Shown: positions 1-64,000, counted from the stretch's first letter. The stretch: 64,000 nucleotides of DNA from an uncultured Candidatus Rokubacteria bacterium (GCA_963826115.1 CAWGVS010000005.1:1792001-1856000), one strand, 5' to 3'. Translations and numbers: made by a program. Notes: generated by a model not told the origin, from the letters alone.

Positions 1-495
1 GATGGTGCGACGGAGCGGGAAGCACCGGAACCCGCAGAGGGGGTCCCGGATGGCGAGGGACCCCGTGACGCCCCACACGAACGCCTGGGACAGGCGCCGG
101 CCGTACAGCCGCGCGCGCGGCGAGTCCGCGCCGAAGATCGGCTGCCCCAGGATCAGCGCCTCCGGATCCCGGTGGGCGGCGTCGAGGAACTTCGCCACGT
201 CGGCCGGATCGTGCTGGCCGTCGGCGTCCAGCTGCACGACGTGCGAGAAGGCTCGCTCGGCAGCACGGTAGTAGCCGTGTCGCAGCGCCGCGCCCCGCCC
301 GCGGTTCTCGGGAAGGCGGCGGAGCTCGACCCACGGCCACCGCGCGGCCGCGCCGCGTAGCGTCTCCTGGGTGGCCTCGTCACTCCCGTCGTCGACGACC
401 AGGCACGGCAGCCCGAGCGGCGACAGCGACTCCAGCACGCCGCCGATCGTCTCCCGGTGGTTGTAGATCGGGACGAGCAGGCAGGGGTTCACCAT
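1..495 (-). CDS. Glycosyltransferase family 2 (3' end truncated by window edge)
   Basis: Manual translation from ATG 495: MVNPCLLVPIYNHRETIGGVLESL...LVVDDGSDE...LQLDADGQHD, the typical GT2 motifs. Absent from the ORF track because the stop is outside the window. Confidence 0.85.
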   Translation of the reverse strand, partial: MVNPCLLVPIYNHRETIGGVLESLSPLGLPCLVVDDGSDEATQETLRGAAARWPWVELRRLPENRGRGAALRHGYYRAAERAFSHVVQLDADGQHDPADVAKFLDAAHRDPEALILGQPIFGADSPRARLYGRRLSQAFVWGVTGSLAIRDPLCGFRCFPLRRTI

Positions 496-578
496 CCGTC
501 AGCGGCTGTCTCGGGCCCCGGGCGCCGGCGGGCTAGCCGGGCGCCGCGACCGTCGCGAGGGCGACCTCGCGCCCCGCC

Positions 579-1179
579 CTAGCTCGGGGCATTCGCGAAG
601 CGTCGGTGCCGGTACGCCAGCTCCGCCATGAAGAGCGCGCCGGCGAGGAGGTAGGCCAGGACCCCGGTGTAGAGCGCCCAGGAGGCGAGGCTCGCGTAGA
701 ACGCGAGCCACGTGATGAACGCGGCGTTCAGCCCGAAGAAGACGCACCAGAGCAGCGTGAGCCGCCAGCAGTACTGCACGGCCCCGTCCGGCAACGGCCC
801 CCCGCGCCGGACGCGGCGCGCGATGCTCTCGATCATCGACGGGCCGCTCACCAGGGTCCGGCCGAAGGAGAGCAGCATCGCGACGTTCGCCAGCGCGGGC
901 CCCAGGCGGAACACGTGCGCCTCGTTCAGGAACGCGGCCACCAGCAGGAACACGATGACCAGCCCGATCTCGGTCAGGCGCCACAGCGACTCACCGCGGA
1001 GGCCCGATCGCCAGGCCATGGCGCCGGGAATCGAGCATCACCATCGCGACGACGACGACGGTCAGCCGCGGGCGCCCGAGCGCCATGCCGAGGGAGATGA
1101 GGAACGGGTAGCCGACGGTGATGGTCGCCAGGAGCGTCGTCATGGGGGACGCCGCCACCGGACTGCCGCTCGTCGTCAT
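579..1179 (-). CDS. COG4648-like membrane protein of aryl-polyene-type clusters, frameshifted near 1032
   Basis: ATG 1179 overlaps the upstream TGA. The N-part (ITVGYPFLISLG) is in the 991..2103 frame; the C-part (FGRTL..GPSMIESIAR, YCWRLTLLWCVFF, WALYTGVLAYLL) is in the 579..1019 frame. Removing one base near 1032 joins them. Confidence 0.7.
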
Positions 1180-2009
1180 CGCCCCGCGCGCAGGCTCCGC
1201 TCGAAGAAGTCCTGGAGGAGGTCCGTCAGCTCCCGGGCCCCACCGGACTCGGTCTTGCCGGCGGACGGGTGGTCGCGGACGCGGATCGGATCCATCACGG
1301 TGAGCGTCAGATGGGCCGCGCGGTCGGGCACGTCGTACCACCGCTGGCCCTTCATCAGGGTCGGAGGGACGCAGGTGATGACCACGGGAACCAGGTCGTG
1401 GCCGCTCCGGAGCGCGATCCGGGCCGCTCCGCGACGGAACGGACGCAGCCCGCCCTTCGGCGACCGCGTCCCTTCCGGGAAGAGCAGCAGGGACCGCCCC
1501 GCCCGTAGGCAGTCGGTTCCCGCCTGGATGAGCGCCTCGGGCCGGTCGTTGGGGATGTAGCCGGCGGACTCCACGATCCGGCGGAAAAGCGGACGCCGCT
1601 GGGCCTCGGTCTTCACGATGCAGACGGCCTGGGGCATGGCGGCCACGAGCAGGACGACGTCGATCAGCGTCGGATGATTCGCGACGACGAGGACCGGCTG
1701 GTCGCCCAGGCGCTCCCGGCCGTTCCACGTGACGCGGATCAGACCGGTCGTCGCCATGAACCAGGCGAACAGCCGGAACGCGCGGTGGATCAGCAGCAGG
1801 ACGCGCCGCTGCGTGTCGGCTCGTCGCCACGACAGGACGCGCAGCAGCGGCACGGCCACCGTCCCGATCACCACCACGCCGATCCCGAAAACCGCAAAGG
1901 CCACGCCCGTGCGGAGGGCCCGCCACCCCCGGCTCAGCGACGACGGCGCCCGGAGCGGCGCGGCGGCCGGGCGCGGCTCCTCGACCAGCTGCTCGGTCGC
2001 CGATCTCAC
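1176..2009 (-). CDS. Lysophospholipid/1-acyl-glycerol-3-phosphate acyltransferase family
   Basis: NHPTLID (HX4D) and FPEGTRS motifs. GTG start at 2009 overlaps the deacetylase stop. Confidence 0.9.
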   Translation of the reverse strand: MRSATEQLVEEPRPAAAPLRAPSSLSRGWRALRTGVAFAVFGIGVVVIGTVAVPLLRVLSWRRADTQRRVLLLIHRAFRLFAWFMATTGLIRVTWNGRERLGDQPVLVVANHPTLIDVVLLVAAMPQAVCIVKTEAQRRPLFRRIVESAGYIPNDRPEALIQAGTDCLRAGRSLLLFPEGTRSPKGGLRPFRRGAARIALRSGHDLVPVVITCVPPTLMKGQRWYDVPDRAAHLTLTVMDPIRVRDHPSAGKTESGGARELTDLLQDFFERSLRAGR

Positions 2010-2890
2010 CCGTGCGCTCCCGCCGGGGATCCGGGACCCGCCAGGCCCCGGGCAACGCCCTGGGCCGCCGTCGCCGGGCGGTCCGCGGAGTAGGCCGCGA
2101 CACCGAAGAGCTGATCGACCCGCACGAACGTGAAACCGCGAGCGCGCAGGCCGTCGATCACCCGCGGAAGCGCTCGGATCGTCGCCGACCGGTCGACGCT
2201 CCCCTGGAGGCCGCCTCCGTCGTGGAGCAGGATCACGCCGCCGTCGATCGCGCCCTCGACGATGCGGCGCGCGATCCGCTCCGGGTCGCGGATGACGTAG
2301 TCCATCCCGCGCACCTGCCACCCGATCGCGACCATGCCGTGCTCCGACAGCACTCCGCCGAGGGGGGGCGTCTTCAGGCCCTGGGGGGACCGGAACAGGC
2401 ACGGCTCCAGCCCGATGGCAGAGCGGATCGCCTGGTTGCACGCGCCGATCTCGCGGCGCAGGCCCCTGCCGTGAGAGAAGTGGAATCGGAGGGAATGGGT
2501 CTCGGTGTGGTTGCCGATCGCATGGCCCATGTCGTGAGCGCGCTGGACGAGCTCCGGGTGGCGGCGGGCGCGCTCACCCACCACGAAGAACGTGGCCGGG
2601 ACTCCCTTCTCCGCGAGGATGTCGAGGATCCGGGGCGTGAACGACGCGTCGGGACCGTCATCGAACGTGAGGGCCACCGCACGCCCGGCCGCGCGCGAGG
2701 GCGTGGTCGACCGCCAGAGGGTGCGGGTGAAGACGCTCGAGTTGACGCGCCCGATAGCCCAGGCGAAGAGCGCCAATGCGGCCACTACGGCCGCCGTCGC
2801 CAGGATCCAGGACAGGGGCCGCGGCGCGAGCGCGAGGCTGGCGGCGGCCCCGAGGCCCGTCAGGACCATGATGAGGATCGCCCTCGCCAT
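2006..2890 (-). CDS. Polysaccharide deacetylase (CE4/NodB family), membrane-anchored
   Basis: ALTFDDGP, IGNHTETH, FRSPQG and ILLHDG motifs; hydrophobic N-terminus. Confidence 0.92.
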   Translation of the reverse strand: MARAILIMVLTGLGAAASLALAPRPLSWILATAAVVAALALFAWAIGRVNSSVFTRTLWRSTTPSRAAGRAVALTFDDGPDASFTPRILDILAEKGVPATFFVVGERARRHPELVQRAHDMGHAIGNHTETHSLRFHFSHGRGLRREIGACNQAIRSAIGLEPCLFRSPQGLKTPPLGGVLSEHGMVAIGWQVRGMDYVIRDPERIARRIVEGAIDGGVILLHDGGGLQGSVDRSATIRALPRVIDGLRARGFTFVRVDQLFGVAAYSADRPATAAQGVARGLAGPGSPAGAHG

Positions 2891-2933
2891 CAGGTCCCCC
2901 GCGCCAGCGCGCGCGCCGGTCGGCCGATCGGGA

Positions 2934-3674
2934 TCAGCGGATCCGGGCGCGCGCCCATGCGTCTCCCCCGGCCGTCGGCCTCTGGCGCGACCGGCGGCGC
3001 AACGACAGCCAGGCCCCGAGCAAACCGAGGACCGCCCCGGCCAGGACGTCGATCGCGACGTGCTGCCTGGTCGCCATGGCCGAGTACACGATCGCCAGCC
3101 CCCAGCACCAGCTGGCGGCGCGCGCCACCCGCCCCGCCCCCATCTCGCGGAGCAGCGCGTCGAGCCAGGCGGCGGAAAACAGCGCGGCCGCCACGTGGAG
3201 CGACGGGCAAGCGTTCCCCGCGGCGTCCAGCCCCTCCAGGACGTGGAAGCCCGGATAGCGGCCCCGGTCGACGCTCGGAGGAGGCACGACCGTCGGCCAC
3301 AGGAGGAAGCAGATCAGCCCGGCGACGCACACCGCGCCGATCGCGAGCCCGTAGCCCACCAGCTCGCGCAGGGTCAGGAGCAGTGCTGGCGGCAGCGACA
3401 CGTATGGCCAGAGGGTGACGTACAGAAACAGCGCGGGTGGCCAGAAGCCGACGAGGTGGTCGAGCGCCGTCAGCGGCATCTCGGTGACGGGAAACAGCGG
3501 ATGGTTCAGGAGATGCCGGTACGCGACGAAGAAGAGGAAGATGAGCGCCGGAGTGCCGAGGGCCTTCCACAGCATGTGACGTCCAATGCGGGCAGGAACC
3601 TGACGGTACCAGGCGGGCGGGGGCTTGCTCGCGCTCACGTCCAGGGCCGTGCTGTTCTGCCATCGCTGCGTCAC
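2934..3674 (-). CDS. PAP2-superfamily membrane protein (inositol-phosphorylceramide synthase-like)
   Basis: NACPSLH and TRQHVAIDVLAG motifs; several TM helices. Confidence 0.85.
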   Translation of the reverse strand: MTQRWQNSTALDVSASKPPPAWYRQVPARIGRHMLWKALGTPALIFLFFVAYRHLLNHPLFPVTEMPLTALDHLVGFWPPALFLYVTLWPYVSLPPALLLTLRELVGYGLAIGAVCVAGLICFLLWPTVVPPPSVDRGRYPGFHVLEGLDAAGNACPSLHVAAALFSAAWLDALLREMGAGRVARAASWCWGLAIVYSAMATRQHVAIDVLAGAVLGLLGAWLSLRRRSRQRPTAGGDAWARARIR

Positions 3675-3708
3675 CCCGACATGCTCCTGCCGGTGGCAGT
3701 GGAGTCGG

Positions 3709-3738
3709 ACAATACCCGCCTGCGATGCGCTGTGTCAA
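3709..3738 (-). promoter_or_regulatory. Sigma70-type promoter for the PAP2/deacetylase/acyltransferase operon
   Basis: TTGACA-18 nt-TATTGT on the minus strand, followed by an AGGAG RBS before ATG 3674. Confidence 0.65.
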
Positions 3739-3778
3739 GGTAACGGTACACCGAACGGGGCCTTGGCGGTCGTCGACG

Positions 3779-4837
3779 CTACGATCCGGGCTCCACGACG
3801 GCCCAGGCCGCGTCGGCCAGCGGCCGCGCCCGCTCGCCCCGCCGGCGCGCGTCCGGATCGCTCGCGGTGCCGTCCCGGACGCGTCCCATGATCCCCTGGC
3901 AGATCGCCGCCAGGCGAAACAGGGCGAAGGCCACGTAGAACTCCCAGCCGGGGATCCCGTCCCGCTCGGTCAGCCGGCAATAGCGAGCCACGACCTCGCT
4001 CTCGGCGGGAATGCCGAGCCGCCCGAGGTCGAGGCCTCGGAAGCCGTCGATCCCCGGCGGCATGCGGAACGGCGTGCAGAGATACCCGAGGTCCCCCAGC
4101 GGATGGCCGAGCGTCGAGAGCTCCCAGTCGAGCACGGCCAGGATCCGCGGCTCGGTCGGATGGACCACGGTGTTGCCGATCCGGAAGTCCCCGTGGACGA
4201 CCGTGGTGGTGTCGTCGCCGGGAACGTGCGCGGGCAGCCACTCGATGAGGCGCTCCATCGCGGGAATGGTCTCGGTCTCGGAGGCGCGGTACTGCCCCAC
4301 CCAGCGGTGGAGCTGGCGCGCGTAGTAGTTGCCCGGGCGTCCGAAGTCCGCGAGGCCGCGGGCCCGCCAGTCGACCTCGTGGAGACGGGCCAGGACCATG
4401 ACGGCGTCGTCCCACAGGGCGCGCCGGTCGGCGCGCGTGAGCCCGGGGAGGCTCAGGTCGGCCAGCACCCGCCCCGCGACGTAGCGCATCACGTAGAACG
4501 GCGTCCCGACGATCGCGGCGTCCTCGCACAGTACGAGGGCCTCCGGGACGGGAACGGGCGTTCCATGGAGGGCTGCGAGCACCCGGAACTCGCGCTCCAC
4601 GGCGTGCGCCGACGGCAGGAGCTTCCCGGGCGGCTTCCGCCGGAGCACGTACTCCCCGCTTGCGGCGCGCAGGTGGTACGTCGGGTTGGACTGGCCGCCG
4701 AGGAACTGCCGGACCTCCAGGGGGCCGGCGAAGCCGGGCAGTCGGCCGGCCAGGTAGGACTCGAGCGCGCCGACATCGAACCGGTGCGCCTCGCGAACCG
4801 GTGCGGTGCCGGGCGCCGCGGCCCCGCCGGGCGGCAT
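3779..4837 (-). CDS. Phosphotransferase family protein (APH/ACAD10-11 kinase-like)
   Basis: GGQSNPTY, LRRKPPGKLLPSAHAVERE, HGDFRIGN and LDWELSTLG motifs. Confidence 0.92.
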   Translation of the reverse strand: MPPGGAAAPGTAPVREAHRFDVGALESYLAGRLPGFAGPLEVRQFLGGQSNPTYHLRAASGEYVLRRKPPGKLLPSAHAVEREFRVLAALHGTPVPVPEALVLCEDAAIVGTPFYVMRYVAGRVLADLSLPGLTRADRRALWDDAVMVLARLHEVDWRARGLADFGRPGNYYARQLHRWVGQYRASETETIPAMERLIEWLPAHVPGDDTTTVVHGDFRIGNTVVHPTEPRILAVLDWELSTLGHPLGDLGYLCTPFRMPPGIDGFRGLDLGRLGIPAESEVVARYCRLTERDGIPGWEFYVAFALFRLAAICQGIMGRVRDGTASDPDARRRGERARPLADAAWAVVEPGS

Positions 4838-4840
4838 CCG

Positions 4841-5971
4841 TCAGACGGCGCCGCGCGCCGTCAGATCTCCCAGCACGGCGAGGGCGCGCAGGACGTCCGC
4901 CTCGTCGTTGTATGCGTGGACCGACAGGCGGATTCGCCCGTCGCCCGCCCAGACCAGCACGCCGTTCTCCCGGAGCGCGCGCTCGACCTCCATGCACCGG
5001 TCCGTGGCGAACACGATGTTCCCGGCCCGCTCCTCGGGCGCCTCGGGCGTCAGCACCGAGAGCCCGAGCTTCACCAGCCCGGCCCGCAGCGTCCCGCCCA
5101 GCGCGAGGACGTGGGCCTCGACCGCCCGAGGATCCAGCGCGTCCAGGACACGGAGCGCGCTCTCGAGGACGTAGACCGGCAGGAACGGCGGATTCCCCGC
5201 CTCGAAGCGGGACCCGTCCTCCCGCAGCCGGATCTCGGTGCGGCGCCGCCAGTCGTCCTCACGGTGGGTCGAGTGCCAGCCGACCCAGGGCGCCGCGAGA
5301 CCGGGCCAGCGCCGGCTGTTGACGTAGAACACGCCCACGCCGTGGACCGCCAGCACCCACTTGTAACAGCAGGCGACCACCACGTCGCACAGCGTGCCGT
5401 CGACGGGCACGACGCCGAGCGCGTGAGACGCGTCGACGACGAGCCGCGCCCCGACCCGGTCCGCGAGGCTCCGCAGGCGGCGGAGGTCGTGGCGCGCGCC
5501 CGTGAGATAGCCGACGTGGCTCACGGCGATGGCCCGCGTGCGCGAGTCCACCGCGGCCGAGACCTCGTCGGGAGCCACCACGGCCTCGCGCCCGACCGCC
5601 CGGACCTCGACCCCGCGCGGCCGGAGCCGCTGCCACGCGAGGAGCACCGAGGGGAACTCGCTCTGGCCGACGACGACGTTGTCGCCGGGGCGCCAGTCGA
5701 TGCCCTCGGAGGCCACGTGGAGGCCCTCGGAGGCGCTCCCGAGGAATGCGACGTCCTCGGCCCGGCCGCCCAGCCGGCGCGCCAGGGCCGCCCGCGTACG
5801 GTCGGCGGTCTGGAAGAAGCGCTCGCGTCCGGGCATGCCGTCGCCCTTGTCGAGGAGAAAGCGGGTCGCGGCCTCGAGGTTGGCCCGGAGGACCGGCGCC
5901 TCGCCGCCCGTCGCGAGGTGCGCGACGTGTTCGATGCCGATGAACGCCGTCTTGGGGATCAGGCCGGCCAT
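4841..5971 (-). CDS. Class V PLP-dependent aminotransferase-like enzyme
   Basis: EFPS, VVDASH, CCYKW (PLP lysine), RFEAG and RLSVHAYN motifs. Confidence 0.88.
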   Translation of the reverse strand: MAGLIPKTAFIGIEHVAHLATGGEAPVLRANLEAATRFLLDKGDGMPGRERFFQTADRTRAALARRLGGRAEDVAFLGSASEGLHVASEGIDWRPGDNVVVGQSEFPSVLLAWQRLRPRGVEVRAVGREAVVAPDEVSAAVDSRTRAIAVSHVGYLTGARHDLRRLRSLADRVGARLVVDASHALGVVPVDGTLCDVVVACCYKWVLAVHGVGVFYVNSRRWPGLAAPWVGWHSTHREDDWRRRTEIRLREDGSRFEAGNPPFLPVYVLESALRVLDALDPRAVEAHVLALGGTLRAGLVKLGLSVLTPEAPEERAGNIVFATDRCMEVERALRENGVLVWAGDGRIRLSVHAYNDEADVLRALAVLGDLTARGAV

Positions 5972-5978
5972 GGGCGCC

Positions 5979-6857
5979 TCACTCGAAGGGCAAGGGATCG
6001 CCCGCCCGCAGGGCGCGGACGAGCTCGGGCGAGAGCGTTCCCTCGCAGGCCTCGGCGACGGGGCCGCGGAGGCGGATGGACCAGTCCTCGCGGACCTCCA
6101 CGCTGAGCTCCCCGCCGGGGCTCTGGATCGTGATACGACCGGCGGCGAACCCGTTCCGCACCGCCGCGGCGGCGACCGCGCACGACGACGAGCCCGACGC
6201 CAGCGTGTAGCCTGCCCCGCGCTCCCAGATCCGGATCTCGACGCGGTCCCTCGCCAGGACGTGCGCGAACTGGACGTTGATGCGGTTGGGAAACGCGGCG
6301 TGAGTCTCGATGCGAGGCCCGAGCTGGCGGACCTCGTCGTCGTCGAGCTTCTCGGTGAACACGACGCAGTGGGGGTTCCCCACCGACACGCAGGTCACGG
6401 TGAGGAAACGATCGCCCACCTGGAGGGGGACGCCGACGACCTCGCGGTCGGGGCCGTGCATCGGGATCTCCGGCGCGCGGAAGGTGGCGTGCCCCATCTC
6501 GACCGTGACCTGATCCACGCGGTCGTCGACGACGTGGCACACGGCCTCGACGACGCCGCCCTTGGTCTCGATCCTGGTCGGGGACTTCCGGAGCCCGCCG
6601 CGCTCCCAGAGGTACTTCGCGAAGATCCGGAGGCCGTTGCCGGACTTCTCCGCCTCGCTCCCGTCCGGGTTGAAGATGCGCAGGCCGACGTCGGCGACGG
6701 CCGAGCTCGTCCGGAGGAGGATGCCGTCCGAGCCCACACCCCAGTTGCGGTGGCAGATCCAGCGCACCGCCGGGACCCCGAGCGGGAAGTCGAGGTCCCG
6801 CTCGTCCATGACGAGGTAGTCGTTCCCGAGCCCGTGGCCCTTCGTGAAGCGCGCCAT
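5979..6857 (-). CDS. dapF: Diaminopimelate epimerase
   Basis: FTKGHGLGNDY, GVGSDG, NPDGSEAEKSGNG, GNPHCV and WERGAGYTLASGSS. The usual catalytic Cys positions appear as Ser. Start ATG 6857. Confidence 0.85.
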   Translation of the reverse strand: MARFTKGHGLGNDYLVMDERDLDFPLGVPAVRWICHRNWGVGSDGILLRTSSAVADVGLRIFNPDGSEAEKSGNGLRIFAKYLWERGGLRKSPTRIETKGGVVEAVCHVVDDRVDQVTVEMGHATFRAPEIPMHGPDREVVGVPLQVGDRFLTVTCVSVGNPHCVVFTEKLDDDEVRQLGPRIETHAAFPNRINVQFAHVLARDRVEIRIWERGAGYTLASGSSSCAVAAAAVRNGFAAGRITIQSPGGELSVEVREDWSIRLRGPVAEACEGTLSPELVRALRAGDPLPFE

Positions 6858-6901
6858 GCGTCTACGACGGGCGCCCGACCATCCCGGAAGCCGGCCGGCC
6901 G

Positions 6902-8029
6902 TCAGCGCTGCGCGAGGGGGACGTAGGTCGCCTGGCGCGAGCCCAGGTACTCGGCGCGCGGCCGGATCAGCCGGTTGTGGGCCTGCTGCTCCAGGATGTG
7001 CGCGGTCCACCCCGACACGCGGGACACCACGAAGAGCGGCGTGTAGAGACCCGGGTCGATGCCCATCGAGTAGTACGTGGACGCGGAATAGAAGTCGACG
7101 TTGGCGTGGAGCCCCTTCTCCGCGTTGACCACCCGCTCGATGATGCGCGACATCTCGAACCACTTGAGCTCCCCGGCTTCCCGTCCGAGCGCCTCGGAGA
7201 GGCGTCGGAGGTGCGTCGCTCGCGGGTCCTCCGTGTTGTAAACCCGGTGGCCGAAGCCCATGATCCGCTTCTTCTGGGCGAGCGCGTTCTTGATCCACGT
7301 CTCCGCGCGATCGACGTCCCCGATCTCGAGGAGCATCTTCATGACGCCGACGTTCGCGCCGCCGTGAAGCGGGCCCTTGAGCGTCCCGATGCCCGAGACG
7401 ACGCCCGAGTACATGTCGGAGAGCGTGGCCACCGTCACCCGCGCGGCGAACGTCGAGGCGTTCAGCTCGTGATCCGCGTGGAGGATCAGCGCGGTGTCCA
7501 TCGCCTTCTCGGCGAGAGCGCTCGGCTTCTTGCCGGAGAGCATGTAGAGGAGGTTCCCACCGAGCGACAGACGCGCGTTGGGCGGGATCGGGGCCTTGCC
7601 CTTCCGGATGCGGCTCCAGGCCGCGACCAGCGTCGGCACCTGCGCCTGGATGCGGACGGCCTTCCGGAGATTCGCCTCGCGGGAGTCGTCGCCGGCGTCC
7701 GGATCGTAGATCCCGAGGGCCGAGACCGCCGTCCGGAGGACGTCCATCGAGTCCGACTTCCGCGGCAGGCTCCGGACGAGCGTCAGGACCTTCGGGGGGA
7801 GGCGCCGATGGGACGACAGCGCCTTCCGGAGGCTCTCGAGCTCGGCCCGCTTCGGGAGGGCGCCGTTCCAGAGGAGCGCCGCCGTCTCCTCGAACGAGGA
7901 GTGCTGGACGAGATCGTGGATGTCGTAGCCGCGGTAGAGGAGCCGCCCTCGATCCCCGTCGATGAAGCAGATCTCGGAGGTCGACACCACCACATCTTCG
8001 AGGCCGCTGTTGGTCGTCGGAGTCGTCAT
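6902..8029 (-). CDS. Citrate synthase (type I / 2-methylcitrate synthase-like)
   Basis: LHADHELNASTF, GPLHGGAN, MGFGHRVY and ANVDFYS motifs. Start ATG 8029. Confidence 0.95.
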   Translation of the reverse strand: MTTPTTNSGLEDVVVSTSEICFIDGDRGRLLYRGYDIHDLVQHSSFEETAALLWNGALPKRAELESLRKALSSHRRLPPKVLTLVRSLPRKSDSMDVLRTAVSALGIYDPDAGDDSREANLRKAVRIQAQVPTLVAAWSRIRKGKAPIPPNARLSLGGNLLYMLSGKKPSALAEKAMDTALILHADHELNASTFAARVTVATLSDMYSGVVSGIGTLKGPLHGGANVGVMKMLLEIGDVDRAETWIKNALAQKKRIMGFGHRVYNTEDPRATHLRRLSEALGREAGELKWFEMSRIIERVVNAEKGLHANVDFYSASTYYSMGIDPGLYTPLFVVSRVSGWTAHILEQQAHNRLIRPRAEYLGSRQATYVPLAQR

Positions 8030-8206
8030 GGGCCGCCCCCGTTGGCGCCTACGGAATTGGCCGAAACACGTGCGGCCCCGCTCGGGGGGCCGCTCACGCA
8101 CCGATCATTCTGGCACACCGTCCGGGAGGCCGCAACCGGACCGGCACGATCTCGAGCTCGCGGCGAAGTCGCCGCGAGGCGGCGGGCGGGCCGGTTCGCG
8201 ACGGCG

Positions 8207-8647
8207 CTAGCGGGCCGCCCCGGCGACGTTCATCAGCACGGAGACCGTGTCGTCCGCCCGGTTGGCGACGACGAGGTCCAGGCGGCCGTCCAGGTCGAGG
8301 TCCACGATGGCCACGTCGGAAGGCGTGTTCCCGACCGGATAGGCCACCGGCGCGCCGGGGAATCCCCCGGCCCCGTCGCCGCGGTAGACCAGCACAACCT
8401 CCGGGTCGACCCGGGTCGCCGCGCGCTGGACCACGACGAGATCCAGGATCCCGTCGCCGTTGAAGTCGCCGGTGGCCACCGCCTGGACGTTGAGACCGGC
8501 CAGCGGGACCGTGGACGACGAGAACGTCACCTGGGCGAAGGCCGGCTGCGCGGACAACCCGACAAGCGCCAGGCCGAGTGCCAACGTGGAGGAGACCGAT
8601 CGACTCACGCTCGACACACTCGGAGACGCGCCTCGGACCCGACCCAT
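8207..8647 (-). CDS. Small secreted FG-GAP/VCBS-repeat protein
   Basis: Signal-like segment ending AFA; GDFNGDGILDL and DLDLDGRLDL repeats; GGAGG RBS before ATG 8647. Confidence 0.75.
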   Translation of the reverse strand: MGRVRGASPSVSSVSRSVSSTLALGLALVGLSAQPAFAQVTFSSSTVPLAGLNVQAVATGDFNGDGILDLVVVQRAATRVDPEVVLVYRGDGAGGFPGAPVAYPVGNTPSDVAIVDLDLDGRLDLVVANRADDTVSVLMNVAGAAR

Positions 8648-8713
8648 GTCACCCTCCCGTAACGGAGATTGCTGGCCAGGAAACGCGGCAATCACCCTAT
8701 CGGCTGAGGCGCG

Positions 8714-8743
8714 AGGCTACCACCCTCCGGGTCGGAGGTGCAA
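8714..8743 (-). promoter_or_regulatory. Putative sigma70 promoter for the FG-GAP gene
   Basis: TTGCAC-18 nt-TAGCCT on the minus strand. Confidence 0.45.
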
Positions 8744-8764
8744 TCGGGCGGGACGCGGGAACGG

Positions 8765-9337
8765 TCAGTGCGGGCGCGCCTGGGGCACGCCGTGCTTCCG
8801 CATCTTGGCGTAGAGCGTGGGCCGGTGGAGGCCGAGCAGCCGGGCCGCGGCCTGCTTGTTCCAGCGCGTGGCCTCGAGGGCGGCGAGGATCGCCTGCCGC
8901 TCGCGCGCCTCGAGGTTCAGGGTCTCGGGCGCGGCCGCCTGGGCGGCCCGGAGCTCGCGCCGGAGACGCCGCCGGTCGAGCGCGTTGGCGATCACCGTGA
9001 CGAGGCGCTCCGGAGCGAGGTCGCCGGGCGCCTCGAGATAGTCCCACGCGCCGGCCGCGCGGGCCTGGAACCCCTGGGCGCGCGCGCCGGCATCGGTCAC
9101 CGCCACGACGGGCAGGTCCGGCCAGCGGCCGGAGATGTCCGCGATGAGCGCGCCGGCGCCGTCTCCGTGGCCGAGGCTCACCAGCACCGCCTCGACATCT
9201 CCCCCGCCGATCGCTTCCAGCGCGTGCGCGGACGAGCCCGCGACCCGGAGCTCGTACGGCTGCCCCGCGAGGGACCGACGGATGACCTCGACCAGGGACT
9301 GGTCCGGGTCCACGAGCAGGACGCCTACCTGCGCCAT
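8765..9337 (-). CDS. Receiver-like domain plus Fis-type HTH regulator (no AAA+ domain)
   Basis: N-terminal REC fold (GAWDYL); C-terminal ALEATRWNKQAAARLLGLHRPTLYAKM. Confidence 0.8.
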   Translation of the reverse strand: MAQVGVLLVDPDQSLVEVIRRSLAGQPYELRVAGSSAHALEAIGGGDVEAVLVSLGHGDGAGALIADISGRWPDLPVVAVTDAGARAQGFQARAAGAWDYLEAPGDLAPERLVTVIANALDRRRLRRELRAAQAAAPETLNLEARERQAILAALEATRWNKQAAARLLGLHRPTLYAKMRKHGVPQARPH

Positions 9338-9418
9338 GGCCTACTTGAAAGCGTAACACGGCGCGACGCTCGGCCGACGGGCTCGCACGGGATGCTCCCG
9401 CGGCCCCGCCCCGAACCG

Positions 9419-10894
9419 CTACCGCAGGTTCTTCTTGAGGATCTTGCCGGTCGGGCTCTTGGGGAGGGCGGCCAGGAACTCCACCACGACCGGCACCTTG
9501 TAGGAGGCGAGCCGCCCCCGGCACCGGTCGACGAGATCCTCGGCCGTGGCCGAGTGCCCCGGCCGGAGGACCACGCAGGCCCGCACGACCTCGCCCTTGA
9601 TCGGGTCGGGCCGGCCCAGCACCGCGACCTCGGCCACCGCCGGGTGCTCGAAGAGCACCTCCTCGACCTCCCGCGGGAACACCTTGAACCCCGCGACGTT
9701 GACCATGTCCTTCACGCGGTCGACGACGTAGAAGTAGCCGTCCTCGTCGCGCCGGCCGATGTCGCCGGAGTGGAGCCACCCCCCGCGCAGGGTCCACGCG
9801 GTGTCATCCGGCTTCCCCAGGTACCCCCGCATCACGTTGGGCCCACGGATCACGATCTCGCCGAGCGTGCCGTCGGGTACCTCGCGGTCCTGCTCGTCCA
9901 CCACCCGCACCTCCACGTTCTCGATCGGCGTGCCCACCGACCCGGGCCGGGGGCTGTGCTCGTGGTTGTACGTGGCGAACGGCGAGCTCTCCGTCAGTCC
10001 GTATCCCTGGGACACCGGCAGCCCGGTCGCCGCGGTCCAGCGCGCCTCGACCTCGGCCGGCAGCATGGCCGCGGCCGAGAACGAGAGCCGGAGCGACGAG
10101 AGGTCGTGGGCGGCGAGGTCGCCGGACAGGAGGACGATGTACATGGTCGGCACGGCATAGAGGATCGTGATGCGATGCCGCGCGATCGCAGCCAGGAACT
10201 CCGCCGGAACAAACCGCTCCTGCAGGATCAGGGTCCCGCCCGCGGCCACGAGCGTGTTCATGATGAAGTTCTGCCCGAAGCAGTGGAACAGCGGCAGCGC
10301 GCACAGCCCCGAGTCGCCCGGGACCATGCGGAGGTGATGGGCCGTCGCGTTGACGTTCGACACGACGTTCGCGTGCGTCAGCATGACGCCCTTGGGCCGT
10401 CCGGTGGTGGCCGAGGTGTAGAGGATGGCCGCGAGGCCCTCGCGGTCGCCGTCGACGGCCCGCGTCGGCGGATCGGCGGCGAGGGCCTCGAAGCCGATCG
10501 CGCCCGGCCCCCCCGTGCCCACGCGTACGCGGACGGTCGGCGTCGTCCCGGCCTCCGGAAGCTGGGCGGCGAACGGCGGCGCGCTCAGGATCGCCGCCGC
10601 CTCGCTGTCCTCGATGATGTAGCGGAGCTCCTCGCGCGCGTAGGTGACGTTCAGGGCGACCGGCGTGACCCCGAGCTTCTGGCATCCGTAGTAGGCGAGG
10701 ACGAACTCCGGGCGGTTCGCGAGATGGAGACACACCCGCTCGCCCGGCCGGAGCCCGGCGCGGGCGAGGCCGGCCGCCACCCGGCCGGCCTCGCGATCGA
10801 GCTCTCCGTAGGAGAGGACGCGCTCCCCGAAGACGACCGCCGGCAGCGCGGGAGCTCGGCGGGCGGTCGCCTCCAGGAAGTGCGCGACGTTCAT
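9419..10894 (-). CDS. Long-chain-fatty-acid--CoA ligase (ANL family)
   Basis: YTSATTGRPKG, QGYGLTE, GWLHSGD and LPKSPTGKILK. ATG 10894 overlaps the upstream stop. Confidence 0.93.
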   Translation of the reverse strand: MNVAHFLEATARRAPALPAVVFGERVLSYGELDREAGRVAAGLARAGLRPGERVCLHLANRPEFVLAYYGCQKLGVTPVALNVTYAREELRYIIEDSEAAAILSAPPFAAQLPEAGTTPTVRVRVGTGGPGAIGFEALAADPPTRAVDGDREGLAAILYTSATTGRPKGVMLTHANVVSNVNATAHHLRMVPGDSGLCALPLFHCFGQNFIMNTLVAAGGTLILQERFVPAEFLAAIARHRITILYAVPTMYIVLLSGDLAAHDLSSLRLSFSAAAMLPAEVEARWTAATGLPVSQGYGLTESSPFATYNHEHSPRPGSVGTPIENVEVRVVDEQDREVPDGTLGEIVIRGPNVMRGYLGKPDDTAWTLRGGWLHSGDIGRRDEDGYFYVVDRVKDMVNVAGFKVFPREVEEVLFEHPAVAEVAVLGRPDPIKGEVVRACVVLRPGHSATAEDLVDRCRGRLASYKVPVVVEFLAALPKSPTGKILKKNLR

Positions 10895-11391
10895 CCGAGG
10901 AGGGCGCGGATCTCGGCGGCCGCCGAGCGCTGCCACTCGGCCGAGTGCTCGGCGCGCAGCGCGCGGCGGAGCTCCAGCTGCTTCTGGTCCATGAACTCCG
11001 TGATCTTGGGCGGGCGCTCCGTGAAGCGGGCGAGCTCGCGCATGCTCTCGTCGAAGAACACGAAGACCGGAATCGACTTGTAGATCCCCCGGTTCAGGTA
11101 CTGGTCCATGAGGTCCGGGTTCTGGTCGCGGAGGAAGACCCGCATCTCGACGTTCGGCGCCCCCTCCACCATGCGGGCGAGCACCGGGAAGTTCGTCAGC
11201 GCGTCCCCGCACCAGTCCTCGGTGATGACGAGGACGTGGAGCTTCTCGTGCCGGCCGACGAACACCGCCCGATCCTCGGGCGTGACGCGCACTCCCGCCA
11301 GCGTCTCCGTGAACTTGTCCTTGTTGGTCGTCATCTGGTCGAGATACTGCTGAAACGTCATGCCCTGGGCGAAGCGCTGCTTGGTGACCAT
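10891..11391 (-). CDS. Thioredoxin-like protein (WCGD type)
   Basis: TEDWCGD, RDQNPDLMDQYL and SIPVFVF motifs; AAGGAG RBS. Confidence 0.88.
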   Translation of the reverse strand: MVTKQRFAQGMTFQQYLDQMTTNKDKFTETLAGVRVTPEDRAVFVGRHEKLHVLVITEDWCGDALTNFPVLARMVEGAPNVEMRVFLRDQNPDLMDQYLNRGIYKSIPVFVFFDESMRELARFTERPPKITEFMDQKQLELRRALRAEHSAEWQRSAAAEIRALLG

Positions 11392-11407
11392 GCGAGCGGG
11401 TCTCCTT

Positions 11408-11453
11408 CCATCATTGGCCATCATTGGCCATCATCACATGGCCATCATTGGCC
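11408..11453. repeat. Short tandem repeat of CCATCATTGG (3 perfect copies and 1 variant)
   Basis: ccatcattgg ccatcattgg ccatcatcacatgg ccatcattgg cc, read directly. Confidence 0.85.
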
Positions 11454-11497
11454 TTGGATTGCCCCGCGAGCGGGTCCGAGCGTCGCGGGGGGCGGTG

Positions 11498-12127
11498 TCA
11501 GCGGAACTTGCCGAAGTCCAGCTTGGCGCGCAGGACCTCCTTCTGCTCGGGCGGCGCGTCGCGCACGACCAGCGTCACGACGCCCGTCGCCGGGAGCCCC
11601 TCGAGCGGGAACACGTAGACGTTGCGCGCCGCGAGCCGGCCGTCCTCCTCGCGGATCGGCGTGCGCTCGTTCTGCACGAACGCCGCCTTGATCTCGTTGC
11701 CGTTCACGAGGAGGACGGGCTGGTAGAAGCGCGCGAAGCTCCGGGACGGCCCGCCCCGCATGGTGACCAGGAGCTGGATCCGTCCCTTGCCGCGGTCGAT
11801 CTGGTCCTTCCGCTGCTTCTCGGTCATCGACTCGCTCTTCATGGCGGTCTGCCGGGACGCCAGCGCGAGCCGCGAGAACGGCGTGCTGATGACGATGTCC
11901 TCGCCGCCGGGGAGCCGGAGCTGCCACTCCTCCGCGAAGTCTTCCTGCGTGATCGCCGCGATGCCCGCGTCGACCGCCTCCTTGATCCCGCTCTCGTTCA
12001 GGTCACCCATCAGCGCGGGCGCCGAGGCCGGCGCGCCGTGGAGCCACAGAAGCGCGAGAGCGAGCGCGGCCGGCAGCGGGCGACGCCGGCGCCCCGCCTC
12101 CCCGCGATCGGGCCGCACGCGCGTCAC
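11498..12127 (-). CDS. Hypothetical secreted/periplasmic protein
   Basis: GTG start overlaps the corA stop; signal-peptide-like ALALALLWL...ASA; coding-like composition. Confidence 0.75.
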   Translation of the reverse strand: MTRVRPDRGEAGRRRRPLPAALALALLWLHGAPASAPALMGDLNESGIKEAVDAGIAAITQEDFAEEWQLRLPGGEDIVISTPFSRLALASRQTAMKSESMTEKQRKDQIDRGKGRIQLLVTMRGGPSRSFARFYQPVLLVNGNEIKAAFVQNERTPIREEDGRLAARNVYVFPLEGLPATGVVTLVVRDAPPEQKEVLRAKLDFGKFR

Positions 12128-13092
12128 AGCCAGTCGGATCGCTTGAAGAACATGAAGGCTCCCGCCGAGAGCGCGACCATCAGGATCGTGGCCGCGCCGA
12201 TGCCCCACGGTTGTTTGAGCCACGGCATCACCTCGAAGTTCATGCCGAAGTACCCGGAGACGACGGTGAAAGGCAGACCGATCATGGCCAGGGCGGTCAG
12301 CCGCTTCATGACGGCGCTCATGCGGTTCGAGGCCTGGGACAGGTAGCTCTCCAGCAGGCCGCCCACGATGTCGCGGTTGGTCTCGAGCTCGTCGAGGAGG
12401 CGGAGCACGTGGTCGTAGGCGTCGCGGAAGAACGGGCGGAGATCCTCGTCCACGTAGGGGACGCCGGCCATGAGGTTCGCCACCACCTCCCGGAGGGGCG
12501 CCAGGCTCCGGCGGAGCGCCACCAGCTCCTTCCGCGTCGCGAAGATGCGCTCGAGCAGATCGTCGCCCGGGCGCCGGAAGACCTCGTCCTCCAGGCTCTC
12601 GATGCGGTCCTCGACCGCGTCCATGATCGGGAAGTAGGAGTCGATCACGTGGTCGAGCAGGTGGTGGAGCAGGCGGTCCGGGCCGGACTTCAGGAGCTCC
12701 GGGTGCTTCCGTAGCCGCTCGATGGCCGTCCCCACACCGCCCATCGGCCGGGAGTGCACCGTGACGATGAGGTGGCGGTTCAGGAAAATGGAGAGCGGGA
12801 TGAGGTCGAGCGCGGTGGCCCCGGGGTTGTGGTTGATCCCCCGCGTGACGACGAAGAGGAAGTTGTCGTACTCCTCGATCTTGGGTCGGGTCTCCTGGTT
12901 CTGCGCGTCCTCGATCGCGAGCGGGTGAATGCCGAACAGCCCCTCCAGCGCGCAGATCTCTTCGGTCGACGGCGCCTCGAGGTCCAGCCAGCCCACCGTG
13001 CCCGGGTCACCGAGCGCCTCGGCGACCTGCTGGGCGTCGAGCCCTTCCTCCAGGACTCCGGATTCGCGACGGACGACCCCGAAGTACCCCAT
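12124..13092 (-). CDS. corA: Magnesium/cobalt transporter CorA
   Basis: HPLAIED, RPKIEEY, GYFGMNF signature and two C-terminal TM helices. Confidence 0.93.
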   Translation of the reverse strand: MGYFGVVRRESGVLEEGLDAQQVAEALGDPGTVGWLDLEAPSTEEICALEGLFGIHPLAIEDAQNQETRPKIEEYDNFLFVVTRGINHNPGATALDLIPLSIFLNRHLIVTVHSRPMGGVGTAIERLRKHPELLKSGPDRLLHHLLDHVIDSYFPIMDAVEDRIESLEDEVFRRPGDDLLERIFATRKELVALRRSLAPLREVVANLMAGVPYVDEDLRPFFRDAYDHVLRLLDELETNRDIVGGLLESYLSQASNRMSAVMKRLTALAMIGLPFTVVSGYFGMNFEVMPWLKQPWGIGAATILMVALSAGAFMFFKRSDWL

Positions 13093-13093
13093 C

Positions 13094-14452
13094 TCACGGC
13101 GTCCCGATGCCGATGAGGGGCAGGTCCCCGACCAGGGCGAGGCTCATCCCGTCCGGATCCCAGTGGGAGCGCACGGCGCGCAGCACGTCGTCGGCGGTGA
13201 CCGCGGTGACCGCCTGGCGAAACCGCTCCGGGTAGTCGAGCCCGAGGTCGAACCGCTCGATCGCGACGAGGAGGTCCGACACGTCGGCGGCGGTGTCCAT
13301 CCGCAGCGGAAAGCTCCCGACGAGGTACGACTGCGCGCGCGCCAGCTCCTCGGCCGAGACCCGCTCGCGGCGGAGGCGCACCAGCTCCTCCCGGAGGATC
13401 GCCAGCGCCTCGCGGACCCGCGCGTTCTCGCTCTGCAGCTCGACCAGGAAGAGGCCGGCGAGCGGGCCCGGCGCGAACTGGGCGTACACGTTGTACGCGA
13501 GACCGCGCTCCTCCCGCACCCGCGCGTACAGCCGCGACGTGGAGCCGCCACCGAGGATCTGGCTCGCCACGACGAGCGGGTAGAAGTCGGGGTGCTTCCG
13601 CGTCACCGTGGCCTGACCGAGGAAGATCGTCGCCTGCGCGAGGGTCCGCTGCACGGTCTCGGTGCGTGACGACCGGCCGAGCGCCGCGGGCCCGGGCGCG
13701 GGAGGCGGGGCCCCGGACACCCGCCAGGCGCCGAGGCGGGCCTCGAGCTCCGCCCGGACCGCCGCGGCGCCGACGTCGCCGGCGACGGCGATGACCGTCC
13801 GCTCGGGACGGTACGCCACGCGGTGGAACGCCACCACGTCGTCCCGCGTGATCGCGCGCAGCGTGGCCTCGGTTCCCGGGACCGGCCGGCCGTAGGGGTG
13901 CTCGCCAAAGACCAGCCGGCGCAGGACGCGGGCCCCCACGGCCTCCGGGTCCTCCTCCGCCTGGCGCGCCGAGGCGAGCGCCTCGTCGCGCGCCCGCTCG
14001 AACTCGGCCTCCGGAAACGCGGGACGCAGGAGGGCGTCGGCCAGGAGGTCGAGGCCGAGACCCAGGTCCTTCCGCAGCACGGAAAGGACTAGCTCGCTCG
14101 AGTCCCGCCCTCCCTCCCCTTCCAGGCTGCCGCCCACGAGCTCGATCGCGCGATCGGCGTCGAGCGCCGAGCGGGTCGCGGTGCCCCGGGTCAGGAGCTG
14201 CGCGGTCAGGCTGGCGACGCCGGACTTGTCGGCGGGATCGAGCGCCGCGCCTGCCTCCACGGATGCCCGGACGACGGCGATCGGGAGGCCGGGCCGCTCG
14301 GCGACGAGGACCGCGACGCCGTTCGGCAGCGTGAAGCGGGTCCACGGCGCGGGCACGGCGGCCGGCGGCGGCAGCGTCTGCGGGCCGGCCGGCGCAGCCG
14401 CCGCCACCACCGCGGCGGTCAGGAGAACGCCTCCCACGGCGGCCCGGCGCAT
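13094..14452 (-). CDS. M16 (insulinase) family protein, non-catalytic subunit
   Basis: TLPNG, HPYG and ILGGG.TSRLY..VREERGLAY motifs; lacks HXXEH. Confidence 0.9.
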   Translation of the reverse strand: MRRAAVGGVLLTAAVVAAAAPAGPQTLPPPAAVPAPWTRFTLPNGVAVLVAERPGLPIAVVRASVEAGAALDPADKSGVASLTAQLLTRGTATRSALDADRAIELVGGSLEGEGGRDSSELVLSVLRKDLGLGLDLLADALLRPAFPEAEFERARDEALASARQAEEDPEAVGARVLRRLVFGEHPYGRPVPGTEATLRAITRDDVVAFHRVAYRPERTVIAVAGDVGAAAVRAELEARLGAWRVSGAPPPAPGPAALGRSSRTETVQRTLAQATIFLGQATVTRKHPDFYPLVVASQILGGGSTSRLYARVREERGLAYNVYAQFAPGPLAGLFLVELQSENARVREALAILREELVRLRRERVSAEELARAQSYLVGSFPLRMDTAADVSDLLVAIERFDLGLDYPERFRQAVTAVTADDVLRAVRSHWDPDGMSLALVGDLPLIGIGTP

Positions 14453-14503
14453 GGCGGCATTATACCGGCTCCGTCCGCGCAGGGCCGGCGCAGCGCCGCG
14501 ACC

Positions 14504-15460
14504 TTACCGGTCCAGGAGCTCGAGCACGGGCGCGAATGCCTCGAGGCTCTCCAGCGTGTTCGGCTCGAGCCAGAGCTGCACGTGGCTGATGCCCTCGCGC
14601 GCGTAGGCCCGGAGCTCCTCGGCCAGGCGCTCCGGCGGCCCACTGAGCGGCTCGAAGGTCCAGTGGGGCGGAAGCGGCGGTGACGCCTTCCCCCCCGGCG
14701 CCATGTCGACGAACACGGCCGCGGTGCGACCGACCGTCGCCGGCTCGCGGCCCGCCTGGCGGCAGGCCGCGTCGACCCGGTCGCGGAGCGGGGCGACGCC
14801 CGACGGGCGGTTCTTGGTCGGCGTGAAGTAGGCGTTCCACAGATCGCCGTACCGGGCCAAGAGCCCGAGCATGCGCTCGCCGGTCGACCCGATGAGGATG
14901 GGCGGCCCGCCGGGTCTCGGGCCCCGGGGCTCGAGCACGCACTCGCGGGCCTCGTAGTACTGCCCGACGAAGTCGACCTTCCCGTGACGCAGGAGCCCGT
15001 GGACGATGCGGAGTCCTTCCTCGAAGCGGCTCACCCGGTGGTCGAACGGGAACCCGAAGGCGCGGTACTCGGTCTCGTGCCAGCCCGCGCCGAGCCCGAG
15101 GATCAGCCGGCCCCCGGAGATCTCCTCGACCGTGTCGGCAAGCTTCGCCAGGTAGGCGGGATTCCGGAACGACATGCAGGAGACCAGCGGCCCGATCTCG
15201 ACGCGCGAGGTCACCGCCGCGACCGCGGCGATGAGCGCCCACCCCTCCCAGACGCCCTGGTCCGGCTTTCCCGCGTGCCGGAACAACAGGTGGTCCTCGA
15301 TCCACACGGAGTCGAATCCGGTCTCCTCGGCGCGGCGCGCCATCAGGCTGATGTCCGACCAGCGCGGCGTGCCGAAGCGCCCCTTGTCCACGGCGAGCGG
15401 CAGCTCCACCCCGACCTTCAGCGGTCGTCGTCTCACAGGGTTCAACGGGTCTCCCTCCAT
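14504..15460 (-). CDS. LLM-class flavin-dependent oxidoreductase
   Basis: GFDSVWIEDH, ISGGRLILGLGAGW and PPILIG. True start about ATG 15460, not 16561. Confidence 0.9.
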   Translation of the reverse strand: MEGDPLNPVRRRPLKVGVELPLAVDKGRFGTPRWSDISLMARRAEETGFDSVWIEDHLLFRHAGKPDQGVWEGWALIAAVAAVTSRVEIGPLVSCMSFRNPAYLAKLADTVEEISGGRLILGLGAGWHETEYRAFGFPFDHRVSRFEEGLRIVHGLLRHGKVDFVGQYYEARECVLEPRGPRPGGPPILIGSTGERMLGLLARYGDLWNAYFTPTKNRPSGVAPLRDRVDAACRQAGREPATVGRTAAVFVDMAPGGKASPPLPPHWTFEPLSGPPERLAEELRAYAREGISHVQLWLEPNTLESLEAFAPVLELLDR

Positions 15461-15474
15461 CCGTCCCGCCGCGC

Positions 15475-16581
15475 TCAGTCGAGCGACTTGCGGAAGCGCA
15501 GCACCGCCAGGGTGAAGATCACGGCGCCGAACGCGACCAGGGGCCACACGTCGGGCCAGAGGTCGGCCAGTCCGATGCCCTTCAGCACGATCCCGCGGAT
15601 GATGCGCAAAAAGTACGTGATCGGCAAGATGCGCGCGAAGTACTGCGCCGGCTCGGGCATGCCTTCCAGGGGGAACAGGAGGCCCGACAGGTAGATCGAC
15701 GGCAGGATGGCCAGGAAGCCCAGCTGCATCGCCTGGGGGACGGTGCGGGACATCGTCGACACGTAGATGCCGATCCCGAGCGTGCCGAGCATGAAGACGG
15801 CGGACAGCGCGTAGAGGAGGGCGACGCTGCCCCGGATCGGCACCGCGAACACGTAGTGCGCGACGACCAGGGCCAGGGTCATCTGGCCGTAGGCGACCAG
15901 GAGGTTCGGCAGGATCTTCCCGAGCATGATCTCCCAGCGCTTCAGCGGGCTCACCACCAGCGCCTCGAGCGTGCCCCGCTCGCGCTCGCGGACGACCGCG
16001 ACCGCCATGATCGTGATGGTCGTCTGCATCAGGAGCGCGCCGATCAGCCCCGGCACGATGAAGAGCGCCGACTCCTGGTCGGGGTTGTACCAGGCGCGGA
16101 TGCGCACATCGAGCCCGCCCCCGGTGTCGACCCCCGCGCGGCGCAGGAGCTCGATCGAGCGGTCGAGGCCCAGAGCGGTCGCCGCGTTGACGGCGGAGAC
16201 CGCCACCTGGGGGTCCGACGCGTCCACGATGACCTGGATGGTCGCGGCGCTCCGGCCGCGGAGCCGCTCCGAGAAATCGGGGGGAATCACGATCCCGACC
16301 TTCGCGTCCCCGCGGTCGATCAGGCGGGCGACCTCGTCGAGGGACCGCGCCTGGAAGCGGAGCGCGAAGTAGCGCGTGTTCTGGAACGCCTCGAGGAGCT
16401 TCCGGGACTCGACGTCCCGCGCCTGGTCGAGCACCACGGTCGGGAGGTTCCTGACGTCGGTGTTGATGGCGTAGCCGAAGATGAAGAGGAGGGCAACCGG
16501 GATGATCAGCGCGAGCGAGAGCGACATCGGGTCGCGCCGGAGCTGGACCATCTCCTTCCACATCATCCCGAGGAGCCGCAT
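15475..16581 (-). CDS. ABC-2 type efflux permease (YbhR/YbhS-like)
   Basis: KEMVQLRRD, WYNPD, RERERGTLE and LSGLLFPLEGMP motifs. Confidence 0.93.
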   Translation of the reverse strand: MRLLGMMWKEMVQLRRDPMSLSLALIIPVALLFIFGYAINTDVRNLPTVVLDQARDVESRKLLEAFQNTRYFALRFQARSLDEVARLIDRGDAKVGIVIPPDFSERLRGRSAATIQVIVDASDPQVAVSAVNAATALGLDRSIELLRRAGVDTGGGLDVRIRAWYNPDQESALFIVPGLIGALLMQTTITIMAVAVVRERERGTLEALVVSPLKRWEIMLGKILPNLLVAYGQMTLALVVAHYVFAVPIRGSVALLYALSAVFMLGTLGIGIYVSTMSRTVPQAMQLGFLAILPSIYLSGLLFPLEGMPEPAQYFARILPITYFLRIIRGIVLKGIGLADLWPDVWPLVAFGAVIFTLAVLRFRKSLD

Positions 16582-16585
16582 CGGG

Positions 16586-17554
16586 TCAGAAGGCCCCGAG
16601 CTGCCGCCGCAGCCGGGCCTTCCGCTCCTTGTCCACGAAGGAGATGAACACGTCCTCGACCGTCGGGGCGACCGCGCGCGCCGTCGCCTCGACCCCGGCG
16701 ACCCGCAGGCGGTCGACCACCGCCTCCGCGGCGAGACCGCGCTCGGCCGACACCAGGCGGACGATCGGGCCGTAGCGGACCGCCTCCTCGACGGCCGGCC
16801 AGTCGGCGAGGACGTCGATCGCCCGCTGGGGCTCCGCGGTCTCCACCTGGAACACCGGCCGGCCGAACGTCTCGGTCTTGATCGCGGCCGGTGTGCCCTG
16901 GGCGATCAGCCGTCCCTGGTAGATGAAGCCCAGCCGGTCGCAGTGCTCGGCCTCGTCCATGTAGTGGGTCGTGACCACGACCGTGACCCCGCTGTCGGCG
17001 AGTCGGCGGATCAGCTCCCAGAACGTGCGACGCGACACCGGATCGACGCCCGCGGTCGGCTCGTCGAGGAACATGAGCTTCGGGGAGTGGACGAGCGCGC
17101 AGGCGAGGGCGAGCCGCTGCCGGTAGCCGCCCGACAGCTGCCCGGCCAGGGCGTCCTCGCGGCCGACCAGGTCGGCCAGCTGGATCATCCGGTCGATCCG
17201 CTCCCGCCGGGCCCGCCCCGGAACGCCGTACACCATGGCGTAGAAGACCAGGTTCTCGGCCGCCGACAGGTCGTCGTAGAGCGAGAAGCGCTGCGACATG
17301 TAGCCGATCGCGGCCTTGATGCGCTCGGGCTCCCGGCGGAGGTCGATCCCGAGCACGCGCCCCGAGCCCTCGGTCGGCTCGAGGATGCCGCACAGCATCC
17401 GGAGGGTCGTGGACTTCCCCGCGCCGTTCGGACCGAGGAAGCCGTAGAGCTCGCCCGCCTCGACCCGCAGGTCGACGTGGTCGACCGCGGTGAAGGCGCC
17501 GAAGCGCTTGGTGAGCCCCTGGGTCAGGACCGCCGGCTCGGCCGCCGTCGTCAT
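16586..17554 (-). CDS. ABC efflux transporter ATP-binding protein (YbhF-like)
   Basis: GPNGAGKST, LSGG, LDEPT and TTHYMDEAE motifs. Confidence 0.95.
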   Translation of the reverse strand: MTTAAEPAVLTQGLTKRFGAFTAVDHVDLRVEAGELYGFLGPNGAGKSTTLRMLCGILEPTEGSGRVLGIDLRREPERIKAAIGYMSQRFSLYDDLSAAENLVFYAMVYGVPGRARRERIDRMIQLADLVGREDALAGQLSGGYRQRLALACALVHSPKLMFLDEPTAGVDPVSRRTFWELIRRLADSGVTVVVTTHYMDEAEHCDRLGFIYQGRLIAQGTPAAIKTETFGRPVFQVETAEPQRAIDVLADWPAVEEAVRYGPIVRLVSAERGLAAEAVVDRLRVAGVEATARAVAPTVEDVFISFVDKERKARLRRQLGAF

Positions 17555-17586
17555 TCGAGGGGCAGCGCGCGTGCTGGGAGTCGGGA

Positions 17587-19080
17587 CTACGCGTCCGCGA
17601 CGGTGACCGGAAGCATTCCGAGGCGGAGCGCCTCGGCCCGGAGGATCTCCCAGGCCCGGAGCACGTGGCGCTCCTCGGTCCGGATGTTGCCGATGGCGAG
17701 GCGCAGCGAGTACCCTCCGCCCAGTACCACGTGCGACAGGAACGCCTCACCCGAGGCGTTCACGCCCTCGAGGAGCCGCTCGTTGAGCGCGTTGAGCCGC
17801 GGGTCGTCGATCGCCCAGGCCCGGGGCCGGAGCCGGAACACCACGGTGCTGAACGGGACGGGCGCGATCCGCTCCCAGTCCGGATCCTCGTCGACCCACG
17901 AGGCGAACAGCCGGCCGAGCCGCATGTGCTCGCGGAGCCGCGTCTCGATGCCGGAGCGCCCGAACGCGCGGAGCACCATCCACAGCTTGAGCGCCCGGAA
18001 GCGGCGGCCGAGCTGCGGGCCCCAGTCCATGTAGTTCTCGACCGTGCTCCCCTCCGGCGTCTGCAGGAACGAGGCCGCCAGTGTGAACGCGCGCTTCAGC
18101 ACGTCCGGCCGCCGGCAGTACAGGACCGAGCAGTCGATCGGAGTGAAGAGCCACTTGTGCGGGTTCACGACGATCGAGTCGGCTCGGTCGCATCCGGCCA
18201 GCACCTCGCGCCGCTCGGGCACGATGGCCGCGACCCCGCCGTACGCGGCGTCGATGTGAAGCCAGAGCCCCTCGCGGGCGGCGATGTCGGCCACGGCCGG
18301 CACCGGGTCGATGCTGGTCGTCCCGGTCGTGCCGACCGTCGCGCACACGGCCACGGGTCGCCAGCCGGCCGCCCGGTCCTCGGCCACCGCGCGGGCGAGC
18401 GCGGCCGGGTCCATCCGGAACTCGGCGTCGGTCGGGATCTTCCGCACGCCGTCGCGGCCGAAGCCGAGGATGATCGCGCCCTTCTCGACGGAGTTGTGGG
18501 CCTGCTCCGACGTGTAGACGCGGAGCCGCGGGACGTCCCGGCGCCCGGCCATCCCCTGCTCCCGCACGTCGAGGCCGGCGGCCTCGCGGGCCGCGGCGAG
18601 CGCGCAGAGCGTCGAGATGGACGCGGTGTCGTAGATGACGCCGTGGAAGGCGGCGGGCAGGCCGAGGAGCTTCCGCAGCCAGCCGAGCACGACCTCCTCC
18701 AGCTCGGTCGCCGCCGGCGAGGTGCGCCACAGCATGGCGTTGACGTTCAGTCCCGCGCACAGGAGCTCGCCGATGATGCCGGGCGCGGAGCCGCTGATGG
18801 AGAAGTAGGCGAAGAAGCCCGGGTGGTTCCAGTGGGTGATGCCGGGGACGACCACACGGTCGAAGTCGGCAAGCATGCGCTCGAGGGGCTCGGGGTCGTC
18901 CGGCGCCGTCTCGGGCAACGCGCCGCGGACATCCCCCGGCTTCACGCGGGCCAGCACCGGGTACCGCTCCGGCGCCGCCAGGAACCGCGCGATCCAGTCC
19001 ACCGCCGCGTAACCCTGCCGCCGGAACTCCTCGGGGTCGACGTCGCCGAGAGGTCCCGCCACCGTCCCGTCGCTGCCCAT
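17587..19080 (-). CDS. Aromatic-L-amino-acid decarboxylase (group II PLP decarboxylase)
   Basis: PGITHWNHP.FFAYF, SPAATELE, HIDAAYGG, NPHKW and LGRRFRALKLW motifs. Confidence 0.92.
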   Translation of the reverse strand: MGSDGTVAGPLGDVDPEEFRRQGYAAVDWIARFLAAPERYPVLARVKPGDVRGALPETAPDDPEPLERMLADFDRVVVPGITHWNHPGFFAYFSISGSAPGIIGELLCAGLNVNAMLWRTSPAATELEEVVLGWLRKLLGLPAAFHGVIYDTASISTLCALAAAREAAGLDVREQGMAGRRDVPRLRVYTSEQAHNSVEKGAIILGFGRDGVRKIPTDAEFRMDPAALARAVAEDRAAGWRPVAVCATVGTTGTTSIDPVPAVADIAAREGLWLHIDAAYGGVAAIVPERREVLAGCDRADSIVVNPHKWLFTPIDCSVLYCRRPDVLKRAFTLAASFLQTPEGSTVENYMDWGPQLGRRFRALKLWMVLRAFGRSGIETRLREHMRLGRLFASWVDEDPDWERIAPVPFSTVVFRLRPRAWAIDDPRLNALNERLLEGVNASGEAFLSHVVLGGGYSLRLAIGNIRTEERHVLRAWEILRAEALRLGMLPVTVADA

Positions 19081-19095
19081 CCGTCCCACCTCCAC

Positions 19096-20409
19096 TCAGT
19101 CGGTCGCGATCGCGGCGTCGGCGGGCATGCCGGGCTTGAGTCGCCCGTCCGGATTGGCGATCGCGATCTTCAGCCGGAACACCAGGTTGACCCGCTCCTT
19201 CTGCGTCTGCACGTTCCGCGGCGTGAACTCCGCCTGGGAGGCGACCTCGACGATCCGGCCCTCGAAGGGCTGGCCGGGGAAAGCGTCGACCGTGACGCGC
19301 GCGGTCTGGCCGATTCGCACCCGGCCGAGATCCGTCTCCGCGATGTACGCGCGGAGCCACAGGTCCGAGGGGTCGACGAGCGTCACGACGGCCGAGCCCG
19401 GGGACGCGGTGGATCCGGGCTCGAGGTTCTTCCGGAGCACGATCCCGTCCATCGGCGCCTCGAGCCGCGTGTCGGCGAGCCTCGTCCGCGCCTGGGCCAG
19501 CGCGGCCTCGGACTGCGCCAGCTGGGCGCGAGCCGTGTCCACCTGGCCGGGCCGCGGACCGGCCTCGACCAGCGCGAGACGCTCGCGCGCCGCCCGCACC
19601 TCGGCGCGCGCCGCCTCCACCTGGTCGGGCCGCGGGCCCGCCTCGAGGAGACGCAGGCGCTCGCGGGCCTGGCGCACCTCGGCCCGGGCCATCTCGACCT
19701 GGTCGCTCCGCGGACCCGCCAGCACGAGGGCGAGCTGCTCCTTCGCCGTACGCTCCTGCATGCGCGCGACCTCGAAGGCCTGCCAGGCGCGCTCCTTGTC
19801 GGCCGCTGCGATCAGGTCGCGCTCGTAGAGCGACCTGAGCCGCTCGTACTCCCGCTCCGCCCAGACGCGCGTCGCCTCGGCCGAGGTGACCGCGCTCCGG
19901 GCCTGCTCGACCTCCTGCGCCCGGGCACCGGCCTCGAGGTCGCGCTGCCGCGCCTCGGCCTGCGCCACGACCTGGCGGGCCGCCTGGATCTCCTCGCGTC
20001 GGGCGCCGGCGACGAGGTCGGCCAGTGCGGCCTCGGCCCGGCTGACCTGTGCTCGCGCCTCGGCAATCTCCTCCTTGCGAGCCCCGGCCACGAGGTCGCG
20101 GAGCTGCGCCTGTGCCACGCGCACCCCCGCCTCGAGCCGGGCCGCCTCGGCCACGGGCTCGGCGTCGTCCAGCTGGACCACCAGGTCGCCCCGGCGCACG
20201 CGGCTGCCCTCCTCGACGCGTATCGCGACGATGCGCGCGGTCGTCTTGGGCGACAGGTCCACGTCCCGCGCCTCGATCGTCCCGGTGACGGTCAGGCCGA
20301 CCCCGCGCGCCTCACGGCGCGAGAGAGCCCAGAGCCCGACGGCCGCCAGGCCGACGAGGGCCACCACGACCAGCACCACGCCCCGGAGGGCCCGGCCGAA
20401 CGGCGTCAT
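19096..20409 (-). CDS. HlyD-family membrane fusion protein (YbhG-like) with extended coiled coil
   Basis: TGTIEA, AEFTPRNVQT and LKPGMPAD; six about-25-aa AG(A/P)R repeats. Confidence 0.93.
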   Translation of the reverse strand: MTPFGRALRGVVLVVVALVGLAAVGLWALSRREARGVGLTVTGTIEARDVDLSPKTTARIVAIRVEEGSRVRRGDLVVQLDDAEPVAEAARLEAGVRVAQAQLRDLVAGARKEEIAEARAQVSRAEAALADLVAGARREEIQAARQVVAQAEARQRDLEAGARAQEVEQARSAVTSAEATRVWAEREYERLRSLYERDLIAAADKERAWQAFEVARMQERTAKEQLALVLAGPRSDQVEMARAEVRQARERLRLLEAGPRPDQVEAARAEVRAARERLALVEAGPRPGQVDTARAQLAQSEAALAQARTRLADTRLEAPMDGIVLRKNLEPGSTASPGSAVVTLVDPSDLWLRAYIAETDLGRVRIGQTARVTVDAFPGQPFEGRIVEVASQAEFTPRNVQTQKERVNLVFRLKIAIANPDGRLKPGMPADAAIATD

Positions 20410-20415
20410 CGCGCG

Positions 20416-21747
20416 CTACGGCTTGGTGGCCGGCTTGATCGGCAGGAGGATCGCGGTCGTGCGGCGCTCCAGCACCAGGTAGCGCTCGGCCACTCGTCGC
20501 ACGTCCTCGCGCGTGACCGCCCGGATGCCCGGCAGGTACGCCTCCCGGAGACGCCATCCGCCCAGGAGCTCGTGGCGCGCCAGCGAGGCAGATCGGTTGA
20601 AGACGGAGTCCTGGCCGAAGAGGTAGCCCGCCTCCAGCTGGTTCTGGGCGCGCTGGAGCTCCTCCTCGGTGACGAGCTCCGTCCGGAGCCGCTCCACCTC
20701 CGCGACGAGGGAGCGCTCGGCCTCCTCGACCGAGCGCTCGGGGAGCACGGTGACGTAGAAGGTGAACGTGTCCGGATCGAGCGTGAGACGCGAGTAGTCA
20801 CCGCCCGCCTCGAGGGCCAGCCGCTCCTCGTACACCAGGCGCCGGTGGAGTCGCGAGGTCCGCCCGCCCGAGAGGACCGCCGACAGCACCTCGAGCGCGT
20901 AGGCGTCTCCGGATCGATGGTTCGGCGTCGGGTAGCCCATGAACACCACGGGCAGCTGCGCCTCCTTCCGGAGCCAGACGCGCCGCTCGCCGCGCTGGTC
21001 CGGCTCGGTGACCATCACGCGGGGCGGATCGGGTCCCCGCGGGACGTCGCCGAACCGCGTCCGGATCTTGTCGAGGAGCTCCCCGGCGCGAAAGTCGCCC
21101 ACCACGGCCAGGATCGCGTTGTTCGGCCGGTAGTAGGCGTCGTACCAGCTCCGGAGGTCATCGGCGGTCAGCCGCTCCACGTCCTGGGCGAACCCGATGG
21201 TGGGCAACCGGTACGGGTGCGCCACGAAGGCGGTCACGTTGAACAGCTCGGTGAGGGCGCCCACCGGGTCGTCCTCCGTGCGCGTCCGGCGCTCCTCGAG
21301 CACCACCTTGCGCTCGGCGTCGATCTCCCGGGGGTCGAGGAGCAGGTTCCGCATCCGGTCGGCCTCGAGGAGGAGCACGAGGTCGAGCTGGTCGGCCGCG
21401 ATGGTGACATGGTAGACGGTGACGTCGCGGCTCGTGAAGGCATTGTCCTGGCCGCCGGCCGCCTCGATGAGCTTCGAGAAGACGCGCGGGCCGTACGTCG
21501 GCGTACCCTTGAACATCATGTGCTCGAGGTAGTGGGACAGCCCGGTCAGCCCCACGCGCTCGTCGCGCGATCCCACCCGGTACCAGACCTGGACGCTCGC
21601 CACCGGGCTCCCGGGGCGCTCCTGGAGGAGGACGCGGAGGCCGTTGTCGAGCGTCGCCTCGACGACCTCCTGGGCGCCGAGGGGCGGACACACCAGGCCG
21701 ACGAGGAGCGCGATCAGCAGTCCGATGAGGCGACGAGGACGCAGCAT
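20416..21747 (-). CDS. M16 zinc peptidase, catalytic subunit
   Basis: HYLEHMMFKGT (HXXEH), NAFTS, HPYRLP and YYRPNNA; signal peptide from ATG 21747. Confidence 0.93.
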   Translation of the reverse strand: MLRPRRLIGLLIALLVGLVCPPLGAQEVVEATLDNGLRVLLQERPGSPVASVQVWYRVGSRDERVGLTGLSHYLEHMMFKGTPTYGPRVFSKLIEAAGGQDNAFTSRDVTVYHVTIAADQLDLVLLLEADRMRNLLLDPREIDAERKVVLEERRTRTEDDPVGALTELFNVTAFVAHPYRLPTIGFAQDVERLTADDLRSWYDAYYRPNNAILAVVGDFRAGELLDKIRTRFGDVPRGPDPPRVMVTEPDQRGERRVWLRKEAQLPVVFMGYPTPNHRSGDAYALEVLSAVLSGGRTSRLHRRLVYEERLALEAGGDYSRLTLDPDTFTFYVTVLPERSVEEAERSLVAEVERLRTELVTEEELQRAQNQLEAGYLFGQDSVFNRSASLARHELLGGWRLREAYLPGIRAVTREDVRRVAERYLVLERRTTAILLPIKPATKP

Positions 21748-21954
21748 GGCGCCAGTATACCCTCGGCGGTCGGCCCGCTCGGGCCCCACGACCCTCGGAA
21801 CGTCGAGGCACAACGGCTGCCGGGACGCGGGGTTAGCGACGACCACTTGAGACGTGTTCACCCCCTCGGAACACGCGCGTTTTCGGCCGGAGCAAGTCGC
21901 GCCGGGTCGGGATGCCGGGTAGAGGTTTTCGGAGGAGAGCGGGCAGAGCCGAGT

Positions 21955-22151
21955 CATGAGGCGCTGCGCGTGCCGGATGCTGACCCGCAGCGCCGCCGCC
22001 ACCTGCCGATTCGTCAGCTGTCCCGCCACCAAGGCCTTCATCAACCCAGGCCGCACCGCTTCCTTGCGTGACATCGTGAGGGCCTCCCAGGTCTCCATGC
22101 GGGCGACCCTTTCACGTCGCAGTTAGGGGGTGACCTTTTTATGTCGCAACA
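21955..22151 (-). mobile_element. IS1202/ISNCY-type insertion sequence remnant (left end plus transposase N-terminal HTH)
   Basis: Terminal TGT at 22151 with two 21-bp subterminal direct repeats (22128-22148 and 22101-22121, 17/21 identical). MSRKEAVR...GQLTNRQVAAALRVSIRHAQRL is truncated. Confidence 0.7.
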
Positions 22152-22170
22152 GCACCATCGCCTGCTCGCC

Positions 22171-22200
22171 TTGACCCTCGCGCGAGCCGCGTGCTAGCGT
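22171..22200 (+). promoter_or_regulatory. Sigma70 promoter with extended -10
   Basis: TTGACC-18 nt-TAGCGT with TG one base upstream of the -10 box. Confidence 0.55.
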
Positions 22201-22261
22201 CCTCGCGGCGTTCCGATTCCATCTCGACCGGGCTCGCCGAGCCCTCCTGAGGACACGTGAC

Positions 22262-23029
22262 ATGAAGATCGACGGCTCCACGTTCCTGGTGACCGGAGGC
22301 GCGTCCGGGCTCGGGCGCGCGACGGTCGAGCGGCTCCTCGCCCACGGCGGCCGTGTGGCGATCCTGGACCTCGGCCGGTCGGCCGGCGCCCAGGTGGCCG
22401 CCGAGCTCGGCCCGCACGCGCTCTTCGCGCCCTGCGACGTCACCAGCGCCGACGACGTGAGCGCCGCGATCGAGGGGGCGGTCACGCGCTTCGGCGCCGT
22501 CCACGGGCTGGTCAACTGCGCAGGGGTGGCGATCGCCGAGAAGACCCACGGCAAGCGCGGGCCGCACGACCTGGGCTCGTTCGCCTTCGTCATCCAGGTG
22601 AACCTGATCGGGACGTTCAACTGCATCCGGCTCGCGGCGGCGCGGATGGCGCAGAACACGCCCGGCGAGGACGGCGAGCGCGGCGTGATCGTCAACACGG
22701 CGTCGGTCGCCGCCTTCGACGGGCAGGTCGGCCAGGCCGCCTACTCGGCCTCCAAGGGCGGCATCGTCGGGATGACGCTGCCGATCGCGCGGGACCTGGC
22801 CGAGGTGGGCATCCGGGTCTGCACGATCGCGCCCGGCCTCTTCGACACGCCGCTCATGGGGATGCTCCCCGAGCCAGCCCGGCAGTCGCTCGCCAAGCAG
22901 GTCCCGTTCCCGAGCCGGCTGGGCCACCCGGCGGAGTACGCGGCGCTCGCCTGCCACATCGTCGAGAACGTGATGCTGAACGCGGAGACCATCCGCCTCG
23001 ACGGCGCCATCCGCATGGCCCCGCGGTAG
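22262..23029 (+). CDS. 3-hydroxyacyl-CoA dehydrogenase type II (HSD10-like SDR)
   Basis: [29 protein letters not shown] and IRLDGAIRM motifs. Confidence 0.93.
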
Positions 23030-23036
23030 CCGGGGG

Positions 23037-24473
23037 TCAGGGAGCGATGTAGGTCGTCTTGACCGTGGTGTAGAACTCCCGCGCGTAGGCCCCCTGCTCC
23101 CGGGGCCCGTAGCTCGACGCCTTCCGCCCGCCGAACGGCACGTGGTAGTCCACGCCAGCGGTGGGCAGGTTCACCATGACCATCCCCGCCTGCGCGTTCC
23201 GCTTGAAGTGACTCGCGTGCTTGAGGGACGTCGTGACCACGCCCGACGAGAGCCCGAACGGCGTGTCGTTGGCGAGGACCAGCGCCTCGTCGTAGTCCCG
23301 CGCCCGGATCACGGTGGCGACGGGCCCGAAGATCTCCTCCCGGTTGATGCGCATGGCGTTGGTCGTCTCGGTGAAGAGCGCGGGCGCCAGGAAGTAGCCC
23401 TCGTGCTCGCGCCGCACCCGGTCGCCACCACACGCGAGCCGCGCCCCTTCCCGGCGTCCGACCTCGAGGTAGGAGAGATCCTGGTCGAGCTGGCTCTGGT
23501 CCACCACCGGGCCGATGTCGGTGCCCTTCCGGAGCGCGTCGTCGACGACGAGCTTCTCGAGCCGCTCGATCATCGCCCGGACGAACCGGTCGTGAATTCC
23601 CTCGGTGACGATGAGCCGGCTGGACGCGGTACAGCGCTGGCCGGTCGAGAAGTACGCGCCCTGGACCGCGCAGTTCACCGCGACGCCGAGGTCGGCGTCG
23701 TCCAGGATCACCAGCGGGTTCTTGCCCCCCATCTCGAGCTGGATCTTCCCCATGCGGGCGACGACCTTCTTCGCGATGGCGCGGCCCGTCTCCACCGAAC
23801 CGGTGAAGCTCACCCCGTCGATGTCGGTCGAGCCGATGAGCGCCTCGCCGACCGCCGAGCCGCGACCCATCACGAGATTGAACACCCCCGACGGGACGCC
23901 GGCCCGCTTCAGGATGTCCGCCAGCGCCCAGGCGCACCCGGGGACCAGGTCGGCGGGCTTGAAGACCACGCAGTTGCCGTACGCGAGGGCCGGCGCGATC
24001 TTCCAGGCGGGGATCGCGAGCGGGAAGTTCCACGGCGTGATGATGCCGACGACGCCGATCGGCTCACGCGTCACCTCCACCGAGATGCCCGGGCGGACGG
24101 AGTCGACGACCTCCCCCGCCTGCCGCACCACCTCGCCGGCAAAGAACTTGAAGATGTAGCCGGCCCGCTTGGCTTCCCCGATGCCCTCGGGAAGGGTCTT
24201 GCCCTCCTCCCGCGACAGAAGCGTGCCCAGCTCCTCCGCGCGGCGGATGATCTCGTCGCCCGCGCGGTCCAGGACGTCCGCGCGCTCCTGCCGGTTGCCG
24301 CGAGCCCAGGCCGGCGCCGCGGCCCGCGCGGCGGCGATCGCCGCCTGCGCCTGCGCCGCGTCCGCCCGCGCGTACTCGCCGACGACCTCCTGGAGGTTGG
24401 ACGGGTTGACGTCACGGTTGACGTCGGCGCCGCCGACCCACTCGCCGTTGATCAGGTTTCCATGCACGGCCAC
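23037..24473 (-). CDS. Aldehyde dehydrogenase (alpha-ketoglutaric semialdehyde DH-like)
   Basis: ITPWNFP, FTGS, LEMGGKN, GQRCTAS and EEIFGP motifs. Confidence 0.95.
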   Translation of the reverse strand: MAVHGNLINGEWVGGADVNRDVNPSNLQEVVGEYARADAAQAQAAIAAARAAAPAWARGNRQERADVLDRAGDEIIRRAEELGTLLSREEGKTLPEGIGEAKRAGYIFKFFAGEVVRQAGEVVDSVRPGISVEVTREPIGVVGIITPWNFPLAIPAWKIAPALAYGNCVVFKPADLVPGCAWALADILKRAGVPSGVFNLVMGRGSAVGEALIGSTDIDGVSFTGSVETGRAIAKKVVARMGKIQLEMGGKNPLVILDDADLGVAVNCAVQGAYFSTGQRCTASSRLIVTEGIHDRFVRAMIERLEKLVVDDALRKGTDIGPVVDQSQLDQDLSYLEVGRREGARLACGGDRVRREHEGYFLAPALFTETTNAMRINREEIFGPVATVIRARDYDEALVLANDTPFGLSSGVVTTSLKHASHFKRNAQAGMVMVNLPTAGVDYHVPFGGRKASSYGPREQGAYAREFYTTVKTTYIAP

Positions 24474-24495
24474 GGTCCGTCTCCTTGTCGCTACG
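24472..24495. repeat. 24-bp direct repeat, copy 1 (contains the ALDH RBS)
   Basis: acggtccgtctccttgtcgctacg, identical to 26032-26055. Confidence 0.95.
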
Positions 24496-24550
24496 TCCGT
24501 CGCCGGCCTCCACGGCGGCTAGCCTCGGAGGCAGCGACATCGAGCGATGC

Positions 24551-24970
24551 TCAGTTGAAACTCATGAGTCCCCACAACCACCCGTGGGGGTTCGCCCCGA
24601 ATCGAATGAGATTCACGATCTCACTGGCCAGGAACAGCCACGCATGAACTGATACGGGGACTGCATCCAAGACCCGTCGGCCAACGGCGCTCGCATCCTC
24701 AGTGAGCCCACACGCGTACGCTAGCAGGCCACCCAGCACTCCCGCCCCCAGCAAAAGCCAATACGGTAGGAGGAGGTTGGCTCCAAATGCCGCGGCTACA
24801 TCTCCGGTGACGAGATGAGCGATCCCGCGGACGACGCCGCACGACGGGCACGGAAATCCCGCCTGCCAAATCGGACATTGAAAAGGGTGATTCGTGATGA
24901 GCAGAGTCACCGCGAACCCCAGCATTACACCCAGGGCTGAACGTCTCAAGCCCTCGGAAACCATTCCCAC
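24551..24970 (-). CDS. DUF2752-like membrane protein
   Basis: CP....G.PCPSCG..RG..HL..GD..AA...N.L pattern; lower GC than the flanks. Confidence 0.75.
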   Translation of the reverse strand: MGMVSEGLRRSALGVMLGFAVTLLITNHPFQCPIWQAGFPCPSCGVVRGIAHLVTGDVAAAFGANLLLPYWLLLGAGVLGGLLAYACGLTEDASAVGRRVLDAVPVSVHAWLFLASEIVNLIRFGANPHGWLWGLMSFN

Positions 24971-25719
24971 TCCCCCAACACGCCCGTAGCTCGCGCCTTC
25001 TCATTGCACATGAAGTAGTCGATCCACATCGGAAGAAGCCCGAGGCCAGCCGTGACGATCGTTATAAGGACCCAGACCAGCCACTTGACCCCTTGGCCAA
25101 GCTTGACGAAACCAACGGGAAAGCAAAGCAATGCCCAGAGTATGGCCTCGCCGGTCGGCATACCCTTCATCGGTCGACGAGCCTTGATCCGGTCTCCGCA
25201 GTGGGGACACGTAACCGCCAACGCGGATACTTGCCTTCCACATACTCGGCAAGCAACTAGCCCCGGAGACCTGGTCGCGGAGTCCGGCACCTCGGTCGGC
25301 CGAGCCGGACCCTGTCGAACCTCGCCAGCTTGATTCTGACTCCGTGTCCTGCCGCTGAAGCCCTCGGCGACCTTGCGAGGCTGAAGACCCGCAGCGTGCA
25401 AATGTTGCATTAGAGTATTGGCGTCCTCCTGGGATAGGCCTTGCCGAACGACAATCTCGTCCTTCTGGAGGAGGCTATACAGTTCCGCCACGGTCGCGCT
25501 CGGATATGATGCCTGCAACAAAGGCCTCAGGGCTTCATGGGATTCAGGGGAAGGCCTAGCGACGATGACCTGCCACGTGCGCTCGGCTTGGCCGACTGGC
25601 GCCGGGCCACCCAATGGCGCCCCCATTCCTCTGGTCGGGAATGGCACACCGCATTGCGGACATGTTGGAGCCTCGGTCGACACCTCCCTGCCACATTCAC
25701 GACACGGGGCAAGCGGCAT
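24946..25719 (-). CDS. Double zinc-ribbon plus TM2-like membrane protein
   Basis: Two CxxC...CPxCG ribbons; C-terminal hydrophobic LGQ.VK...WID; GAGGAGG RBS before ATG 25719. Confidence 0.75.
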   Translation of the reverse strand: MPLAPCRECGREVSTEAPTCPQCGVPFPTRGMGAPLGGPAPVGQAERTWQVIVARPSPESHEALRPLLQASYPSATVAELYSLLQKDEIVVRQGLSQEDANTLMQHLHAAGLQPRKVAEGFSGRTRSQNQAGEVRQGPARPTEVPDSATRSPGLVACRVCGRQVSALAVTCPHCGDRIKARRPMKGMPTGEAILWALLCFPVGFVKLGQGVKWLVWVLITIVTAGLGLLPMWIDYFMCNEKARATGVLGEWEWFPRA

Positions 25720-25891
25720 CGTCAGACCTCCTCGACATGGGGCATTGATGCCTGAGTCAGGTCCATGCGTGCGCAACACCGAGTGTCCGAGTCACTCGGG
25801 CGACTGCCATCGCTTCTCCCTTCGGACGCGAGGCCACGACTCTCAAGCAACTATCCCGGGGGGTTTGCGAGCAGCCGGGTCTTTGAACTCC

Positions 25892-26033
25892 TCAGTGGCC
25901 GATGATCGCCGCGGTCGCGATCAAGAACGTCTCCAGGACTACCTCGACCACGATGTACTACCCGAAACCCGATCAGGTAGACGGCAACACCCAGCCGCGT
26001 CATGTCGTAGTCGAGCGCCTGGCGAACCGCGAC
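25892..26033 (-). pseudogene. Degenerate 3' fragment of a Yip1-family paralog
   Basis: Translates VAVRQALDYDMTRLGVAVYLIGF, versus VAVRQALDYDSTARAVGVCLIGL in the adjacent intact gene; a frameshifted TM tail follows. Confidence 0.65.
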
Positions 26034-26055
26034 GGTCCGTCTCCTTGTCGCTACG
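26032..26055. repeat. 24-bp direct repeat, copy 2
   Basis: Identical to 24472-24495. Confidence 0.95.
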
Positions 26056-26058
26056 CCT

Positions 26059-26595
26059 TCAGGGCGCGATTCCGAGGGGGACGCCGAAGAGTCTCGACAG
26101 GGCGTAGAGCACCACCATGTTGAAGACCAGGCCGATCAGGCACACCCCGACCGCCCGGGCCGTCGAGTCGTAGTCGAGAGCCTGACGGACCGCCACCACC
26201 ATCGCCACCAGCATCCACAGGGACGCCACGAAGTCGACCAGCAGGCCGAGGCCCGGGACGACGCCGAGCACGCGGATCAGACCGGGCGTGGCCGAGAATC
26301 CGATGGTGCGGAGGAGCTGGCCGACGTCCGCCTGCGTCTTCGGCCCGGGAAGGATGCGGGTTCCCACGAAGTACGTGATGAAGGCCCAGACGTACCATCC
26401 TGCCAGGGACGCCAGCGTGGCCATCAGGAGCCCGCCGATCCCGACGACCCGCAGCACGGCAACGCCGGCCGCCAGGCTCGCGAGCACGACGACCAGCATC
26501 GCCTGCGGAGTCGCGGTCGCGTCGGCCTCCACTTCCTCGTACGTCGCGGCGTCGAGCCTGGCCGCTCCGAGCATCCGCTCCGTCAGGCTTGCCAT
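26059..26595 (-). CDS. Yip1-domain membrane protein
   Basis: RMLGAARLD...YEEVEAD, LLRTIGF and AVRQALD motifs; about 5 TM helices. Confidence 0.85.
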   Translation of the reverse strand: MASLTERMLGAARLDAATYEEVEADATATPQAMLVVVLASLAAGVAVLRVVGIGGLLMATLASLAGWYVWAFITYFVGTRILPGPKTQADVGQLLRTIGFSATPGLIRVLGVVPGLGLLVDFVASLWMLVAMVVAVRQALDYDSTARAVGVCLIGLVFNMVVLYALSRLFGVPLGIAP

Positions 26596-26664
26596 GGGTC
26601 AGCCTCCTTCAAGGCCTTCGTCGATCGGGTCCACGCGGCGCGTGTCGAGCACGCGGCGCCGATT

Positions 26665-27924
26665 CTACTCGTCGGGAGGCGACCCGGCCAGTGGTCCCCC
26701 CGCGGGCGCCGGGGCGACCAGGCCGGGGCCGGACACCGCCCCCCGCCGGGCGAGGTCGTCGATCCGGTCGGGTCCGTATCCCAGCACGTCGGCGAGCACG
26801 GCCCGCGTGTCCTCGCCGGGCCGGTACGGCGCGGGGCCGGCGGGCGCGATCGCCTCGCCGTCCACGTGGAAGGGCGACGCGGTGATCCGCACGGGGCCGT
26901 ACGTCGGGTGCGGCACCGTGGGGAACGCCGCGCGCGCCTCGAGGTGCGGCGCGGAGACGACCTCCGCGGGCCAGAGCACGCGCGCGCACGGGATGCGCGC
27001 CGCGCTGAGCGCCACCAGCGCCGCGTCGGCCGTCGCGAAGCCCTCGAGCCAGGTCACGATGATCGGGCGGAGCTGGAGCCAGTTCTCGCGCCGGGCGGCC
27101 GGCGTGGCGAAGCGGGGATCCGCGGCGAGCTCGGGTCGCTGGAGGAGGTCGAGGAGCCGGGGCCAGAGGTCGAGGACCCCGACGATCTGGAGCGCGATCC
27201 AGCCGTCGCCCACCTGCTGGACGTGCATCCCGCTCCGCGAGCCCGGGTACGTCGGCCCGCCGTTCAGAGCGCTGCCGAAGCTGATGTCCTCGGCGCCGAT
27301 CAGCGCCTCCAGCATGGACACGTCGAGGTACGCGCCCCGGCCGGTGCGGCCCCGGCGGAGCAGCGCGCCGGCGATCGCGCCGAACGCGTGCGTGCCCGCG
27401 AGGATGTCGGCGGCCTGGAGGTACAGCACGCGCGGCGGCTCCCCGGCGCCGCGCTCCAGGTGCATCAGACCGGACGTGGCGTGGACGACGTGGGCCAGCG
27501 CCGGGCGGTTCCGCCACGGCCCCGTCTGCCCGTAGCCCGAGATCGAGCAATAGATGATGTCGGGCCGGACGGCCGTCGCCGCGGCGTAGTCGAGGCCAAG
27601 CCGCCCCATGACGCCCGGCCGGAAGTTCTCCACGACGACGTCCGCGACTCGGATGAGGTCGAGGGCCACCGCCCGGGCCTCGGCGTGGCCGAAGTCGAGC
27701 GACACCGAGCGCTTGCCGGCGTTGACCCGGACGAAGTAGCTGCTCTGGTCCGCTCGCTCCGCGTCGAGCTGGAGCGGCGCGGCCCGCATGTCGTCGCCGC
27801 GCGGCCGCTCGACCTTGATCACGCGGGCGCCCAGGTCGGCGAGGAGGCGGGTGCAGTAGGGTCCGGCCAGGACGCGGGTGAAGTCGACGACCGTGACGTC
27901 CTGCAGGAAGTCGGGGCCCGGCAC
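26665..27924 (-). CDS. CaiB/BaiF family III CoA-transferase
   Basis: DFTRVLAGPY, ADLGARVIKVE, NAGKRS, ENFRPG and SISGYGQTGP. GTG start 27924. Confidence 0.92.
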   Translation of the reverse strand: MPGPDFLQDVTVVDFTRVLAGPYCTRLLADLGARVIKVERPRGDDMRAAPLQLDAERADQSSYFVRVNAGKRSVSLDFGHAEARAVALDLIRVADVVVENFRPGVMGRLGLDYAAATAVRPDIIYCSISGYGQTGPWRNRPALAHVVHATSGLMHLERGAGEPPRVLYLQAADILAGTHAFGAIAGALLRRGRTGRGAYLDVSMLEALIGAEDISFGSALNGGPTYPGSRSGMHVQQVGDGWIALQIVGVLDLWPRLLDLLQRPELAADPRFATPAARRENWLQLRPIIVTWLEGFATADAALVALSAARIPCARVLWPAEVVSAPHLEARAAFPTVPHPTYGPVRITASPFHVDGEAIAPAGPAPYRPGEDTRAVLADVLGYGPDRIDDLARRGAVSGPGLVAPAPAGGPLAGSPPDE

Positions 27925-28005
27925 AGCGCTACGATAGGGAACCGCCGCGGGGCCCGCAAGAGCGGGGTGTGGTATACGACGGGTGTGCGCCACCACGGCG
28001 GGGCT

Positions 28006-28614
28006 GTGAGCGACGCCGACGCGCTGTGGCCACCGCCCGGCGCCGCGCCGGTCCTGACCGCCGCCGGCCTGTGGCTCCTCCTCGCCCTCCTCGTCGGCGT
28101 CTCCGGCCGGCTCGCGACGCTCCGGCCGCCGGCCCCGCAGATCCTGCTGGTCGGGCTGACGGTGGCGCTCCTGGTGACGGCGCGCTCCTGGACGCCGCTC
28201 CGCCGCTTCGTGGCCGCGGTCGACCTGCGGGTCCTGGTGCTCTTCCACGTCATCCGGTTCGTCGGCTTCTACTTCCTCGTCCTCCACGCGCGGGGGGAGC
28301 TGCCCTGGGACTTCGCCGTGCCCGGAGGCTGGGGTGACAACGTGACGGCAGCCGGCGCGGTGCTCCTCGTGCTGCTGGCGGGGCCCGACGGCCCGATCGG
28401 CCGCTGGCTCTACCTCGCCTGGAACGTGTTCGGGCTGATCGACATCGTCGGCGTGGTGGTGACCGCGGCGCGGCTCGCCCTCGCGGAGCCCGGGTCGATG
28501 CGCGCGCTCCTCCAGCTTCCCCTCTCGCTCCTCCTGACGTTCGTCGTGCCGCTCATCATCGCCACGCACGTCTGGATGCTCTGGCGGCTCCTGCGCCCGG
28601 CGCCGGCGCGCTGA
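28006..28614 (+). CDS. Hypothetical multi-pass membrane protein
   Basis: Hydrophobic helices; HVIRFVG, GGWGD, WNVFGLID and FVVPL motifs. Confidence 0.8.
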   Translation: MSDADALWPPPGAAPVLTAAGLWLLLALLVGVSGRLATLRPPAPQILLVGLTVALLVTARSWTPLRRFVAAVDLRVLVLFHVIRFVGFYFLVLHARGELPWDFAVPGGWGDNVTAAGAVLLVLLAGPDGPIGRWLYLAWNVFGLIDIVGVVVTAARLALAEPGSMRALLQLPLSLLLTFVVPLIIATHVWMLWRLLRPAPAR

Positions 28615-28630
28615 CGCGGGCGGGCCGTCC

Positions 28631-29599
28631 GTGGCCGACTGGCGCGCCCCGGACCTCGAGATCCGGATCGGCGTCTCGGCGTGCCTCCTCGGCGAGACGG
28701 TGCGCTACGACGGCGGCCACAAGAAGGACGCCTTCGTCACGGACATGCTCGGTCGCTTCGTCACGTGGGTCCCCGTCTGCCCCGAGGTCGAGATCGGGTT
28801 GGGAACGCCGCGCGAGCCGATCCGGCTCGAGGGCGACCCGGCAGCGCCCCGCCTGGTCGGAACGAAGACCGGTGTGGACCTCACGCGGCGCATGACCGAC
28901 TACGCGCGCCGCCGCGTGGCGGCGCTCGCCGAGCTCGGGCTCTCCGGGTACGTGCTCAAGCGCGCGTCGCCGTCCTGCGGGATGGAGCGGGTCAAGGTGT
29001 ACTCGCCGGCGGGGATGCCGGACCGCCGGGGGCGCGGCCTGTTCGCGAGCACCCTCGTCGCCGCGCTTCCGCTCCTGCCGGTCGAGGAAGAGGGGCGGCT
29101 CGGAGACCCGCGCCTCCGCGAGAGCTTCATCACGCGCGTGTTCGCCCACCGCCGGCTGGCGGCACTCCGCGAGTCGGGTGGCCGGCCGCGGGACGTGATC
29201 GGGTTCCACGCGGCCCACAAGTACCTGCTCCTCGCGCACAGCCCGCGCCACTACGCGGCGCTGGGGCGCCTGGTGGCGGAGCGGCCCGCCGGCGCGCGCG
29301 GGCGGTGGCTCGACGGCTACGCGGAGCAGTTCATGACGGCGCTCCGCGTGCCGGCGACGGTGAAGAAGCACGTCAACGTCCTCCAGCACCTCCTCGGCTT
29401 CTTCAAGGACCGCCTGACCGCCGCCGAGAAGCGGGAGCTCCTCGGCCTGGTGGACGACTACGCGCGGGGCCTCGCACCCCTCGTCGTGCCGATCACCCTC
29501 GTCAACCACTACGTGGCCCGGTTCGACGTTCCCTACGTCCGCGACCAGGTCTATCTCCGCCCGCACCCGAAGGAGCTCATGCTGCGCAATCACGTGTGA
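28631..29599 (+). CDS. DUF523 (2-thiouracil desulfurase-like, Fe-S) plus DUF1722 protein (YbgA-like)
   Basis: GVSACLLG..VRYDGGH, VCPEVEIG, SPSCG, FHAAHKY and YL.PHP.EL.LRNH motifs. Confidence 0.9.
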   Translation: MADWRAPDLEIRIGVSACLLGETVRYDGGHKKDAFVTDMLGRFVTWVPVCPEVEIGLGTPREPIRLEGDPAAPRLVGTKTGVDLTRRMTDYARRRVAALAELGLSGYVLKRASPSCGMERVKVYSPAGMPDRRGRGLFASTLVAALPLLPVEEEGRLGDPRLRESFITRVFAHRRLAALRESGGRPRDVIGFHAAHKYLLLAHSPRHYAALGRLVAERPAGARGRWLDGYAEQFMTALRVPATVKKHVNVLQHLLGFFKDRLTAAEKRELLGLVDDYARGLAPLVVPITLVNHYVARFDVPYVRDQVYLRPHPKELMLRNHV

Positions 29600-29640
29600 G
29601 CCGGGTCGCGCGTCGCGTCCGTCCGGTCGTCCCCCTTCCC

Positions 29641-29669
29641 TTGTCCCCGGGGGTCGAACCGGTGACAAT
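29641..29669 (+). promoter_or_regulatory. Sigma70 promoter, probably leaderless
   Basis: TTGTCC-17 nt-GACAAT, 9 nt before ATG 29679. Confidence 0.5.
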
Positions 29670-29678
29670 CACCCGCGT

Positions 29679-31022
29679 ATGAGCCGTCGAGTGGCCGAGG
29701 ATGTCCTCGACTGCGTGGTCGTCGGAGCCGGCGCGGCGGGGCTGGCGGCGGCGGCGAGCCTCCACGAGGCCGCCCGGACGTTCGTCGTCCTCGAAGCCCG
29801 CGACCGCATCGGCGGGCGAGCCCACACGGTCCGGCTGTCCGGCGGGCAGGCCGCCGAGCGGGGCGGCGAGTACCTCCACGGCGCCCGGGTCGCGACGTGG
29901 GAGTACGTGGCGCGCTTCGGCCTCGCGACGCACCTCGCCAGCGGACCCACGCGCATCGGCGTTCCCGAGTACCGTCGCGGCGAGTGGTGGCCTGCCGGCG
30001 CATCCGACTCCGACCGGGCGCTCCAGGGGCTGGGCGCGGCGCTCGACATCCCCGATGCCGCCGAGGTGAGCCTCCGGGACGCGCTGAGCCGCGCCGGCTT
30101 CTCGGGCGACCGGCTGCGCGCCGCCGAGGGTCGGATGGAGGTCCTTTCGCCGATCGACCCGACGGTCGTCAGCGCGCGCGCGGCGGCGGCGGCCTGGCGC
30201 CTCGTGGCGCCGGAGACCGCCTGCTTCGTCCTGGTCGACGGCTACGGCCAGCTGTGGGACAAGCTGAGCCGCCCGTTCGCGGATCGCATCCTGCTCTCGT
30301 CTCCGGTGACTGCCCTCGACTGGTCCTCGGCGGGCATCACCGCCCACGTCGACGGCGGAACGTTCGCGGGCCGGACCGCCATCCTCACGCTGCCGCTCGG
30401 TGTCCTCCAGTCCGGGGCGATGGCCATTCGACCGGCCCTGCCGGAACGGAAGCGCGCGGCCATCGACGGCCTGCGGAGCGGCGCCATCGTCAAGGTGATC
30501 GCCGAGTTCCGCCGGCCGTTCTGGGAGTCCCGAACCGGCACGGTTCCGAGCTTCCGCGCGCCCGACTCGCCCTTCTTCGCCTTCCGTGTCTCGTTCTGGG
30601 ACCGACCCGGCCCGCCGACCCTGGTCGCGTTCCTCGGCGCCGCGTCGGCGCTCGCCGTCACCGGACACCGGGAGCGCGTCGCTGAGCTCCTCCGCCAGGT
30701 GCTCGGAGAGATGTTCCCGGAGACCGACGTCCGCGAGGAACTGGTGCGCCTCGAGGTGGCCGACTGGCCGGCGGATCCTTGGGCGCGGGGCGCCGTCAGC
30801 GTCGAGCCCGTCGGAGGGGCCCACTTGCGCGCCGACCTGGCCCTGCCCACCCCGCCCCTCTTCTGGGCGGGCGAGGCGACGGCCACCGACGGCGGCGCCG
30901 AGTGCGTGCACGGCGCGCTCACGACCGGGCGGCGGGCCGTGGTGGAGGCGCTGCACCTCGTGCGGCCGGCGTCGGTCACCGATCCGACGAGCCGACTGGA
31001 GTGGGCCCGGTATCGCGACTGA
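29679..31022 (+). CDS. Flavin monoamine oxidase family protein
   Basis: GAGAAG, LEARDRIGGR, W..DPW.RG and FWAGEAT...VHGA motifs. Confidence 0.9.
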   Translation: MSRRVAEDVLDCVVVGAGAAGLAAAASLHEAARTFVVLEARDRIGGRAHTVRLSGGQAAERGGEYLHGARVATWEYVARFGLATHLASGPTRIGVPEYRRGEWWPAGASDSDRALQGLGAALDIPDAAEVSLRDALSRAGFSGDRLRAAEGRMEVLSPIDPTVVSARAAAAAWRLVAPETACFVLVDGYGQLWDKLSRPFADRILLSSPVTALDWSSAGITAHVDGGTFAGRTAILTLPLGVLQSGAMAIRPALPERKRAAIDGLRSGAIVKVIAEFRRPFWESRTGTVPSFRAPDSPFFAFRVSFWDRPGPPTLVAFLGAASALAVTGHRERVAELLRQVLGEMFPETDVREELVRLEVADWPADPWARGAVSVEPVGGAHLRADLALPTPPLFWAGEATATDGGAECVHGALTTGRRAVVEALHLVRPASVTDPTSRLEWARYRD

Positions 31023-31071
31023 GCATCCCGGGGCGCGCGCGGCGTCCCGTGACGCGGGAGGGCTTGAGCGG

Positions 31072-31815
31072 ATGGGCGTGCTCGTGGTGACAGGGGGAAG
31101 CCGCGGCATCGGGGCCGCCATCGCGAAGCTCGCGGCCAAGAAGGGCTACGACGTGTGCGTCAACTACCAGCGCGCGCGAGAGCGTGCGGACGAGGTGGCG
31201 GCCGCCGTGCGCGCCGAGGGGCGGCGGGCCCTCGTGGTCCAGGCCGACATCGCCCGCGAGGACGACATCGTGGCCATGTTCCGCGCGGTGGACCGGGAGC
31301 TCGGTCCGATCGACGCGCTCGTCAACAACGCCGGGATCGACTACGAGCGTCTGGTGGCGGACGTGGAGCTCGCGGGTGTCGAGCGGGTCTTCGACGTCAA
31401 CGTCATCGGCCTGATCCTGTGCTGCCGGGAGGCGGTGCGGCGCATGAGCCGCGATCGCGGGGGCCGCGGGGGGGCCATCGTCAACATCAGCTCGGTGGCG
31501 GCGCGCACCGGGGGCCTGCCCAGGGACGCCGTCTACACTGCCTCCAAGGGGGCGGTCGATGCCTTCACCCGGGGGCTCTCGAACGAGGTCGCCGGCCAGG
31601 GCGTCCGCGTCTGCGCGGTCCGGCCCGGGCTCACCCTCACCGAGATCTTCGAGAGCACGCTCGGCCAGGAAGGCGTCACCGACCTGGCGCGCCGGGCGGT
31701 GCCGATGGGCCGGATCGGTCAGCCCGCGGAGGTCGCGGCGATGGTCCTGTGGCTCTGCTCGCCCGAGGCGAGCTACGTGACGGGCTTCACCTACGACGTG
31801 AGCGGGGGCCGATGA
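31072..31815 (+). CDS. SDR family oxidoreductase
   Basis: TGGSRGIG, NNAG and YTASKG. ATG 31072. Confidence 0.92.
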   Translation: MGVLVVTGGSRGIGAAIAKLAAKKGYDVCVNYQRARERADEVAAAVRAEGRRALVVQADIAREDDIVAMFRAVDRELGPIDALVNNAGIDYERLVADVELAGVERVFDVNVIGLILCCREAVRRMSRDRGGRGGAIVNISSVAARTGGLPRDAVYTASKGAVDAFTRGLSNEVAGQGVRVCAVRPGLTLTEIFESTLGQEGVTDLARRAVPMGRIGQPAEVAAMVLWLCSPEASYVTGFTYDVSGGR

Positions 31816-32219
31816 CCCAGCCCATCCGGGTCCTGATCGCCAAGGTCGGCCTCGACGGGCACGACCGGGGCGCCAAGGTCGTCGCGCGGGCCCTCCGGGA
31901 CGGCGGGATGGACGTGATCTACACCGGCCTCCACCGGACGCCGGAGGAGGTCGTCGCGGCCTGCGTCCAGGAGGACGTGGACGTCCTCGGCGTGAGCATC
32001 CTCTCGGGCGCGCACATGACGCTCCTGCCGCGGATCCTCGACCTGCTCCGCCGGAGCGACGCGAGCGACGTCCTCCTGGTCGCGGGCGGCGTCATCCCCG
32101 ACGAGGACGTGCCCGCCCTCCGGGACGCCGGCGTCGCCGAGCTTTTCCTCCAGGAGACCCCGCCGGCGGCCCTGGTCGCCCGGGTCCGCGAGCTGGTGGA
32201 GGCCGCGCGCGCCGGCTGA
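31812..32219 (+). CDS. hcmB: Cobalamin-binding small subunit of acyl-CoA mutase (HcmB-like)
   Basis: KVGLDGHDRG (DxHxxG), SILSG and GGVIP; adjacent to hcl; ATG overlaps the SDR stop. Confidence 0.8.
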   Translation: MTQPIRVLIAKVGLDGHDRGAKVVARALRDGGMDVIYTGLHRTPEEVVAACVQEDVDVLGVSILSGAHMTLLPRILDLLRRSDASDVLLVAGGVIPDEDVPALRDAGVAELFLQETPPAALVARVRELVEAARAG

Positions 32220-32240
32220 GCGCCGCCGCGCCGAGTCCCC

Positions 32241-33716
32241 GTGTCGCCGATGGACGAGCTCGACCTCGACCGGATCCGCCGGACCCGTGGCGTGGACCTC
32301 ACGGCCTGGCCGCCCCGCTACGATCCGGCGTACCGCCCCCCGCCCGGCGCCGAGTCCTGGCTGCCCGAGGTCGAGTGCGCGCCGCCGGGGGCGCGGGACC
32401 GGCTCGTCCTCTGGAAGCTTCGGGAACAGGTGCGCCACGCCTGGGAGCAGAGCCCCTTCTATCGCCGGAAGTGGGAGGCCGCCGGCGTGTCCCCGGCGAC
32501 GCTCCGGCATCTGGAGGACCTCCAGCGCTTCCCGGTCGTGACGAAGGAGGAGCTCCGCGCCGCCCAGGCGGCCCACCCACCCTTCGGGGACTACCTCTGC
32601 GTCGCGCCGGAGGCGGTCGCCCGCATCCACGGCACCAGCGGCACGACGGGCCGGCCCACCGTGTTCGGCATCGGCGCCGACGACTGGCAGCGGATCGGCG
32701 AGGCGCACGCGCGGATCCTGTGGGCGATCGGCATCCGGCCCGGGGACCGCGTCCTCATCTGCTCGTTCTTCAGCCTCTACATGGGCTCCTGGGGCGTCCT
32801 CGCCGGCGGCGAGCGACTCGGCGCGACGATCTTCCCCTTCGGCGCCGGGGTCCAGGGTCAGACGCTGGCCGCCGTCCAGTGGGCGCGCGAGGTCCGTCCC
32901 GCCGCCTTCTACGGAACGCCGTCCTACGCGCTCCACTTCGCCGAGACGGCGCGGCGCGAGGGCGTCGACCCGCGGGGCCTCGGCTTCCGGATTCTCTTCT
33001 TCTCGGGCGAGCCCGGGGCCGGCATCCCGTCGACCCGGCGGCTCATCGAGGACGCCTTCGGCGGGATCTGCGTCGACACGGGCAGCATGGCGGAGATGAC
33101 GCCCTGGATGACGAACGCCGAGTGCCCCCATCGTACGGGAATGCACCTCTGGCAGGACCTGGTGTACACGGAGGTCTGCGACCCCGGGACCTACCGGCGG
33201 GTGCCGTACGGGAGCGAGGGCACGCCGATCTACACGCACCTCGAGCGCACGTCGCAGCCGATGATCCGCCTGGTCTCCGGAGACCGGACGCGCTGGACGG
33301 ACGAGCCCTGCCCCTGCGGCCGGACCTACCCGCGCCTCCCCGCCGGGATCTACGGCCGCTTCGACGACATGCTCGTCGTGCGCGGCGAGAACGTCTACCC
33401 GAGCGGCATCGAGGACGCGCTCCGCGCGGTGCCGGGCTTCGGCGGCGAGTTCCGCGTGATCGTGTCCCGGCGCGAGGCGATGGACGAGCTCCTGGTGCGC
33501 GCCGAGTACACCCCGGAGCACGAGCCCCCCGATCGCCGCGACGCGCTCCAGCGGGCGATGCGGGACCGGCTGCGCGCGCGGATCGGGATCCACCCGGTGG
33601 TGGAGCTGGTCCCGCAGGGAACGCTCCCGCGCTCGGAGTTCAAGGCCCGGCGCGTCGTGGACGATCGGGACCTGTACCGGCAGACGCTGGCGGAGGAGCG
33701 GAGCCGCCCCCGATGA
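32241..33716 (+). CDS. hcl: 2-hydroxyisobutyrate--CoA ligase (PaaK-like family)
   Basis: AHPPFGDY, HGTSGTTGRPT, SLYMGSWG, AFYGTPSYA, GSMAEM and YTHLERTSQPMIRL match recalled Aquincola HCL motifs. Confidence 0.75.
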   Translation: MSPMDELDLDRIRRTRGVDLTAWPPRYDPAYRPPPGAESWLPEVECAPPGARDRLVLWKLREQVRHAWEQSPFYRRKWEAAGVSPATLRHLEDLQRFPVVTKEELRAAQAAHPPFGDYLCVAPEAVARIHGTSGTTGRPTVFGIGADDWQRIGEAHARILWAIGIRPGDRVLICSFFSLYMGSWGVLAGGERLGATIFPFGAGVQGQTLAAVQWAREVRPAAFYGTPSYALHFAETARREGVDPRGLGFRILFFSGEPGAGIPSTRRLIEDAFGGICVDTGSMAEMTPWMTNAECPHRTGMHLWQDLVYTEVCDPGTYRRVPYGSEGTPIYTHLERTSQPMIRLVSGDRTRWTDEPCPCGRTYPRLPAGIYGRFDDMLVVRGENVYPSGIEDALRAVPGFGGEFRVIVSRREAMDELLVRAEYTPEHEPPDRRDALQRAMRDRLRARIGIHPVVELVPQGTLPRSEFKARRVVDDRDLYRQTLAEERSRPR

Positions 33717-33843
33717 GGCGAGGTCGACCGGGCACGAGCGCGCCCTCGCGTTTCACGCCGGCCGGGTTGCGGGGTCATGCTCTACGAGCCCGCGCGCGAT
33801 CCGACGGTGGCGTGCGGCTGAGACCTTCGCAGGAGGAACATCC

Positions 33844-34377
33844 ATGAGCCCGGCCACCTACTACACGCGAGTCCCGAGCCCCCTCGGACCCTTGCTCCTG
33901 GTCGGCACGACCGACGCGCTCACCGGGATCTGGCTGCCATCCGGCCGGGACCGGATCGACCCCGAGCCCGACTGGATCGAGTCCGCGAAGCCGTTCGCCG
34001 AGGCTGCCCGCCAGTTCGCGGCGTACTTCGCCGGCGCGCTCCGGCGCTTCGACCTCTCCCTCGCGCCCGAGGGCACCCCGTTCCAGCGGCGCGTGTGGCG
34101 GGCGCTCGTGGACATCCCCTACGGCGAGACGATCTCGTACGCCGAGCTCGCCCGCTGGATCGAGCGGCCGTCGGCGGTGCGCGCGGTCGGCGCGGCGAAC
34201 GGACAGAACCCCCTGTCGATCGTGATCCCCTGTCACCGCGTCATCGGGAGCGACGGCCGCCTGGTGGGCTACGGGGGCGGCCTCCCCGCCAAGTCCACGC
34301 TCCTCGCGCTCGAGCGGGGCGGGATCGGCGCGCCGGCCCGGCCGGCCCGCCCCCGGCAGGAAGCGCTCTTCGGCTGA
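33844..34377 (+). CDS. ogt: Methylated-DNA--protein-cysteine methyltransferase
   Basis: GTPFQ..VW, RAVG.ANG.NP and IPCHRVIG motifs. Confidence 0.93.
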   Translation: MSPATYYTRVPSPLGPLLLVGTTDALTGIWLPSGRDRIDPEPDWIESAKPFAEAARQFAAYFAGALRRFDLSLAPEGTPFQRRVWRALVDIPYGETISYAELARWIERPSAVRAVGAANGQNPLSIVIPCHRVIGSDGRLVGYGGGLPAKSTLLALERGGIGAPARPARPRQEALFG

Positions 34378-34467
34378 CCGCAGGGAGCCCGCGAGCCGAT
34401 GCCCGCGCGCCGGTCGGAGCGAGGCGTCCTCCGTCCGTTCATCCACCACGTGCAGCGGGAGGCCTCC

Positions 34468-34869
34468 ATGCATCCGATCGAGATGAAACAGGTCAAGGAG
34501 ATCATCCTCGTGAGCGACGACGTGCAGGCGAGCCGTCGCCTCTACCGCGAGACTCTGGGACTGTCCATGCCGGCGGCGCCCGACCGCCTCAACCTCGCGC
34601 GCGTCGGCTCGTAGTATCTGGGCGTGTCGCAGGCCGGAACGATGGCGCACCCGGGATTCGCGGGGCGGGTGCATCTGGGCTTGGAGATCGCGCCCGGCGA
34701 CTTCGAGCGCGCGGTGGACCATCTGCGCCGCCAAGGCATCCACGTGACCGTTCGCGCCCGGCAGCCGGGATACATGGGCACGCCCCAGGGCGTCGGCGCG
34801 TACTTCCTCGATCCCGACGCGAACCTGATCGAGCTCTGGGCGCCGAGACCCGCTCCCGCCTCCAGCTGA
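34468..34869 (+). pseudogene. VOC/glyoxalase-family gene interrupted by an in-frame TAG (34612-34614)
   Basis: GGGAGG RBS and ATG 34468. V.D...S..LY...LGL precedes the stop; HLGLE and YFLDPDANLIEL follow it in the same frame. Confidence 0.8.
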
Positions 34870-34948
34870 GACGAGGCGAACGGGCTCGGCCCGGGCATCC
34901 CGCGGCCGCCAGCGGAAGATCGGCAAAGTCGCGTAGACTGAGGCCGAA

Positions 34949-36610
34949 ATGACCGGTCAACGCGAGGATATCCGCACGATTGCCCGACAGGTTGTCGAGG
35001 CGATCCGGCTGGCGGGCATCGACACCCTGTTCTGTCTCCCCGGGGTGCAGAACGACGATTTCTTCGACGCCCTGGTCGACGCCAGGGACATCCGTTCCAT
35101 CGTCACCCGCCACGAGCAGGGCGCCGCCTACATGGCGAACGGCGCGGCGCTGGTCGCCGGCAAGCCGGCGGCGTTCTCCGTCGTGCCGGGCCCGGGTCTC
35201 CTGAACGCCGGGGCCGCTCTCACCAGCGGCTACTGGTCCAACGCGCGCGTGCTCGCGATTGTCGGCGAGATCGCCACGGCGGCCCGGGGCCGCGGTTTCG
35301 GCGTGCTGCACGAGCTCCCCGACCAGCATGCCCTCCTCGGCCAGCTCACCAAGCACGCCGAGCTGCTCGACGACAGCGAGTCCGCGACCAAGCGGATCCA
35401 GGCGGCGCTCGACTCGCTCGTCTCGGGCCGCCCGCGACCCGTCAGTCTCGAGATCCCCGTCGACCGGTGGCGCGTGCCGGCGCCCGGCGCGCTGCACCCG
35501 CCGGTCCCGGAGAAGCCGGCGGTCGACCCGCGGGCGATCGAGCGCGCCGCCGACGCGCTGCGCCGGGCCGAGCGGCCCATGATCGTCGTCGGCGGGGGCG
35601 CGCAGGACGCGGGCGAGGCGATCGGCCAACTCGCCGACCGGCTCCAGGCCCCCGTCACCGCCCGGCGCGCGGGGCACGGCGTGATCCCCACGACGCATCC
35701 GATGTTCGCTCATCTCGCCGTCGGCCACGCGCTGTGGAAGACCGCGGACGTGGTCGTCGGCATCGGGACGCGTCTCGAGTGGCCGATCCTCCACTGGGGC
35801 ACCGACCCGTCGATGACCATCGTGAAGATCGACATCGACGTCGAGGAGCTCGACCGTCACGGGCTCGGCGCAATCGGTGTCTGGGGCGACGCCGACGATG
35901 CCGTGCGGGCGCTCTTGGCGGCGCTGGAGGGGATGCCCACCCGGCCGGACCGGTCGGAGGAGCTCGCCCAGCGACGCGCCCGCTATTTCGCCGACATCGA
36001 CCACCTCCGGCCGCAGCTCGACTTCCTGGCCGCGATCCGCGACGTGCTCCCCGACGACGGGATCTTCGTCGAGGACGTCACCCAGATCGGGTTCGCCGCT
36101 CACCTCGCGTTCGAGTTCCGCCGGCCCCGGACGTTTCAGTGCACGGGTCCCGCCGGCACGCTCGGCGCCGGCTACGCGCAGGGAGTCGGGGCGCAGGTCG
36201 CCCTCGACCGGGAAGGCCGCGGCCGGCGGGCGCTGGTGGTCGCGGGCGACGGTGGGTTCCTGTTCACGGGGAACGAGCTCGCGACGGCGGTTCAGCACGG
36301 GATCCCGCTCGTCTGCTGCGTGTTCGACGACGGAGCCTACGGCAACGTCAAGCGGATCCAGGAGCAGCGCTTCGGCGAGGACCGCACGATCGCGTCGACG
36401 CTGCGCAGCCCCGACTTCGTCGCCTACGCCCGCGCGTTCGGCGCGCTGGGCCTCCACGCGACCGGCCCCGCCGAGCTCCGCGCCCGGCTCGACGCGGCGT
36501 TCAACGCCAGCGCTCCGGCGGTGGTCCACGTCTCCACCGGCCCCATGCCCGACCCGTGGCCGTGGTTCCTGCTGGGGCGCGCGCGCGGAGAGCGACCCCG
36601 GCGTTCTTGA
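34949..36610 (+). CDS. Thiamine-diphosphate-dependent enzyme (acetolactate synthase/lyase-like)
   Basis: TRHEQGAAYMA, PGPG and GDGGF...DGAYGN motifs. Confidence 0.92.
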   Translation: MTGQREDIRTIARQVVEAIRLAGIDTLFCLPGVQNDDFFDALVDARDIRSIVTRHEQGAAYMANGAALVAGKPAAFSVVPGPGLLNAGAALTSGYWSNARVLAIVGEIATAARGRGFGVLHELPDQHALLGQLTKHAELLDDSESATKRIQAALDSLVSGRPRPVSLEIPVDRWRVPAPGALHPPVPEKPAVDPRAIERAADALRRAERPMIVVGGGAQDAGEAIGQLADRLQAPVTARRAGHGVIPTTHPMFAHLAVGHALWKTADVVVGIGTRLEWPILHWGTDPSMTIVKIDIDVEELDRHGLGAIGVWGDADDAVRALLAALEGMPTRPDRSEELAQRRARYFADIDHLRPQLDFLAAIRDVLPDDGIFVEDVTQIGFAAHLAFEFRRPRTFQCTGPAGTLGAGYAQGVGAQVALDREGRGRRALVVAGDGGFLFTGNELATAVQHGIPLVCCVFDDGAYGNVKRIQEQRFGEDRTIASTLRSPDFVAYARAFGALGLHATGPAELRARLDAAFNASAPAVVHVSTGPMPDPWPWFLLGRARGERPRRS

Positions 36611-36686
36611 CACATCCGGCGCCCGCCGCGCACGATCAAGATCCGGCGGGGCGCGCGACCGGGACGGCTGACGCGAGGGGGCTTCC

Positions 36687-38369
36687 ATGTACGACCGCGA
36701 GGCGATCGAGCGGATCCGGCGGCTACGGGAGGCCTGGGAGGCCGGCCCCCTGCGCGAGTTCGTCGAGCGTCAGCCCGAGTCACGGCCGGAGTACCGGACG
36801 GCGTCGGGCCTGCCGCGGCAGCGCGTCTACACGCCGGAGGATGTCGCCGGCCTCGAGCCCGAGGATCTCGGGCTGCCCGGACAGTACCCGTTCACGCGCG
36901 GCCCCTACCCCACGATGTACCGGGGCCGGCTCTGGACGATGCGGCAGATCGCCGGCTACGGGACCGGCGCGGACACGAACGCCCGCTTCCGCTACCTGAT
37001 CGCCCAGGGGCAGACCGGGCTGTCCGTCGACTTCGACATGCCGACGCTCATGGGCTACGACTCCGACGACCCGCGTTCGCTCGGGGAGGTCGGACGCGAA
37101 GGGGTCGCCATCGACACGCTGGACGACGTCGCCCAGCTCTTCGAGGGCATCGACCTCGAGCGAATCTCGGTGTCCATGACGATCAACCCGACGGCGTGGA
37201 TCCTCCTCGCCATGTACGTGGCCCTCGCCGAGTCCCGCGGCCTCGATCTCAACCGGCTGTCGGGGACGGTCCAAGCGGACATCCTCAAGGAGTACGTGGC
37301 GCAGAAGGAGTGGATCTTCCCGATCCGGCCGTCCATGCGGCTCATGCGCGACATGATCGTGTTCGCGGCCGAGCGGATGGCCCGCTACAACCCCATCAAC
37401 ATCAGCGGCTACCACATCTCCGAGGCCGGCGCGAACGCCGTCCAGGAGGTGGCCTTCACGATCGCGAACGGGATCGCCTACGTGGAGGAGGTCACGCGCG
37501 CCGGCGTTCCGGTCGACGCGTTCGCGCCCCGCCTGGCCTTCTACTTCATCGCCCAGGCGGACTTCTTCGAGGAGGCCGCGAAGTTCCGGGCCGCCCGCCG
37601 GATCTGGGCGCGCGTCATGCGCGACCGCTTCGGGGCCCAGCGGCCCGAGTCGATGCGCCTCCGCTTCCACTGCCAGACGGCGGCGGCGACCCTCACCAAG
37701 GCGCAGCCGATGGTCAACGTCGTGCGGACCGCCTTCCAGGCCCTGTCCGCGGTGCTCGGCGGCGCCCAGTCCCTCCACACCAACGGGCTCGACGAGGCGT
37801 ACGCGATTCCCTCCGAGGAGGCGATGAAGCTCGCGCTCCGGACCCAGCAGGTCATCGCCGAGGAGACCGGCGTGCCCGAGGTCATCGACCCGCTCGGGGG
37901 CTCCTTCTACGTGGAGGCCCTGACCGCCCGGATCGAGGCCGAGGTCCTCCGCATCCTCCAGAAGGTCGACGCGATGGGCGGCGCGATCCGCGCGATCGAG
38001 GAGGGGTACTTCCAGCGCGAGATCGCCGACAACGCCTACGAGATCGCGCGTCGCAAGGCCTCCGGCGAGCAGCCCGTCATCGGCGTCAACACGCACGTGG
38101 AGGCGTCCGAGCCGCCGCCGACCCCGATCCACCGGGTGGATCCGGCGGTCGAGGCGCGCCAGGTCGCCGCGGTCCAGGCCGTCCGCGCGCGCCGGGACGG
38201 CGGGAGGGTCGCGACCCTGCTGGACCGCCTTGCGGCCGAGGCCCAGGACCCCGGCGTCAACCTCATGCCCACCACGATCGAGCTGGTGAAGGCGCGGGCC
38301 ACGCTGGGCGAGATCGTCGCGCGACTCCGGGACGTCTTCGGTCGCTACGTCGAGCGACCGGTCTTCTGA
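36687..38369 (+). CDS. hcmA: 2-hydroxyisobutyryl-CoA mutase large subunit (B12-dependent)
   Basis: Mutase family with WTMRQIAG (Ile88 in place of MCM Tyr or ICM Phe) and SVDFDMPT (Asp115); TVQADILKEY, SGYHISEAG and RFHCQTAA. Confidence 0.8.
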   Translation: MYDREAIERIRRLREAWEAGPLREFVERQPESRPEYRTASGLPRQRVYTPEDVAGLEPEDLGLPGQYPFTRGPYPTMYRGRLWTMRQIAGYGTGADTNARFRYLIAQGQTGLSVDFDMPTLMGYDSDDPRSLGEVGREGVAIDTLDDVAQLFEGIDLERISVSMTINPTAWILLAMYVALAESRGLDLNRLSGTVQADILKEYVAQKEWIFPIRPSMRLMRDMIVFAAERMARYNPINISGYHISEAGANAVQEVAFTIANGIAYVEEVTRAGVPVDAFAPRLAFYFIAQADFFEEAAKFRAARRIWARVMRDRFGAQRPESMRLRFHCQTAAATLTKAQPMVNVVRTAFQALSAVLGGAQSLHTNGLDEAYAIPSEEAMKLALRTQQVIAEETGVPEVIDPLGGSFYVEALTARIEAEVLRILQKVDAMGGAIRAIEEGYFQREIADNAYEIARRKASGEQPVIGVNTHVEASEPPPTPIHRVDPAVEARQVAAVQAVRARRDGGRVATLLDRLAAEAQDPGVNLMPTTIELVKARATLGEIVARLRDVFGRYVERPVF

Positions 38370-38381
38370 CGGGAGGGTTCG

Positions 38382-38741
38382 ATGAAGCTCCTCATCAAGA
38401 GCGCGTGGGGGTCCGACGATCCGACGAAGGCGGCCTTCCCGTTCCTGCACGCCAACGCGTTCGTCGAGGCCGGCCACGAGGTCCAGATCTTCCTGCTCGG
38501 CGAGGCGGTCTCTCTGCTGCGGACCCCGGTGGCGAACGCGGTGGTCCCGGTCGGCTGGCCGCCGCTCGCCGAGATCCTCGCCAAGACGCGCGCCCACAAG
38601 ATCCCGCTTCACGTCTGAACGGCGTGCTCCCGGGCCCGTGGGGTCCTGGACGCGGATCTGGACGGCAAGAACGCGACGTTCGCCGTGCCCCCGACGCTCG
38701 TCGCCCTCACCGTGTGGGCGGACAAGATCCTGAGCGAGTGA
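38382..38741 (+). CDS. DsrE-family protein, probable selenoprotein (Sec at TGA 38616-38618, UxxC motif)
   Basis: The frame continues past the TGA as ...IPLHV-U-TACSRARG...WADKILSE*, giving 119 aa, a full DsrE length. Confidence 0.85.
38628..38650 (+). promoter_or_regulatory. Bacterial SECIS-like hairpin
   Basis: TCCCGGGCCC-GTG-GGGTCCTGGA: 9 of 10 positions pair (one G-U). The G-starting apical loop lies 19 nt after the UGA. Confidence 0.7.
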
Positions 38742-38763
38742 GCCTCGCGGTCCGCGCGCGGAT

Positions 38764-39231
38764 CTATCGCTCCGTGTCGTGCACCGCCGGGCTCGTCAGG
38801 ATGAGGTGAGTCGCACGGGTCAGCCGATCGATGACCTCGACGCTGACGAGCGCGCCCGCCGCGCACCCCGGGAATAGGTTCGGGTCGCCGATCGTCACCT
38901 GCGCGCGCACCTCGACGCGGTCGAGGCGGCGCTGATTCGGATCCCCGATGAAGTCGGCGTGCACGGCCACCCCAGGCCGGAGCTCGAAGGTGTTGGGATC
39001 TCCGATCGCGACCCCCTGCTCGTCGAAGAACGTCAGGGTCGCCGGACACGCCTTGTCCGGGTCGGGGGGATTCTGCAGGACCGCGTTGATGCGCGCGGTC
39101 TGGGCGGCGTTCACCACGCCGAAGATCGGAAAGTCGTAGACGATGATGGCCTGGGCGGGGCTCGCGCAGGCAAGCGCGGCGAGTGTCAGGCCGAGAACGA
39201 CCAGAGACGGGGAGCGCCGATGATGGCTCAT
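38764..39231 (-). CDS. Hypothetical secreted protein with three IGDPN motifs
   Basis: Signal peptide ending AQA; GAGGAGG RBS; IGDPN three times and NPPDPD once. Confidence 0.75.
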   Translation of the reverse strand: MSHHRRSPSLVVLGLTLAALACASPAQAIIVYDFPIFGVVNAAQTARINAVLQNPPDPDKACPATLTFFDEQGVAIGDPNTFELRPGVAVHADFIGDPNQRRLDRVEVRAQVTIGDPNLFPGCAAGALVSVEVIDRLTRATHLILTSPAVHDTER

Positions 39232-39435
39232 GGGGACCTCCTCGATCGGGCGATCACGAGGATGTTGCGGAGTTACGGTCCCCGCTCCGTCTGACCGGTT
39301 CGCGAACCTCGACCGCGCGGCACGGGAACCAAGACCAGGCTACGTCAGCCCGTCCACGCCGACAACCCGCCCGGGGGCGCGAAGATTACGCGCGAGTGAT
39401 GCCCGGTGCCCTCGACCCTGCCGAGAGCGGCACGA

Positions 39436-40785
39436 CTAGGGACTCGGCCGGGACCCTGCTCCGACGAGAGCCTTCACGGCCATGAGCGCGTCGCGGTAGG
39501 CGGCCGCATCGGAACCGAAGGTCCCGCCCAGGATGATGCACGGGTCGGCGAGGCTGAACGGCTGCCCGCTGTCCCGGCCCACGAGCTGACCCTCCGGACG
39601 CTCCTCCCAGAAGCAGTGGCTGGCATTCTGCTCGCGCGGGTTGTGGCGCGCCGGCCCGCCGCCCGGCCGGTCGAACTGGTGGTAGGCGCCCGCGTATTCG
39701 GTGATCTCCGCGTCGGCGCCCGCCTTGCGGAGCCGCTCCACGTAGGCCCGGCAGAGCGCCACGGGGGCGAGGTCGTCGGCCGCCCCGTGGAAGAGACGGA
39801 TCGGCCGGTCGCTCACCGCCTCGTCGCCCGCGAAGGCGTAGTAGCACGGAGCGTAGAAGGGGATGTGCAGCGCGAACCTGGCGCCGACCGGGCCGTGCAG
39901 GCGCTGGAATCGCGTGATCGCCGAGTAGAGCGCCACGGCGCCGCCCTTCGAGAATCCCATCACGGCGATCCGCGCCGGATCGATCCGGGGGTGCGTCGCC
40001 AGAAGCTCGAGCGCCCGGTAGGCGTCGCCGACCATCGCAAGGCTGCTGAGCTGCGACTGATCCTCGGCGGTCATGGCGATGCTCCGGCCCGTGAAGCTGT
40101 CGAGGACAAACGTCGCGGCGCCGGCCCGAAGGAGCTCCTCGGCCCAGCGGTCTTCGCGAGGGGTTACCCCGCCCGAGCCGTGAACGAGCACGACGGCCGG
40201 GCTCCGCCCGACCTGGCCCGACGGAAGCTCGAGGTCTCCCCAGATCACGCTGGCGGAGGCGGGCCTGATCCCCTGGAGGAACTCGGGGATCGTCGGCGTG
40301 GTGGTCCGGAATCCGATGCGGCCGGTCGGCCCGGCCATCAGTGTCGTGTGGGGCACAGGCGGCGAACAGGCGTCGACGTAGCGCAGGGACGTCGTGCTCG
40401 TGACGGCCTGTCCGTCAGCGAGCACGACTCGCAGCGTGTACCGAAACTCGGTCTGGCCCGGCGACGGCTTCCTCGGCCAGTGGAGGCGCGGACTCTCGAA
40501 TCGGCCCTGGTCGGTGGTGTGACGCTGAAGGTCGTCCCTCGACGGGGTCAAGGGCGAGCGAATCGGTCGCCCCTCGAAGAGCCCCGACAGCTCGATGTCA
40601 TTCACGGCCGCCAGACCCCCGGGAAGCCCCCGGTACGAGAACCCCCACTGGAAGATGTCCCGCAGGCACACCTGCGGCGGATCGAACCGGAACTGCTCGA
40701 GCGCCGGCTGCGCCTCGCCAAGGATCGGAGCGGCCAGGAGGGCGATACCCAGGATGCCCGTGAGAATGAGCCGCGGAGCTCTCAT
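39436..40785 (-). CDS. Secreted dienelactone-hydrolase-family alpha/beta hydrolase with extra N-terminal domain
   Basis: VHGSGG, GFSKGG (nucleophile elbow), HGAADD and YHQFD motifs. Confidence 0.85.
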   Translation of the reverse strand: MRAPRLILTGILGIALLAAPILGEAQPALEQFRFDPPQVCLRDIFQWGFSYRGLPGGLAAVNDIELSGLFEGRPIRSPLTPSRDDLQRHTTDQGRFESPRLHWPRKPSPGQTEFRYTLRVVLADGQAVTSTTSLRYVDACSPPVPHTTLMAGPTGRIGFRTTTPTIPEFLQGIRPASASVIWGDLELPSGQVGRSPAVVLVHGSGGVTPREDRWAEELLRAGAATFVLDSFTGRSIAMTAEDQSQLSSLAMVGDAYRALELLATHPRIDPARIAVMGFSKGGAVALYSAITRFQRLHGPVGARFALHIPFYAPCYYAFAGDEAVSDRPIRLFHGAADDLAPVALCRAYVERLRKAGADAEITEYAGAYHQFDRPGGGPARHNPREQNASHCFWEERPEGQLVGRDSGQPFSLADPCIILGGTFGSDAAAYRDALMAVKALVGAGSRPSP

Positions 40786-40807
40786 GTGAGCCTCCTCGAG
40801 CCGATGC

Positions 40808-41611
40808 TCAGCGCGCGAACGTCGCGTGGACCTCCCCGAGACCGTCGATCGCCACCGTGACCTCGTCGCCGGCCGAGACCCAGCGCGTCTCCACCACGCT
40901 TCCCAGCAGCACGAACTCGCCGGCGTGGAGCCCGAGGCCGAGGCCTGCCCGGAGGTTCGCGAGCCAGGCCAGGGCCTCGAGGGGGTGGCCCATGACCGCC
41001 CGGCCCTCTCCCCGCCCCGCTTCCCGGCCGTTCAGCCGCGTGACGCCGGTCAGCGCCCCGAGGTCGAGATCGCGCCACCGTCCGGTCGCCGGCCCGAGAA
41101 CGCAGCCCGCGCTGAAGAAGTCGTCGGCGATCAGCGTGGGGACGTCGAGCGTGCGGTAGTCGCGGTACCGGTCGTCGACGATCTCCATCGCGGGGAGGAC
41201 GGCCGCCACCGCGCCCGAGACCCGCGCGCGGTCGAACGGCGCGCCCGCCGGGCCGAGGTCCGACCCGAGGCTCACGGCGATCTCGCACTCGACCCCGACC
41301 CGGACGTAGTCGCCGTGGCGGACGTCGGCCCGCCCCTCGTGGACCGTCCGGGTGGGCACCCCGCCGGCGCACGGGTTCCCGATGCCGAGGAAGGCCTGCA
41401 TCACCGGGGTGGTGCAGCCGATCTTGTGACCGGCGATCGGGCCCAGGCCCGCGCTCGCCAGGAGCTCGTGCAGCACCGCCTGCACGCGGTACCCGTCGGT
41501 CTCGTCCCGCGGACGGCAGTCCGCCGGCAGGGGCTCGATCGGTGTCCGCGCGAGGCGTCCGTCGCGGAGGAGCATGGCGGCGCGGCGATGGCGGTCGCTC
41601 GAAGTCTCCAT
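40808..41611 (-). CDS. 2-keto-4-pentenoate hydratase-like (FAH superfamily)
   Basis: GHKIGCT, VECEIAV, MEIVDDRY, IADD and GHPLEALAWLAN motifs. Confidence 0.88.
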   Translation of the reverse strand: METSSDRHRRAAMLLRDGRLARTPIEPLPADCRPRDETDGYRVQAVLHELLASAGLGPIAGHKIGCTTPVMQAFLGIGNPCAGGVPTRTVHEGRADVRHGDYVRVGVECEIAVSLGSDLGPAGAPFDRARVSGAVAAVLPAMEIVDDRYRDYRTLDVPTLIADDFFSAGCVLGPATGRWRDLDLGALTGVTRLNGREAGRGEGRAVMGHPLEALAWLANLRAGLGLGLHAGEFVLLGSVVETRWVSAGDEVTVAIDGLGEVHATFAR

Positions 41612-41615
41612 GGCA

Positions 41616-42725
41616 TCAGCCGCGAGCCGGCGGGTCCGCCGGGATCAATCGCTCGAGCCGCGCGCGCAGCCGGCCGAGCTCCGTCGGGTCGTCGGCCCTC
41701 AAGGTGACGTGTCCCAGCTTCCGCCCGGCGCGCGGGGCCTTCCCATAGTCGTGGAGGTGCGCCCCGGGAACCGCGAGGACGGCCGGCCCGTCCGGCATCA
41801 CGCCGATGAGGTTCAGCATGAGGCTCGCGCCCGTCGCGGCCGTCGAGCCGAGCGGGAGTCCGGCGACGGCCCGCATGTGGTTCTCGAACTGGCTCGTCTC
41901 CGCGCCCTCGATCGTCCAGTGGCCCGAGTTGTGAACGCGCGGCGCCATCTCGTTGGCGAGGAGCGCCTCGCCGACCTGGAAGAGCTCGATCGCGAGCACG
42001 CCGACGTACTCGAGGGCGTCCAGCACGCGTCGGGCGTGCCCCTCAGCCCGCGCCTGAAGGCCCGGCGAGACGTGGGGCGCGGGGGCGAGGCTCCGCCGCA
42101 GAATGCCGCCCGCGTGCAGGTTCTCCACGAGCGGGTAGCAGGCGGTTGCGCCATCCCGGCCCCGCGCCGCGAGGATCGAGAGCTCCCGGTCGAAACGGAC
42201 GAAGCCCTCGAGAATCAGGGGCGCGCTCCCGAGCTTCGCCCAGGCCTCTTCGACGTCGCCCGGCATCCTCAGGACCTGCTGGCCCTTGCCGTCGTAGCCG
42301 AGGCGTCGCGTCTTGAGCACGGCCGGGCACCCGAGCTCCGCGACGGCGCGGGCCAGGTCATCGCGGCTCGCCACTCCCCGCCACGGCGCCACGGGAATCC
42401 CCACCGCCTCGAGGAACCGCTTCTCGTCCACGCGGTCCTGCGAGACCTCCAGCGCTCCGGGCGGCGGAAGGATCCGCGCGCGCGCCGCCAGGCGCCGGGT
42501 CGAGGCCGCGGGCACGTTCTCGAACTCGTAGGTGACGAGCGCGAGACCGTCGGCGAAGAGGTCGAGCGCCACCGGATCGTCGTACGCGCCCACGACGAGC
42601 TCGCCCGCGCGGCCAGCCGGCGCCTCGGGCGACGGATCCAGGAACCGGCAGCGGATGCCGATCGGGTCGGCCGCGCGCGCCAGCATCCAGCCGAGCTGGC
42701 CGCCGCCCAGGACGCCGACCCTCAC
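41616..42725 (-). CDS. purK: N5-carboxyaminoimidazole ribonucleotide synthase
   Basis: [34 protein letters not shown] and YGK...GRKLGH. GTG 42725. Confidence 0.95.
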
Positions 42726-43264
42726 GGGCGCGGCGGGGCGGCCGGAGGCGCCGGGGCGATCCGCGGATCCGGAGAGTCGAGTACCGCGCGCGTCTGCCGG
42801 GCCCGGAAGCGCTCGACCGCCTCGCGGAACCGCGCGTGCTTCGTGCCCAGGATGGACGCGGCGAGAAGCGCGGCGTTGATCGCGCCCGCCCGCCCGATGG
42901 CGAGCGTGCCGACCGGGACGCCCGCGGGCATCTGGACGATGGACAGGAGCGAGTCGAGACCGTTCAGCACGCGTGACTCGACGGGCACGCCCAGGACCGG
43001 CAGCGGCGTCTTCGCGGCGGTCATGCCGGGGAGGTGCGCCGCACCACCCGCGGCCGCGATGATCACGCCGAGGCCGCGGCCCGCCGCCGACTGGGCATAC
43101 TCGAACAGGAGGTCGGGCGTCCGGTGCGCCGAGACGATGCGGACCTCGTACGGCACGCCCAGCACCTCGAGCGTGGCAACGGCATGGGCCATGGTCTCCC
43201 AGTCCGACCGGGAGCCCATGATCACGCCTACCAGAGGCCGCGCGTCGTTCCGCTTCTTCGCCAC
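42722..43264 (-). CDS. purE: N5-CAIR mutase
   Basis: [21 protein letters not shown] and SIVQMP.GVPV motifs. Confidence 0.96.
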
Positions 43265-43295
43265 CGGGCAGCTCCGCGCCGTAGTATATCGCGGG

Positions 43296-44159
43296 ATGGG
43301 AGCCCTCCTGATCGTCGCCGCCGCCGTCACCTGGGCCACGACGGGCGCGACGATGAAGCTCGTCGCCGCCACCGGATCGCCGATCTCGCCGCTCCTCGTG
43401 GGCTTCCTCCGGGTCGCCATCGCGGCCCCGTGCCTGTGCCTGGCCGCGCGCTGGCTCGGCGGCCCCATCCAACTGCCGTCCGGCGGCGATCGCCGGCGCT
43501 TCCTCGTGGCCGGGCTGGCGATGGGTCTCTTCCAGCCGTTCTACTTCTGGGGCGTCGCGAAAACGTCGGTCGCGATCGGGTCCCTCATCGCCATCTGCAG
43601 CGCCCCGCTCCTGATCACCGTGCTGGCGGCGCTGTTCCTCGACGAGCGCATCGACCGCCGCACGTGGACGGCCCTCCTCGTAGGCATCGCGGGCACCGCG
43701 CTCCTCACGGTCGGGCCCCACGGCCTCTCGGGGCTCCCCCCGGGATTCCTGGCCGGCGTGGCGCTCGAGCTGGTCGCGGGCCTCTGCTACGCGATCTACG
43801 CCGTGACCGTGAAGAGCCTCGTCCACCGGGCGCCGCCGCTCACGATCGCGGCGGGCACCTTCTCGGTCGCCGCGCTCACGCTCCTGCCCGTGCTCCTGGT
43901 GGAGTGGCCGGTGGCCGACCTGCGGGGGTGGACGCTCCTCGTCTACCTCGGCGTGGTGCCAACCGCGGTCGCGTACGTCCTCTACGCGATCGGCCTGCGC
44001 ACGACGCCGGTGACGGTGTCGGGGGTGCTGACCCTCCTGGAGCCCCTCACGGCCACGCTCCTCGGGGTCCTGTTCTTCGGCGACCGCCTGGGCCCGGTCG
44101 GCGGCGTCGGCGCCGCGCTCCTCGTCTCCGCTGTGCTCGGGCTCACGATCCGGCGGTGA
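43296..44159 (+). CDS. EamA/DMT family transporter
   Basis: About 10 TM helices, duplicated EamA pattern, LLEP motif. ATG 43296. Confidence 0.9.
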
Positions 44160-45357
44160 CGGGCGCACCGGTGTCCACCGGGGGGAACCGGAACGTCTCG
44201 GAAACCGCGCCGGCCGTGCCGGTCTCGACCAGGCGGGCCACGTCCAGCCGACGCTCCGCGTCCAGGACCGCCTCCGCGGTGGCGCGCGTCTCGGGATGCT
44301 TCGGCACGAAGAGCGTGCAGCAGTCCTGGTCGGGCTCGATGGAGGTCTCGTACGTCCCGATCGCCCGCGCCTCGCGGATGATCTCCTCCTTGTCGGTCCC
44401 GATGAGCGGCCGGAACACCGGCATGCTCACGACCTCCGTCGTCCGGGCTAGGTTCTCGAGCGTCTGCGACGCCACCTGGCCGAGGCTCTCCCCGGTCACG
44501 AGGGCGAGCGCGCCGGTCTTGCGGGCGATCGCCTCGGCGATCCGCGTCATGAGGCGTCGGTAGACGACGACGCGCAGCGGCCCGGGCACGCCGAGCACGA
44601 TCTCGCGCTGGATCTCCCCGAACGGCACCAGCCACAGGCGCGCCTGGAACTGGTGGCGCGCCAGGCGCTCGACCAGGGCGCGCGCCTTCCGTTGCGATGT
44701 GTCGGCGAGATACGGGACCGAGTGGAAGTGCACGAACTCGACCTCGCAGCCTCGCTTCTGGAGCCGGCACGCCGCCACCGGGGAGTCGATTCCGCCCGAG
44801 AGGAGCGCGACCACGCGACCGGACACGCCGACCGGCAGGCCGCCGGGCCCCCCGACGCGGTCGACGAAGACGAACGCCTCGCGCGGCAGGAGGTCCACGC
44901 GAACGGTGAGCGCGGGCTCGCTGAGGTTCACGCGGGTTGCGAAGTGACGGAGCACCAGGGCGCCGAGCTCCCGGTTGATCTCGTCCGACGGCATCGGGAA
45001 GACCTTGAAGGTCCGGCGCGCGGTCACCCGGAACGACTCGAAGGTCCGCCCCTCGAGGAGCTGGAGCACGGCGGCCTGGACCGCTCCCCACTCGGGCGGG
45101 AGCGACAGCGCGGGCGCGAAGTAGGCGATCCCGAACACGGTGGCGACGCGCTCGCGGAGCCGCGCGAGGTCGGCGTCCGGCGCGAGGTCGAGCACCAGCC
45201 GGCCGGGCAGACGGCGAAGGCCCGCGACGCCGCATCCCGCCGTGGCCGCGAGGAGGTTCCTTCCCAGCCGCCGGAGGAAGAGCGGGCGGTTGCCACCCTT
45301 CAGGCTGATCTCGTGGTAGTGGACGACCACGCACGGAGACGGCGCGCGCCCGCTCAA
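44143..45357 (-). CDS. thiI: tRNA 4-thiouridine synthase
   Basis: EISLKGGNR, THUMP domain, LLSGGIDSPVA, GESLGQVASQT and DCC motifs. Confidence 0.95.
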   Translation of the reverse strand: MSGRAPSPCVVVHYHEISLKGGNRPLFLRRLGRNLLAATAGCGVAGLRRLPGRLVLDLAPDADLARLRERVATVFGIAYFAPALSLPPEWGAVQAAVLQLLEGRTFESFRVTARRTFKVFPMPSDEINRELGALVLRHFATRVNLSEPALTVRVDLLPREAFVFVDRVGGPGGLPVGVSGRVVALLSGGIDSPVAACRLQKRGCEVEFVHFHSVPYLADTSQRKARALVERLARHQFQARLWLVPFGEIQREIVLGVPGPLRVVVYRRLMTRIAEAIARKTGALALVTGESLGQVASQTLENLARTTEVVSMPVFRPLIGTDKEEIIREARAIGTYETSIEPDQDCCTLFVPKHPETRATAEAVLDAERRLDVARLVETGTAGAVSETFRFPPVDTGAPVTAGS

Positions 45358-45361
45358 CGGA

Positions 45362-45496
45362 TCAGCTCTCCCGGTCGGGTCGGCCGCGGTGCTTCGAGCG
45401 GCGGCGGTAGACCGTGGGCGGGATCTCGACCTTGGGCGGCTTCCGCGGCATGGGCTTCCGGGGCTGCGCCGGCCGCGAGACGCGCTTCTTCGCCAC
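45362..45496 (-). CDS. Small basic protein (44 aa), ArfA-like C-terminal motif
   Basis: Manual translation: MAKKRVSRPAQPRKPMPRKPPKVEIPPTVYRRRSKHRGRPDRES*. It fills the gap and ends 4 nt before the thiI start; below the ORF-track size cutoff. Confidence 0.6.
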   Translation of the reverse strand: MAKKRVSRPAQPRKPMPRKPPKVEIPPTVYRRRSKHRGRPDRES

Positions 45497-45554
45497 GCTC
45501 AGCCGCGACCGAGAGAGACGGGGCGGCGCGCGCGCCGTCTCACCGTCGTCTCGT

Positions 45555-46379
45555 TCAGTACGCGCCGGCGGGGAACGTCGACACGCTCGCCGGGTGCCCC
45601 GCGCGCCGATACATCTTCACCCCGCCCCAGGACATGCCGTCGACCGCGCCGAGGACCCCGTCGTGGATCGCCCAGCTCCGTCCCCGGATGGTCCCGTCGA
45701 ACCCCCGGCGCCGGAACTCCGTCGAGTCGTCGAGCGCCCGGTGGAGCCGCCCCCCGCGCTGGAACTCCGACTGGATCGTCTCCATCGTCTCCCGCCCCAG
45801 CAGGTAGTCGCAGCCGTGCCGCTCGTAGAGGAGGGCGGAGTGGTAGAAGAGCGGCTCCACGAGGAACAGCTCCTTCCCGAACAGCCGGCAGAAGTCGTCC
45901 ATGGCGTCCAGCACGCGGCCGAGCATCCGGAGCCCGGGACGCACCTGCCCCGGCGCGAGCCCCGCGGCGGCGGCCCGCCGCTCCTCCGGGAGGTTGCGCG
46001 TCACCGTGCCGAAGAGCGTCTCCTGGCCGTCCTCGTCCCGGTCGATGGCGAACCGCGGCGAGCGAGGGTCCGTGATCTGCACGAACGAAAGTTCGGGCAC
46101 CCCGAAGGGGCCGACCTCGACGTCGACCAGCACGATGGGATCGCGGTCGTCCCGCGACGCGCGGAGCTCGACGCGCGCCCAGCTCTGCTCGGGCGGCGCG
46201 AAGATGCGCAGGAGTCGGTGTCCCGCCACGTTCAGCCCCGTCGCCCGGTCGACGCCGACGCGCGCGCACACCTCGAGCGGGATCAGGCGCCCGTACAGGC
46301 CCTCGCGCAGCGGCGCCGGCAGCCCGTTCAGCTCCTGGAGGGAGCCGAGCTCGGGGGCGGCGACGCGCGCGTCCCTCAA
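45555..46379 (-). CDS. Conserved hypothetical protein, possible GNAT-like fold
   Basis: TTG start overlaps the mobA stop; DPRSPRF.ID, GLAPGQVR.GLR, EPLFYHSA.LYE..G and RGRSWAIHDG motifs. Confidence 0.75.
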   Translation of the reverse strand: MRDARVAAPELGSLQELNGLPAPLREGLYGRLIPLEVCARVGVDRATGLNVAGHRLLRIFAPPEQSWARVELRASRDDRDPIVLVDVEVGPFGVPELSFVQITDPRSPRFAIDRDEDGQETLFGTVTRNLPEERRAAAAGLAPGQVRPGLRMLGRVLDAMDDFCRLFGKELFLVEPLFYHSALLYERHGCDYLLGRETMETIQSEFQRGGRLHRALDDSTEFRRRGFDGTIRGRSWAIHDGVLGAVDGMSWGGVKMYRRAGHPASVSTFPAGAY

Positions 46380-47035
46380 CAACCCGCCCCGGTCCCGTCC
46401 GGCACGCCGGTCGAGGGGCCGCGAGCTGCGCCGCCCGCCCGCCGGTCCCAAAGGGCGCGGGCATGTGCCAGGTCCTCCGGGGTATTGAGGTTCAGGAACA
46501 CGAGCTCCGGGTCGGCGAAGTGCGCCACGGCGGCCGCGGGGACGCGAACGACACGGACGTCGTCGAAGACACCCGCGACCGCGAGCTGACCAGCCCGGAG
46601 CCGCCGCTCCATCGCCGGGAGGCACGCCTTCCCGTACACCGCGTGGAGCGTCTGGAGCCGACCGCCGCCCTCCGGCACGATCACGTCCGCGTCGGCCGCG
46701 CGCCCGGCGAGGTGCGCCACCAGCGGGCCCGAAATGAAGGGCATGTCAGAGGCCACGCAGAGGGCGGCGTCCCCCGGAACGGCCCGGAGACCCGAGTAGA
46801 TCCCGCCCAGCGGGCCACCCTCCGGGGAGACGTCGCCCACCATCGGGAGGCCGAGAGAGGTGTACAGCTCGGGGCTGTTCGTGACAACCAGGCAGTCCGG
46901 CAAGACCGATTGCAACGTCTCCGCTATGTGCTCGATCAGTGGACGACCGCCGAACGGAAGGAGCGCCTTCGGGGACCCACCCATCCGCCGGTTCTTACCG
47001 CCGGCCAAGATCACACCGCTCACGCGGGATATCAC
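46376..47035 (-). CDS. mobA: Molybdenum cofactor guanylyltransferase
   Basis: ILAGG..RRMGG..K, GPLGGI, DMPF and NLNTPEDL motifs. Confidence 0.9.
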   Translation of the reverse strand: MISRVSGVILAGGKNRRMGGSPKALLPFGGRPLIEHIAETLQSVLPDCLVVTNSPELYTSLGLPMVGDVSPEGGPLGGIYSGLRAVPGDAALCVASDMPFISGPLVAHLAGRAADADVIVPEGGGRLQTLHAVYGKACLPAMERRLRAGQLAVAGVFDDVRVVRVPAAAVAHFADPELVFLNLNTPEDLAHARALWDRRAGGAARGPSTGVPDGTGAGC

Positions 47036-47128
47036 ACCGAAACCGCCCGCATGATAGCACCCGCCCCCGCCACGACACACGTTTTGACGGGACCGGACCG
47101 CGAACGGATTCGGGGCGTCCGGAGGGCT

Positions 47129-48501
47129 CTAGGCGGCCGCCTGGATCTCCCGGAGCGACCGGTCGTAGCCCCGCACGATCCCGTCGATCTCCGCGTCCCC
47201 GTGCGCGTTCGACAGGAAGCTGTGCCGCGGGTGGATCAGGACCCCCTCGGTCAGGAGGAACAGGAACAGGGCCTGGAGCAGGTCCGGATCCTCGACCGCC
47301 GCGTCGCGGACGCTCATCACCGGGCCGTCGACGAACCGGAACGCGAACAAGGAGCCGAGCCCGCACGCCCGGAGCGGGATGCCCAGGGACGCCGCCAGGG
47401 ACGGCACCTCCCGTCGGATGCGGTCGCCCCGGACGTTCATCGCGCCGTAGAGGTCCCGGTGCTCCCTCAGGAAGTCGAGCGTCGCGTTGGCGGCGGCCAC
47501 GGACGTCGGGTTCCCGTTGAACGTGCCTCCGTAGGCGACCGGCGTGCGTCCCGCCTTCTTGGCGTCGGGCACCGACATGAGCCGGAGGAGCTCCCGCGAG
47601 CCCGCGACCGCGCCGAACGGGAAGCCGCCCCCCAGGATCTTGCCGAACGTCGCGAGGTCGGCCCGGATGCCGTAGTGCTCCTGGGCGCCGCCGAGGGCAA
47701 TCCGGAAGCCGGTGATGACCTCGTCGAAGATGAGGACGACACCGTGCCGGGCGGTGACCGCGCGCAGACCGGCGAGAAACTCCGGTGTCCCCGCGATCGA
47801 CCCCGCCGACCCCTGCACCGGCTCGACGATCACCGCCGCCAGCTCATGAGCGTGAGCCGCGATGCGGTCGAGCGCCGCCGGATGATTGAAGGGTAGGACC
47901 ATCGTGTTCGCCACGGTCTCCTCGGGGATCCCCGGCGACTCGACGGTCGCCACCGGCGCCTCCACCGGACCCGCTTCTCCCGGCTTGTACTGGACGCTCA
48001 TCATCACGGTGTCGTGGATGCCGTGGTACCCGCCCTCGAACTGGCGATCTTCTTCCGGCCCGTGTAGGCGCGCGCGAGCCGGAGAGCGTGGAGCGTCGCC
48101 TCGGAGCCCGAGCTGCAGAAGGTCGTCATCTCCGCCCCGGGCACGGCGGCGATCACCTTCTCCGCCAGTTCCGTCTCCCCGGCGTGCGGCAGGGCGTACA
48201 CCGTGCCGTTCATCAGCGCACGCATCACCGAGGCGGTGATCGCCTCCGGCGAGTGGCCGAGGATGACCGGGCCGAACCCGAGACGACAGTCCACATACTC
48301 CCGGCCGTCGACGTCCCAGATCCGGGCGCCGCGCGCGTCCCGGACATACAGGGGGTGCGGGTCCGCGTAGCGGATGCTGCTGGTCACGCCCCCCGGCATG
48401 AGGTGTCGCGAGCGCTCGTACAGCTCTGCCGAGCCCTTCGACTGTCGCGCGAGCTTCTCCTGCGCGATCCGCAGAGCCGCCTTTCCATTCAAGGTCTTCA
48501 T
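47129..48501 (-). CDS. Class III aminotransferase (glutamate-1-semialdehyde aminomutase-like), frameshifted near 48042
   Basis: N-part MPGGV.S, DVDG.EYVD, SGSEAT; C-part FEGGYHG, FDEVITGFR, FGKILGGG, GTFNGNP. One missing A (GCC AAG TTC) joins them. Confidence 0.85.
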
Positions 48502-48579
48502 CGGTCCTCCCGCTGGTTGTGTCGCGGTGACTCGGGTCCCGCGGGCGAGGCCAACCCCCGCCCGCGTGACCCGGGGGTC

Positions 48580-49683
48580 CTAGCCGGCCTTGTACTCGTT
48601 CCAGACCTGCGTCCACTTCTCGATGTTTGTGGGCGCGTCCAGCATGGTCATCTTGCCGATCGCGTCCCAGTTCTTCATGCCGACCGCGTTCACGAGCGCG
48701 CCCTGCCCCTTCTGCTCGAGCAGCTTGATCGCGAGCTCGCTGTTGACCGGGTACTTCGACTTCATGGCCAGCGCGGCCTGGCTCTCGGCCGAGCCGAACG
48801 AGTTGATCCACTGAATGGCCGCGTCGCGGTGCGCCGCGCCTTTCACCAGCATGTTCCCGTCGACCCAGCCGGTCGTGCCCTCCTTCGGGAACACGAAGCC
48901 GAAGTCGGCGCCGCCGGCGTCCTTGATCCGGTAGCACACGCCCGGGGACGGGCAGAAGCCCAGGTCGCCCTCACCGGAGGCCATGGCCTTCACGAAGTCC
49001 GACGACGAGGCAGTGAAGGTCTTGATGAGCGGGCGCTGCTCCATGAGCTTCTTCTTCACCTGCTGGAGCTGGTCGTCCGTCAGGTTGAACGGCTCCTTGA
49101 ACCCGAGGTAGATCGCGACGGCGGCGATGTACTCGGAGGGCCGGTCCATCTGGATGATGCGGCCCTTCCACTTCTTGTCCCACAGGACGTCCCACGTGTT
49201 GAACTCGGGCACCGTGCCCTTTCGGTAGACGATGGGCTCCGCCGACCACTGGTTGGGGAACTGCATCATCTTGCCGTCGGCCATCTTCCAGATCTTGAGG
49301 TTCTTGAGCGACGGCGCTAAGCTCTTCCCGCTCGACATCTTGTCGAAGTCGAGCCCCTCGATCAGCCCGGCCTTGTTGTACTGGACCGGCCAGAAGCCGT
49401 CCGACATGCTGATGTCGAACTGCTTGCCCCCGCCCTGCTTGACTTTGAGATAGCCCTCCGAATCGTCCTCGAAGTTGATCGGGTTGATCTGGATCTTGGT
49501 CTTACCCGTGAAGTCCTTCATGAGCTCGGGCAGCTGGTACACCGACCAGCTGAGCCAGTTCACGGGACCGCCCTGGGCGGCCGCGGGACGCACCCCGGCC
49601 GCCGCCATGACGCCTCCGGCGACCGCCGCCGTGCCCCGCAGGAAGTCGCGCCGCGAGACCTCTCTGTCCGACCGCTCGCTCAT
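48580..49683 (-). CDS. PotD/PotF-like ABC substrate-binding protein with Tat signal
   Basis: SRRDFLRG twin-arginine signal; WDVLWD and PKEG...WVD motifs; AAGGAGG RBS. Confidence 0.9.
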   Translation of the reverse strand: MSERSDREVSRRDFLRGTAAVAGGVMAAAGVRPAAAQGGPVNWLSWSVYQLPELMKDFTGKTKIQINPINFEDDSEGYLKVKQGGGKQFDISMSDGFWPVQYNKAGLIEGLDFDKMSSGKSLAPSLKNLKIWKMADGKMMQFPNQWSAEPIVYRKGTVPEFNTWDVLWDKKWKGRIIQMDRPSEYIAAVAIYLGFKEPFNLTDDQLQQVKKKLMEQRPLIKTFTASSSDFVKAMASGEGDLGFCPSPGVCYRIKDAGGADFGFVFPKEGTTGWVDGNMLVKGAAHRDAAIQWINSFGSAESQAALAMKSKYPVNSELAIKLLEQKGQGALVNAVGMKNWDAIGKMTMLDAPTNIEKWTQVWNEYKAG

Positions 49684-49765
49684 CTGAGCCTCCTTGTGCT
49701 GAGGGTGACTTCCGGATGCCCGCCACCACCGGCCCCGCGGGCCGGAGTGCCGCTGCCCGTCCCGC

Positions 49766-51499
49766 TCACACCCGGGCGGAACCGGCCGCGCGGCGCCTGA
49801 CCACCGTCTGGACCAGGAACATCCCGCCGAGCAGCACGAACGACGCCGCGACGATGAGCGTCGCCACGGCATTCACCGTCGGCGACACGATCGTGCGCAG
49901 CATGCCCCACACGTAGAGGGGCAGCGTCTGCGTCGTGCTGGTCAGCAGGAAGGTGATGATGAACTCGTCCAGCGACAGCGTGAACGCGAAGATGCCCGCC
50001 GCGGCCAGGCCCGGGACCATGAGGGGCAGCGTCACCGACCGGAAGGTCCGCAGCCGGTCGGCCCCCAGGTCCATGGCCGCCTCCTCGAGCGTGCGGTCGA
50101 ACCCGTACTGCTGCGCGGCGATCACGAAGAAGGCGTAGGGCAGCACGTACGTCGCGTGCCCGATCAGGATCGTCGCGAACGAGAGGTCCACGTCCAGCGC
50201 TTTGAACAGCAGCATGAGCCCGAAGCCCAGCATGATCGTCGGCACGATGAGCGGCACGATCAGGGCCTGGCGGATCAGGGCCCGGCCAGGGAACCGGTAG
50301 CGCACGATGGCGTACGCGCCCGGCGCCGCGATGAGGATCGCGAGCAGCGCCGACAGCACCGCGATCATGAAGCTGTTCCACACCGAGGTCATCAGCCACG
50401 GGTCGTCCAGCGCTTCCCGGTACCACTGGAGCGTGTAGCCGGGCGGCGGGAACACTCCGCCCGCGGCCGAGCTGAACGAGAAGAGCACGAGGAAGGCCAC
50501 CGGCAGAAAGAGGAACGCGTAGCTCAGGACGGCGTAACCACCCAGGAGGCCGGCCCGCCGGTGGGCCGGCCCACCGCGGCGGCTGGTCAGCTGGCCGACT
50601 CCGCCCGCGTACACACGCTCCAGGTCGACCGACCGCCCGAACAGTCCCACCGCCACCAGCGCCACCGCCAGCACGACGAACGACACGGCCGAGCCCAGCG
50701 CGAAGTCGAGGGAGGTCTTGAAGATCGTCACCTGCAGGTTACCGATCATCGTGGCGTTCGCCCCGCCGAGCAGCGCCGGGGTGACGAACAGGCCGAGCGC
50801 GGGCACGAACACGAAGATCACGGCGGCCTGGACACCCGCCAGGCTCAGGGGAAGCGTGACACGCCGGAAGGTCGTCCACGGCCCCGCCCCCAGGTCCATC
50901 GACGCCTCCTCGAGCGACGCGCCGAGCTTCTCGAGCGAGGTGTAGATGGCGAGGACGGCGAACGGGAGGTAGAGGTAGATCCCGGCAACCACCACGGCGG
51001 TCACCGTGTACAGGAGCTGGATCGGCTGGTCCAGCACCCCGGCGCCCCGGAGCACGGAGTTGATCACGCCGTTGCTGGCCAGGATGCTCATCCACGCGTA
51101 GGTCCGGACCAGGAAGCTCGTCCAGAACGGCACCATGACGAGCACGATCAGGAGCCCCTGCCACCGCTGCGTCCGGCGAGCCAGGAAGTACGCGAACGGG
51201 TAGGCCAGCGCGATGCAGCCGACCGTCACCAGGGCGGCGATCTCGAGGGTGCGCCCCATGACGCGCGCGTACACGGACTGAGTCAGCACCGCCCGGTAGT
51301 TGCCGAGGTTCCATACCGGCTCGAGGTCGAAGTCGTGGTAACGCCAGAAACTGAACACGGCCATCGTGCCCATCGGCACCAGGATGAACAGGATCACCCA
51401 TGCCATCAGCGGCAGGGCGGGCAGGACCGCGATCATCGGATGAGGGCCGGTTCGCCAGGTCACCCTCGCCCCGTCCCGACCGCCACGCGCGCCGCCCAT
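49766..51499 (-). CDS. Fused PotB-PotC-type ABC permease
   Basis: Two EAA loops (LEEASMDLGA and LEEAAMDLGA), PFWTSFLVRTYAW and SLDEF in one frame. Exact start uncertain. Confidence 0.88.
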   Translation of the reverse strand: MGGARGGRDGARVTWRTGPHPMIAVLPALPLMAWVILFILVPMGTMAVFSFWRYHDFDLEPVWNLGNYRAVLTQSVYARVMGRTLEIAALVTVGCIALAYPFAYFLARRTQRWQGLLIVLVMVPFWTSFLVRTYAWMSILASNGVINSVLRGAGVLDQPIQLLYTVTAVVVAGIYLYLPFAVLAIYTSLEKLGASLEEASMDLGAGPWTTFRRVTLPLSLAGVQAAVIFVFVPALGLFVTPALLGGANATMIGNLQVTIFKTSLDFALGSAVSFVVLAVALVAVGLFGRSVDLERVYAGGVGQLTSRRGGPAHRRAGLLGGYAVLSYAFLFLPVAFLVLFSFSSAAGGVFPPPGYTLQWYREALDDPWLMTSVWNSFMIAVLSALLAILIAAPGAYAIVRYRFPGRALIRQALIVPLIVPTIMLGFGLMLLFKALDVDLSFATILIGHATYVLPYAFFVIAAQQYGFDRTLEEAAMDLGADRLRTFRSVTLPLMVPGLAAAGIFAFTLSLDEFIITFLLTSTTQTLPLYVWGMLRTIVSPTVNAVATLIVAASFVLLGGMFLVQTVVRRRAAGSARV

Positions 51500-51506
51500 G
51501 CGTCCC

Positions 51507-52643
51507 CTACTCCACCCGCTCGCCGCGGGCCGCGTCGAAGACCAGGCAGTCCGCCTCGTCCCACTCCACGCCGATGGGCCGGCCGATGTGTCCCGCTCCG
51601 TTCCCGAGCTGGGCCGTCGGATCCTCGACCTGCAGCAGCCGGTCCGCGCCGAGCCGGACGACGAGGGTCGCCCGGCTGCCCAGGTAGACGACGTCCTCGA
51701 GTTGCCCCGCGAGCCCCCGTCCCGGCGGCGCTACGCGCACCTTCTCGGGCCGCACCGCCACCCATACCCGCTCGCCGTCCGGCAGCGGCCGCCCCAGCGT
51801 CTTGCCGAATCGCCAGCCTCCCTCGAGCTCGATGGTCACTGTCCGGGCCGCCGACTCGCGGATCTCGCCGGCCAGGAGGTTGCTGACGCCGACGAAGTTG
51901 GCGACGAACGTCGTCCTCGGCCGCTCGTAGACCTCGCGCGGAGAGGCGAGCTGCACGATGCGCCCCGAGTCCATGACCGCGATGAGGTCCGACATCGTGA
52001 GCGCTTCTTCCTGATCGTGCGTCACGTAGATGAACGTGATGCCGACCTCCCGGTGAACTCGCTTCAACTCGAGCTGCATCTCCTTCCGGAGCTTCAGGTC
52101 GAGAGCCCCGAGCGGCTCGTCCAGGAGCAGGATCGCCGGCTGGTTGACGAGGGCGCGCGCGAGCGCCACGCGCTGCTGCTGGCCGCCCGACAGCTCGTGG
52201 GGCCGGCGGCGGTCCAGGCCGCCGAGCCGCACCTGCTCGAGCGCCTGGCCGACGGTGCGCCGGACCTCGGCGGTCGGCAGCGCCTTCACGCGCAGGCCGA
52301 AGGCAACGTTCTCGAAGACGGATAGGTGCGGGAAGAGCGCGTAGTTCTGGAAGACGGTGTTGACGTTCCGGCGGTACGGGGGAACGCCATCGACCCGCTC
52401 GCCCCTGATCGACACGGACCCGGCGGTCTGGGCCTCGAAGCCGGCGACGATCCGGAGGGTCGTAGTTTTCCCGCATCCACTCGGACCGAGGAGCGTGACA
52501 AACTGCCCGCGCTCGATATCGAGGGACACGGCGTCGAGCGCGACGACTTCCCCGAACCGCTTGGTGACCTCGAGCAACCGGAGGTCTGGAAGGTCCCCCG
52601 CGCCGGAGGTTCCCGTGGTCTTCGAGTTCTCAGGTCGCGCCAA
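51507..52643 (-). CDS. PotA-like ABC ATP-binding protein
   Basis: GPSGCGKTT, FQNYALFPH, LSGGQQQRVA and THDQEEA motifs. Confidence 0.93.
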   Translation of the reverse strand: MARPENSKTTGTSGAGDLPDLRLLEVTKRFGEVVALDAVSLDIERGQFVTLLGPSGCGKTTTLRIVAGFEAQTAGSVSIRGERVDGVPPYRRNVNTVFQNYALFPHLSVFENVAFGLRVKALPTAEVRRTVGQALEQVRLGGLDRRRPHELSGGQQQRVALARALVNQPAILLLDEPLGALDLKLRKEMQLELKRVHREVGITFIYVTHDQEEALTMSDLIAVMDSGRIVQLASPREVYERPRTTFVANFVGVSNLLAGEIRESAARTVTIELEGGWRFGKTLGRPLPDGERVWVAVRPEKVRVAPPGRGLAGQLEDVVYLGSRATLVVRLGADRLLQVEDPTAQLGNGAGHIGRPIGVEWDEADCLVFDAARGERVE

Positions 52644-52735
52644 AGACTCCGTCGCGGCGGGACACCCGTGGGGACTCCTCGATGGGCTCCGGCCGCATGG
52701 CGACTATACCGCCCCGCGAGAGGGGCAACAAGGCG

Positions 52736-53371
52736 TCAGCCCTCGAGCTCGTCCGGCGCGAGGACCACGGCGCCCGGCCGAAGGACGGCCGGTGGCGTCC
52801 GCGTCATGTCGAGGAGCGTCGAGGCCGGCCCGCCCGGCGTCGGACCCCCGTCCAGGACGAGGTCGACGCGGCTCCCCAGACCGGCGACCACCTCGTCCGC
52901 CGTGCGCGGGCTCGGGCCGCCGTGGGGATTCGCGCTCGGCGCCGTCACCGGCTCGCCGAGGCCGGCTACCAGGGCGCGGGCCACCGGGTGGCCGGACAGG
53001 CGGACGCCGATCGTCCCCGTCCCTGCCGTGAGCGCCTCCGGCAGGTCAGGGTGCGCCCGCAGGACGAGGGTGAGCGCGCCGGGCCAATGGCGCGCCATGA
53101 GGCCGCGGGCGCGGGCGGGCACCTCCCGTGCCACGCGATCCACCATCGCGACGGAGTCGACCAGGACGAGGAGCGGCTTGTCGGCAGGCCGGCCCTTCGC
53201 CCCGAAGACCCGCGCGACCGCGGCGGGATCCAGCGCGCGCGCCCCGAGCCCGTAGAACGTCTCGGTCGGGAAGGCGACGAGCGCGCCGGCACGGAGGACG
53301 CGGACCGCAGCCTCGAGCACTGCCGGGGCCGGTCGGCTCGTGTCGACGACGAGCCGCGCCGGCGCGCTCAC
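52736..53371 (-). CDS. tsaC: L-threonylcarbamoyladenylate synthase (Sua5/YrdC)
   Basis: FPTETFYGL, KGRP..KPL, WPG.LT and TAPSAN motifs. Confidence 0.93.
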   Translation of the reverse strand: MSAPARLVVDTSRPAPAVLEAAVRVLRAGALVAFPTETFYGLGARALDPAAVARVFGAKGRPADKPLLVLVDSVAMVDRVAREVPARARGLMARHWPGALTLVLRAHPDLPEALTAGTGTIGVRLSGHPVARALVAGLGEPVTAPSANPHGGPSPRTADEVVAGLGSRVDLVLDGGPTPGGPASTLLDMTRTPPAVLRPGAVVLAPDELEG

Positions 53372-54696
53372 GAGGATCCGCCGGCCCGTCCCGACCGCCG
53401 ACCGGGCGGCTCGGCCAGGCGCCGGAGCGCGCGGTGGCCGATGTCGCGCCGGTAGTGCATGCCCTCGAACGTGATGTCGGCCGCCGCGGCGTAGGCCGCG
53501 TCCACCGCGGCCCGGATGTCACGACCGAGGGCCGTCACGCCGAGGACGCGGCCACCGGCGGTCGTCAGGGGGCCGTCGCGCCGCGCGGTGCCCGCGTGGA
53601 AGACGGTGACGCCCGGCCGGGCCTCCGCGCGCTCGATCCCCTCGATGGGGATTCCCGTCCGGTACTCGCCCGGATACCCACCGGAGGCGAGCACGACGCA
53701 CACGGCGGCGTCGGGACGCCACGCCACCGTCGACGGCAGCCCGCGCCCCGCTGCGACCGCCTCGCATAGCGGCAGGAGGTCCGCGTCGAGGCGAGGCATC
53801 AGGACCTGGCACTCCGGGTCGCCGAATCGCACGTTGTACTCGAGGAGCCGGGGGCCGTCCTCGGTCAGCATGAGGCCCGCGTAGAGCACGCCACGATACG
53901 GACGACCCTCCGCCGCCATGGCGCGGATCGTCGGCTCGAGCACGGTCCGCGTGACCTCGCTCGCCAGGTCGGCGTCGAGCACCGGCGCCGGCGAGTACGC
54001 GCCCATGCCGCCCGTGTTCGGTCCACGATCGCCGTCGAAGACGGTCTTGTGGTCCTGAGCCGACGCGAGCGGGCACACCACGTGCCCGTCGGTCAGCGCG
54101 AAGACCGAGACCTCCTCGCCCTCGAGGAACTCCTCGACCACCACGCGCGCGCCGGCGTCCCCGAAGACGCGGCGCTCGAGCATGTCGTGAATGGCCCGCG
54201 CGGCCTCCGCGGGATCGCGGCAGACGACGGCGCCCTTGCCGGCGGCCAGCCCGTCGGTCTTGACCACGGCCCGACCTCCGAGCTCCCCGACGAAGGCGCG
54301 GGCGGCGGCCGGGTCGTCGAAGGTCCCGAAGCGCGCGGTCGGAATCCCGTGACGGGCGAAAAGCCCCTTGGCGAAGGCCTTGGAAGCTTCGAGCGCGGCC
54401 GCGGCTCGCGACGGGCCGAACACCGCGTGCCCGCGCGCGTCGAGCGCGTCGGCGAGCCCGAGGGCCAGCGGACCCTCGGGGCCGACGACCGTCAGGTCGA
54501 TGCGCTCCCGGGTCGCGAGCTCGACGATCGCCCCCACGTCGTCCGCCCGCGCGGGCACGCACTCGGCCACCCGTGCGATGCCGGGATTGCCGGGCGCCGC
54601 GTAGAGCGCGCCGAGCCGCGGGCTCCGCGCGAGCTTCCAGGCGAGCGCGTGCTCGCGGCCCCCGCCCCCGACCAGGAGGACGCGGAGGCCGCTCAC
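53368..54696 (-). CDS. purD: Phosphoribosylamine--glycine ligase
   Basis: GGGGREHAL, APGNPG, DGLAAGKG, GPNTGGMG and YNVRFGDPE motifs. Confidence 0.97.
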   Translation of the reverse strand: MSGLRVLLVGGGGREHALAWKLARSPRLGALYAAPGNPGIARVAECVPARADDVGAIVELATRERIDLTVVGPEGPLALGLADALDARGHAVFGPSRAAAALEASKAFAKGLFARHGIPTARFGTFDDPAAARAFVGELGGRAVVKTDGLAAGKGAVVCRDPAEAARAIHDMLERRVFGDAGARVVVEEFLEGEEVSVFALTDGHVVCPLASAQDHKTVFDGDRGPNTGGMGAYSPAPVLDADLASEVTRTVLEPTIRAMAAEGRPYRGVLYAGLMLTEDGPRLLEYNVRFGDPECQVLMPRLDADLLPLCEAVAAGRGLPSTVAWRPDAAVCVVLASGGYPGEYRTGIPIEGIERAEARPGVTVFHAGTARRDGPLTTAGGRVLGVTALGRDIRAAVDAAYAAAADITFEGMHYRRDIGHRALRRLAEPPGRRSGRAGGSS

Positions 54697-55580
54697 GAGC
54701 CCTCGCCGTTGACCCACGCGCGGGCGATCTCGGCCCAGCGGCTGTCGGGGTCGAGCTCGAGGTACCGCGCCCAGTGTCGCCGCGCCGCCGCGCTGTCCCC
54801 CGCCCGCTCGAGCGCGGAGGCGAGGTTGAAGTGGGCGTCAGCGTAATCGGGGCGGATCTCCAGCGCGCGCCGATACCAGCGGGTCGCCTGCGGCGCGTCG
54901 CCAAGGTCGTCGTGCAGCGACCCGAGATTGTACGCGGCCTCCGCGAGCGTCGGATCCGCGACGAGCGCGACCTCGTAGTGCCGACGCGCGTCCTCGAAGC
55001 GTCCCATGCGGTGCTGGAGGAGCCCCAGGTTGTTCCAGGCGGCGCCGTGGTCGGGGGCCAGCGTGGTCACGCGCTGGTACGCGTCCACTGCCTGGGTCCA
55101 CTGGGCCGGATCCCCGTCGAGCTCCGAGGCGAGCTCGAACCAGCGATCGGCCTCGCCGCCCCCCGGGGGCAGGAGGGGCCGAACGAGGCCGCGCAGCGCG
55201 GAGGCTCGCGCGTCCTCGGCCAGCCCCTCCTCGGAGAACTCCATGACGATCTGGCCGGACGGCTCGACAAGCCGCGCGTCGCGCTCGATGAAGATCTCGC
55301 CGTCGCGGACCGTGACCCGCAGCTCGGCGAGCGGGGCCTCCGACGCCGTCCCCAGGCGCCGGAGCGAGTCGAGGGCTCGGCGGATCTGCCGGACGGTGAT
55401 GCCCTGGTCGAGAAGCGTGCGGGCCACCCGCAGCGCGACGAGATCCCGGAAGGCGTACTGGTCGGAGCGGCCGGCGGGATGGAGGAGACCGAGCCGCCGG
55501 AGCTGCTCGGTGCGGCGTGGGTTCAGGGCCAGGAGCCGGACCACGTCCCGCTCCGTGACGACCCAGCCGGGGGCGGTCAA
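54693..55580 (-). CDS. MerR-like HTH plus TPR-repeat protein
   Basis: YAFRDLVALR...L...G...RQIR followed by TPRs (AWNNLG, AAYNLG, AHFNLA). TTG start overlaps the purH stop. Confidence 0.8.
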   Translation of the reverse strand: MTAPGWVVTERDVVRLLALNPRRTEQLRRLGLLHPAGRSDQYAFRDLVALRVARTLLDQGITVRQIRRALDSLRRLGTASEAPLAELRVTVRDGEIFIERDARLVEPSGQIVMEFSEEGLAEDARASALRGLVRPLLPPGGGEADRWFELASELDGDPAQWTQAVDAYQRVTTLAPDHGAAWNNLGLLQHRMGRFEDARRHYEVALVADPTLAEAAYNLGSLHDDLGDAPQATRWYRRALEIRPDYADAHFNLASALERAGDSAAARRHWARYLELDPDSRWAEIARAWVNGEGS

Positions 55581-57172
55581 TGCTTGAAGTGCCGGATCCC
55601 GGTGGTGACCATGGCCATGCCGTGCTCGTTGGCCGCCGCCACGATCTCCTCGTCCCGGATCGAGCCCCCCGGATGGATGGCGGCGGTGGCGCCCGCCTCC
55701 GCAACGACGTCGAGCCCGTCCCGGAAGGGAAAGAACGCATCCGAGGCGGCCGCCGAGCCGGCCAGCTTGTGGCCATGCTCGCGCGCCCGCATCACGGCGA
55801 GCCGCGCCGAGTCGACCCGGCTCATCTGCCCCGCGCCGACCCCGAGCACCTGCTCCTCCGAGCTCAGCACGATCGCGTTGGACTTCACGTGCTTGGCCAC
55901 CCGCCAGGCGAACCGAAGCGCGCGCCATTCGGCCGGCGTCGGCTGGCGACGGCTCACGACGTGCACCGCGACCGGGTCGAGGCCGACCACGTCCGCCTCC
56001 TGGACCAGGAGCCCGCCGGGCACGCTGCGGAGCTCGAGCGGCGGGGCACCGCTCGGGGGTCGGCCCACGGATACCTCGAGCACCCGAAGCTTCTTCTTGG
56101 TGCGGCGGAGCTCCTCCAGCGCCGCCGGCTCGAAGGCCGGCGCGAAGAGGATCTCGAGCAGGATGCCGGCCAGGGCGTCCACGAGCGCCCGGTCCACGGG
56201 GCGGTTGACCCCCACGATGCCACCGTAGATCGAGACGGGGTCCGAAGCCTTCGCCCGCTTGAACGCCACGCCAATGTCGGCCCCCACCGCCGCGCCGCAC
56301 GGGTTCGTGTGCTTCACGACGACCGCGGCGGGCTCGGCGAACTCGACGAGAAGGCCGAGAGCCCCGGCGAGGTCGAGGAGATTGTTGTAGGAGAGCTCGG
56401 GCCCGTGGAGCTGGCGCAGCGCGCCGAGACCGCCGGCCCCGAGCGCCGGACCCAGCGGTCGGTAGAAGGCGGCACGCTGGTGTGGGTTCTCGCCATAGCG
56501 GAGGGAGGCGACCCGCTCGGCGTCCAGGTGCATCACCGGCGGGAATCGGAGCGCATCGGGGGCGGCCGCGCTCGCGGTGGGCGCGGGCGTCCGGAGCCAC
56601 GCGGCGATGGCGGCGTCGTACTGCGCCGTCCGGCGAAACGCCTCGAGCGCCAGGCGCCGCCGCGTCTCCGGCGAGACGGCCCCGCCGGACCGGCGGAGCT
56701 CCTCCAGCACCGGAGCGTACTGGGCCGGGTCGACCAGCACCACCACGCCGGCGTGATTCTTCGCGGCGGCGCGGATCATCGCGGGGCCGCCGACGTCGAT
56801 CTGCTCGAGCGCCTCCTCGAAGCCGATGCCGGCCTTCGCGACGGTCGCCTCGAACGGATAGAGGTTCACGGCCACCAGGTCGATCGCGCCGATCCCGTGA
56901 CGCTCGAGCGCCTCCCGGTGGGCCGGCGCGTCACGCCGCGCGAGGATCCCGCCATGGATCGCCGGGTGGAGCGTCTTGACCCGCCCGTCCAGCATCTCCG
57001 GGAACCCCGTCACCTCGCCGACCTCACGGACGGTCAGCCCCGCCGCGCGGAGCGCGCTGGCCGTGCCCCCGGTCGAAACGAGCTCGACGCCGAGCTCGGC
57101 CAGCCCACGGGCGAGCTCGGCCAGCCCGCTCTTGTCGGAGACGGAGAGGAGCGCCCGGCGGACCTCGGTCAT
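55577..57172 (-). CDS. purH: Bifunctional AICAR formyltransferase/IMP cyclohydrolase
   Basis: ALLSVSDK, GRVKTLHP, LRYGENPHQ, KHTNPCG and ASDAFFPF motifs. Confidence 0.97.
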   Translation of the reverse strand: MTEVRRALLSVSDKSGLAELARGLAELGVELVSTGGTASALRAAGLTVREVGEVTGFPEMLDGRVKTLHPAIHGGILARRDAPAHREALERHGIGAIDLVAVNLYPFEATVAKAGIGFEEALEQIDVGGPAMIRAAAKNHAGVVVLVDPAQYAPVLEELRRSGGAVSPETRRRLALEAFRRTAQYDAAIAAWLRTPAPTASAAAPDALRFPPVMHLDAERVASLRYGENPHQRAAFYRPLGPALGAGGLGALRQLHGPELSYNNLLDLAGALGLLVEFAEPAAVVVKHTNPCGAAVGADIGVAFKRAKASDPVSIYGGIVGVNRPVDRALVDALAGILLEILFAPAFEPAALEELRRTKKKLRVLEVSVGRPPSGAPPLELRSVPGGLLVQEADVVGLDPVAVHVVSRRQPTPAEWRALRFAWRVAKHVKSNAIVLSSEEQVLGVGAGQMSRVDSARLAVMRAREHGHKLAGSAAASDAFFPFRDGLDVVAEAGATAAIHPGGSIRDEEIVAAANEHGMAMVTTGIRHFKH

Positions 57173-57197
57173 CGCACGGCCTCGAGCTCCCGGCCGA

Positions 57198-57821
57198 TCA
57201 CGGGTGGGCTCGGATCGATACCCGGCGGCCGGCGATCTCGAGCCGGCCTTCCGTGTAGAGACGGATCGCTTCCGGATAAAGCCGGTGCTCCTCGTCGAGG
57301 ATGCGGGCCGAGAGCGTCGCCTCCGTGTCGTCGTCCAGCACCGGAACCGTCCCCTGGAGGACGATCGGACCCGTGTCCACGCCCTCGTCGACGAAATGGA
57401 CGGTCGCGCCCGCCAGCCTGACGCCGTGCTCGAGCGCCTGGCGCTGGGCGTGGAGGCCGGGAAACGCGGGAAGGAGAGCCGGATGGACGTTCAGGATGCG
57501 ATGCCGGTACCGCCGGACGAGCCCGCTCGAGAGCACGCGCATGTAACCCGCGAGACAGACCAGCTCGACTCCGTGGTCGTCCAGGACCCGCGCGACGGCG
57601 TCGTCGAAGGCTCCGCGGTCCGGGTACGCGTGGGGATCGAGATGGACGGCCCGCACCCCCGCCCGGCGCGCGCGCTCGAGCGCCGGCGCGTCCTTCCGGT
57701 CGCTCACGACGACCGCCACGCGCGCGGAACACCGCCCGGCATCGATCGCGTCGAGGATGGCCTGAAGATTCGACCCACGCCCCGAAGCAAGCACGCCGAG
57801 GACGAGGGGCACCGGTCGCAT
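57198..57821 (-). CDS. purN: Phosphoribosylglycinamide formyltransferase
   Basis: SGRGSNLQA, LAGYMR, NVHPALLP.FPG and DTGPI motifs. Confidence 0.97.
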   Translation of the reverse strand: MRPVPLVLGVLASGRGSNLQAILDAIDAGRCSARVAVVVSDRKDAPALERARRAGVRAVHLDPHAYPDRGAFDDAVARVLDDHGVELVCLAGYMRVLSSGLVRRYRHRILNVHPALLPAFPGLHAQRQALEHGVRLAGATVHFVDEGVDTGPIVLQGTVPVLDDDTEATLSARILDEEHRLYPEAIRLYTEGRLEIAGRRVSIRAHP

Positions 57822-58000
57822 CGGGGGTCATTCTACCGCCGATTGGGAGTATTCTTGGGGCCGCCCTGGGGTGCCCGTCCGGCAAGACCGACGCCGAGCC
57901 CCGGCGGCCGATGCTGTGCCTCGTGGCCCGGAGAAGCGGCGGACCCGTTGAGGATCGCGATGCCACGCCAGACCCTGCGCCACGCCGGTCCGCCCGACCC

Positions 58001-61000
58001 ATGAAGGCCCCGACAGACCGCAAACCGCTCCCGTCCCGGTATCTCGTCGTTCTCGTCGTCCTGGTTGGCGGCGTGGCGCTGGCATCGGGTCTCGTCGACC
58101 TCTACTTCATGTCCGAGGGGGGAGACGCGCCGGCGGCGTTCGTCCGATACGCCGTCATGGCCGTGGTGGGCCTCGGCCTCTCGATCGCGGCCGCCCGCCT
58201 GCTCCTTCGGCAAGCGGCCGACCCGGAGGCCCACGCCGTCCTCGTGCGGCAAACGGAGGCGCAGGGCCGCCAGCTCGCTGCCGCCCGGGCGAGCCTGGCC
58301 GAGTCCCTGGAGCAGCAGACCGCGACCGGCGAGGTCCTGCGGGTCATCTCGAGCTCGCCGACGGACGTCCAGCCGGTGTTCGACACGATCGCGCGGAGCG
58401 GGGCGCGGCTCTGCCAGGGCGAGCTCGGCTTCGTGTTCCAGTTCGACAACGCCATGCTCCACTTCGTGGCCCACAGCGGGCTCACCCCCGCGGGCGTCGA
58501 GGCCCTCCGCGGCGCCTGGCCGATGGCGCCGAGCCGGGGGAGCGCCGCGGGGCGGGCGATCCTCGACCGCCGGGTGGCGCACATCCCGGACGTCCAGGCC
58601 GATCCGGAGTACGTCCTGGCCGGCGTGGCCGAGGTCGCGACGTTTCGCGGCACGGTCGGGGTCCCCATGCTCCGCGATGGCGCGCCGATCGGCGCGATCA
58701 CCGTCTCGCGGTCCCAGGCCGGCCCGTTCTCCGACCGGCAGATCGAGCTCCTCAGGACGTTCGCCGACCAGGCCGTCATCGCCGTCGAGAACGCTCGCCT
58801 CTTCACCGAGGTCCAGGCCCGGAACCGGGACCTGACGGAGGCCCTCGAGCGTCAGACGGCCACGAGCGAGGTGCTCAAGGTCATCAGCCGGTCCGCGTTC
58901 GACCTGCAGCCGGTGCTCGAGGTCCTGGCCGAGAACGCCACACGGCTCTGCGCCGCGGAGTGGTGTCTCGTCTACCGGTTCGACGGCGAAGCGCTGCGGG
59001 TCGTGGCTCACCATGGCGCGCCTCCCGAGCTGATCGCGTCCTTCTCGGTCGGTGGACAGGGGGCCACGCTGTACCCCGGCGCCGGGTCCGTCACGGGCCG
59101 CGCCGCGATGAGCCGTCAGACCGTGCACGTCCCCGACGTCCTGGCGGATCCGCTCTACGAGACCGCCGATGCGCAGCGGCACGGGGGATTCCGGGCGGCG
59201 CTCGGCGTGCCCATGCTCCGCAACGGCAACGTCGTCGGGGTCTTCTTCCTGTCGCGAAACCAGCCTCGGCCCTTCACCGCGGATCAGATCGAGCTGGTGT
59301 CGACCTTCGCCGACCAGGCCGTCATCGCGATCGAGAACGTCCGCCTCTTCACGGAGCTCGAGGCCCGGAACCAGGACCTCACCGAGACCCTCGAGCAACA
59401 GACGGCGACGGCCGAGATCCTCCGCGTCATCAGCAGCTCGCCCACCGACGTCCAGCCGGTGTTCGACTCGATCGCCGAGAGCGCGGTGAGGCTGTGCGAG
59501 GCGGAGGTGGCCACGGTCACGCGCTACGACGGCGAGCTGCTGCACGTCGGCGCCATCTACGGCTCGAGCGCCGAGGGAGTCGAGGCGCTCCGGAGAACGT
59601 TCCCCATGCGCCCGAGCGGCGCGGGAGGGGCGGCGCGCGCCGTTCGCGACCGCGCGCTCGTCCACATCCCCGACGTCCTGACGGATCCCGAGTACCGGAT
59701 CCAGACGGCCGCTCTCACGGCCGGCTTCCGCGGGCTGGTCGGTGTCCCGATGCTCCGGGAAGGCGCCGCCATCGGAGCCATCACGCTCGGCCGGGCGAAG
59801 GCCGGCGGGTTCAGCGACACGCAGATCCAGCTGCTTCGCACGTTCGCCGACCAGGCGGTCATCGCCGTCGAGAACGTCCGCCTCTTCCAGGAGCTCGAGA
59901 CCCGAAACCGTGACCTCAGCGAGGCGCTCGAGCAGCAGACGGCCACCGCGGAGATCCTCCAGGCGATCTCCGGCTCGCCGACGGACATCCAGCCGGTGCT
60001 GGACACCGTGGTCCGCGCGGCGGCCCGCTTCTGCGGGGCGTCCGACGTGGTGATCCTGCGGCTCGACGGGACGACACTTCGCGGGGCGGCCGGCGTCGGG
60101 CGGCTCCACGACGTGGTCGTCGGCCAGATCGGAAGCCTGGCGAGGCTCGAGATTCCGGTCGCGCGCGGGTCGGTGGCGGGCCGCGCGGCCGTGGACCGGC
60201 GGACGATACACGTCGCCGACCTCGCCGCCGAGAGCGACGACGAGTACCCCGAGGGCCGCGCGATGCAGCGGAGCTTCGGACATCACACGATGACGGCGAC
60301 TCCCCTCCTGCGCGAGGGGGTGCCCATCGGAGTGATCGCCCTCTTCCGGATGGCCGTGGAGCCCTTCTCGGACCGGCAGCTCGCGCTGCTGCGCCTCTTC
60401 GCCGACCAGGCGGTCATCGCCATCGAGAACGTCCGTCTGTTCACGGAGCTCGAGACCAAGAACCGGGACCTCACCGAGACCCTCGAGCAGCAGACCGCCA
60501 CCAGCGAGGTCCTGAAGGTCATCAGCCGATCCACCTTCGACCTTCAACCCGTGTTGGAGGCGCTCATCGAGAGCGCCACGCGGCTCTGCGGCGCCACCCG
60601 GGGCCACATCTTCCGGTTCGACGGCGAGTTCCTGCGCTTCGCGGCCGCCTACGGGGCCTGGCCTGGCTTCACCGAGTACCTGGAGCGGAACCCGATCCGA
60701 CCCGGGCCCGGATCCGTCGCCGGCCTCGCCGGCTCCGAACGTCGGGTCGTCCACGTCAGCGATGTGCTGAAGGAGCCCGAGTACCAGCACGGAGGGCTGA
60801 TCCGAGCCCAGGACTTCCGGGCGGTCCTGGCGGTGCCGATCCTGCGCGAAGGGGCCCTCCGCGGCGTCATCGTCATCCTAAAGTCCAAGGCCGAGCCGTT
60901 CTCGGACCGGCAGATCGAGCTGGTCACGACGTTCGCCGACCAGGCCGTCATCGCCATCGAAAACGTCCGTCTCTTCCAGGAGCTCGAGGCGCGGAACCAA

Positions 61001-64000
61001 GACCTCACCGCGACCCTCGAGCAGCAGACCGCCACCAGCGAGGTCCTGCGGGTCATTTCCGGCTCGCCGACCGACGTCCAGCCGGTCTTCGACACCATCG
61101 CGCGGAGCGCGGCGCAGCTCTGCGGGGCGGAGTTCGCCTGGGTCTTCCGCGTCGACGGAACAATGCTCGCCTTCGTCGCGCACCACGGACTCTCGCCCGC
61201 CGCGCTCGCCGAGGTCCGGCGAGTCTCCCCCATGCCCCTGGGACGGGGAAGCGCCGCCGCGCGATCGGTTCTGAGCCGGGCCGTCCAACACATTCCGGAC
61301 GTCCAGGTCGAACCCGACTACGAGCTCGGCCCGACGGCGAACGTGATGACCTTCCGCAGCATCGTCGCCGTGCCGATGCTGCGGGACGGCCTCCCGCTCG
61401 GGTCGATCGTCGTGGCGCGGGCCGCCGCCGGGGCGTTCCACGATCGCCAGATCGACCTGCTCAAGACGTTCGCCGATCAGGGCGTCATCGCCGTCGAGAA
61501 CGTCCGCCTCTTCACGGAGCTGGAGGCGCGCAACAAGGATCTCACCGCGACCCTCGAGCAGCAGACCGCCACCGGCGAGATCCTGCGGGTCATCTCGAGC
61601 TCCCCCACCGACGTCCAGCCGGTCTTCGACACCATCGCCGTGCGGGCGATGCACCTCTGCGCCGCGAGCGTCGGCTCGGTCCTGACGTTCGACGGCGAGC
61701 TCGTCCACATCGCCGCGCTCGCGAACGTGAATCCCGAGGGAGCCGCCGCGCTGCGGAGCGCGTTCCCGATGCGACCGAGCCTCCGGAGCGGGAGCGCCCG
61801 CGCGGTCCTGACGGGGGCTCCCGTGCACATCCCCGACAACCGCGCCGAGACGGGATACGAGATCGCGTTCCAGGCGGGCGCCGGCGGCTTCCGGAGCGTC
61901 CTCTCCTTGCCGATGCTGCGCGACGGAAAGGCCATCGGCTGCGTGACGGTGGGGCGTCCCGCGCCGGGGCAGTTCACGGATCGGCAGATCGCGCTCCTCA
62001 AGACATTCGCCGATCAAGCGGTGATCGCCATCGAGAACGTCCGCCTCTTCAGGGAGCTGGAGGCGCGCAACACGGAGTTGACCGGGACCCTCGCGCGGCA
62101 GACCGCCACCGGCGAGGTCCTCCGTGCCATCAGCCGCGCCCAGACCGATGCCCAGCCGGTGTTCGACATCATCGCGGCGAGCGCGCTCCGGCTGTGTCAC
62201 GGCGGTCACAGCGGCGTCTGGCTTTACGACGGCGACCTGATCCATCTGGCCGCGCTCGAGAACGTCCGCCCGGAAGGCGCCAAGGCGATCCGCGGCGACT
62301 TCCCGCGACGCGCCGACGAGCGCAGCATCACGGGCCGGGCGATCATCACCCGCAGCGTCGTCCAGGTACACGACGTGCTCGAGGATCCCGCGTACGCGCT
62401 CAAGGACCAATCCAGGACCGTCGGATACCGGAGCTTTCTGTCGACTCCCATGCTCAAGGCCGGCAAACCGATCGGGGCGATTGGCGTCGGACGACCCGAG
62501 CCCGGGCCGTTTCCGGATAGCCAGGTCGAACTCCTCAAGACCTTCGCTGACCAGGCCGTCATCGCCATCGAGAACGTCCGCCTCTTCAAGGAACTGGAGA
62601 CACGCAACCGCGACCTCACCGAGACGCTGGAGCAACAGACCGCCACCGGCGAGGTCCTGAAGGTCATCAGCCGCTCGACGTTCGATCTCCAGCCGGTCCT
62701 GGAGACGCTGATCGAGTACACGGCGCGGCTCGGGAGCGCGGACGGCGGCGCGGTCTACCGGTTCGACGGGCAGCTTCAGCGGCTGGCGGCCGGCTACAAC
62801 CTCGCGCCCGACCTCCGGGAGTACGTGGAGCAGCACCCCCTGGTTCCGGGAGGAGGAACGGCCGTCGGGCGAGCCATGCTCGAGGGCCGGACCGTCCACA
62901 TCCACGACGTGCTGGCCGACCCCGGCTACACATACCCGGCCAAGAGCCTCGGCGGCTACCGGACGATCCTGGGCGTCCCCATGCTCCGGGAAGGCGTGCC
63001 GATCGGGGTCCTGTCGGTCTGGCGGACCCGGGTCGAGCCGTTCACCGACCGGCAGATAGAGCTGGTCACGACCTTCGCGGACCAGGGCGCCATCGCCATC
63101 GAGAACGTGCGTCTGTTCCAGGCGCTCGAGGTCCGCAACCGCGACCTGACCGAGAGCCTGGAGCAGCAGACGGCGACCGGCGAGGTCCTCCGGGTGATCT
63201 CCGCCTCGCCGACCGACGTCCAGCCGGTGTTCGACGCCATCGCCCGGAACGCCGCGCGGCTCTGCGAGGCGCAGTTCTGCTTCGTCTACCGGTTCGACGG
63301 CGACCTCCTGCACTTCGTCGCCCACCATGGAGTCACGGAAGAGGGGGCGGAGACGGTCCGACGGGCGTTCCCCGCGCCGCCCAGTCGCGGCAGCGCGGCG
63401 GCCCGCGCGGTCCTGGACCGCGCGATCACGCAGATCCCGGACGTCCAGGCGGACCCGAGCTTCGCCCTCAGCGCCACCGCGACGCTCGCCGGTTACCGAA
63501 GCGCGGTCGGCGTCCCGATGCTCCGCGACGGCCTCCCCATCGGGTCCATCGCCGTCGCGCGCTCTCAGGTCGGGCTCCTCCCCGAGCGGCAGGTCGACCT
63601 GCTGAGGACCTTCGCCGACCAGGCCGTCATCGCCATCGAGAACGTCCGACTGTTCCAGGAGCTCGAGACGCGGACGCAGGAGCTGACACGCTCGGTGGGC
63701 GAGCTGCGGGCGCTGGGCGAGGTCAGCCAGGCCGTCAGCTCGACGCTCGACCTCGACACCGTGCTGGCGACGATCGTCAGCGCGCGCCGTCGAGCTCTCC
63801 GGCAGCCACAGCGGGATCATCTACGAGTTCGACGAGCCCTCGCAGACCTTCAGCGCGCGGGCCAGTCACAACCTCACGCCCGAGCACCTAGCGGTCCTCC
63901 GGGCCTCGCCGATTCATCTCGGGGAGGGCGCGATGGGACGGGCCGGGGCCCTTCGCGAGCCCGTCGAGGTGTCGGATATCCAGGACGAGCACCAGACGGT
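58001..64000 (+). CDS. Giant multi-GAF sensor protein (2 TM, 10 tandem GAF modules, start of an 11th; output domain beyond window), apparent frameshift near 63782
   Basis: ATG 58001. In-frame L(E/A)xQTAT helices at 58307, 58844, 59390, 59927, 60482, 61016, 61553, 62090, 62627 and 63158, each module ending FADQ(A/G)(V/A)IA(I/V)EN(V/A)RLF. Confidence 0.9.
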   Translation, partial: MKAPTDRKPLPSRYLVVLVVLVGGVALASGLVDLYFMSEGGDAPAAFVRYAVMAVVGLGLSIAAARLLLRQAADPEAHAVLVRQTEAQGRQLAAARASLAESLEQQTATGEVLRVISSSPTDVQPVFDTIARSGARLCQGELGFVFQFDNAMLHFVAHSGLTPAGVEALRGAWPMAPSRGSAAGRAILDRRVAHIPDVQADPEYVLAGVAEVATFRGTVGVPMLRDGAPIGAITVSRSQAGPFSDRQIELLRTFADQAVIAVENARLFTEVQARNRDLTEALERQTATSEVLKVISRSAFDLQPVLEVLAENATRLCAAEWCLVYRFDGEALRVVAHHGAPPELIASFSVGGQGATLYPGAGSVTGRAAMSRQTVHVPDVLADPLYETADAQRHGGFRAALGVPMLRNGNVVGVFFLSRNQPRPFTADQIELVSTFADQAVIAIENVRLFTELEARNQDLTETLEQQTATAEILRVISSSPTDVQPVFDSIAESAVRLCEAEVATVTRYDGELLHVGAIYGSSAEGVEALRRTFPMRPSGAGGAARAVRDRALVHIPDVLTDPEYRIQTAALTAGFRGLVGVPMLREGAAIGAITLGRAKAGGFSDTQIQLLRTFADQAVIAVENVRLFQELETRNRDLSEALEQQTATAEILQAISGSPTDIQPVLDTVVRAAARFCGASDVVILRLDGTTLRGAAGVGRLHDVVVGQIGSLARLEIPVARGSVAGRAAVDRRTIHVADLAAESDDEYPEGRAMQRSFGHHTMTATPLLREGVPIGVIALFRMAVEPFSDRQLALLRLFADQAVIAIENVRLFTELETKNRDLTETLEQQTATSEVLKVISRSTFDLQPVLEALIESATRLCGATRGHIFRFDGEFLRFAAAYGAWPGFTEYLERNPIRPGPGSVAGLAGSERRVVHVSDVLKEPEYQHGGLIRAQDFRAVLAVPILREGALRGVIVILKSKAEPFSDRQIELVTTFADQAVIAIENVRLFQELEARNQDLTATLEQQTATSEVLRVISGSPTDVQPVFDTIARSAAQLCGAEFAWVFRVDGTMLAFVAHHGLSPAALAEVRRVSPMPLGRGSAAARSVLSRAVQHIPDVQVEPDYELGPTANVMTFRSIVAVPMLRDGLPLGSIVVARAAAGAFHDRQIDLLKTFADQGVIAVENVRLFTELEARNKDLTATLEQQTATGEILRVISSSPTDVQPVFDTIAVRAMHLCAASVGSVLTFDGELVHIAALANVNPEGAAALRSAFPMRPSLRSGSARAVLTGAPVHIPDNRAETGYEIAFQAGAGGFRSVLSLPMLRDGKAIGCVTVGRPAPGQFTDRQIALLKTFADQAVIAIENVRLFRELEARNTELTGTLARQTATGEVLRAISRAQTDAQPVFDIIAASALRLCHGGHSGVWLYDGDLIHLAALENVRPEGAKAIRGDFPRRADERSITGRAIITRSVVQVHDVLEDPAYALKDQSRTVGYRSFLSTPMLKAGKPIGAIGVGRPEPGPFPDSQVELLKTFADQAVIAIENVRLFKELETRNRDLTETLEQQTATGEVLKVISRSTFDLQPVLETLIEYTARLGSADGGAVYRFDGQLQRLAAGYNLAPDLREYVEQHPLVPGGGTAVGRAMLEGRTVHIHDVLADPGYTYPAKSLGGYRTILGVPMLREGVPIGVLSVWRTRVEPFTDRQIELVTTFADQGAIAIENVRLFQALEVRNRDLTESLEQQTATGEVLRVISASPTDVQPVFDAIARNAARLCEAQFCFVYRFDGDLLHFVAHHGVTEEGAETVRRAFPAPPSRGSAAARAVLDRAITQIPDVQADPSFALSATATLAGYRSAVGVPMLRDGLPIGSIAVARSQVGLLPERQVDLLRTFADQAVIAIENVRLFQELETRTQELTRSVGELRALGEVSQAVSSTLDLDTVLATIVSARRRALRQPQRDHLRVRRALADLQRAGQSQPHARAPSGPPGLADSSRGGRDGTGRGPSRARRGVGYPGRAPDG

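Follow-up and report, generated by a model that had tools for sequence, protein, structure and literature searches.

A probable selenocysteine-containing DsrE-like protein encoded behind hcmA in an uncultured Candidatus Rokubacteria bacterium

We analyzed a DsrE-like gene located in a 64,000-nucleotide stretch of genomic DNA (hereafter, the window) from an uncultured Candidatus Rokubacteria bacterium. On comparative grounds we consider it highly probable that the read-through product of this gene is a cytoplasmic 119-residue selenoprotein of the DsrE-like family, in which an in-frame UGA is decoded as selenocysteine (Sec) via a downstream hairpin, that the protein has a redox role, and that its position behind hcmA, a candidate gene for the large subunit of 2-hydroxyisobutyryl-CoA mutase, is a local placement. 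In the proposed mechanism, for which the first two steps draw on the comparative evidence described below, the UGA at positions 38616-38618 would be read as Sec, and the hairpin at 38628-38650, located within the coding sequence itself, would recruit SelB carrying Sec-tRNA(Sec). The coordinates of the gene, its regulatory elements and its upstream neighbours are collected in Table 1.

Table 1. Features of the DsrE-like gene and of the hcm-type cluster upstream of it (positions counted from the first letter of the window)
Feature	Position	Strand	Basis
Short-chain dehydrogenase	inside ORF 30586-31815	+	Member of the hcm-type cluster
hcmB-like small subunit, B12-binding (start codon tentative)	31791..32219	+	Pfam B12-binding; 4r3u_C, 179 bits
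2-hydroxyisobutyryl-CoA synthetase-like (PaaK-type) CoA ligase	32241..33716	+	Pfam AMP-binding_C_2; 6hdw_A, 592 bits
Ogt methyltransferase	33844-34377	+	Member of the hcm-type cluster
Thiamine-diphosphate enzyme directly upstream of hcmA	34949..36610	+	Pfam TPP_enzyme_N/M/C
hcmA-like acyl-CoA mutase large subunit, 560 aa, upstream neighbour	36687..38369	+	Pfam MM_CoA_mutase, E 1.4e-210; 4r3u_A
Shine-Dalgarno-like GGGAGGG, 4 nt 5' of the ATG, within the 12-nt gap after the hcmA stop	38371..38377	+	Sequence
Complete CDS, predicted Sec-containing DsrE-like protein, 119 aa	38382..38741	+	Translation with TGA=U; Pfam DsrE
Predicted selenocysteine codon UGA, residue 79	38616..38618	+	Column comparison across relatives
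Cys82 codon, second residue of the UxxC motif	38625..38627	+	Invariant in the 18-homologue database alignment; present in 24/24 translations
Putative bacterial SECIS hairpin with an upper stem of 6 bp, a C/U mismatch, a lower stem of 3 bp and the loop GUG at 38638-38640	38628..38650	+	Folding, covariation

Reading frame and conservation of the in-frame TGA codon

As read from the sequence, the first open reading frame extends over 78 amino acids on the plus strand, from the ATG at 38382 to the TGA at 38616-38618, and the same frame remains open beyond this codon (TACSRARGVLDADL...WADKILSE) until the closing TGA at 38739-38741. Both points had been made in the initial annotation, which was prepared from the sequence alone and proposed a hidden selenoprotein at this place, and both were reproduced by translation. 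With TGA read as U, the product has 119 amino acids (M1...U79-T-A-C82...E119) and contains the motif H-V-U-T-A-C-S-R-A-R-G-V. The Pfam DsrE model (PF02635) matches the read-through product with an E-value of 3.7e-11 and 43.6 bits (cut-off 22.7) over residues 13-117, spanning the TGA; a translation ending after 78 residues leaves the domain without its last third. Altogether, the read-through protein has 6650 database homologues, and the 120 listed among them are 116-153 amino acids long and about 66-73% identical to it. By inspection of the alignment, no signal peptide is apparent in the Sec-DsrE protein, and the Sec forms begin straight at M-K-L-L-I-K-S-A-W-G. The Cys forms of the family, mostly labelled Verrucomicrobiota (L108-L127, P0007-P0111), carry a 30-residue N-terminal extension with R-R-S-F-L that resembles a Tat signal. 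A scan of positions 34500-39600 for promoters returned no promoter-like site, and a terminator scan of the same region returned a single terminator-like site, on the minus strand (39352-39336), which is not above shuffles.

The automatic calls end this gene at 78 amino acids, and its annotation should be corrected to 119 amino acids with Sec79. The same calling error is spread through the family at large. The first 78 residues match 4120 database proteins (E <= 1e-10). Among the best 120 of these, 111 have a length of 78-79 amino acids and carry the name 'predicted peroxiredoxin' or 'hypothetical protein'.

We searched 41 related genomes (the window's own genome included) with the DsrE-like query and obtained 37 match rows, with a match in 27 of the 41 genomes. 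The codon-level analysis was carried out on 24 of the 37 rows, namely those with loci and near-full coverage. The other 13 rows (partial matches, or E >= 2.7e-22) were left out; among them are a full-length match in genome G012 (43% identical, one TGA) and seven weak matches that lack a TGA. A weak match in genome G038 (E 1e-5, no TGA) was counted only in the tally of 27 genomes. All 24 loci examined contain exactly one TGA, in the same column. They fall into two clades: 14 orthologues that are 71-94% identical and share the motif V-U-[TG]-A-C-S-R-A-R-G-V, and ten loci that are 44-50% identical with the motif V-U-G-[RK]-C-S-[VG]-A-R-G-V. In the window's own genome the protein matches only itself, and the query found no second copy there.

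A wider scan, covering one genome per species, found 412 relatives and extended this observation. At the Sec column, the best 80 loci read TGA in 66 cases, TGC in 12 and TGT in two, so that the TGA form exceeds the Cys form by 66 to 14. The loci come from genomes labelled Methylomirabilota, Alphaproteobacteria, Acidobacteriota, Chloroflexota, Binatia and others. The Sec-DsrE family thus seems to be a selenoprotein widespread among soil bacteria. Two of the Sec-DsrE loci, 82% (L055) and 71% (L111) identical, are found in metagenome-assembled genomes labelled Nitrosotalea and Nitrosocosmicus, i.e. archaea. Since the bacterial-type SECIS lies in the coding sequence of these loci, they seem to be mis-binned bacterial contigs.

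Cys occupies the Sec column in 15 of 18 database homologues that were chosen for alignment out of the 120 listed. The initial annotation had named Cys or TGA at this column as the expected alternatives and a Trp or other non-Cys residue as evidence against Sec; the first expectation was borne out by both datasets, and the exceptions are P0003, P0004 and P0005, which have W, L and R, respectively, and are the closest database proteins of full length. Each of these three residues has a codon one base away from TGA. P0003 has the sequence context NI-W-TACSRARAV, identical to that of the alphaproteobacterial loci with TGA (LNI[TGA]TACSRARAV), and its W probably stands for a TGA read with a different translation table. 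The three proteins may also include a non-redox variant.

Over 67 Sec-form sequences the mean pN/pS came to 0.26 before the TGA (codons 2-78) and to 0.32 after it (codons 80-119), and all 67 are free of stops within codons 80-119. By these measures we read the codons downstream of the TGA as translated and under purifying selection. The base call itself was compared with public sequencing runs, 20 of the 22 listed containing part of the stretch and contigs from four being compared. Two contigs span positions 38616-38618 without a difference and support the base call: record 7 of run X1 (38476-38631, 0 differences) and record 14 of run X3 (38562-38710). X1 is possibly the source sample, and the independent assemblies are the stronger argument for the base call. 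One low-depth X3 contig has an extra T after 38678, a frame-shifting difference that is probably a contig error or comes from another strain. Contigs of the RNA run X15 cover only 38300-38360 and 38712-38800, with three and eight differences, and leave the gene body uncovered.

Hairpin and selenocysteine machinery

The hairpin downstream of the UGA (UCC-C-GGGCCC / GUG / GGGUCC-U-GGA) was compared with the published bSECIS criteria. The Fig. 2 legend of one review gives these as a loop of 3-9 nt on an upper stem of 4-16 bp, G among the first two bases of the loop, a distance of 16-37 nt from the UGA to the apical loop, and a minimum free energy of -7.5 kcal/mol or lower (PMC13188914). The hairpin lies within all four, with a 3-nt loop on a 6-bp stem, G as the first base of the loop, a spacing of 19 nt (38619-38637) and a fold energy of -13.9 kcal/mol. 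On the single sequence it is unremarkable for a genome of 72% GC (26 of 200 shuffles fold as well, and z = -0.49 for a 71-nt stretch), and it is the comparison across genomes that lifts it above chance. An Rfam search of 38300-38900 at E <= 10 returned only chance-level miRNA and snoRNA matches and no SECIS family.

In the 24 relatives, 89.6% of the cells are paired, changes on both sides are seen at four of the ten pairs, and none of 500 shuffles reaches the covariation score; sliding the register reduces pairing to 28-69%. The larger set, consisting of the window and 66 Sec loci, gave 85.2% paired cells and compensatory changes at five of ten pairs, again with no shuffle out of 500 reaching the score. 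Hairpin conservation is partly forced by the invariant A-R-G-V peptide. At pair 33-39, C-G is replaced by U-A in 13 rows through the synonymous changes GCC>GCU and GGG>GGA, and at pair 29-43 the change from G-C to U-A alters both amino acids. The 14 Cys forms, which have the same S-R-A-R-G-V with free codon choice, are only 52.3% paired, a level that 223 of 500 shuffles match. We conclude from the alignments that the hairpin acts as an RNA structure only where the TGA is present. The paired Sec and Cys forms constitute a clean natural control for SECIS evolution within a coding sequence.

At the first loop base (column 35), the 24-row alignment has G throughout; the larger set of 67 rows has G in 66, with an A in L057. 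The ten clade-2 loci (L032-L038, L045-L047) keep the hairpin register unchanged, but their 9-bp stem is fully paired. In the alphaproteobacterial rows the closing pair 34-38 is lost (16 rows unpaired), and in our own reading these rows would fit a 5-nt loop CGUGC with G in the second position. The GC-rich hairpin with a G-first loop 19 nt after the UGA had been called SECIS-like in the initial annotation; in view of its geometry and covariation we regard it as the SECIS of this gene and a putative SelB target.

The remaining components of Sec decoding, which had been suggested as a genome-wide check (selA, selB, selC and selD), are all present. A tRNA-Sec was identified by Aragorn on contig C8 (85942-86039), with a length of 98 nt, the anticodon UCA, an 8-bp acceptor stem and a long extra arm. 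It is adjoined on the same contig by selA (576 bits) and selB (348 bits), both above their cut-offs. The selD gene (393 bits), found at C5:561687-562604 outside the window, itself contains one in-frame TGA in the context G-A-G-U-A-C-K-L. Its SECIS-like hairpin, GGGCCAGA-GGA-UCUGGCCC, has a loop that starts 20 nt after the UGA of selD, a geometry like that of the DsrE-like gene with its 19 nt. Aragorn also reported a 73-nt 'tRNA-Pyl (cta)' on the minus strand of contig C12 (686301-686373). With mismatches in its D and anticodon stems, it looks like a false call and not like an amber suppressor.

Taken together with the codon column and the selection on the downstream codons, the hairpin and the Sec machinery bear out the original proposal of a selenoprotein, and they weigh on two other readings of the TGA. 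That the TGA is a true stop, produced by nonsense mutation or through faulty assembly and leaving a pseudogene or a 78-residue fragment, agrees with the gene callers, as 111 of the 120 best database matches to the first 78 residues are 78-79 amino acids long. We consider it very improbable, since the same TGA occurs in independent assemblies (24/24 and 66/80), purifying selection acts on the 40 codons that follow, none of which is a stop in any of the 67 sequences, the X1 and X3 contigs span the codon unchanged (X1 possibly being the source sample), and a stop at this point would cost the domain its last third. Decoding of the UGA as Trp or Gly by a deviant code is less probable still, and close to negligible. 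It could be argued from the W at the Sec column of P0003, a close database homologue, but this W is most simply a translated TGA, as the identity of its context with the alphaproteobacterial TGA loci suggests. Furthermore, hcmA, which ends 12 nt upstream, and the DsrE-like gene itself both terminate at TGA, homologues have Cys rather than Trp or Gly at the column, and the Sec machinery is complete and accompanied by a covarying SECIS.

Relationship to known DsrE-like proteins and possible function

Sec79 aligns with the single Cys of DsrE (2hy5_A, V-V-C-V-A-A-A-Q-R-R-G) and of TusD (2d1p_A); in YchN (1jx7_A) its counterpart is the first Cys of the C-K-T-C motif. These alignments, with E-values of 0.17-0.47, are individually non-significant and mutually consistent, and they served for alignment of the motif and not for assignment of membership; solved structures, searched with a profile as well as with the single sequence, gave E-values of 0.17-0.94 only. 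The claim that the TGA sits where DsrE proteins carry their redox or sulfur-carrier Cys agrees with these alignments, within their weak E-values, and with the Cys found in homologues. We take the aligned Cys of DsrE and TusD to be a persulfide carrier.

Sec79 and Cys82 (U-T-A-C) would form a redox pair at the place where DsrE and TusD carry the sulfur-binding cysteine. Because of this position, the motif suggests that the protein acts as a small selenol/thiol oxidoreductase or as a sulfane-sulfur carrier. In such a reaction, Sec79 would attack a persulfide, polysulfide, sulfane-sulfur or oxidised substrate, Cys82 would resolve the resulting Se-S bond (a selenenyl-sulfide), and a cellular reductant would recycle the pair.

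The DsrE subunit of DsrEFH and the TusD subunit of TusBCD belong to the same domain family as the window's protein; Sec79 falls on their single Cys (C-V-A-A-x-x-R-R-G), and the R-G is common to all. However, DsrE and TusD carry Ala where the window's protein has Cys82, and the TusBCD and DsrEFH systems encode partners, whereas no DsrF or TusB/TusC-like partner, nor any second DsrE-family gene, was seen among the neighbours scanned beside the Sec-DsrE gene. An assignment as TusD/DsrE equivalog was rejected, as the NCBIfam TusD models scored only about 22 bits against cut-offs of 89-92 (TIGR03012, 22.5 bits, cut-off 89.25; NF001237, 22.1 bits, cut-off 92). E. coli YchN (1jx7), a single-domain DsrE-fold protein of about 117 amino acids, places C-K-T-C on U-T-A-C followed by R-G, as in the window's protein; in contrast, it has Cys and not Sec, aligns with E-values of 0.39-0.47, and the N-terminal motifs SAWGSDDPT and PVGWPP of the window's family are not evident in it.

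DsrE-like selenoproteins as such have been reported before, as the initial annotation had stated. The family (Pfam02635, UXXC) with a predicted SECIS is in the selenoproteome tables of the Sargasso Sea from 2005 (PMC1088965, the tables), and a DsrE-like selenoprotein is listed for Desulfovibrio vulgaris (PMC1794560). The family also appears in the tables of two reviews, and the functions of such families are described there as largely uncharacterised (PMC9312934, PMC13188914, excerpts). UxxC DsrE-like selenoproteins have therefore been known since 2005, and the gene in the window adds a member. According to these sources, the published proteins are alike in Pfam family, UxxC motif, Cys homologues at the Sec column and a downstream SECIS with a G in the loop; the examples (the Desulfovibrio vulgaris protein, WP_014524487.1 and two marine sequences) are likened here by description. 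The window's clade occurs in Methylomirabilota and many other soil phyla, as the genomes are labelled. In a literature search for 'Rokubacteria' together with 'selenocysteine', neither term was in any title or abstract of the papers naming both.

A different role, as a peroxide-reducing enzyme or in the handling of selenium like the CGXC-containing DsrE-like domain of YedF, instead of a sulfur carrier or reductase, is in our estimate a rather unlikely but serious candidate. The sources name relatives of the protein 'predicted peroxiredoxin' (a JGI label), one ortholog (L028) adjoins a 1-Cys peroxiredoxin gene, and the Cys forms read C-G-A-C, i.e. the CGXC pattern given for YedF in an excerpt of PMC5322559. 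On the other hand, 'predicted peroxiredoxin' is an automatic label, the NCBIfam search returned no YedF or peroxiredoxin match at E <= 0.1 and only the TusD matches at 22 bits, far under the cut-off, and another ortholog (L026) adjoins a fusion of metallo-beta-lactamase and rhodanese, which points to sulfur. At the level of sequence, the present data would fit a sulfur, a peroxidase and a selenium-handling role alike.

The hcmA neighbourhood

The gene upstream of the Sec-DsrE gene looks like a good HcmA candidate. The best solved relative of its product is the large subunit of 2-hydroxyisobutyryl-CoA mutase (4r3u_A, 807.6 bits), and MCM and IcmF score at most 439 bits; its earlier identification as hcmA was thus sustained against methylmalonyl-CoA mutase. 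It closes an hcm-type cluster on the plus strand (31100-38369 of the window) that comprises genes for a dehydrogenase, an HcmB-like protein, the synthetase-like ligase, Ogt, the thiamine-diphosphate enzyme and the HcmA-like protein. For comparison we used the 2-hydroxyisobutyryl-CoA mutase cluster of Aquincola tertiaricarbonis, which we take to consist of hcmA, hcmB, hcl and meaH. Close relatives of HcmA, HcmB and the 2-hydroxyisobutyryl-CoA synthetase are also present in the window. The window differs in that MeaB/MeaH is missing and the thiamine-diphosphate enzyme and Ogt are interposed, and a selenoprotein gene behind hcmA is found in the window's sublineage only. A search with PF03308 confirmed that the window has no MeaB family gene, as had been noted; the only match in the genome lies at C5:1090548-1091348, and the window starts at C5:1792001.

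The DsrE-like gene indeed begins 12 nt after the hcmA stop (38369 to 38382), and this gap together with the Shine-Dalgarno-like motif suggests that the two genes are probably co-transcribed. Beyond close kin, however, the arrangement is not conserved. With 1.5-kb flanks, hcmA is directly upstream in seven of the 14 orthologous loci, all from one genus and with proteins at least 88% identical to that of the window, and in none of the ten clade-2 loci. With 3-kb flanks, hcmA is near five of the 66 Sec loci found among the best 80 loci of the species genomes, all of them again the close kin already named; within these flanks, 60 of the 66 Sec loci across phyla lack it. In three species of the same genus (G003, G004 and G005), a 91%-identical hcmA is located far from the Sec-DsrE gene and is followed by a convergent gene instead. 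Other orthologues have as neighbours genes for a cytochrome c, MFS transporters, a HAD hydrolase, the metallo-beta-lactamase/rhodanese fusion, an ABC ATPase, a 2-hydroxyacid dehydrogenase, the 1-Cys peroxiredoxin and a GNAT protein. No neighbour is conserved across the 80 loci; the commonest one by the Sec forms, an ABC substrate-binding protein, occurs at seven of 66, and the neighbourhoods point to no one function. The Cys forms share tRNA synthetase, MlaD and ABC neighbours, which is due to their close kinship only.

One locus (L101), in a metagenome-assembled genome of Eremiobacterota, has a mutase-like gene that is 47-66% identical to HcmA of the window. It is encoded on the opposite, minus strand (L101:1116-2381), some 0.6 kb upstream of Sec-DsrE, and is split over several frames, which makes it either a pseudogene or a product of assembly indels.

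As the adjacency is shallow and restricted to kin, we propose that the DsrE-like gene landed behind hcmA once and recently, as a local accident of one lineage that would give no indication of a shared function, even if the two genes are now probably co-transcribed. The initial annotation had suggested a functional coupling to the B12 mutase, and this part of it is not supported by the synteny (7/14 and 5/66, and unlinked genes in G003-G005). In its full form, the suggestion is that Sec-DsrE serves 2-hydroxyisobutyryl-CoA mutase as a dedicated redox helper, protecting or reactivating B12 and substituting for MeaB/MeaH. The presumed co-transcription across the 12-nt gap with its Shine-Dalgarno-like motif, the retention of the hcmA-DsrE arrangement in seven genomes of the genus, the occurrence of MeaB in the genome (one copy) but not in the window, and the oppositely oriented mutase-like gene at 0.6 kb in the Eremiobacterota locus speak for it. 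Nevertheless, hcmA is missing from seven of 14 orthologous, ten of ten clade-2 and 60 of 66 cross-phyla Sec loci, the 91%-identical hcmA of G003, G004 and G005 has no DsrE gene behind it, and the mutase-like gene of L101 is broken across frames; one such case in about 61 loci is, by our rough estimate, close to chance expectation. In addition, a literature search found no paper naming both '2-hydroxyisobutyryl-CoA mutase' and 'DsrE'. We therefore regard a dedicated helper as improbable, and the same low probability attaches to the narrower version in which, within a single sublineage of the Methylomirabilota genus concerned, the hcm operon took up the Sec-DsrE gene because the selenol/thiol pair of its product serves the B12 mutase. 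If true, the B12 cofactor might be kept reduced or be repaired in a cluster without the MeaH chaperone, and a radical B12 enzyme would have a selenoprotein accessory factor. With a local placement as the preferred reading, the finding opens no new link between selenium and B12 chemistry.

The solved relatives of the cluster's thiamine-diphosphate enzyme score 148-171 bits and comprise acetolactate synthase, oxalyl-CoA decarboxylase and 2-hydroxyacyl-CoA lyase. Because it is about equally related to these three enzyme classes, 2-hydroxyacyl-CoA lyases among them, a lyase and a mutase route for 2-hydroxyisobutyrate might lie side by side in this cluster.
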